This document shows positions 1-34,670 of a stretch of 34,670 nt of DNA, in pieces. Source of the DNA: an uncultured Methanospirillum sp. (lineage in GTDB: Archaea; Halobacteriota; Methanomicrobia; Methanomicrobiales; Methanospirillaceae); assembly GCA_964515765.1 (NCBI GenBank), contig CAZEWE010000002.1, positions 1 through 34,670 on the forward strand. Reading direction: 5' to 3'. The notes below the pieces were generated by a model. That model ran no database searches. It was given only the letters and a program-made list of their open reading frames with translations, and was not told the DNA's origin. Position 1 is the first letter of the stretch. Each line of letters begins with the position of its first letter. Position numbers and translations under genes: made by a program.

Positions 1-34
1 AATTGTCTATGCCGTATTCCGGCGTGATCGCTGA

Positions 35-1324
35 ATGATAGAATACTACCTTTACATAATTATTTTCATATTATGCCTCATTCTGTCCGGTTTTTTCTCC
101 GGATCGGAAGTGGCATTATTCTCTATTACCAGGGCCAAGGTCAGAACTCTTGTGAACGACAAAGAGCCAGGATCTGAAGCTCTTGCCACCCTGAAAAAAA
201 GTCCGGATAGGTTTCTCATTACCATCCTTATCGGGAATAATATCGTCAATATCCTTGCGGCATCAGTCGCGACCGCTGTGGCAATCGGATTATTAGGAGA
301 AACCGGATTTGCCGTCACGGTTTCCACCATCGTAGTGGTATTACTGCTGCTTGTGTTTGGAGAGGTGTGGCCGAAGATGTATGCATCAAGGAATGCAACC
401 AGGCTATCATTACGGTTTTCGCCGATCATCCTTTTTTTATCCCAGATCTTCGCTCCGGTCATCTTCATTTTCAACAAGATTGCCGGGAAGATGACCGGGG
501 CCGGAGCTTTTGCCCATCATATGATAACAGAAGAGGAGATCAAGGAATGGATTGATGTCGGCCAGGAAGAAGGAACCATTGAAAAGGATGAGCAGGAGAT
601 GCTGCACTCCGTCTTTGAGTTCTCTGATACCCGTGTGCGCGAAGTCATGACCCCGCGAATTGATGTTGTTATGCTTGAGGATACCTCCAGTTCTGATGAA
701 GCCCTGGAGCTCTTTAAAAATACCGGGTTTTCACGTCTGCCGGTATGGCATGAGAATATCGATACAATCCGCGGAATTCTCAATGTCAAGGATGCCATCT
801 TCTCAGTCCTTGAGACGCATGAGTCCATCCCTATTGTAGAACTCCTGTCTGAACCGCTCTTTGTTCCGGAAACAAAAAATATTGATGATCTTCTTCGGGA
901 GTTACGGGTGAAAAAGACCCACATGGCCATCGTCCTTGATGAATACGGCAGTTTTGTAGGGATTGTCACCGTGGAAGATATCCTTGAGGAGCTGGTGGGT
1001 GATATCCTTGATGAATTTGATACCGAAGAGCACGAGCTTGTCAGGGTGGCGGAGGATGTCTACTCGGTTGATGCGCGAATATGGGTGGAAGACCTCAATA
1101 AACAACTGGACCTGCATCTGCCGATGAGTGAGACCTATGAAACAATTGCAGGCCTCGTTATTGAACGGCTCGGCAATATTCCCCGGATAGGGGATGTATG
1201 TGAACTTGCCGAAGAGGGAGTCCGTCTGGTGATTATTCAGATGACCGGAAAACGAATCAACCGACTGAAACTTATCAGGATACAGCCACCAGAGCCTTCT
1301 GATGAGCAGGAGAGGACAGGATGA
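35..1324 (+). CDS. Hemolysin/CNNM (DUF21)-CBS-CorC/HlyC family membrane protein, putative Mg2+/Co2+ transport
   Basis: N-terminal TM segment with SGFFSGSEVALFS and TILIGNNIVN, FGEVWPK, paired CBS domains (VREVMTPR, GFSRLPV, VLDEYG...EDILEELVG), C-terminal CorC_HlyC domain (YETIAGLV). Confidence 0.9.
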   Translation: MIEYYLYIIIFILCLILSGFFSGSEVALFSITRAKVRTLVNDKEPGSEALATLKKSPDRFLITILIGNNIVNILAASVATAVAIGLLGETGFAVTVSTIVVVLLLLVFGEVWPKMYASRNATRLSLRFSPIILFLSQIFAPVIFIFNKIAGKMTGAGAFAHHMITEEEIKEWIDVGQEEGTIEKDEQEMLHSVFEFSDTRVREVMTPRIDVVMLEDTSSSDEALELFKNTGFSRLPVWHENIDTIRGILNVKDAIFSVLETHESIPIVELLSEPLFVPETKNIDDLLRELRVKKTHMAIVLDEYGSFVGIVTVEDILEELVGDILDEFDTEEHELVRVAEDVYSVDARIWVEDLNKQLDLHLPMSETYETIAGLVIERLGNIPRIGDVCELAEEGVRLVIIQMTGKRINRLKLIRIQPPEPSDEQERTG

Positions 1325-1938
1325 ACCAGGGAACGTTTGTAGTTCTTGCATCAGGAAGAGGATCAAATTTCCAGGCGATCATTGACCGGGTTCATGAAGG
1401 CTCTATTAACGCCGTCTGTACCGGACTGATCACCGACAACCCGGATGCCTATGCGATAAAGCGGGCTGAAGATGCGGGAATACCTGCTGAGGTCGTCCCG
1501 TACCGGACATTTCCGGATAAGATCAAGTATGAGGATGCCCTCATGGCGGTTCTTGCGCGGTATAACCCTGACCTTGTGGTGCTGGCCGGATACATGCGGC
1601 TCCTTGGTGAGCGGATCGTTGATGCATACACCGGGAAGATGATTAATATTCATCCCTCCCTTCTCCCTGCATTCCAGGGTCTTCATGCGCAGAGACAGGC
1701 CCTGATGTATGGAACGAAGGTAGCAGGATGCACCGTCCACTTTGTCACCCATGACATGGATGCCGGACCGGTTATCATACAACGAACGGTTCCGGTCCTT
1801 GACGATGACGACGAGGAGAGCCTTGCTGACCGGATCCTGGTTGAGGAGCATCAGGCATATTCAGAGGCCATCAAGCTCTTTTTTGAAAAGAGGCTCCGGA
1901 TTGAGGGTCGCAGGGTACGGATTCTTCCCGATTCATGA
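1321..1938 (+). CDS. purN: Phosphoribosylglycinamide formyltransferase
   Basis: [40 protein letters not shown] motifs; ATGA overlap with upstream gene. Confidence 0.96.
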
Positions 1939-2273
1939 GCAGGAAAGGGACACGTTCAGATAGAAAGCATATTGCCATGGAGCGGATTTCCATCCTGTTT
2001 TCAAAGGCAGAATCTTTCTTTTCATGGAACCAGGAATACAGTCACCACTGCGTCAGATCTGCCCGCCTGATAGCCATGAAGGAACGGGTGAGAATACCCC
2101 CCTGGCTGAGAAGAAGATATTGCAGAAAGTGTAATGCATACCTGGTTCCCGGTGTTACCGGAAGAGTGAGAATATACCGGGGAAGGGTGATCATCACCTG
2201 TCTTACCTGTGGCTGGCATCGAAGAATACCAACTACCAGGAGAAACAATACCAATGGAAAAGAAAAGAAGTGA
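1935..2273 (+). CDS. rnp4: Ribonuclease P protein component 4 (Rpp21/Rpr2)
   Basis: [16 protein letters not shown]...TCLTCG zinc ribbon, basic; conserved position before the YhbY-like gene and rps19e. Confidence 0.92.
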
Positions 2274-2502
2274 TTCGGGATTTCATGACCTGAAACCCAC
2301 GATATGGGTCGGCAAACAGGGAATGAGCGATACCATACTGGACGAGATAAAAAACCAGATCAAAGTCAGAAAAGTCATCAAGGTGAAGTGGCTTTCCTCG
2401 GTTGAGATAGATCCTGAATCGATTGCAACACAAAGCAGGACAAAACTCCTTCAGGTCCGCGGAAGAACGATGGTCCTTGGAGATTCCCAGCTCTACCGGT
2501 GA
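2254..2502 (+). CDS. YhbY/CRM-domain RNA-binding protein
   Basis: [16 protein letters not shown]...[13 protein letters not shown] motifs; ATG at 2254 preferred over 2209 because AGGAG lies about 10 nt upstream. Confidence 0.88.
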
Positions 2503-2511
2503 TCAAAACCT

Positions 2512-2524
2512 CGAAATATATATG
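2512..2524 (+). promoter_or_regulatory. Putative archaeal BRE/TATA promoter for the rps19e operon
   Basis: cgaaatatatatg in the 78-bp intergenic gap before rps19e. Confidence 0.5.
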
Positions 2525-2580
2525 AACACTACACGCGAATAAGTAGAGACTACGATCCGTATTGAGAGTGTGGACTATCG

Positions 2581-3003
2581 ATGACTACTGTATATGATGT
2601 TCCGGCCGACAAGCTCATCGCGAAAGCGGCAACGGAACTGAAGGAAAAAGCCGAAATAACCGCGCCTGAATGGGCACCATTTGTAAAAACCGGTACACAC
2701 CGTGAGATGCCCCCGGAAGATCCGGAGTGGTGGTATACCCGTGCAGCAGCTGTCCTCAGGCGTGTATATGTTGATGGACCGGTCGGTGTTGAGAGAATGC
2801 GTTCGGTTTATGGCGGTAAGAAAGACCGTGGTTCCAAGCCGGGCAAGTCGGTAAAGGGAAGTGGCTCTATCCTCCGTAAATCACTGCAGCAGCTCGAAGC
2901 AGCGGGATTTGTTGCAAAACAGAAGAACGGAAGGGTCATTACCCCTGCAGGCGCTTCATTCCTTGATGGAATCGCCTATACCGTCAGCAAAGAGAACCAG
3001 TAA
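2581..3003 (+). CDS. rps19e: 30S ribosomal protein S19e
   Basis: [51 protein letters not shown]. Confidence 0.97.
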
Positions 3004-3021
3004 ACAGGATTGGTGAAACAG

Positions 3022-3354
3022 ATGGGTGAAGATGAACTGGCTGAAATCCGCCGGAGAAAAATGGCAGAAATGCAGCAACACGCTGCAATGCAACAACAGG
3101 ATATCGAGCGTCAGCAGCAGTATGATGCGCAGATGCAGATGGCACTCATGCAGATTCTTGAGCCGGAAGCCAGGGAAAGACTCAATACCATCAAACTCAC
3201 CAAGCCGGATTTTGCCAGGGCTGTTGAGCAACAACTGGTAATGCTTGCACAAAGTGGCAGAATCAAGAACAAAATATCAGATGATCAGCTGAAGGTCATT
3301 CTCCAGCAGGTGACCCCGGCGAAACGGGAATTCAATATCAGGCGGAAGGGATGA
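3022..3354 (+). CDS. PDCD5-family dsDNA-binding protein
   Basis: DELAEIRRRKMAE, ILEPEARERLNTIKL.KP, VEQQLVMLAQSGRI, REFNIRRK; ATG 3022 follows a GGTGA SD. Confidence 0.93.
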   Translation: MGEDELAEIRRRKMAEMQQHAAMQQQDIERQQQYDAQMQMALMQILEPEARERLNTIKLTKPDFARAVEQQLVMLAQSGRIKNKISDDQLKVILQQVTPAKREFNIRRKG

Positions 3355-3944
3355 GGGCAGCCGTCCTCTTTTCAGGTGGAAAGGACAGCTCTCTTGCTGC
3401 CATTCTCCTCTCCACCTGGTATGAGGTCGAACTGAATACCTATCTCTTCAGTCAGGATACGAACATCGACGCGGTCAGGAAAGCCGCAGGATCACTCGGT
3501 TTTCCTCACCATGTCCGCCAGTTCAGGAAAGAACTCCTTGGTGAGATAGTAGATCTCATCATCAGGGAGGGATTTCCAAATAATGCAATCCAGCAGGTTC
3601 ACCGTGAGGCAATCCGGTGTTTATGCGAAGAGTATGATGTGATTGCTGACGGAACACGGTTTGGTGACCGTGTTCCCCTCCTCACCGATGATGAGATTCG
3701 AAGTATCGGGGACCGGTATGGGTGCTCCTATATCAGGCCCCTGATAGGATTTCCAAAGAAAGAGGTTGAACGACTGGTTTCCCGATACCTGATCATCGCA
3801 CACGGAGTGACAGGTGAGATACAGAACGGGGATTATGAAACAGGGATTAGGAGAGAACTCGTGCGAAGAGGTCTTTCTCCTGAATCATTCTTCCCTCCTG
3901 CTCACCAGCAGTCACTTGTCACCGGCAGAAAACCCAATTCATAG
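3351..3944 (+). CDS. Uncharacterised PP-loop adenine-nucleotide alpha-hydrolase family protein
   Basis: [12 protein letters not shown]-loop, DGTR.GDRVP, GDYE motifs; conserved location between the PDCD5-like gene and rpl39e. Confidence 0.8.
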
Positions 3945-3951
3945 GTGTATC

Positions 3952-4104
3952 ATGAGCAAACTGACAAAATGCCGTAAGATTCGGTTATCAAAAAAGACCA
4001 CACAGAACCGCAGGGTTCCTCAGTGGGTTATGGTAAAGACAGCCAGAGCAGTAATGGCCCATCCACAGCGTCACAGCTGGCGGCGGAGCACCCTTAAGGT
4101 GTGA
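3952..4104 (+). CDS. rpl39e: 50S ribosomal protein L39e
   Basis: 50 aa MSKLTK...[13 protein letters not shown]...HPQRHSWRR; ATG 3952 after AGGTG SD. Confidence 0.95.
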
Positions 4105-4109
4105 GATTC

Positions 4110-4373
4110 ATGGTTGATAAACTTCAGGAACAGTTGTATGTGATTCCCCTTGGGGGAGTGAAGAGAGCACCGAGATGGCGCCGGAGTGCAAAGGCTATGA
4201 AGGATATCCGTGCATTCTTAAGCCGCCATATGAAGAGTGATGATGTCCGCCTTGGCCAGGATATTAATGAGAGAGTCTGGTCCAGGGGCACGGAAAAGCC
4301 TCCTGCACGGGTCCGCGTCCGGGCTATGAAGCTCGAAGACGGGCATGTTCAGGCAGAGCTGGCTGAGGAGTAG
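4110..4373 (+). CDS. rpl31e: 50S ribosomal protein L31e
   Basis: [34 protein letters not shown]. Confidence 0.95.
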
Positions 4374-5039
4374 ATGGACCGTTTTGTCTCGATAGCCGGA
4401 GATTCCCATATAGGCGTTTTCACCCGCGTATTTGATGATATCGCGGTTGTTCCACCAGAGGTGCCTGAGGAGTTTGCCGCCAGGTACGAAGAAGCATTAA
4501 AGGTTGAAATTGTCAGGACTACCATCCAGAGAAGTCCGATCATAGGTTCACTTCTTGTCGGAAACAATAACGGACTGGTAATCACGGGAATGGCAACCGA
4601 AGAAGAGATAGGGACCCTCTCAGAATATCGTGACCTGATGCTGCTGGAAGAGGGTATGAATGCTGCCGGGAATATTATTCTGGCAAATGATCACTTTGCG
4701 GCAGTTCATCCTGAAATGGATGAGGAATTCATGGATGCCCTGAGTGACTTTCTGAAAGTTCCGGTCATTCCCCTGACCCTTGGTGATGTCCCGACAGTCG
4801 GGATGGCAGCAGTCGCAACAAATTCAGGTGTTGTTGTCAATCCCCGTACCACTCCCGGTGAAATTCAGAAACTGGAGCAGGTATGTTCACTCCCTGTTGG
4901 GAAGGGATCTGTCGTCATGGGAAATGCGATGGTTGGAACGGGTCTTGTTGCAAACCGTCACGGGTACCTTGCCGGAGTCGGGACAAGCGGTTATGAACTC
5001 GGCAGAATTGAAGATATTTTAGGTTTTGAGGAGGAATAA
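4374..5039 (+). CDS. eif6: Translation initiation factor 6 (aIF6)
   Basis: HIGVF, IIGSL..GNNNG, AGNIILAND, GTGLVAN, TSGYELGRIEDILG. Confidence 0.94.
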   Translation: MDRFVSIAGDSHIGVFTRVFDDIAVVPPEVPEEFAARYEEALKVEIVRTTIQRSPIIGSLLVGNNNGLVITGMATEEEIGTLSEYRDLMLLEEGMNAAGNIILANDHFAAVHPEMDEEFMDALSDFLKVPVIPLTLGDVPTVGMAAVATNSGVVVNPRTTPGEIQKLEQVCSLPVGKGSVVMGNAMVGTGLVANRHGYLAGVGTSGYELGRIEDILGFEEE

Positions 5040-5041
5040 AG

Positions 5042-5236
5042 ATGGATGAGAAGAAATTCGAAGTAAAAGGAACGTACCAGGAGAAGCGTGACTTCTGGAA
5101 ACCATATACAAAAGTTCTCTCTGCACCAAATGCCACCCAGGCAGAAGAGCGGATTTTTGCAATCATTGGAAGCAAACACCGCCTTGCACGTCCCTACATC
5201 AAGGTTGAATCTGTCTCCGAACTGAGTGGAGAGTGA
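5042..5236 (+). CDS. rpl18a: 50S ribosomal protein L18Ae (LX)
   Basis: FEVKG, YTK...A.N...AEERIF..IGSKHRL.R..IKV; operon context. Confidence 0.9.
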   Translation: MDEKKFEVKGTYQEKRDFWKPYTKVLSAPNATQAEERIFAIIGSKHRLARPYIKVESVSELSGE

Positions 5237-5691
5237 TCCCGGTGGCTGCCCCCGTTGACCCCAGGGAAGTTCAGTCTCTTCAGACATATCTGAACCAGTA
5301 CACCCAGCAGGCAGAGGTATACTCACGCCAGCTCGGGATGATGGAAGAGGGTATTCGTGAGGCAAACGCTTCAATTGAGACGCTGAATGCCCTTGCAGAG
5401 GCAGGGGAAGCACCGGTATTCATGCCGATAGGTGGCGGACTGAATATCAGGGCTACCATAATTCAGCCTGATGAGGTCTTTGTCAGTATTGGCTCGGATA
5501 TCATTGTTCAAAAGACGAACGAAGGTGCAATTTCATACCTGCAGGATCGGATTAAGGAGATGGAGGCATCAGCCAAGAATCTGACTGAGGTGCTGCAGAA
5601 GATTGATGCACAGGTAAAAGACATTCAGAAACGTCTTGAACAATTATACCGACAGGCCCAGGCTGAACAACAGGGTGCAGGTTCCCTCTGA
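5233..5691 (+). CDS. pfdA: Prefoldin subunit alpha
   Basis: Coiled coils flanking beta-hairpins (FMPIGGG, VSIGSDIIVQK); GTG start overlapping rpl18a stop. Confidence 0.92.
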   Translation: MIPVAAPVDPREVQSLQTYLNQYTQQAEVYSRQLGMMEEGIREANASIETLNALAEAGEAPVFMPIGGGLNIRATIIQPDEVFVSIGSDIIVQKTNEGAISYLQDRIKEMEASAKNLTEVLQKIDAQVKDIQKRLEQLYRQAQAEQQGAGSL

Positions 5692-5726
5692 ACTCCTGCC
5701 TTTTGTTTGGCAGCAGGTGACGGAAC

Positions 5727-6791
5727 ATGTTCAAAGCACTGAAAGAAAAACTCTTTTCTGCCAGAAAAAAACTGGAACATTCGATCGAAGAAACCACTCC
5801 GGTCCAGACTGATAAACCTCATGATGTATCCGAAGCAGAACAGATATCTCATCCTCAGCAGGCAGTGGAGACCCCTGCTCCAGTACAGGAGAAGAAGGCT
5901 GCCCCCAAGATCACTGATAAGATCGTCTCTTTTGTCAGGGATCGTGAGTTCATCATCTCTGAAAAGGATGTCAGTGATATCCTTGATGAACTTGAGATGG
6001 GACTGCTTGAGAGTGATGTTGCCTTTTCTGTAACTGAAGCGATTCTTTCAAGAATCAAAGATGATCTTTCTGGATCTAAACGAAAGATCGGAACATCTGT
6101 TGACTCAATTGTCCGGGATGCATTATCTGATGCCCTTCTAGGAGTTCTTGGAGAAGGGGTTGATATCTGTGCATTTATCAGGGAGCATGAACGTCCGGTC
6201 AAGATTCTCTTTACCGGAGTAAATGGAACAGGAAAGACCACCTCCATCGCAAAGGTCACCCGGTTTTTACAGAATAACGGATTTTCAGTTGTTCTCGGTG
6301 CCGGAGACACCTTCCGGGCCGGTGCCATCGAACAGATAGATGTTCATGGTGAGCGGCTTGGGGTGAAAGTAATTCAGCATCAGGAAGGATCAGACCCGAC
6401 CGCAGTCCTGTTTGACACGGTGGAATATGCGAGAGCTCATAAGATTGATGTGGTCCTTGGTGATACCGCCGGACGGTTCCATAACCGGGCAAACCTCATG
6501 AACCAGCTGGCAAAGATTCGGAGAGTCATAAATCCTGACCTCATCGTCTATGTTGATGAGGCAGTTGCCGGAAATGATGCCGTCATCCGTGCTGAAGAGT
6601 TTGCAAAGTCAGTCGGGATGGATGCCATCATGCTCACGAAGGTAGATATGGATCCAAAAGGAGGGGCCGCAATATCCGTCGCATATGCCGTTGGAAAACC
6701 CCTTCTCTTTATCGGAACCGGACAGGGATATGATGATGTCATGGCCTTCAACCCCCAACTTGTTGTTGCCGACCTGCTGGGTGATGGATAA
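5727..6791 (+). CDS. ftsY: Signal recognition particle receptor FtsY
   Basis: [52 protein letters not shown]. Confidence 0.97.
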
Positions 6792-8104
6792 TGCTTGACA
6801 ACCTTGGTTCTAACCTGAAGGATGCCCTGCGGAAACTTGCCGGCAAGACTGTCATTGACCGGGCTGCAGTAGAAGAACTGGTCAAAGACCTCCAGCGTGC
6901 ACTGCTCCAAGCGGATGTGAACGTCAAGCAGGTGATGCAGCTCTCGCAGACCATCAAAAAGCGGGCACTTGATGAGCAACCGCCAAAAGGTGTCACCGCA
7001 CGGGAGCATGTTCTCCGAATCGTCTATGAGGAACTGGTCGCTCTTGTCGGTCAGAAGGTTGAGGTATCCCTTGGAAAACAGATCATCCTGATGGCAGGTC
7101 TGCAGGGTTCAGGAAAGACCACAACGACTGCGAAACTAGCCAGGTTTTTTAAGCGAAAAGGGATGAAGGTTGCAGTCATTTGTGCTGATACCTTCCGGCC
7201 TGGTGCTTTCACCCAGGTCAAAACCCTCTGTGACAAGGTGCATGTTCCCTGTTATGGCGATCCATCAGAACATGATGCCAGAAAGATCGTCAGGGAGGGT
7301 CTTGCCCAGCTGAAGGAAGAGGTCATCATTGTTGATACCCAGGGTCGTCATGCCCTTGAGGATGACCTTATCACCGAGATTATTGACCTGAACGAGATTA
7401 CGAAGGCAACGCACCGGTGGCTGGTTCTGGATGCGGCACTTGGTCAGCAGGCACGCGAACAGGCCAGACGCTTTCACGAAGCGGTGTCCATTGACGGTGT
7501 CATCATCACCAAGATGGACGGTACCGCAAAAGGTGGTGGTGCCATGTCTGCCGTTGCCGAGACCGGATCTGGTATCGTCTTTATCGGTCAGGGAGAGACC
7601 ATCGAGGATCTTGAGTGGTTTGATCCGAACAGTTACATCTCACGGCTCCTGGGGATGGGCGATCTCAAGGCTCTTGCCGAGCGGGTCCAGGACTCAATTG
7701 ATGAACAGGACATCGATGTCAATGCCATGCTCTCCGGCAAGTTCACACTCCGGGACATGTACCGCCAGCTTGAAGCGGTCAATAAGATGGGTCCGTTAAA
7801 ACAGGTCCTTTCGATGCTGCCACTGGGGGGTATGGATCTCCCCACCGAAGCACTTGATGTGACCGCATCAAAGATGGGCAAGTACCGGGTTATCATGGAC
7901 TCGATGACCCCGACTGAACTTGATGACCCGACCGTCCTCAATGGATCACGTATCCAGCGGATTGCACAGGGTGCAGGTGCCCAGCTTGAGGAAGTCCGTG
8001 AATTGATAAAATACTATAAAATGATGAAGCGGACATTCAAAGGCCTGAAAGGAGGAGAAAAGGGGATGCAGCGACTGATGAAGAAATTTGGGAAAATGGG
8101 CTGA
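6791..8104 (+). CDS. srp54: Signal recognition particle 54 kDa protein
   Basis: [35 protein letters not shown]-domain (FTLRDMY, SRIQRIA.GAG). Confidence 0.97.
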
Positions 8105-8688
8105 TGACATCATTTACCGTCATCGGCCATACCGCATGTACAGATGCTTCGTTTTCCCTTGATGATCTTCCCGGAAAAGGAGGGCGAATGGACCTTCTCT
8201 GCCGGGTTGTTGCATCCTCCCTTTTTTTATCTCATGGCATCCGTGAAGATACCACCTGTGATATCATGCTTCTCGGTCCGCCACATCCAGGTCGGATCAT
8301 CCGGTTTGATGGCTCTGCACTGAGAAGTCTCTCTCCGGATGAGCGCAATGTCGCCTCGGCCATCAAAAGAGCACTGGCGATTCCCACTGGAAAAACGTTT
8401 CGGGAAGCTGGGCCGGGCCTTCTGACCAGAAAAGGAACCCTGGCAGATCAGCTGGCAGAGAAACACTACGCTGTTCTTGATGAATCGGGAACTGATATCA
8501 GGAAGGTAGCATCAGACGATCTGCCTGATGCATTTCTCCTCTCTGATAACCGGAACTTTACAGAAGATGAGATGGACTCTGTCAGGGAACTCCCGAAATA
8601 TTCTCTCGGGCCGGCAATTGTTCATGCAGACCATGCAATTGTTCTTATCCTCAACGAAATCGACCGAAGGAGGTCAGGATGGAACTGA
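8104..8688 (+). CDS. trmY: tRNA (pseudouridine(54)-N1)-methyltransferase
   Basis: FSLDDLPG.GGRMDLLCR, FLSHGIR, PDERN, SLGP...HADH...NEID; adjacent to pus10. Confidence 0.92.
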   Translation: MTSFTVIGHTACTDASFSLDDLPGKGGRMDLLCRVVASSLFLSHGIREDTTCDIMLLGPPHPGRIIRFDGSALRSLSPDERNVASAIKRALAIPTGKTFREAGPGLLTRKGTLADQLAEKHYAVLDESGTDIRKVASDDLPDAFLLSDNRNFTEDEMDSVRELPKYSLGPAIVHADHAIVLILNEIDRRRSGWN

Positions 8689-9926
8689 CTGAATTATACC
8701 AGAAAGTAACAGAATATGGAGATATTTGTGACCACTGCCTTGGCCGGCTGGTGGCAAAGCGGTCCTTTGGCCTCTCAAATGACCAGAGGGGGAAAGGTAT
8801 CCGGGTTGCAGCTGCACTAACCTTAAACCAGCCATACCAGGAACAGAAAGAACCCTGCTGGATCTGTGGAGATTTTTTTGAGACCGCCGATACATGGGCT
8901 GATCGGGTTATTGACGCATTTTCAGGCATTGAAGGAAAGACATTTGTCATCGGATCGAAGGTTCCCCCACTCATGAGTGAATCTGAAGAGATGGTGTGGA
9001 GTGATCTCGTCCTCTCTGATCCTGAACCGCTCAAATCTGAGATAAACCGCGAAGTGGGAAAACGTGTCGCTGCAAAATCCACCCTTGTCGGCGATACAAA
9101 AAACCCGGATCTGATTGCAGTCCTCAATATCAGTGATGGCACCATTGAGGTACAGATTCGTCCGCTCTTTATCTATGGAAGATATCTCAAATATGAGCGG
9201 GGAATTCCCCAGACCCACTGGGCCTGCAGAGCCTGCAAGGGCGCCGGGTGTGAGGTATGTGACGGGACCGGTAAACAATACCGTGATTCGGTGGAAGAAC
9301 TCATCGGTGCACCTCTGCTCCCCATTTTCAAGGCAGAACGGGTGTTCCTCCATGGCGCAGGACGTGAGGACATTGATGCAGTGATGATCGGGTCAGGAAG
9401 GCCGTTTATCCTGGAGATTGTGAACCCCCGGATCAGGGATGCAGATCCAAAAGTCCTCGAGGATGCCATTAATACATACAATGAGGGTCGGGTTGGGGTT
9501 ATCGATGTCACATGGAGTGCCCGGTCAGAGGTGGAAACCTTAAAGAGTCACAAGGGGCATAAAAAATACAGGATTCTGGTCGATATAGACGGTTCCGTCC
9601 CGGATACCGCCCTTCAATCAGCCGTACAGCAACTATCGGGGGCTTTAATTCGTCAGCGCACGCCAACACGAGTAGCCCACCGAAGGGCAGATAAAGTACG
9701 TGAACGGGGCGTTCTCGATATCAGATATACAGGAAAAGAGGGAAAAGACTTCATACTTGAGGTCACCGGTGAAGCCGGCCTGTATATTAAAGAGCTGATA
9801 TCCGGTGACCAGGGACGGACGACGCCTAGTCTGACAGAGGTCCTGAACACTCCTGCACGTGTAGTACAGCTCGATGTCATTCACGTAGAAGGAATAGATC
9901 AGGTGAAATCTCATGGCACTTCATAA
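8679..9926 (+). CDS. pus10: tRNA pseudouridine(54/55) synthase Pus10
   Basis: [61 protein letters not shown]. Confidence 0.95.
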
Positions 9927-10206
9927 CGGTCCTAGAAAAAAGACTCGGTATAAATTTAAGAAAGATCTCAGATCTCGTGGTGTTCTTCCGGTAACCCGGG
10001 TCATCCAGAAGTTTGAAGTCGGACAGAAGGTTCATATCGTTTGTGAACCGAGCATTCAGAAAGGAATGCCCCACCGCAGATTCCATGGCAAAACCGGCTC
10101 AGTTGTCGGTCAGCGGGGCCGTGCCTGGCTGGTTGAGATCCGTGACGGAAACAAATTCAAAACGGTCATCTCACGCCCCCAGCACCTCCGTGCACAGCAG
10201 TTCTAA
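9913..10206 (+). CDS. rpl21e: 50S ribosomal protein L21e
   Basis: [36 protein letters not shown]. Confidence 0.96.
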
Positions 10207-10227
10207 AGGAAATAGAGGAAGATTGGC

Positions 10228-10581
10228 ATGAAGATAAAAGGAATCCTGCAGGAAAAAGCAATTACTCTCCCTGAATTGAAAGAAGAGCTCCTGAATGTGG
10301 AAGCTTCACGACTTGAAAAGGGCAAAGAGATGTCATATGAGCTTCGGCGCAGTATTGAACATGCCAATCAGATCTCAAAAACATCTGCAGAGAAATCCAA
10401 GGAACTTGTGCAGGCACTGCTGCAGCTGGATAAAGTAAAACCTGACGTGGCATATCGTATTGCAAATGTCATGCCACGGACACGGGATGAAGTGCGGGCA
10501 GTATTTGGCAGGGATAAGTTTTCTCACACCCCCGAAGAACTCGATGCAATCATTGATCTGGTGATTTCTCACTTCAGATAG
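10228..10581 (+). CDS. rpoF: DNA-directed RNA polymerase subunit F (Rpo4)
   Basis: ITLPE.KE.L, SYE.RR...HA, IANVMPRT.DEVRA; rpl21e-rpoF-DUF655-ksgA synteny. Confidence 0.9.
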   Translation: MKIKGILQEKAITLPELKEELLNVEASRLEKGKEMSYELRRSIEHANQISKTSAEKSKELVQALLQLDKVKPDVAYRIANVMPRTRDEVRAVFGRDKFSHTPEELDAIIDLVISHFR

Positions 10582-10591
10582 GCTGATATTC

Positions 10592-11152
10592 ATGAAAGAG
10601 GAAAAAAAGGAGATCAATGCAGTAGTTCTGGATATTCTTCCCAAAGGATACCCTGATGATCCAAGGCCGATGTACAAGAGGGAGCCGGTTGTCCAGGCAG
10701 TCGGAGTGGAACAGTTCAAACTTCTTGAACTTATTCCAAAGAACCTGTCTCTTGACATTGGTGAACTGGTATACATCGGGGGTGGAGAGAGACCCAAGAT
10801 TGAACGGGTAAAGCGTCGGCTCAGGTACGATGAACTGACACACAGTGCAGTCCAGGAACTCTCTTTTGCAATTGAGCGGATAGTAAAGGACCGGGAGAAA
10901 GACTTCCTCGACTTTTACAACCGTGCAATTCCGATCACTCCGAAACTGCATATGCTCCATCTGCTCCCTGGTATCGGGAAGAAACTGATGTGGGAGATCA
11001 TCGAAGAGCGTGAGAAGAAACAGTTTGATAGCTTTGCAGATATCTCTCAAAGAATCAAAACTATCCCGCATCCGGATCGGATGATCCTGAACAGGATACT
11101 GGAAGAAATTCAGGATCCGAACGTAAAATATCATCTCTTTACGTCACGATGA
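10592..11152 (+). CDS. DUF655 family predicted RNA-binding protein (HhH motif)
   Basis: VVLD..P.G, QAVG...FKLLEL, LHMLHLLPGIGKK, FDSFADI..RI. Confidence 0.9.
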   Translation: MKEEKKEINAVVLDILPKGYPDDPRPMYKREPVVQAVGVEQFKLLELIPKNLSLDIGELVYIGGGERPKIERVKRRLRYDELTHSAVQELSFAIERIVKDREKDFLDFYNRAIPITPKLHMLHLLPGIGKKLMWEIIEEREKKQFDSFADISQRIKTIPHPDRMILNRILEEIQDPNVKYHLFTSR

Positions 11153-11919
11153 GAGCATACCGGGACCAGCATTTCCTGACTGATCCCCGGATTGTTGCCC
11201 GGATAGCAGATATTCTGGATATTTCACAGCGGGTTGTGCTTGAGATAGGTCCGGGCGATGGTATTCTGACTCAGGTGCTTCTTCAGCGGGGTGCCAGGGT
11301 CATATCTGTTGAGCTTGACAACAACCTTATCGGGAGATTGTCAGGGCGTTTCGCATCTGAAATTGCAGATGGATCTCTTACACTAATTCAGGGGGATGCG
11401 GTGAAGGTGCCCCTCCCGCCATTTGAGATTGTCATGGCTAACCTTCCCTACTCCATCTCTTCTCCGATAACCTTCCGGCTGCTTGATATCGGATTTGAAG
11501 CTGCAATACTCATGTACCAGAAAGAGTTTGCAGACCGGATGATGGCCCACCCGGGAACCCGGGACTGTGGCAGACTCTCTGTTATGCTCCAGACCTATGC
11601 ACGGGCAAACCGGTGCTTTGATCTCCCCCCCGGCGCATTCTCCCCACCGCCTGCAGTCAAATCTACGGTTATGTGGATTGAACCAAGGGAACCATTGTTC
11701 CCGATTCATGACCGGAAGGTGTACGAAGATATCGTCCGCGAACTCTTCACCAGGCGGAGAAAGACGGTGCAGTCCACTCTGAAGGCTCTGGCAGGGAAAT
11801 TTGGAAAAGAGAAGATTGAATCGGTCATCAGCAATCTTGATCCTGAAATTCTGTCATCACGACCGGAGGCACTCTATCTTGAGGACTTTGCCACCATCTC
11901 CAACCAGCTCAGTTCCTGA
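11149..11919 (+). CDS. ksgA: 16S rRNA (adenine-N6,N6)-dimethyltransferase KsgA/RsmA
   Basis: QHFL, LEIGPG.G.LT, ANLPYSISSP, MYQKEFA.R, GRLSV, AFSPPP.V.S. Confidence 0.96.
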   Translation: MRAYRDQHFLTDPRIVARIADILDISQRVVLEIGPGDGILTQVLLQRGARVISVELDNNLIGRLSGRFASEIADGSLTLIQGDAVKVPLPPFEIVMANLPYSISSPITFRLLDIGFEAAILMYQKEFADRMMAHPGTRDCGRLSVMLQTYARANRCFDLPPGAFSPPPAVKSTVMWIEPREPLFPIHDRKVYEDIVRELFTRRRKTVQSTLKALAGKFGKEKIESVISNLDPEILSSRPEALYLEDFATISNQLSS

Positions 11920-12463
11920 TGAAGGGCAGATTTATCAGCCAAGGGAAGATACTTTTTTTCTGCTCGAGAAGGCTCTGGCAGAGATAATGCCGGATGATAT
12001 CGTCCTTGAAGTAGGCACCGGGAGCGGATACGTTGCCTCATCTCTTCAGGGCTGCCGGATGATTTGCGCAACTGACATAAATCCTCATGCCATGCTCTCT
12101 GCTCATGCACGAGGGGTTGCGGTTGTACGAACAGATTTTGCTGCAGGTTTTCGCCGGGTTTTTACTCTTGTCCTCTTTAATCCTCCCTATATCCCGACCC
12201 GGCCGGATGAGCGATTGAATGACTGGCTTGAGTATGCCCTTGACGGAGGACCAGACGGAAGAGAGCCACTTTTCCCATTTCTTGATCAAATACCGGATGT
12301 TCTGATTCCTGGTGGCCGGATTATGATACTAATCTCATCACTCCAGAATTTTGAAAAATGCGAGGAACTCTTTAAAGGTGCCGGGTTTTTCTACGGAATT
12401 GCCGGTCATGAGCTCCTTGAAGATGGTGAGGAATTGAGAATATACCGCCTGAAAAAAGTGTGA
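11888..12463 (+). CDS. hemK: HemK2/MTQ2-family protein N5-glutamine methyltransferase (start uncertain)
   Basis: YQPREDT, VLEVGTGSG, TDINP.A, FNPPY, DGG.DGR motifs; nearest in-frame start is TTG 11888. Confidence 0.85.
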   Translation: MPPSPTSSVPDEGQIYQPREDTFFLLEKALAEIMPDDIVLEVGTGSGYVASSLQGCRMICATDINPHAMLSAHARGVAVVRTDFAAGFRRVFTLVLFNPPYIPTRPDERLNDWLEYALDGGPDGREPLFPFLDQIPDVLIPGGRIMILISSLQNFEKCEELFKGAGFFYGIAGHELLEDGEELRIYRLKKV

Positions 12464-12468
12464 GCAGG

Positions 12469-13101
12469 TTATTGCATATTGTTATACCGGTGCATAATCT
12501 CTTCAATGGAACAGTGTTTCATCTCAATCAGGGCACTGATAACAGAATCTGCAAATATCATAGCAGAAGTCTCAAACAGGGTTCCGAGGGGAGTGCATGC
12601 AGCTGAAATTGACCGGTGTTCACCACGGAGCTGTCGCAGGTCAAAGTGATCCGGGCCGACATTACAACTCTCTTCTTCCGTATTCAGAAGAACTACACAA
12701 TTTGCAAGCTCTGCCATCGGTGAGACCCTGGTTCCGGTGATCAGACAGATCTGACCTCCTATCTGACGGGTGGTCTCACATGCCTCCATGACAGATTTTG
12801 TCTTTCCTGATCCTGAAAATGCAATCAGGGTATCCTTCCCGTGAAATGAAGGGGTGACGGTCTCTCCTACCACATAGGAAGTAAGACCCAGATGCATCAG
12901 GCGCATGGCAAAGGATTTTGCAACAAATCCTGAACGCCCCGCTCCGATGACAAAGATCCGGTCAGACCCCATCAATGCAGAGATGAAACAATCAACCTGA
13001 TCCTGTTCCAATGTCTCTGCTATCTCTCCGATGCGGGAGATCATCATGGACATGATATCCCGAAGGGGGATACATGGTTCTGTCGTGGGTGGTGAAGACA
13101 T
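12469..13101 (-). CDS. hxlB: 6-phospho-3-hexuloisomerase (SIS domain)
   Basis: IFVIGAGRSG.V.K.FAMRLMHLG, VGET.TP, SGSGKT, PLGTLFE, terminal R.NN; start could be a downstream Met. Confidence 0.92.
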   Translation of the reverse strand: MSSPPTTEPCIPLRDIMSMMISRIGEIAETLEQDQVDCFISALMGSDRIFVIGAGRSGFVAKSFAMRLMHLGLTSYVVGETVTPSFHGKDTLIAFSGSGKTKSVMEACETTRQIGGQICLITGTRVSPMAELANCVVLLNTEEESCNVGPDHFDLRQLRGEHRSISAACTPLGTLFETSAMIFADSVISALIEMKHCSIEEIMHRYNNMQ

Positions 13102-13148
13102 GAAATATGCTGTATTTTCGTTGGTTTTGGAAGTTCATCTTCCTTTGC

Positions 13149-14636
13149 TTAGTGCCTGAAATACCTGATTCCGGTAAATACCATGGCCATTTTCCTCCGG
13201 TTCGCCTCATCAATGACTTCGCTGTCCCGGATTGACCCTCCTGGCTGGATCAGGGCGGTGGCTCCTGCCTCGGCAGCAACTTCAAGGGTATCTGAAAATG
13301 GAAGAAATGCATCTGATGCAACGACGGAGCCCTTCAGGGGGAATTGAGCCTTCGAGATGGCGATCTTTGCACTATCAACCCTGCTCATCTGACCGGCACC
13401 AATTCCAAGGGCCCTGTTTTTATCTGCAAAGATGATGGCGTTGCTTTTCACATGCTTACAGACCTTCATGGCAAGCATCATGGCCGCCTCTTCATCAGCG
13501 GTCGGATCCCGGTCAGTTACTACCTGCCATTCCTCTCTCTGAACCGGTGTCACCTGAACGAGAGCACCTCCATCAATGGTTCTGACGGCTGCATGTCCTG
13601 CAGGCTCAGTGAGAGTGAGGAGCCGGAGGTTTTCCTTGGTCTTCAGGATCTCTCTCGCCTCGTCAGAGAAAGATGGGGCTACAAGCACTTCAATAAAGGT
13701 TGAGGCAATCTCTTTGGCAAGATCTGTGGTAACCTCCTTGTTGACCGCAACAATGCCACCATACGCGGAGACCGGGTCCACATCCCTGGCTGCAATGTAT
13801 ACATCGCGAATAGTCTCCCCGGTCGCAACCCCGCAGGGATTATTGTGTTTGACGATAACTGCTGCACATTCATCAAATTCACGGAGGAGTCCGACTGCTG
13901 CATCGACGTCAAGGTAATTATTGTATGACATCGCTTTCCCCTGGAGCGGGAGACTGCCACCGATTCCACTCTCTCCATAGACAGCAGCAACCTGGTGAGG
14001 GTTTTCACCATACCGAAGCATCCGGCCATTTCTGAACTGAACCGAATAAACGGGTGGCAACTCTTCCTCAAGACCATACAGGTAGTTGCTGATGGCTCCG
14101 TCATATGCTGCCATCCGGGCAAAGACCTTCCTGGCATAGGCGAGTCGCTCTTCCTTGGTGAATGACGATCTGGATGATACGGCTTTCATAAGTGCAGGAT
14201 AATCTGCCGGGTCAATCACCACAAGGACATCCTGGAAGTTCTTCGCTGCAGCCCGTATCATCGCCGGGCCACCGATGTCGATGAATTCGATCAGTTCATC
14301 AAGGGGAAGGGACTGCTTTGTCATCTCTTCAAAGGGATAGAGGTTGACGACCACCAGATCAATCGGGCCGATATTGTGCTCTTTCATCACCGCGTCGTCA
14401 GTACCTCTCCGACCGAGGATTCCTCCATGGATTCTCGGATGTAATGTCTTGACCCGGCCGTCCATCATCTCCGGAAATCCGGTATATTCTGATACTTCAA
14501 TGATGGGAATACCTGCAGTGTTGAGAACTTTTGCGGTCCCCCCGGAGCTTAAAAGTTCAATCCCGGCCTGGTGCAGGGTCCGGGCAAGGTCGATGATACC
14601 ATCCTTGTTCCAGACTGAAAGGAGTGCACGCTTCAT
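13149..14636 (-). CDS. purH: Bifunctional AICAR formyltransferase / IMP cyclohydrolase
   Basis: RALLSV, GRVKTLHP, NLYPF, IDIGGP.M.RAAAKN, LRYGENPHQ, KHNNPCG, GAGQMSRVDS, ASDAF, QPGGS.RD, FTG.R.FRH. Confidence 0.97.
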   Translation of the reverse strand: MKRALLSVWNKDGIIDLARTLHQAGIELLSSGGTAKVLNTAGIPIIEVSEYTGFPEMMDGRVKTLHPRIHGGILGRRGTDDAVMKEHNIGPIDLVVVNLYPFEEMTKQSLPLDELIEFIDIGGPAMIRAAAKNFQDVLVVIDPADYPALMKAVSSRSSFTKEERLAYARKVFARMAAYDGAISNYLYGLEEELPPVYSVQFRNGRMLRYGENPHQVAAVYGESGIGGSLPLQGKAMSYNNYLDVDAAVGLLREFDECAAVIVKHNNPCGVATGETIRDVYIAARDVDPVSAYGGIVAVNKEVTTDLAKEIASTFIEVLVAPSFSDEAREILKTKENLRLLTLTEPAGHAAVRTIDGGALVQVTPVQREEWQVVTDRDPTADEEAAMMLAMKVCKHVKSNAIIFADKNRALGIGAGQMSRVDSAKIAISKAQFPLKGSVVASDAFLPFSDTLEVAAEAGATALIQPGGSIRDSEVIDEANRRKMAMVFTGIRYFRH

Positions 14637-14735
14637 GTGGTAATACGTGGGTCATCAGGTATAATGAGGATACTGGGGCATATCACTGACGAGCAGAACA
14701 GGAGGGAAATCAGAAAAGAGAGGATATGGAATATA

Positions 14736-15797
14736 TTATCTTCTTTTATTTGCTGCAACGAGCATCACTGCCGCAAGAGACAGAACAGAGACCAGAACTC
14801 CTAGCGGCTGTTTTTGTGCAGACGGTTTATCTTTGGGGGGTGAAGGGAGCGGGGGTTTTGTTGGCTTTGCGGTCACTTCAATCGAAGACTGAGTGACAAT
14901 AGGAGCAATATCAAGTGTCAGTTCAGGAACCGGTGTTTCTGTCGGAGTCGGAGTGGGTGTCGGGGTTGGCGTGGGAGTGTCGGTCTCCTTTTCTGAACTA
15001 TCTGTTTCCGTATCTTCAGAGTCTGTTTCGGATTTTTTATCTGAATCATCTTTCTCTGATTCCTTCTCCTTTTCCGGCTTGGTCTTGCTTAACAAAAAGG
15101 TCGTTTTCAGACTGGTTGTTATACCGTCACCAGAGTTCTTCTCGGCGATATCATTCACTTCTATGGTGGCCCACGCGGTATATTCTCCTTCAGGATATTT
15201 TTCATCATCCTTGGTTTCCCAGACAGCGCCGGTGTCAAAGGGACTATAATAGACGAATATTTTTTCAAGATTATACGTACCCGTTGGTGACTGGAGCGTC
15301 GTGAATGTCGTCTCATTCGGACCGGTCAGGTTGAGCCTGACAGGGACTCCGGCAGAACCTGGCCGCTCGTTTAACAGATACATATTGGACGATATCTTAA
15401 ATGAGACAAGATTCCCCTTTTTAATCCATTCGGGTTCATGATCTATACCCTGCTCTACCACATCCATCTGAATCCAGGGATCTTCGACCTTGAACACAGG
15501 CTTTTTACTGATGAGCCCGTACCAGGTTCCGGTCTTACCGGAAAAGAATGCAGGGTCCACAAAAAAATGCCGGGCGTCCATAACTTTGGCACGGGAGTCC
15601 GGTGTTCCTTCAGGGGAACCTGAACTCCAGAAGGCTATCTCATCCCCGGCCCTGACATTACATTCAGAGATATCAATGTCATTTTCTCCAACAAATACCG
15701 TCCCTTCTTTTGGGATCTTTGAATCCAGTGCGTATGCCCCGGTCCCAAAGAGAAGAAGAGAGAGTATGAGTATCAGGAAAAATCTGGAAAAATCCAT
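14736..15797 (-). CDS. DUF3821-type cell-surface protein with signal peptide, acidic/PT-rich linker and C-terminal membrane anchor
   Basis: Signal peptide, IPKEGTVFVGE..IDI, FFVDP..F.GKTG.WY, (PT)n linker, QPL-hydrophobic-KRR tail. Confidence 0.75.
   Translation of the reverse strand: MDFSRFFLILILSLLLFGTGAYALDSKIPKEGTVFVGENDIDISECNVRAGDEIAFWSSGSPEGTPDSRAKVMDARHFFVDPAFFSGKTGTWYGLISKKPVFKVEDPWIQMDVVEQGIDHEPEWIKKGNLVSFKISSNMYLLNERPGSAGVPVRLNLTGPNETTFTTLQSPTGTYNLEKIFVYYSPFDTGAVWETKDDEKYPEGEYTAWATIEVNDIAEKNSGDGITTSLKTTFLLSKTKPEKEKESEKDDSDKKSETDSEDTETDSSEKETDTPTPTPTPTPTPTETPVPELTLDIAPIVTQSSIEVTAKPTKPPLPSPPKDKPSAQKQPLGVLVSVLSLAAVMLVAANKRR
14929..14990 (-). repeat. Low-complexity Pro-Thr (PT)n coding repeat
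   Basis: Degenerate hexamer repeats encoding ETDTPTPTPTPTPTPTETPV. Confidence 0.85.
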
Positions 15798-15879
15798 AAT
15801 AGAGTATCATTTTCGGTTTTTTTAGATATTTGCGTGCCGGGGGACTTTAGTGATACGTGAACATCATATTCCATAAGGG

Positions 15880-17124
15880 ACGAGTACTATCACGCAGTTT
15901 GCTCTTGTTATCCTGGGTCTTGTCTTTATCCTGATTGCAATCCGTCAGGTCGGCCGGTTTTCTTTTCGGATATGGCAGGTGATGCTGGCCGGAGCAGTGC
16001 TGACTCTTATAACCGGACAGATATCACCTCACGATGCAATCCAGGCCATCAATCCTGGTGTCATGCTCTTTCTGCTTGGCATGTTCATCGTTGGTGAAGG
16101 GGTCAAAAACAGCGGGCTTTTGGATGACTGTATCACCTGGATCTGCCGGCATGCAAGGTCAGGTGACATGCTTCTGGTTCTTATCATCGGGACCATGGGA
16201 CTGTTATCAGCGATTTTGATGAATGACACCATTGCCATTATCGGAGCACCCCTGATCCTGGTTCTTGCCGGGCGGTTTGGTGTTTCAAAACCAGGGGCCA
16301 TGATAGCCCTCTGCTTTTCTGTGACTACCGGAAGTGTATTCAGCCCGATTGGAAACCCCCAGAATTATCTCATCGCCTCATACGTCCCGGATATGTCACC
16401 GTATCTCCTCTTTTTTTCCGGTCTTTTCATCCCGACCCTCCTCTCGCTCGGCGTGATCTATGTCTTTCTTCGACCACTTTTCAGACAAGCCTGCATTCCG
16501 GCTGAAGAGTGCAGAATTCGGGAGATATCTCCGGATATCAATCCATGGCCGGTGTATCTCTCATTTCTTTTCATATTCACCGGCATTGGAATGCAGGTAA
16601 TAAACGGCCTCTTTCAGATTGGGTGGGCAGTCCCTATCGAGTGGATTGCAATCACCGCAGCCATTCCTGTTCTGACTTTTTCACAAGAACGGACCAGACT
16701 TCTGAGGAATATTGACTGGTACACCCTCATCTTCTTTGCAGCCATGTTTGTCCTGATGCAGAGTGTATACAATACCGGGTTCTTCCAGGGGCTGATGCCG
16801 GAGACAGGAGGGACAGATATTCTGCTTGTGCTGGTTGCAGGCATCCTCTTCTCACAGGTCATCTCAAATGTCCCTTTTGTAGCACTCTTCCAGCCGGCAC
16901 TGTTATCCACAGGGGTATCGCCGGCAATCGTTCTGGCACTTGCGTCAGGAAGCACCATCGCAGGAAATCTTACCATCCTCGGTGCAGCCAGCAATGTTAT
17001 CGTCGTCCAGCAGGCAGAGCGGTATGGGGTTCACATATCAATGAAATTATTCTGCAGATATGGCATTCCGGTGACATTCTGCCAGATGTGCATCTATGCG
17101 ACATTTCTGATTGCAATGTCGTAA
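15880..17124 (+). CDS. ArsB/NhaD/citrate-transporter-like anion permease; true 5' end probably upstream of the ORF-track start 15979
   Basis: Many TM segments, NDT, GS..SPIGNPQN, IDW.TL.FF, SNVP, STIAGNLT.LGAASN; frame stays open and hydrophobic back to TAA at 15874-15876. Confidence 0.85.
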   Translation, partial: TSTITQFALVILGLVFILIAIRQVGRFSFRIWQVMLAGAVLTLITGQISPHDAIQAINPGVMLFLLGMFIVGEGVKNSGLLDDCITWICRHARSGDMLLVLIIGTMGLLSAILMNDTIAIIGAPLILVLAGRFGVSKPGAMIALCFSVTTGSVFSPIGNPQNYLIASYVPDMSPYLLFFSGLFIPTLLSLGVIYVFLRPLFRQACIPAEECRIREISPDINPWPVYLSFLFIFTGIGMQVINGLFQIGWAVPIEWIAITAAIPVLTFSQERTRLLRNIDWYTLIFFAAMFVLMQSVYNTGFFQGLMPETGGTDILLVLVAGILFSQVISNVPFVALFQPALLSTGVSPAIVLALASGSTIAGNLTILGAASNVIVVQQAERYGVHISMKLFCRYGIPVTFCQMCIYATFLIAMS

Positions 17125-17164
17125 TCCGGAGCCTAATTAGGCATAACAGGTATTGCATGGCATA

Positions 17165-17177
17165 TTATTATATACGA
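17165..17177 (+). promoter_or_regulatory. Putative TATA box for the receiver gene at 17215
   Basis: ttattatatac about 40 nt upstream of the ATG. Confidence 0.4.
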
Positions 17178-17214
17178 CAAATAAAAGACGCTGAGTTATA
17201 CCCTGGATTGTCCC

Positions 17215-17598
17215 ATGTCAGGAATACTGGTCGTTGATGACAAACCCGCACACCGCGAACAGATCGCGGAGATTCTCAGCAATGCCGGATATCGGGTTAC
17301 CGGTAAGGCGTCGTCAGGGGCTGAAGCGATAACCATGTTTCATCAGATTGAACCTGACCTGGTCACGCTTGATCTTATCATGCCAGATATGAACGGTATG
17401 GATCTGCTCAGAATTATGAAGGGGACAAGTCCGATGGTGTCATTTCTCATCTGCACTTCTATCTGCCATGAGATGATTGCAGATCTTGCAAAACGTTCGG
17501 GTGCTGATGCACTCTTTCACAAACCTATCTCTGATTCTTCACTTCTTGCTACCGTTTCCGAAATCCTTGGATCGCCATACCAGGAACAGGAAGCATAG
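17215..17598 (+). CDS. Stand-alone CheY-like response regulator receiver
   Basis: ILVVDD, PDLVTLDLIMPDMNG (phospho-Asp), CTS, HKP. Confidence 0.9.
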   Translation: MSGILVVDDKPAHREQIAEILSNAGYRVTGKASSGAEAITMFHQIEPDLVTLDLIMPDMNGMDLLRIMKGTSPMVSFLICTSICHEMIADLAKRSGADALFHKPISDSSLLATVSEILGSPYQEQEA

Positions 17599-17964
17599 TC
17601 TCATTTTTAAAAGGTATAAGATGATCCGGGAGGGGATCCCGGACCTGAAAACAAGGTTTATGGGGTGTATCCATTTCCGATCCAGGGCAGATTATTGTGC
17701 GGGGAGTGCTGGATGGGGGGTTTAAAATATCTGCCTGAACCGGTCATGTCTCTTCTGGTTTTGTATTATCCTCTGGTGAGGACGGCATACCGGATGGGTA
17801 GGTGTGGGGCTTTTGCGGTACAGCTTTGGTATCACCTCCGAACCATTCGTGCAGGGTAGTTCCTGCGCATGTATAGTTATATTTACATTCTGTTATATCT
17901 ACTTTCCTCATGGACAAACACTCTCAGCTTTTTGTCATCAATTATGCGCATTTATCGCCCCTGA

Positions 17965-18168
17965 TCAGGGAGCAGATTCTTCAAAAACAAAGATATCTTC
18001 AATGGTAACCTGGAACCGACGTGCCATTTTAAAGGCCAACTCTAGGGAGGGATCATATTTTCCCTTCTCTATTGCCAGAATGGTCTGTCTGGTCACGCCA
18101 ACTTCCCGTGCAAGGTCTTCCTGAGTCAGATCATGCATCGCCCTGAAAACCTTGATCTTATTCTTCAT
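17965..18168 (-). CDS. XRE/Cro-family helix-turn-helix transcriptional regulator
   Basis: MKNKIKVFRA..DLTQEDLA..VGVTRQTI.AIEKGKYDPSL.LAFK; ATG 18168 after GGAGG-like SD. Confidence 0.92.
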   Translation of the reverse strand: MKNKIKVFRAMHDLTQEDLAREVGVTRQTILAIEKGKYDPSLELAFKMARRFQVTIEDIFVFEESAP

Positions 18169-18580
18169 CCTCCCCTCCGGCACCAAATTTTCGCTCGTAC
18201 CAGGAGATGAAAAGGATATACACGATAATCATCAGAAAGACAATGAACATGAGGAGGAATGAAAACCGGGCAATCTGATACGAGAATGGTCCAAACGTAT
18301 CTCCCCCAAGACTGATAACCACTCCACCAAGGGCATATGAAAATAATGTAATCCCCATAACCTGCAATGTTCGCAGGGAAGCTTTCTCAGTGATCAGGTG
18401 AGAGCGTTCATCAGAAACCACATCATCAACCATCTGCCTTGAGATCCAGGCTGCCAAAACCCCAATAATAACCGCTCCGGTCATAACCAGGGGTTCAAGG
18501 TTCTCCACAGACCAGAAAAATATCCCGGCTTCAAGAATTGCGATGACACCAAGGAGAAGGAAATATGTGTATTGCTTCAT
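18158..18580 (-). CDS. DUF2178-type membrane protein
   Basis: Four TM segments with central VVSDERS..I.EKAS..TL motif; overlaps the XRE gene; ATG 18580 preferred. Confidence 0.75.
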   Translation of the reverse strand: MKQYTYFLLLGVIAILEAGIFFWSVENLEPLVMTGAVIIGVLAAWISRQMVDDVVSDERSHLITEKASLRTLQVMGITLFSYALGGVVISLGGDTFGPFSYQIARFSFLLMFIVFLMIIVYILFISWYERKFGAGGEDEE

Positions 18581-18691
18581 AATGCTTTGTAACGGATTAG
18601 TGTATCTACCCCGGAGAGGATAAGCATATTTGTCACGATAACTGGCAAAATCCAAATCGGGCCCTTGGATGCAGTACGCTAGGTAAAAAAT

Positions 18692-21328
18692 ATGGTATCT
18701 GAACCTCCGATACGGGTCCTCTTTGTAGATGATGAACCCGGGATGCTCCAGGCAATCCGGGATTATCTCTCAATAGTTCACTCTATCGGGGTTGAAATCT
18801 GTAATTCCAGCGCTGAAGCCCTTACCAGGGAGGATCTGTTTGAATTTGACTGTCTGATTATTGATTACGAAATGCCGGATATCGACGGAATCGCCCTTTT
18901 AAAAGAGATACGTCAGATGAATACGGACATTCCGATAATCATCTTCACCGGAAAGGGCCATGAAGATGTTGCGATGGAAGCCATCAACGCCGGGGCTGAT
19001 TATTACATAAAGAAGGGTGGAAACCCCGAGGAACTCTTCACTGAACTCGCGCATTTCATACGCAAGGGTGTAAGAAGATACCGGGCTGAAGTGGCGCTTG
19101 TGGAAAAGGAGCGCCGGTACCGGGCAGTTGTTGAGGATATGACCGAGTTTGTCTGCAGGATGGATGCAGAAGGGGTTATCGTTTTTGTCAACTCTGCCTT
19201 TCCAAAAAGCCTTCAGATACCTTTCGAAATTCTGAACGGGGTGACATTTTACTCACTCTACCCGGATCATGAGCGGGAGATTGAAGAGGTCATATCTCTC
19301 TGTGACCCTGACAACCCGTCTGCCCAGTTGGAACTGCCCTTTCAGGGAAGTCATGGAAAGACCATCTGGCATAGCTGGGTAATCAGAGTCATATTCAATG
19401 ACCGGTTTGATATCCAGGAGATACAGGCGGTTGGCAGAGATATCTCAAGACAGAAGGAGAGTGATCGTCAGGGAGCCATTCTCAGAGATCTTGGGATCTC
19501 CCTTGCCAGCAGTTCAACCCTTGAATCTGCTCTCAGTTTCTCACTGTCAGCAGCAATCGATATTGGAGAGCTTGAGACCGGGGCAGTCTACCTGCATGAC
19601 CAGAATTCAGGGAGACTCTCTCCGTTCCTTGACCAGGGGGCGTTCCGGGCAGCATTACACAGACTATACGAGGAATTTTCCAGGAACGGGGATGAGATGA
19701 TCCTCAACACGGGAGATCCTCTCTATATGAGCATGACCGACCTGCACCGGTATGAAAGCAGGTTCACCGCACTTGCGTTCATTCCGATTCTCAGATATGA
19801 AGAGGTAACCGGCTGGTTCATCCTGGCATCAGACAACCTGATTGAAGTCCCCTACGAGATCAGAAGTCCGCTCGAGGGAGTTGCATCACAGATAGGAAAT
19901 GTCATCTCACGAATCGAGGCTGAGGAAGCACTCAGGGATGCCCTTATTGAGAGTGAAGAACGGTACATGCAGCTCTCAGAAACATCTCCCGATGCCATTG
20001 CTATTTTATCAGGAAATTCTGTGGTCTATCTGAATCCTGCTGCAAATGCACTCTTTGAAGTGGACAGCCCGGATGTTTTTATCAAACAACCACTCCATGA
20101 CTTTCTTGATACTGACCTGCAGAACTGGTTTCATGAGATCCTGAAGACCAAAGCCAGGGAGAAGAGTCCGAGAGCGGGCGAAGGATTTCTCAAAACAAGA
20201 AATGGCAGACAGATATATGGAGAACTCATCAGTGTTCCGATCTCCCATGCAGGAGAGGATGCCATACTTCTGCTCATCCGTGATAAAACAAGTCAGCGGA
20301 TGCAGGAACAGGCATTGATTGAGAGCGAACGCAGGTTTCGTGAGATGGCGGATCTCCTGCCCGAGCCACTTTTTGAAGCTGATACGAACGGAAAACTGAC
20401 CTTCTGCAACCGTGGCGTCTTTGCTCTTCTCAATGCGTCGCATGTGCCGGATGCGGATATCACCATGGCATCAGAACTGGTATCCGCGCAGGAACAACTC
20501 AGGTTTTCCACCATTCTTAAAAAGGTTGCAAATGATCTGATGCCTGTGGCCGGGGATTTTATTGCTGCCGGAGATTATACCGACCCGAGAATCATTCATC
20601 TCTCCCTGGCGCCCGTTCTCCATGACGGAGTTTTTTCCGGGACCCGGGGAATTCTCATAGATATCACCGAGAACAAGCGGTACCAGGAGAAACTCCATCA
20701 TATGATCGAAGAGAAGGATGTTCTCTTCCGTGAACTGCATCACCGGGTCAAGAACAACATGCAGATAATCTCAAGCATGCTCCAGCTGCAGGAAGAGTAC
20801 ATCACTGATGAGGTCATTCTCTCCGCCCTGCATGACTGTGAACAGCGGATCGATTCGATGGCGCTCGTTCATGAGACATTATACCGGACCGAATCCCTGG
20901 CAGGTATTCCGTTCGGGCAGTATCTGGAGGACCTCGCACAGGCAGTGACCGAAGGATTTGCAACCGTAAGGGATATCAGGACTGATATCAATGTCGGAAG
21001 TATCATGCTCAGCCTGGATACCGCTGTCACCATAGGCCTTATTGTGAATGAGCTGATGGTGAATTCCATGAAATATGCCTTCGTGGACCGGCCGTCAGGG
21101 CTGATTACTATTCATCTGTCGTGTGAGGATGGCGGGTGTACGATGCGGTATTCAGATGACGGAGTTGGTCTTCCCCCGGGATTTGATATTGAGAAGATCT
21201 CAAGTCTCGGGATGCGCCTTGTCCGGATCCTTGCAAGGCAGATACGAGGATCATTACTGATTGAGAGCGAACAGGGTGCAGGAATGGTCTGCACCGTTAC
21301 CTTCCCGAAACAGGCAGGAAATACATGA
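18692..21328 (+). CDS. Hybrid sensor histidine kinase REC-PAS-GAF-PAS-PAS-HisKA_2-HATPase
   Basis: VLFVDDE/IIDYEMP/FTGKG receiver; PAS ends GRDIS, IRDKT, IDITE; ELHHRVKNNMQ H-box; NEL..NSMKYAF, DDGVG, SLGM.LV; no obvious TM segment. Confidence 0.93.
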   Translation: MVSEPPIRVLFVDDEPGMLQAIRDYLSIVHSIGVEICNSSAEALTREDLFEFDCLIIDYEMPDIDGIALLKEIRQMNTDIPIIIFTGKGHEDVAMEAINAGADYYIKKGGNPEELFTELAHFIRKGVRRYRAEVALVEKERRYRAVVEDMTEFVCRMDAEGVIVFVNSAFPKSLQIPFEILNGVTFYSLYPDHEREIEEVISLCDPDNPSAQLELPFQGSHGKTIWHSWVIRVIFNDRFDIQEIQAVGRDISRQKESDRQGAILRDLGISLASSSTLESALSFSLSAAIDIGELETGAVYLHDQNSGRLSPFLDQGAFRAALHRLYEEFSRNGDEMILNTGDPLYMSMTDLHRYESRFTALAFIPILRYEEVTGWFILASDNLIEVPYEIRSPLEGVASQIGNVISRIEAEEALRDALIESEERYMQLSETSPDAIAILSGNSVVYLNPAANALFEVDSPDVFIKQPLHDFLDTDLQNWFHEILKTKAREKSPRAGEGFLKTRNGRQIYGELISVPISHAGEDAILLLIRDKTSQRMQEQALIESERRFREMADLLPEPLFEADTNGKLTFCNRGVFALLNASHVPDADITMASELVSAQEQLRFSTILKKVANDLMPVAGDFIAAGDYTDPRIIHLSLAPVLHDGVFSGTRGILIDITENKRYQEKLHHMIEEKDVLFRELHHRVKNNMQIISSMLQLQEEYITDEVILSALHDCEQRIDSMALVHETLYRTESLAGIPFGQYLEDLAQAVTEGFATVRDIRTDINVGSIMLSLDTAVTIGLIVNELMVNSMKYAFVDRPSGLITIHLSCEDGGCTMRYSDDGVGLPPGFDIEKISSLGMRLVRILARQIRGSLLIESEQGAGMVCTVTFPKQAGNT

Positions 21329-22392
21329 CCCAGGTGCTTATCGTTGAAGATGAGGCAATTGTGGCGGAATCTATCGCATCCAAACTTCGCCGGTACGGAT
21401 ATGAAGTGATTGATACCCTTCCGACCGGAGAAGAGGCAGTAGATAAGGCTGGAAAAACGCGGCCTGATGTTATCCTCATGGATATTCATCTGGCAGGAAA
21501 GATGGACGGGATACAGGCCGCAGATCGGATCTCAAGCCAGTTCCATATTCCGGTAATTTTTCTGACTGCCTATGCCGATGAACAGACCATTGCCCGTGCA
21601 AAAGAGGCAGGCCCCTTTGGGTATCTTGTCAAACCATTCAGGGAACGGGATCTGTATGTGACGATTGAGATGGCCCGGGAGCGATCCAGACTTGAGGCAG
21701 AACTGGAAGCTGCAAACCGGGAACTTGACTCATTCAGTTACTCAGTCTCACATGACCTTCGGGCACCGCTTATCGCCATAGATGGGTTCTCCCGCATCCT
21801 CGAAGAGACCTATGCCGGATATCTTCCCCCTGATGGTGTCGAGTGCCTGACACGAATACGACAGGCAGCAAACCAGATGGACCAGCTTATCGAGGACTTT
21901 CTGAGGTTATCACGGGTCACCAGAGCCCCGGTCCAGATGGAGAAACTTGACATATCCCGTATTGCACGTGAGATCCTGGGTCAGCTGGCAACGCATGATC
22001 CAGACCGGAAAGTTCACTGGAGGGTAGAGGAAGGGTTGATGGCATTTGGAGATCCGGGTCTGTGTGAGATCGCTCTTAAAAATCTTATAGGAAATGCATG
22101 GAAGTATACGATGCATAAAGAAGATGCACAGGTCCAGGTTGGGAGCCTCATGCAGGGTCAGATACGGGTTTTCTTTGTAAAAGACAATGGGGCAGGTTTT
22201 CCATCGGAGAAAGCAAACCTTCTCTTCATACCTCTGCAACGGCTTCACTCCCACCAGGAGTTCCCCGGAAACGGCATCGGCCTTGCAACAGTACAGCGGA
22301 TTGTTCACCGGCATGGTGGACGGATATGGGCAGAAGGCGCAACAGGTGAAGGAGCAACCTTCTTCTTTACGCTTCCGGAAGAGGCAGGATAA
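21325..22392 (+). CDS. Hybrid REC-HisKA-HATPase histidine kinase without sensor domain
   Basis: IVEDE/LMDIHL/LTAYAD/VKPF receiver; SFSYSVSHDLRAPL H-box; NLIGNAWKYT, DNGAGF, GIGLA, GATFFFTLP. Confidence 0.93.
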   Translation: MTQVLIVEDEAIVAESIASKLRRYGYEVIDTLPTGEEAVDKAGKTRPDVILMDIHLAGKMDGIQAADRISSQFHIPVIFLTAYADEQTIARAKEAGPFGYLVKPFRERDLYVTIEMARERSRLEAELEAANRELDSFSYSVSHDLRAPLIAIDGFSRILEETYAGYLPPDGVECLTRIRQAANQMDQLIEDFLRLSRVTRAPVQMEKLDISRIAREILGQLATHDPDRKVHWRVEEGLMAFGDPGLCEIALKNLIGNAWKYTMHKEDAQVQVGSLMQGQIRVFFVKDNGAGFPSEKANLLFIPLQRLHSHQEFPGNGIGLATVQRIVHRHGGRIWAEGATGEGATFFFTLPEEAG

Positions 22393-22406
22393 CCCTGGAG
22401 AATGGT

Positions 22407-22802
22407 ATGCCAACGGTACTCATAATTGACGACGAGGATCTTGACCGGAAAGTCCTTCACTCAATCCTGCTTTCTGCAGGATACGAGGTGATCGGGACTG
22501 CACGAAGCGGAGAAGAAGGGATAGAACTGAGCAGGACACTAAAACCCGATCTTGTCACCATTGACCTGATGATGCCAAAGATGAACGGGATGGAAGTGCT
22601 CATAAAACTGATGAAGGAGAATACCAAGACCAATGCTTTGATCTGTACATCAGCACATTCAGACCCGGTTGTTGACCTTGCCATGCGATATGGAGCGAAG
22701 GGGTACATTATAAAACCATTCCAGGCCAGATCCCTCCTCGCAACCGTGAAGGAAGTAATCGGAGCGCCTGATCCGGCACGGATGAATGTGTGGAACTTCT
22801 AG
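22407..22802 (+). CDS. Stand-alone CheY-like response regulator receiver
   Basis: LIIDD, PDLVTIDLMMPKMNG, CTS, GAKGYIIKPF. Confidence 0.92.
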   Translation: MPTVLIIDDEDLDRKVLHSILLSAGYEVIGTARSGEEGIELSRTLKPDLVTIDLMMPKMNGMEVLIKLMKENTKTNALICTSAHSDPVVDLAMRYGAKGYIIKPFQARSLLATVKEVIGAPDPARMNVWNF

Positions 22803-22830
22803 GGATTCATAAAAAGAGGGATGAATACAC

Positions 22831-23208
22831 ATGGGAATCCTGATTGTTGACGACACTGACTTTGATCGCAATCTCCTGAGATCCATTCTGCTCTCTGCAG
22901 GGTATGAGATAACGGGCCTTGCCACGTGTGGGGAAGAGGGTATCAGGCAGTATCATGCCTTACAGCCGAACCTGGTTATGCTTGATCTGATTATGCCTGA
23001 TATCAATGGTATTGAGGTTTTGCGAAGGATCAGGATCGATGCCCCTGAAGCAAAAGTGATGATGTGCACATCGGTTGGAGAAGAGAGCATGGTTGACCTG
23101 GCCAGACGGATGGGTGCCAGGGGTTATGTAGTCAAGCCATACATCGCAGATAATCTGCTTGGTGCCGTTCAGAAGATACTCGGACCACCGGTAAAACCAA
23201 GAGCCTGA
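22831..23208 (+). CDS. Stand-alone CheY-like response regulator receiver
   Basis: ILIVDD, PNLVMLDLIMPDING, CTS, GARGYVVKPY. Confidence 0.92.
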   Translation: MGILIVDDTDFDRNLLRSILLSAGYEITGLATCGEEGIRQYHALQPNLVMLDLIMPDINGIEVLRRIRIDAPEAKVMMCTSVGEESMVDLARRMGARGYVVKPYIADNLLGAVQKILGPPVKPRA

Positions 23209-23226
23209 TAAATCGTTCTCTGTCGC

Positions 23227-23238
23227 TTTTTTTCTTTC
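23227..23238 (+). terminator. Putative archaeal oligo-T terminator
   Basis: tttttttctttc about 20 nt after the last receiver gene, between convergent genes. Confidence 0.5.
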
Positions 23239-23262
23239 AGATTTACTGTCATTTTTCAGACA

Positions 23263-24516
23263 TTATGGTGAAGGGACAGGAATAGTATGGACCGCGGTCC
23301 CCTTTCCATGATGACCTGAAATAGTAAGGCCAGCCTGGTAGTTCCCTGGTTTCAGATAGGTATGAACCGGGTTTTCATCCCATGACGTGTAGCCGTCACC
23401 AAAATCCCAGAACCATACCGATGGATCTCCATCAGAAGTTGACTGAAACCGTATCGTTGCAGTGTTGCCTGGATCAAAATCCCAGGTAAATGATGCCTGA
23501 AATACTTCAACAATCCCTGAATCCTGTGCCTGGCCACAGACATTTGAAACCGAATACCTGACCGCATATCTTCCGGGGTTTTCATACCGGTGGAAGAATG
23601 GATCTTGTTCTGATGTTGTGGTTCCATCTCCAAGATTCCATATTCCTGATACAGGATTATTTGTCACCGAACCAGTTGAGCGCTGGCTGAATCTGACCTC
23701 CAAAGGCGCATACCCCGATACCGGTTCAATGGTGATGGAAGTATTTACTTCAGGGACTGTCCCGACGGACGCCTGTTTATTCATCAGTGACCAGACCTGG
23801 TTTGTTGCATCGGCAGGATACGTAACAGAGAAGACATCATGGTGTATTCCTGGCAGAAAAACAACCGGCTGGCCCCGGTCAGCGTCACCGGGATGAAAGC
23901 GGTTCAGATCCCCAACCGGCAGGGATACCGGATGATCATGTCGGGATACATACCCAAACCTGGCAGTAAAAGATCCGTCAGTATTTCTGCATACGACTCC
24001 TGATTCAGGTATCAGCATCCCGGGAGCCGGTGTCCCGGATGGCACAGGAGTGCGGGTGTCGGCAGGGGTTGCAACCGGCAGAGGAGAGAGTGAGGCCATG
24101 AGGCTGTATCGATTCAGGATTGATGTTACCAACTCCTGGTCCATGATGTACCGCGCTCCCTGTGTTCGTTCAGTACTCCCGTCCCATGAGAGAAACCGAA
24201 TCATGGCTGCCTCTGCTCCGGCAGGTGGGTCCCCGGTAAAGGTGTAGGAGTCGGGATCCGGCCTTGTATCCTGGGAGTAATCCTGAAATGAGTAGGTCCG
24301 GTTCTGATCGTCAACCCATAGTATTCGGACTATCCATGTATCAGCCGGAGTCTGGTCCTGCCCTGAATGATCTGATGTCAGGGGGAGAAGCGACGTATTC
24401 TTACTCATATCAGGACCAGGCCCTGTGGTAAATAAAACAGATATTCCTGCAGCGATAATGAGTGATATAAGAATGATGATAAGAACAATATGATATTGGT
24501 TATCCGACGGATCCAT
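23263..24516 (-). CDS. Membrane-anchored PKD-domain surface protein
   Basis: N-terminal TM helix; two PKD repeats (GYAPLEVRF...WNLGDG...H.Y..PG.Y.V; WFWDFGDG...NPVHTY..PG.Y); start 24516 or 24549. Confidence 0.85.
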   Translation of the reverse strand: MDPSDNQYHIVLIIILISLIIAAGISVLFTTGPGPDMSKNTSLLPLTSDHSGQDQTPADTWIVRILWVDDQNRTYSFQDYSQDTRPDPDSYTFTGDPPAGAEAAMIRFLSWDGSTERTQGARYIMDQELVTSILNRYSLMASLSPLPVATPADTRTPVPSGTPAPGMLIPESGVVCRNTDGSFTARFGYVSRHDHPVSLPVGDLNRFHPGDADRGQPVVFLPGIHHDVFSVTYPADATNQVWSLMNKQASVGTVPEVNTSITIEPVSGYAPLEVRFSQRSTGSVTNNPVSGIWNLGDGTTTSEQDPFFHRYENPGRYAVRYSVSNVCGQAQDSGIVEVFQASFTWDFDPGNTATIRFQSTSDGDPSVWFWDFGDGYTSWDENPVHTYLKPGNYQAGLTISGHHGKGTAVHTIPVPSP

Positions 24517-24568
24517 TGCAGTTCTTACATCTTTTATGTCATAAGCCAAGAGGGCTTCCCATCAGTTC

Positions 24569-26713
24569 ATGTTTTACAGGGAATATCAGATTATGAATAC
24601 CAATACTATACCATTTCAGATTACGTCGCGCGAAACGCGATTTGAAGAAACTATCGGGATCAGATCACCCATCCGGATGGCTCTGGCATCTGTCCTGGTC
24701 GCCATCCTGTTCCTGACCGGTCCGGTACTGGGGGATACTATCTCCACGGCAACTCCGCCAGGAATGAACCTCTCGATTGATCCAGGAGAGGATTTCTTTT
24801 CATATGCAAATTACCACTGGGTTGCCGACCACCCGGTTCCTGAAGATAATAAATTCTACACTGCATTTGAAGAAGTAAAAGAGACGGTTGACAACCGGGT
24901 GACAAATCTTGTGGAAGAAGCAGCTTCAGATTATGATGCAGAAAAAGGAACACCCCGGCAGTTACTCGGATCTTTTTACCGTGCAGCCCTGAACGATGAG
25001 TCAAATGCACGGACCGGGCTTGCTCCGGTTCAGGATGAACTGGATGAGATTGCAGGGGCATCTGACCGGAGTGAGATCCGCATTGTCACTTCAAATCTCA
25101 CTGCCCGGGGGCTGGATCCATTTTTTATCCTGTACATTGATGAAAACCCGGAGAAAAGAAAGGAGCTCGTCGCGACCATCGAGAAAGGCGACTTCACCAT
25201 CCGGTTCCCTCCATTTTATGAACTGGAGTTCGATGAGGCCATCAGGGTTCAGGATCTGATGAAAGAGTATGTCACCACCACCTTCATGGACCAGGGAATG
25301 GATCATGGACTGGCCTCTGATGCAGCGGATGTAGTATTCAGAATTGAGCGCCGGATGGCCCAGGCTGAGATGGGCATGAACACATCCCATGCAAACTCCT
25401 CTGAAGAACTCAAGGCAGGAACATACCAGGTAGAGGACTTAAACACACTCTTCCCAGGTATAAACTGGGATGCTCTCCTGGACAAATCTGGAAGACCAGA
25501 TCTTGAGGAGATCTATGTCATGAACCCGCACTACCTCAGGGAAATTGGCAGGATACTCTCTTCAGAACCGGTTGAAGATCTGAAACTCTTCCTGACCTGG
25601 CGGGTTCTTCAATATGCGGCCCCCTTTGCCACTCCTGATATGCAGGAGCGGTACTATGAGTTTTATGATGTAAAACTTTCAAAAGGGGAGGTAACACCCC
25701 AAAAAGACCGCGTTTTTGACATCATGAACCTCTATCTGGGAAACCCGATCGCTCATCTGTATGTAGACCGGTATTTCAGTGCCTCTGATAAGGCGAAAGC
25801 GGAAGAGATCATCACAAATATCAGGGAGGTAATGCGGGAACGGGTGCAGAATCTGTCCTGGATGAGTCAGGAGACAAAGGACATCGCTCTTTTAAAGATG
25901 GATTATCTGAAGGAGCAGGCAGGATATCCGGAGGAATGGGGGCAGTACCGGAACCTGACTATTGAAGATACCTCATACCTGGAGAACATGCTGGCCCTGA
26001 CTGAGTATTTCACGAATGGCAGCCTTCAGCTCTCCGGTGAACCGTCAGACCCGGATGTCTGGTATGTGTCACCGCATGGGGTAGAGGCACACTATGATCT
26101 TGTCCATAACCGGATCATTGCCCCGGCAGGATTTCTCAATCCGCCGTTTTTTGATCCGATGGTTGATGATGCCTGGAATTATGGATCATTCGGATGGGTC
26201 TATGGCCATGAACTCATCCACATGATTGACATTGGTGGCCAGCAGTATCACCCGGACGGAAAAAAGGAGAACTGGTGGACAGACAGCGATGCAAACCAGT
26301 ATTTTCATGCCGCATGGCCCCTGATAATGCAGGTTAATTCAACGCAGGTTCTTGATAACCTGACACTGAACGGGACACAGATGCTGATAGAAAGTTCAGC
26401 AGACCTTGGTGGCCTTACCCTGGCCTATCATGCATTTCTCAAATCCCGATCAGATTCAGATTCTCTGGATACACCAGGAATTGACGGTCTGACAGATCGG
26501 CAGCGGTTCTTCGTGGCATTTGCACAGGCTATGCGGGGGAATATTACCGATGATAATCTGCGTAATGTTACCGCTACAGAGGATCATCCCTGGAATGAGT
26601 TCAGAGTTAATACTATCCCCTATCATCTTGATCCATTCTATGAGGCATTTCCTGATATCAATCAAGGTGATACACTTTACCTGAACGAGACTGATCGGGC
26701 ACGGCTCTGGTGA
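24569..26713 (+). CDS. Secreted M13 family (neprilysin/PepO-like) zinc metallopeptidase; true start may be downstream (24593 or 24677)
   Basis: Signal-like hydrophobic stretch, PGEDFF.YAN..W, WMS..TK..A..K, GHELIH.D, E..ADLGGL, QRFFV.FAQ, HP...RVN, terminal RLW. Confidence 0.92.
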   Translation: MFYREYQIMNTNTIPFQITSRETRFEETIGIRSPIRMALASVLVAILFLTGPVLGDTISTATPPGMNLSIDPGEDFFSYANYHWVADHPVPEDNKFYTAFEEVKETVDNRVTNLVEEAASDYDAEKGTPRQLLGSFYRAALNDESNARTGLAPVQDELDEIAGASDRSEIRIVTSNLTARGLDPFFILYIDENPEKRKELVATIEKGDFTIRFPPFYELEFDEAIRVQDLMKEYVTTTFMDQGMDHGLASDAADVVFRIERRMAQAEMGMNTSHANSSEELKAGTYQVEDLNTLFPGINWDALLDKSGRPDLEEIYVMNPHYLREIGRILSSEPVEDLKLFLTWRVLQYAAPFATPDMQERYYEFYDVKLSKGEVTPQKDRVFDIMNLYLGNPIAHLYVDRYFSASDKAKAEEIITNIREVMRERVQNLSWMSQETKDIALLKMDYLKEQAGYPEEWGQYRNLTIEDTSYLENMLALTEYFTNGSLQLSGEPSDPDVWYVSPHGVEAHYDLVHNRIIAPAGFLNPPFFDPMVDDAWNYGSFGWVYGHELIHMIDIGGQQYHPDGKKENWWTDSDANQYFHAAWPLIMQVNSTQVLDNLTLNGTQMLIESSADLGGLTLAYHAFLKSRSDSDSLDTPGIDGLTDRQRFFVAFAQAMRGNITDDNLRNVTATEDHPWNEFRVNTIPYHLDPFYEAFPDINQGDTLYLNETDRARLW

Positions 26714-26714
26714 T

Positions 26715-27164
26715 ATGATGCGAAAAGTTCAGAACCTGTATGGAAAAATTGCGTTCGTTGTGTGTTTAGCCATCCTCATTCCCGCGATACCGGCAACCCC
26801 GGTTATCGGAAATGATGATCCTTTTCTGAACATTCTGGCAAAAACGGATCGCGGATATTACAGTCCGGGCGATATCATCAGGGTGAAAGGAACGGTGACC
26901 GGAGAAGAAAATACGCCGGTCCCAGCAGGATTGGTGTTTCAGTTTCAGGGGATGAATAAGACAGCCAACACAACATCTGATGGATCCTTTTCTGCACGGG
27001 TTCCGATCTCGCTCATAGAACCGGAAAGCATGTATCGCCTCATTATCTCTGCTCATGCTGAAGGATATACCGGGAAGAATCTCTCTATCCCCATTGTCAT
27101 CATGGGGGAGCCCTCTTCTCTTGCCCCCGCACCTGTTATTCCTGATGAATTCTCCTCTATCTGA
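26715..27164 (+). CDS. Hypothetical secreted Ig-like (beta-sandwich) protein
   Basis: Signal peptide; TDRGYYSPGD.I.V.GTV and T.SDGSFS motifs; begins 1 nt after the M13 stop codon. Confidence 0.65.
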   Translation: MMRKVQNLYGKIAFVVCLAILIPAIPATPVIGNDDPFLNILAKTDRGYYSPGDIIRVKGTVTGEENTPVPAGLVFQFQGMNKTANTTSDGSFSARVPISLIEPESMYRLIISAHAEGYTGKNLSIPIVIMGEPSSLAPAPVIPDEFSSI

Positions 27165-28716
27165 TTTTTACGAGGGATACATCCACATTTCTTATTTTGA
27201 TAGGATATTCACGTTCAAGGGTCGAACGAAGGACTGATACATTCTGAGCATCCCGATCCCATCCTCCATCATATGAGCGACGGATGACATCCGTACCATA
27301 CTCACCGGTCTTCGGATCATAGGAAAGGATCAGGAGAAGTGCTGCATCTGCACTCCGGTCACGGGCAACGATATCCCCTTCCACATAATCTGGTACTGTT
27401 CCAGGAGGAGAGGAGTCGGCCCCAATCCCTATCTGGCTGAGCGCGATCCGGTTTACTCTTGCTGGATATAAACGTTCAAGCTCGGTTCTATCCGTCCATT
27501 CTGCATTGGTATCTGGCCGGTATCCCCATTCTCCCGTGTAATACCTGTTGATCATATCAGTTGCATACTCATCTGTTGCCGGATCATACCCAAGGACTAC
27601 CAGTACTTCCTGAGTCGAACCAGCTGACCGGGAGATAAGATCGCCAGGTACATAGAGAGGACTTTTACCTGCTGTTGAAGTCTTGGTGCTTCGCGCCTGA
27701 TAGGATGTACCGGGTTTGAAAAGGGAGTCAGACGGAACCGGAAGTTCTGCTGACTTCTGATAGAGCGACTCATACTCCTGCATACTTCCATTCCGGGCAA
27801 GGCCTGGCTGAACCATAAAGTATCCGTCATTTCGTCTGATTAATTCCTCAATCCGGTACTGGTTATCTGGCAGAAGTTCAGAGATGAGCAGGTATGTACC
27901 ATTCTCCTTCCTAAGCAGAACATCACCTATCTTATATCGTGGATCATGGGGGATCAATACCGGTTCCTCGACAACCGGTTCCTCCTCAATAATGACCGGA
28001 AGGGTCAGAGTCTTTACCAATACCTCACGGGAAGATTCGTCCTGGAACAGTGCTGTCACCCTGAATGTGACCTCATTGGTATCAGAAAACGGGTAGAGAT
28101 CATCAATCGGTATTGCCAGGGTCGAATCAGGGAACGTGCCTAATATGCGGGGAGCAGACCCAGGAGAACTGATACTCTGGTTGTTTACGGTTATCTCAAA
28201 TTGCTGAACCTTTTCTAAGCCCGGGCCGCCGGGATTTTTGATGAGTACCAGATCCTCTGTGATATCAATGATAACCGGGATCTCCCCTGATATTGCTGAT
28301 TGTGGGGGGGGATTGAGAACAGGGGGAAGGATCAGGGCGAGAATGACGATTATGGCGAGGATACCAACAATGCCGATGGCGAGGTATGAAACAGGTATTT
28401 CAGAAAGATGGGGAAGGTGAAATGAGGAGAGGTGATCCTTCACACTCTTTTTTATATGCCCATTATTCTTCTCCCGGTTTCTCATGTAGACTTCATTTGA
28501 GGGATCGAGGGTAAGCGCATTGTCAAAGCACACCTCCGCATCCTCATATTTACCCATCCTGGTAAAGACCACTCCAAGGGCATTCCAGGCACGATGATCT
28601 TCTTCTGACGCCTCAACTACCTGCATCAGAAGATCAGATGCTTTTTGTAACTCTCCTCTCCGATATGCATCAACACCGGTTTTATAAATTGTCTGAATCT
28701 CGTCATCATCCACCAT
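27157..28716 (-). CDS. TPR-containing single-pass membrane protein with extracellular pilin-like domain and three C-terminal repeats
   Basis: TPR (AWNALGVV...GKYEDA..CFD.AL.LDP), TM helix, three P.Y..GD repeats; ATG 28716 after GGTG SD. Confidence 0.8.
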   Translation of the reverse strand: MVDDDEIQTIYKTGVDAYRRGELQKASDLLMQVVEASEEDHRAWNALGVVFTRMGKYEDAEVCFDNALTLDPSNEVYMRNREKNNGHIKKSVKDHLSSFHLPHLSEIPVSYLAIGIVGILAIIVILALILPPVLNPPPQSAISGEIPVIIDITEDLVLIKNPGGPGLEKVQQFEITVNNQSISSPGSAPRILGTFPDSTLAIPIDDLYPFSDTNEVTFRVTALFQDESSREVLVKTLTLPVIIEEEPVVEEPVLIPHDPRYKIGDVLLRKENGTYLLISELLPDNQYRIEELIRRNDGYFMVQPGLARNGSMQEYESLYQKSAELPVPSDSLFKPGTSYQARSTKTSTAGKSPLYVPGDLISRSAGSTQEVLVVLGYDPATDEYATDMINRYYTGEWGYRPDTNAEWTDRTELERLYPARVNRIALSQIGIGADSSPPGTVPDYVEGDIVARDRSADAALLLILSYDPKTGEYGTDVIRRSYDGGWDRDAQNVSVLRSTLEREYPIKIRNVDVSLVKIR

Positions 28717-28892
28717 GAGACACACCTGACCCCGAATCAACCATTTCTTATCAGTTATGGTCCTCACACGAAGAAAGGGTATCCCTTCACAGCACTGTTT
28801 GATTATGCTCTGTCATGCCATATGGCCTGAACCGTGACCTGAATAGATGAGCTGACGGGGTTTTGTGAACTGAACAGGGTGTCAGGTGAAGA

Positions 28893-28904
28893 ACCTTTAT
28901 ATTG
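28893..28904 (+). promoter_or_regulatory. Putative TATA box for the propeller-dockerin/cohesin operon
   Basis: acctttatattg in the divergent intergenic region. Confidence 0.45.
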
Positions 28905-28940
28905 ACTTTCCCCGAATATTTCAGAATGGGGGAGAGAATC

Positions 28941-30527
28941 GTGCTGAGGCAATACTCTTTGATACTTTTATGTTTCCTTGCAATACTCCCGATGGCAGTT
29001 TATGGTGCATCACCAGGAGATATTTTGAGAAATCAGGTTTTTGGTCTTCCGGAAGGAGCCGAATGGGGGTATGGCCTTGATACCTCATCTGATGGAAATA
29101 CGACTGTATGTGGGGTTGCATATCCGGATCCATCTATTGACCTGGGACACCTGGGGAATGGCGATGCCTGGGTCATCAGGTTTGATAGGAACGGAACTAT
29201 CCTCTGGGAGAAACTTTTCGGCGGAAATGAAACAGATTATGCATTATCTGTCCGGAATCTCCCGGATGGCGGGGCAGCGGTTATCGGTACCACCGGATCA
29301 TACAACGGGGATGTGACCGGGTACCATGGAAACGGGGATATGTGGTTTATCAATCTCGGACCAGATGGGAATATCCGCGGGGATCGTGCCCTTGGTGGCA
29401 GTCTGACCGATGAAGGATCGGATCTTGTACTGATGCCGGACGGAGGCTATGTCCTATGCGGATATACCATGTCATCAGATGGATTTGCCAGACGACAACT
29501 CGGGGGGGGAGATCTCTGGCTTATCAGACTGGACCGGAATGGAACCGTTCTGTGGCAACAGACCTATGGCGGGAGCAGGCGGGACAGCGGGACCAGTATC
29601 ATCCAGACGAAAGACAATTCCCTCGTAGTCTGTGGGAATACTAACTCAACAGACGGGATGGTTTCAGGGAACCGGACCAGCAGTGATGTCTGGGTGATAA
29701 AGACAGATCTGAACGGGACAGTGATTTGGGAGCGCTCCTTTGGTGGTTCAGGACTTGAATGGGGGCATTCGGTTATCGAACTTACATCAGGAGATCTCAT
29801 GGTTGCGGCAGTCACCGCATCAGGAGATGGTGATGTCGGGAAAAACCATGGAGCAGGGGATGTCTGGCTGATGCGGATTACTCCTGATGGAACCCTCGTT
29901 TGGAAACAGACCTATGGTGGAAGCTTTAGTGACAATGTCTGGAAACTTGAGCCATCACCGGGAGGAGGAGCATACCTGGTTGGTGACAGTTACTCGGTTG
30001 ATGGTCACTTTACCGGCAATCATGGAGAATCAGATCTGCTGATTGCTGAAGTGGATGGTGACGGAAACCTGCTCTGGTACAGACAGATAGGTGGATCATC
30101 TGTTGACCGTGGATCCTGGGTGAAACGCACCAATACCGATACCCTGATGATCACCGGTATGACCGCATCATCAGACGGTGATATATCTGGAGACCATTCA
30201 AGTGGTGATCTCTGGATCCTTGAGGTGGAAGGGAGTAAAGTACAGCCAGTGTCTGATCCTGAACCGCAGCCAGCGGTGACCGTTCCGGTAGAACCTGCAA
30301 TCAGTCCGCTTGGTGGAGATGGCCCGGTTCCGACCGATCCTGACGGTGATGGCAGATATGAGGATATGAACGGAAATGGCGTGATGGACCTGCAGGATCC
30401 AACGGTGTTTTTCACGCATTTCGCCTGGCTGCAGAGTCAGGGATATGTATTAACATTTGATTTTAATGAGAACGGAGCCCTGGATTTGAGCGATGTCCAG
30501 GCATTGTTTACGGAGATTCAATCATGA
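28941..30527 (+). CDS. Secreted 7-repeat beta-propeller protein with C-terminal dockerin-like (double Ca-loop) domain
   Basis: Signal peptide; seven ~58-aa repeats (GG...D...GD.W....D.NG...W); Pro-rich linker; DPDGDGRYEDMNGNG..D..D and FDFNENG.LD.SD; GTG 28941 after GGGGAG (alternative ATG 28926). Confidence 0.8.
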   Translation: MLRQYSLILLCFLAILPMAVYGASPGDILRNQVFGLPEGAEWGYGLDTSSDGNTTVCGVAYPDPSIDLGHLGNGDAWVIRFDRNGTILWEKLFGGNETDYALSVRNLPDGGAAVIGTTGSYNGDVTGYHGNGDMWFINLGPDGNIRGDRALGGSLTDEGSDLVLMPDGGYVLCGYTMSSDGFARRQLGGGDLWLIRLDRNGTVLWQQTYGGSRRDSGTSIIQTKDNSLVVCGNTNSTDGMVSGNRTSSDVWVIKTDLNGTVIWERSFGGSGLEWGHSVIELTSGDLMVAAVTASGDGDVGKNHGAGDVWLMRITPDGTLVWKQTYGGSFSDNVWKLEPSPGGGAYLVGDSYSVDGHFTGNHGESDLLIAEVDGDGNLLWYRQIGGSSVDRGSWVKRTNTDTLMITGMTASSDGDISGDHSSGDLWILEVEGSKVQPVSDPEPQPAVTVPVEPAISPLGGDGPVPTDPDGDGRYEDMNGNGVMDLQDPTVFFTHFAWLQSQGYVLTFDFNENGALDLSDVQALFTEIQS

Positions 30528-31501
30528 AATATTCACCAATATGGTTCATCCTGATTATGCTGACCGGAGTTATCATTTCAGGAGTTCAGGGCGCAACAGT
30601 ATCAGCAGGGTCCGCAACCCTTTCCCCAGGAAATGCAGGGACAGTACATATCATGCTGGACTCAGCTTCAACAGGTATTTCCGGATATCAGATGACCGTG
30701 CAGTCAGACAATGCAGCAGTCGTTTCAGTGACCGGAGTAACGTTTCCTTCCTGGGCAGCCCTTTCAGAGGCAGTGCCTGGTGACGGGGGATCGTATGCTC
30801 TCCGGGCCATTGATCTGAACAGTGGAGTTGAAGCGGGTGCAACAGAGGTCACTCTTGCCACCCTCACAGTTCAGGCTACGGGAAGCGGAACTGCACAGAT
30901 TACCATTCAGAACCTTCAGATCGATGATGATGCAGGAAATCCCCTTCAGGCAGAAGCAAAGAGCGGGACGGTAACGGTATCAGGAGGCGCACCTCCGGCA
31001 GAACCATCCACCCAGGAGATACAGGTCAACCTGCAGACCGGATGGAATCTCTTCAATATCCCCATGCAGCCTGCTGCCGGATTTGAGTATGCAGACATCT
31101 TCAAAAATGTTCAGAGTGCAGGTCATTCAATCCTGACGTACGATGGTTCAGCCGGATGGATAACCATTGGAAAGGGCGACCGGCTCACACCCATGACCGG
31201 ATACTGGATATATACAACCAGTCCGGTCACCATCCCTCTGACCGTCCAGGGAACTCCAACCGGGATGAAAAACCTGAACACGGGATGGAACCTTGCAGGG
31301 ATCAGCGGCACCACGACGCAGTCTGCTGAAACTGCCCTGTCAGGACTCGCATCATGGTCTTATGTTGTCTCCTACGACTCTGCCCGGCAGCAGTACCGTG
31401 ATGCAGGTATAAAAGGCGGACAAAGCCAGATTACCCTTTCACCAGGAGAAGGGTTCTGGATTCATCTTGATGCACCGGGCACGCTCAGCCCAGGAGCATA
31501 A
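30524..31501 (+). CDS. Secreted cohesin-like domain protein with C-terminal duplicated L..GWNL domain
   Basis: Signal peptide; ~130-aa beta-rich domain (GISGYQMTV, VTFPSW, VTLATLTV, IDDDAG); two L.TGWNL...G(Y/F)WI repeats; ATGA overlap with dockerin gene. Confidence 0.72.
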   Translation: MKYSPIWFILIMLTGVIISGVQGATVSAGSATLSPGNAGTVHIMLDSASTGISGYQMTVQSDNAAVVSVTGVTFPSWAALSEAVPGDGGSYALRAIDLNSGVEAGATEVTLATLTVQATGSGTAQITIQNLQIDDDAGNPLQAEAKSGTVTVSGGAPPAEPSTQEIQVNLQTGWNLFNIPMQPAAGFEYADIFKNVQSAGHSILTYDGSAGWITIGKGDRLTPMTGYWIYTTSPVTIPLTVQGTPTGMKNLNTGWNLAGISGTTTQSAETALSGLASWSYVVSYDSARQQYRDAGIKGGQSQITLSPGEGFWIHLDAPGTLSPGA

Positions 31502-31563
31502 AAGAAACCCTATATTTTTATACTCCCTTTTCTTAGGACATATTCAGAATGGAGACCTGGAAC

Positions 31564-32091
31564 ATGAATTACAAAACTGGCGTATGCGTCCTGTTTATTA
31601 TTCTCCTGGCCGCGGGTGTATCGGCAATTCCCCCACTGCCATACGAATTCTATGGGAATGTATCAATCAATGAAACACCCGTCGTGGCAGGAACTATAAT
31701 CATCGCGAAAGTGAACGGAACTGAAGTTGGAAACATCACCACTACTGCTGTCGGTGCGTATGGCGGGGCAGGGACATTTGACCGCCGTCTGGTAGTCAAT
31801 GGAGCTGAGGACCAGATTGGTGAGTACATCACCTTCTGGATTGGGGATAAGCAGGCTGCCCAGAAAGTCAAACTCTATGCAGGCGAGTCACAAAAACTTG
31901 ATCTGACCTTCATCCCGGGAAAAGAGGGAAGCATAGATGCATCAGTCACCCCATCCCAGTCTGGAACCATTGCCAATGTCCCGACCGATGAAGAGACTCC
32001 GGTACCAACAGAGACACAGACAAAGGCACCACTCTTTATCGCCCCGATTGCAGCCGGACTTGCATTATTCATTCTTGGACGCAGGGAATAA
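31564..32091 (+). CDS. Small surface protein with PPLPYEFYG domain, Thr/Pro linker and C-terminal membrane anchor
   Basis: Signal peptide; IPPLPYEFYGNV.I...P..AGT.I.A; TKAPL-hydrophobic-GRRE tail; ATG 31564 after GGAG. Confidence 0.75.
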   Translation: MNYKTGVCVLFIILLAAGVSAIPPLPYEFYGNVSINETPVVAGTIIIAKVNGTEVGNITTTAVGAYGGAGTFDRRLVVNGAEDQIGEYITFWIGDKQAAQKVKLYAGESQKLDLTFIPGKEGSIDASVTPSQSGTIANVPTDEETPVPTETQTKAPLFIAPIAAGLALFILGRRE

Positions 32092-32139
32092 TCCTGCCCC
32101 CCGCTTCTCTTTTATGTGACCGATACATATCTATCTCAT

Positions 32140-33291
32140 ATGCCAGAGGTCACGGTCTATTCAACTCAGAACTGTCCATACTGCCGTCTTGCAAAAGCGT
32201 TTCTTGACAGGAATAATATTCCCTACCGGTCGGTAGATGTGGGAATTGACCGGAAAGCTGCCAAGGAGATGGTTGAACTCTCCGGACAATATGGCGTTCC
32301 GGTTATCGTTGCAGGTGATGAAGTCATTGTCGGGTTTGACACCGACCGGCTCAGGGAACTGTTCACCACCGGAAAAAAGCCGGATATGTTTGATGTCATC
32401 ATTGTCGGGGCAGGCCCTGCAGGTCTGACTGCTGCACTCTACTGTGTCAGGAAGAATCTGAAAACGCTGATAATTTCACCAGACATCGGGGGCCAGGCCC
32501 TTGAGAGCTGGAATATTGAGAATTACATGGGGTACCGGATGATCACCGGTGATGATCTGATGGCGAAGTTTGAAGAGCAGATCCGGGAACTTGAGATTAG
32601 GATTGAACTGGACCAGGTCACCTCTCTTCTTCCGACGAGTGGCGGATTCTCAATCAAAACAGCATCAGATCAGGAGTATAAAGGAAAAACAATAATCCTC
32701 ACCCAGGGTAATAAACCGAGAAAACTTGGAGTAGCCAGGGAAGATGAGTTCATTGGCAGGGGCCTTTCAGTCTGCGCAACATGTGACGGGCCGATCTTTA
32801 AAGAGAAGGTTGTCGGGGTTGTCGGAGGGGGGAACTCAGCGCTTATGACTGCACTTGAGATGAGTGGTATTGCAAAAGAAGTGCATCTTATTGTCCGGAG
32901 CAGTATCCGGGCTGATGCAGTGTATACCTCACAATACGCGCAAAAGCAGAACATCATCACCCATACCGGATATGAGGTGACTGAACTTATTGGAGATGAC
33001 CGGCTTTCGGAAATAGTCATTACAAACCGGGAGACAGGAGATAAGAATAGTCTGAAGCTGGATGGATTATTTACGGAGATCGGTTGGATTCCAAACACGT
33101 CTTTTGTTGAGGGACTGCTCAAGCTGAATGATCAGAAAGAGATTGTAATTGATATCGACTGTCGGACCAGTGCTCCGGGAATCTTTGCCGCAGGGGATGT
33201 AACCTCAATTACAGGAAAGCAGATCATCATTGCCTGTGGGGAAGGAGCAAAGGCAGCCCTTTCAGCGTTTGACTACCTGATGACACGGTAA
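32140..33291 (+). CDS. Glutaredoxin/NrdH-redoxin fused to thioredoxin-disulfide reductase
   Basis: N-terminal CPYC...GVPVI...VGFD; GAGPAG FAD motif, CATCDG active site, GGGNSA, TS.PGIFAAGD. Confidence 0.92.
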   Translation: MPEVTVYSTQNCPYCRLAKAFLDRNNIPYRSVDVGIDRKAAKEMVELSGQYGVPVIVAGDEVIVGFDTDRLRELFTTGKKPDMFDVIIVGAGPAGLTAALYCVRKNLKTLIISPDIGGQALESWNIENYMGYRMITGDDLMAKFEEQIRELEIRIELDQVTSLLPTSGGFSIKTASDQEYKGKTIILTQGNKPRKLGVAREDEFIGRGLSVCATCDGPIFKEKVVGVVGGGNSALMTALEMSGIAKEVHLIVRSSIRADAVYTSQYAQKQNIITHTGYEVTELIGDDRLSEIVITNRETGDKNSLKLDGLFTEIGWIPNTSFVEGLLKLNDQKEIVIDIDCRTSAPGIFAAGDVTSITGKQIIIACGEGAKAALSAFDYLMTR

Positions 33292-34544
33292 CCCGGTGGA
33301 GAGTAGAACCATTCCCATGCAGGGATCACCTGAATTTCTTTTTCCGTGTTTTCCCCGTAGCCAGGAATTGTCCTCTGATTCATGGTGAGAAGAAGTCCTG
33401 TTTCTGCTCCGGTTTTTTCCAGCGCTTCCGTAAGGCCGTTGATTTCCCGGGAAAAATTATCCGGCGTAACCTCATAGCAGACCTGTAATGCAACCATTGA
33501 GTCAGGTTTCCGAGCGATGAAATCACATTCAACTTTGTCCCTGAAATACCAGACCTCATATCCCCTCCGGATGAGCTCGATATACACCTGGTTTTCAAAT
33601 GACTTTCCAATATCCTGTGAAAATTTCAGGGATATGGCATTTCTCATCCCGGAATCTATTGCGTAGATCTTCTTTGCCTGGGTAAACTGCCGTTTTAACG
33701 AGTAATCGTATTTCACACATTCAAACAGGAGATATGCATCTTCAAAATTTCGAATGTAATTTCTGACTGATGTATCACTTTTCAGCCCTGACAGCTGAAC
33801 AAGTGAGTTATACGTATATTCACGGGTGAAATTTGTCATCAGGTAATGAGCAATAATTTTCACCGCACTGACATCACGAATTCCATACCGTGCCACAATG
33901 TCCCGATAAATGATATCCTCATATGTACGGACTACAAATTCTGGTTCCTGGTAGTGGATAAACTCTGGAAATCCACCGTCACTTAAAAATGTTTCAAACT
34001 CTTTCAGAACCAGAGCGAGGTTTTGTGTTGTTTTATTATTGGGATCAATATTTTTCCCGTGGAGAATCTCCCTGAATGAAAAGGGAAATAATTCAATCTT
34101 CACATACCGGCCAGTCAGGTGAGTGCCCAATTCAGAACTGAGGAGATGTGCATTTGAACCAGTGATGAAAATTTTATAGCCATCATCATGAAGTCGCCTG
34201 ACAAAACGCTCCCATCCTGCAATATTCTGGATTTCATCAAAGAAAAAAACATCAGTATTTGGATTTAACTTCAATAGCAACGTAAGGAGCGTCTGAAAGT
34301 CATCATGTGTGAATCTGATAAACCGATCATCATCAAAATTCACATAACTGACGTTTTTATAAAAATCCTTGAATTGTAAGAGCAGGGTCGATTTTCCACA
34401 CCGACGGATTCCGGAGATGATTACTATCCCCTGGTGGGCAGAATATTTTTGAAAATCGATGTCTCTCTGAATTCCGGGATCTTTATTGAAAAACCTGAAT
34501 TGTTGATCCTGTATAGCCTGATCAAGAGAGAAGAGATCGATCAT
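33273..34544 (-). CDS. AAA+ ATP-binding protein with C-terminal DUF4143/PD-(D/E)xK-like region (COG1373-type)
   Basis: GIRRCGKST Walker A, FFDEIQ Walker B, ITGSN, LTGR, GGFPE, KKIY.ID.G, FEN.V, ECDF...QVC. Confidence 0.88.
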   Translation of the reverse strand: MIDLFSLDQAIQDQQFRFFNKDPGIQRDIDFQKYSAHQGIVIISGIRRCGKSTLLLQFKDFYKNVSYVNFDDDRFIRFTHDDFQTLLTLLLKLNPNTDVFFFDEIQNIAGWERFVRRLHDDGYKIFITGSNAHLLSSELGTHLTGRYVKIELFPFSFREILHGKNIDPNNKTTQNLALVLKEFETFLSDGGFPEFIHYQEPEFVVRTYEDIIYRDIVARYGIRDVSAVKIIAHYLMTNFTREYTYNSLVQLSGLKSDTSVRNYIRNFEDAYLLFECVKYDYSLKRQFTQAKKIYAIDSGMRNAISLKFSQDIGKSFENQVYIELIRRGYEVWYFRDKVECDFIARKPDSMVALQVCYEVTPDNFSREINGLTEALEKTGAETGLLLTMNQRTIPGYGENTEKEIQVIPAWEWFYSPPGYRVIR

Positions 34545-34560
34545 CCCATTACTAATGGGA
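34544..34560. promoter_or_regulatory. Perfect 8-bp inverted repeat TCCCATTA-C-TAATGGGA at the ATPase start codon, putative operator
   Basis: Arms 34544-34551 and 34553-34560 are exact reverse complements. Confidence 0.55.
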
Positions 34561-34670
34561 ATTTAATGATGATTATTCTTTTTACTAAACCGATTGAGTG
34601 ACCCATTCAGGATCCTTATAAAATAAAACAATCCGGTTGGTATTTGTCCCAACAGACATGTTATTCACAC

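What the first reader, a model, noticed from the sequence alone, without database searches (positions are those of the whole stretch)
28941..32091. Candidate archaeal cohesin-dockerin surface-display system: propeller-dockerin, cohesin-GWNL adaptor, membrane anchor
Seen: three co-oriented secreted proteins. The first is a 7-repeat beta-propeller ending in two Ca-loop motifs (about 30330-30524). The second is translationally coupled by an ATGA overlap and has a cohesin-like beta-sandwich (about 30593-30980) plus a duplicated L.TGWNL...G(Y/F)WI domain, but no membrane anchor. The third is a small PPLPYEFYG-domain protein and the only one with a C-terminal TM/basic anchor. Established: cohesin-dockerin pairs assemble clostridial cellulosomes, and adjacent cohesin/dockerin genes of unknown role occur in Archaeoglobus. 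Inference: the dockerin binds the cohesin, and the GWNL domain binds the anchored FYG protein as a second, uncharacterised interaction pair. That would give a three-tier, non-cellulolytic scaffold on a methanogen surface, perhaps for adhesion or syntrophic contact.
Basis: partly seen in the sequence, partly recalled or inferred. Interest (0 to 1): 0.85.

Follow-up and report, generated by a model that had tools for sequence, protein, structure and literature searches.

The report
Proline-docking surface adaptor in methanogens
Three neighbouring genes of a methane-making archaeon encode a predicted chain of exported proteins in which a cohesin-dockerin pair is linked to a second, undescribed docking pair (a tryptophan-rich tag predicted to grip a proline-rich protein tip), which would be a widespread way for archaea and some bacteria to hold enzymes at the cell membrane.

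Summary
Observation confirmed. The three genes form a cassette, complete in 20 of 24 other Methanospirillum genomes searched: a propeller-dockerin, a cohesin-GWNL protein and a membrane-tailed FYG protein. The cohesin call rests on fold evidence from a 71%-identical homologue; the dockerin is below Pfam's cut-off; their binding was not modelled. The GWNL-FYG pair is well supported. GWNL ends 14 unanchored proteins of this genome and has no Pfam family or clear solved-fold match. In 301 genomes of the phylum, 54 of 138 listed GWNL matches have an FYG start 72-353 nt downstream, whereas dockerin genes are followed by cohesins. ESMFold2 scores the pair 0.81 against a best control of 0.03, with conserved tryptophans on the partner's N-terminal PxxP. 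Where FYG is missing, the next gene often still starts with PxxP (26 of 46; background 19 of 350), so the ligand is likely the proline tip. The middle protein is likely an adaptor between two docking codes. Adhesion or syntrophy is unsupported: the anchor's short stalk suggests a place under the S-layer. The scan noted the same GWNL pair before on other DNA (e1-9865294). Nothing is tested in vitro.

The parts
28941..30527 (+). ORF A: exported seven-bladed beta-propeller with C-terminal dockerin-like domain (start GTG 28941 likely; open frame from 28902)
   Evidence: conserved in the genus
29037..30236 (+). Seven ~58-residue propeller repeats, SBBP/CylK-like; function not known
   Evidence: NF047494 E 3e-13, far under its cut-off; CylK 7fh8 E 5e-22
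30300..30524 (+). Dockerin-like domain; Ca loops at 30363-30398 and 30459-30494, extra DxDxDG at 30336
   Evidence: PF00404 E 0.074 for this copy, 18 of 19 alignment members match at E<=1, best 1.4e-5; PDB dockerins from E 6.5e-4, EF-hand proteins from E 5e-6
30524..31501 (+). ORF B: exported adaptor, cohesin-like domain plus GWNL domain, no membrane tail; overlaps A by ATGA; cluster of an 86%-identical homologue holds M. hungatei JF-1 Mhun_3047
30593..30982 (+). Cohesin-like beta-sandwich
   Evidence: Atlas on homologue P0007 (71% identical): 28 of 30 feature hits PF00963, TM 0.83 to cohesin models; Pfam direct: 1 of 19 members, E 6.4e-5
31013..31498 (+). GWNL domain: duplicated ~80-residue unit with conserved Trp cluster (W11, W49, W65, W92, W149 in domain numbering); predicted receptor pocket for PxxP
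   Evidence: AF2 pLDDT 95.2; complex; conservation
31549..32091 (+). ORF C: exported FYG-domain protein with Pro/Thr spacer and C-terminal membrane tail
31627..31917 (+). FYG domain, predicted prealbumin/transthyretin-like beta-sandwich, starting at the inferred mature N-terminus
   Evidence: AF2 pLDDT 89.7; best Z 7.2, rmsd 2.7, 85 aligned; transthyretin-like rows Z 5.7-6.5
31630..31641 (+). N-terminal PxxP motif (P2-P5), predicted ligand of the GWNL pocket
   Evidence: lowest-error contacts; P2 and P5 0.97 conserved; motif enrichment
32023..32088 (+). Hydrophobic segment plus RRE; shaped like a PGF-CTERM tail but without PGF
   Evidence: no NCBIfam match (six genus-type orthologues also none)

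Best explanation
The three genes encode a predicted three-link tether on the outer face of the membrane: C is likely held by its C-terminal hydrophobic tail, its N-terminal PxxP tip is predicted to sit in the tryptophan pocket of B's GWNL domain, and B's cohesin likely captures A's calcium-binding dockerin. B would thus convert between two docking codes. The GWNL-PxxP pair is the general system: GWNL is a C-terminal tag on many unrelated exported proteins (subtilases, a papain-family protease, PKD arrays) that would dock, mostly in trans, on a few membrane-tailed proteins whose mature chain starts with PxxP, usually followed by the FYG sandwich. Shown: sequence features, gene order, family distribution, motif enrichment. 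Predicted: folds and the GWNL-FYG interface. Inferred: signal cleavage just before the tip, dockerin-cohesin binding, trans docking, and location. In Methanospirillum the short stalk makes the space under the S-layer the likelier site, so the role is more likely retention of envelope enzymes than cell-cell adhesion.
For: Complex prediction: ipSAE 0.81 (runs 0.82, 0.81, 0.80), best of 3 controls 0.03; that mark was reached by 116 of 157 solved complexes and 2 of 215 mismatched pairs (counts hold only roughly with my own alignments); runs agree in 100% of contacts, partner pLDDT at least 92. Neither domain had a PDB sequence match at E<=0.001, so a pass from memory of a like complex is less likely. 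GWNL interface columns are more conserved than the rest (0.60 vs 0.45; W11, W65, W92, W49, W149, Y43 are among the top 15). Same 301 genomes: GWNL in 131, FYG in 97, both in 87; 54 of 138 listed non-own GWNL matches have an FYG start 72-353 nt downstream on the same strand (36 of 69 genomes), none on the opposite strand within 2.5 kb. Control: of 31 dockerin-ending genes, 17 have an exported next gene, 10 starting with cohesin, 0 with FYG, 1 with PxxP; of 128 GWNL-ending genes, 99 have an exported next gene, 53 FYG, 0 cohesin, 70 PxxP; 26 of the 46 without FYG still have PxxP; own-genome background 19 of 350. Loci fetched after the idea: 10 of 20 non-FYG next genes have PxxP. L244's next gene is only signal, PPxPP, Pro/Thr stalk and membrane tail. 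Chloroflexota: FYG in 20 of 151 genomes; of their 20 best loci 10 have a GWNL-ending gene just upstream and 4 have GWNL fused directly before FYG. Tandem GWNL-FYG units in one Cloacimonadota protein. GWNL is C-terminal in 145 of 150 top hits; none of 14 own GWNL proteins has a membrane tail. Subtilases of this genome end in GWNL (6) or in a dockerin (1). An independent two-cohesin-GWNL fusion precedes an FYG anchor in another family (L092).
Against: No binding was measured. The paired alignment was built from adjacent genes, and A6 was built partly from the loci counted, so the count of 53 FYG is partly by construction (one search used the earlier, mostly own-genus models; the PxxP count uses no FYG model). 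Genomes are kin, so counts overstate independence; one own-genus locus (L043) is in the 128. 44 genomes had GWNL without FYG, and the wider model found FYG in only 12 of those 44; G038 and G185 (99% complete, GWNL E about 1e-58) have none. 29 of 128 GWNL genes have no exported next gene, and in this genome only B is followed by an N-terminal PxxP-FYG anchor. The FYG interface as a whole is not more conserved than the rest (0.44 vs 0.48). About half of the out-of-sample non-FYG partners lack PxxP and look like divergent sandwiches with one proline. Pro/Thr stalks are common in anchors (only 32 tailed proteins in the background, 2 with PxxP). A's dockerin and B's cohesin miss Pfam cut-offs.
Confidence: 0.7

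Rival explanations
1. GWNL is a glycan- or envelope-binding module. Its exposed tryptophans would bind sugars on glycosylated Pro/Thr stalks, the S-layer or the sheath, and the neighbouring tailed genes are simply co-regulated surface proteins.
For: Trp-rich surfaces are typical of carbohydrate-binding modules (own knowledge). GWNL occurs in genomes where no FYG was found (32 of 44) and on many orphan genes. Peptide-only partners run straight into Pro/Thr/Gly stalks. GWNL is most expanded in the sheathed genus (9-20 matches a genome).
Against: The complex model puts P2, L4 and P5 on the conserved tryptophans with 0.8-1.1 A expected error. The next gene is specifically FYG/PxxP, never cohesin, and always on the downstream side. 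One of 31 members had a weak carbohydrate-binding Pfam match (CBM_25, E 0.83).
Confidence: 0.13
2. GWNL-PxxP contact is real but transient: an export, folding or maturation step in which the tailed protein acts as a chaperone or hand-over receptor and the tagged cargo is then released or the tag removed, like a C-terminal sorting domain.
For: Many tags to few receptors (14 against 3 N-terminal PxxP-FYG proteins). Strict C-terminal position. Bacterial look-alikes sit in proteins with T9SS tails.
Against: Partners co-vary locus by locus and often come as dedicated gene pairs. B has no cargo other than a cohesin, which makes sense as a lasting link. Multi-FYG scaffold-like proteins exist.
Confidence: 0.1
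3. Only the dockerin-cohesin link is functional; GWNL and FYG are neighbours by descent from an ancestral fused unit and no longer bind, or A's domain is a plain EF-hand pair and B's sandwich a spacer.
For: Cis GWNL-FYG fusions exist in bacteria. The best PDB sequence hits of the dockerin profile are EF-hand proteins. Pfam cut-offs are missed.
Against: The cargo upstream and the whole anchor downstream are exchanged while adjacency and PxxP persist. Complex score and interface conservation. Dockerin-then-cohesin order recurs in 10 of 17 control loci with an exported next gene.
Confidence: 0.07

Closest known systems
Non-cellulosomal cohesin-dockerin pairs of archaea (Archaeoglobus fulgidus; ANME), as summarised in PMC9012536 section 32 (read whole section)
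   Same: C-terminal duplicated tag on exported cargo, beta-sandwich receptor on a neighbouring gene, no cellulases; the A-B link is likely of this kind.
   Different: Here the cohesin is not anchored itself but fused to a second tag. GWNL shows no profile likeness to the dockerin-like domain, nor FYG to the cohesin-like domain (hhalign probability 0.2% and 1.7%); GWNL lacks Ca loops and is predicted to read a proline tip.
Adaptor scaffoldins of cellulosomes (e.g. Ruminococcus flavefaciens ScaC; recalled, not from a call)
   Same: A small protein with one receptor and one tag that converts one docking specificity to another.
   Different: Known adaptors convert between cohesin-dockerin types; B would convert between two unrelated module families, and the cargo is a propeller, not a glycoside hydrolase.
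PGF-CTERM / archaeosortase A anchoring (TIGR04126)
   Same: Pro/Thr spacer, motif, hydrophobic helix, basic tail; an archaeosortase-family gene is in the genome; FYG anchors L057 and L096 pass the PGF-CTERM cut-off.
   Different: C lacks the PGF motif and matches no sorting-signal model; it may be an uncleaved membrane anchor.
Eukaryotic polyproline-recognition domains SH3, WW, EVH1, GYF (recalled)
   Same: Aromatic residues predicted to cradle a PxxP motif.
   Different: Extracellular, prokaryotic, about 160 residues with a two-fold repeat; no such fold among listed matches; the ligand is mostly at a mature N-terminus.
CylK beta-propeller (PDB 7FH8) and SBBP-repeat propellers
   Same: Sequence-level match of A's propeller, E 5e-22.
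   Different: A has only the propeller, then a dockerin; the match covers CylK residues 281-654 and not its N-terminal part; no catalytic role is claimed.

Membership tests
Dockerin (PF00404) | Two 12-residue calcium-binding loops in a duplicated segment, each followed by a helix-like stretch | tested here: met
   loops at residues 488 and 520; Asp/Asn positions invariant in 19 sequences; helices inferred from sequence only
Dockerin (PF00404) | Score over the Pfam cut-off | tested here: not met
   13.7 bits against 22.9 for this copy; 18 of 19 members match at E<=1, best 1.4e-5; one own-genome paralogue passes with its neighbours
Dockerin (PF00404) | Calcium-dependent binding to a cohesin | not tested
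Cohesin (PF00963) | Cohesin beta-sandwich fold | tested here: met
   on homologue P0007 (71% identical), residues 24-154: TM 0.83 to models named cohesin; 28 of 30 feature hits PF00963; predicted models on both sides
Cohesin (PF00963) | Score over the Pfam cut-off | tested here: not met
   no match for this copy; 1 of 19 members E 6.4e-5; no own-genome match
Cellulosome | Multi-cohesin scaffoldin carrying dockerin-tagged carbohydrate-active enzymes | tested here: not met
   B has one cohesin; two cohesin-like domains in the genome; no glycoside hydrolase among A and the 3 of 4 other dockerin proteins scanned
PGF-CTERM / archaeosortase A substrate | PGF motif before the helix | tested here: not met
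   C has APL at that place; no TIGR04126 match
PGF-CTERM / archaeosortase A substrate | C-terminal hydrophobic helix and basic cluster; archaeosortase in the genome | tested here: met
   TIGR04178 E 4.5e-20 (subtype not determined)
PGF-CTERM / archaeosortase A substrate | Cleavage and lipid attachment | not testable with these tools
   needs experiment
Polyproline-recognition domains (SH3, WW, EVH1, GYF) | Aromatic pocket that binds PxxP | tested here: inconclusive
   predicted by the complex model and motif counts; not measured
Polyproline-recognition domains (SH3, WW, EVH1, GYF) | Shared fold | tested here: inconclusive
   not among listed rows; best Z 4.7, rmsd 2.9, 65 aligned
T9SS C-terminal sorting domain (PF18962) | Profile match to the sorting domain | tested here: not met
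   0 of 31 GWNL members match it at E<=1; in Atlas rows it is a separate domain of the same proteins

The most novel reading that the evidence does not exclude
GWNL is a large, unnamed prokaryotic extracellular polyproline-recognition domain with an unsolved fold. With N-terminal PxxP tips exposed by signal-peptide cleavage it forms a second universal surface-display code, parallel to cohesin-dockerin and unrelated to it, used by methanogens, ANME-type and halophilic archaea and by Chloroflexota, with adaptors such as B joining the two codes and multi-FYG proteins acting as scaffoldins.
Probability: 0.5. Interest if true: 0.9.

Novelty: new variant of a known kind. Interest (0 to 1): 0.8.

Why it matters
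How archaea keep proteases and large PKD proteins at the cell when these have no membrane tail is largely open. A tag found in 131 of 301 sampled genomes of the phylum and in 7,385 clusters at E<=1e-10, with a short predicted ligand, would assign a location and a partner to thousands of unannotated proteins. It makes a direct peptide-binding test possible in cultured M. hungatei or Methanosarcina-type hosts. It would also give a docking pair orthogonal to cohesin-dockerin for designed enzyme scaffolds, with a natural adaptor between the two.

Tried and rejected
Family scans of whole A, B and C: no cohesin, dockerin or sorting-signal match. GWNL and FYG alignments: no Pfam family in more than 2 members; no PDB sequence match at E<=0.001 for GWNL, FYG or the cohesin profile. 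Fold searches: GWNL best Foldseek E 0.031 and best Z 4.7, FYG best E 0.002 and Z 7.2; weak or missing matches do not show a new fold. Homology of GWNL to dockerin and FYG to cohesin: rejected. Promoter/terminator scan: 3 and 3 sites, as in shuffles; a sigma-70 scan does not suit archaea. Expression: four RNA runs laid as contigs; one 2,409-nt contig spans 29696-32104 and a second study's contig ends at 32101, but neighbours are covered too and no DNA run was laid, so transcription is not shown. Literature: 8 searches; 0 papers for Mhun_3046/3047/3048, 0 for GWNL/GWN motif strings, 0 GWNL occurrences among the 20 listed; supplements of PMC11641113 (1 PDF) and PMC6242892 (1 file) do not name these loci. 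Peer 2009 and Haft 2012 were not held and not read; either may list these genes. Subscription journals are mostly outside the library. Adhesion/syntrophy: no evidence found. CylK-like enzyme: not claimed, only the propeller matches. The viral fold library, metagenome scans and two protein searches were not used.
Full report
Observation. The window lies in a 2.86 Mb, 88.6% complete genome. Named relatives with the same three genes are Methanospirillum hungatei, M. purgamenti and M. stamsii, and the cluster of an 86%-identical homologue of B holds M. hungatei JF-1 Mhun_3047, an unannotated protein.

Dockerin and cohesin. Whole-protein scans gave no such family. Cut to domains, the dockerin-like part matches PF00404 in 18 of 19 aligned sequences at E<=1, but this copy scores 13.7 bits against a cut-off of 22.9; its profile finds both EF-hand proteins and cellulosomal dockerins in the PDB. 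The cohesin-like part matches PF00963 in 1 of 19, but for a 71%-identical homologue 28 of 30 Atlas feature hits are cohesins and the model aligns to cohesin models at TM 0.83. Across the phylum, 10 of 17 dockerin-ending genes with an exported next gene are followed by this cohesin type (31 genes examined). PMC9012536 (passages and section 32 read) states that archaeal pairs have been shown to bind and that ANME carry many. I therefore take A-B binding as likely; it was not modelled. The genome has 5 dockerin-like and 2 cohesin-like domains.

GWNL is a general tag. It ends 14 proteins of this genome, none with a membrane tail. Of the 12 others scanned, 6 are subtilases, 1 a papain-family protease, 3 carry PKD domains, 1 DUF3821 and 1 nothing known; a seventh subtilase ends in a dockerin instead. 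The profile finds 23,091 cluster representatives at E<=0.001 and 7,385 at 1e-10; the domain is C-terminal in 145 of the top 150. It has no Pfam family. The model is confident (pLDDT 95.2) and has no clear solved match. FYG is predicted as a prealbumin-like sandwich. Neither is related to dockerin or cohesin.

Gene grammar. In one draw of 301 genomes of the phylum GWNL was found in 131, FYG in 97, both in 87. Crossing the two match lists (each cut at 150 rows; own genome left out), 54 of 138 GWNL matches have an FYG start 72-353 nt downstream on the same strand, about the length of a gap plus a signal peptide, in 36 of 69 genomes; none has one on the opposite strand within 2.5 kb. The pattern held in 20 of 29 best loci and 16 of 20 distant loci that I chose from the weaker hits; most partners end in a membrane tail and 2 of 15 proteins scanned pass the PGF-CTERM cut-off. 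In Chloroflexota FYG was found in 20 of 151 genomes; of the 20 best loci, 10 have a GWNL-ending gene just upstream, 4 have GWNL fused before FYG and 6 show neither. A Cloacimonadota protein carries three detected GWNL-FYG units in cis. Dockerin genes are never followed by FYG and GWNL genes never by cohesin. Kin are not independent, so these counts are not a statistical test.

Complex. With paired 58-row alignments ESMFold2 gave 0.81 against a best control of 0.03; the mark was reached by 116 of 157 solved complexes and 2 of 215 mismatched pairs, roughly applicable here; the runs agree in 100% of contacts with partner pLDDT of at least 92. The model supports binding and does not show it. The surest contacts join W65, W49, W11, W92, L41 and S39 of GWNL to residues 2, 4, 5 and 7 of FYG. 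GWNL interface columns are more conserved than the rest (0.60 vs 0.45); FYG's are not (0.44 vs 0.48), except P2 and P5 at 0.97 and G86.

The ligand is likely the proline tip. 44 genomes had GWNL without FYG, and a wider model found FYG in only 12 of them. Reading those loci, the next gene is often an exported, membrane-tailed protein that starts with PPxP-like residues and has no sandwich; one is only signal, PPxPP, stalk and tail (L244). With a uniform rule, PxxP lies within 22 residues of the signal's hydrophobic core in 70 of 99 exported genes after GWNL (128 examined), 26 of the 46 without FYG, 1 of 17 after dockerins and 19 of 350 exported-looking proteins of this genome; in loci fetched after the idea, 10 of 20. 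The other half look like divergent sandwiches with one proline. Two 99%-complete genomes with strong GWNL have no FYG found (G038, G185) and were not searched for peptide-only anchors.

Mechanism and place. The best reading is a chain: tail of C in the membrane, tip of C in B's GWNL pocket, B's cohesin on A's dockerin, with most other GWNL proteins docking in trans on three N-terminal PxxP-FYG proteins and perhaps on multi-FYG proteins. PMC11641113 (passages and its one supplement) gives a 12-nm space between membrane and S-layer held by 50-residue spacers, 5-10 A pores and a sheath outside. C's spacer is about 35 residues, so the dock probably lies under the S-layer, unless at cell ends. That is inference, and it weakens adhesion or syntrophic contact. 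A's function stays open; its propeller resembles CylK's.

Known or new. The A-B link is likely a new member of archaeal cohesin-dockerin pairs. The GWNL-PxxP pair works like them but is not a member. I found no description in 8 searches (listings and abstract starts only, except the papers named); two key papers were not held. The proline-tip result and the cohesin adaptor are not in the lines shown of it. Names for adaptor scaffoldins and polyproline domains are recalled. Verdict: real, conserved and probably an undescribed docking system; interest 0.8.

Noticed in passing
L010:3-5436 (G000:C99), L014:3019-8073 (G000:C26:6018-11072): Scaffoldin-like proteins with 3-4 FYG repeats. The four repeats in the protein that also ends in GWNL all lack PxxP; those in the two proteins without detected GWNL mostly keep it (5 of 6; C99:3-2321 is cut by the contig end). 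The C26 protein also has a propeller like A's.
   Followed up: partly
P0067, P0111: Proteins with an N-terminal PxxP-FYG and a C-terminal GWNL could chain head to tail; untested.
   Followed up: no
P0030 (Ca. Cloacimonadota): GWNL and FYG-like domains fused in tandem with an arginine-rich linker between them, a possible cleavage site after which the halves could stay bound.
   Followed up: no
G273, G085, G230: At least 19 dockerin matches each and no GWNL or FYG match, while Methanospirillum has 9-20 matches to B, nearly all GWNL, and this genome only 5 dockerins: lineages seem to expand one tag or the other.
   Followed up: no
L016:1018-1905 (G000:C337): A second adjacent dockerin and cohesin gene pair in the own genome.
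   Followed up: partly
L092:2543-4756: Two Pfam cohesins fused to GWNL, followed by an FYG anchor, in another family: a second adaptor of B's type.
   Followed up: partly
window:31013-31498: The predicted interface uses mainly the first half of the two-fold repeat; a second pseudo-symmetric site, as in dual-binding dockerins, is possible.
   Followed up: no
window:32116-33291: Glutaredoxin fused to a thioredoxin-reductase-like domain directly after C.
   Followed up: no
window:14736-15797 (- strand): 353-aa protein with partial likeness to the MEMAR_RS02690 S-layer glycoprotein family, E 2.6e-18, far under the cut-off.
   Followed up: no
window:23263-28767: Other envelope genes nearby: PKD protein, M13 peptidase, a carboxypeptidase-regulatory-like small protein and a TPR membrane protein; no GWNL, FYG, cohesin or dockerin match in them.
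   Followed up: partly
L071, L076, P0169: A subfamily with GWNL near the N-terminus and a cysteine-rich, calcium-loop-like C-terminal end.
   Followed up: no
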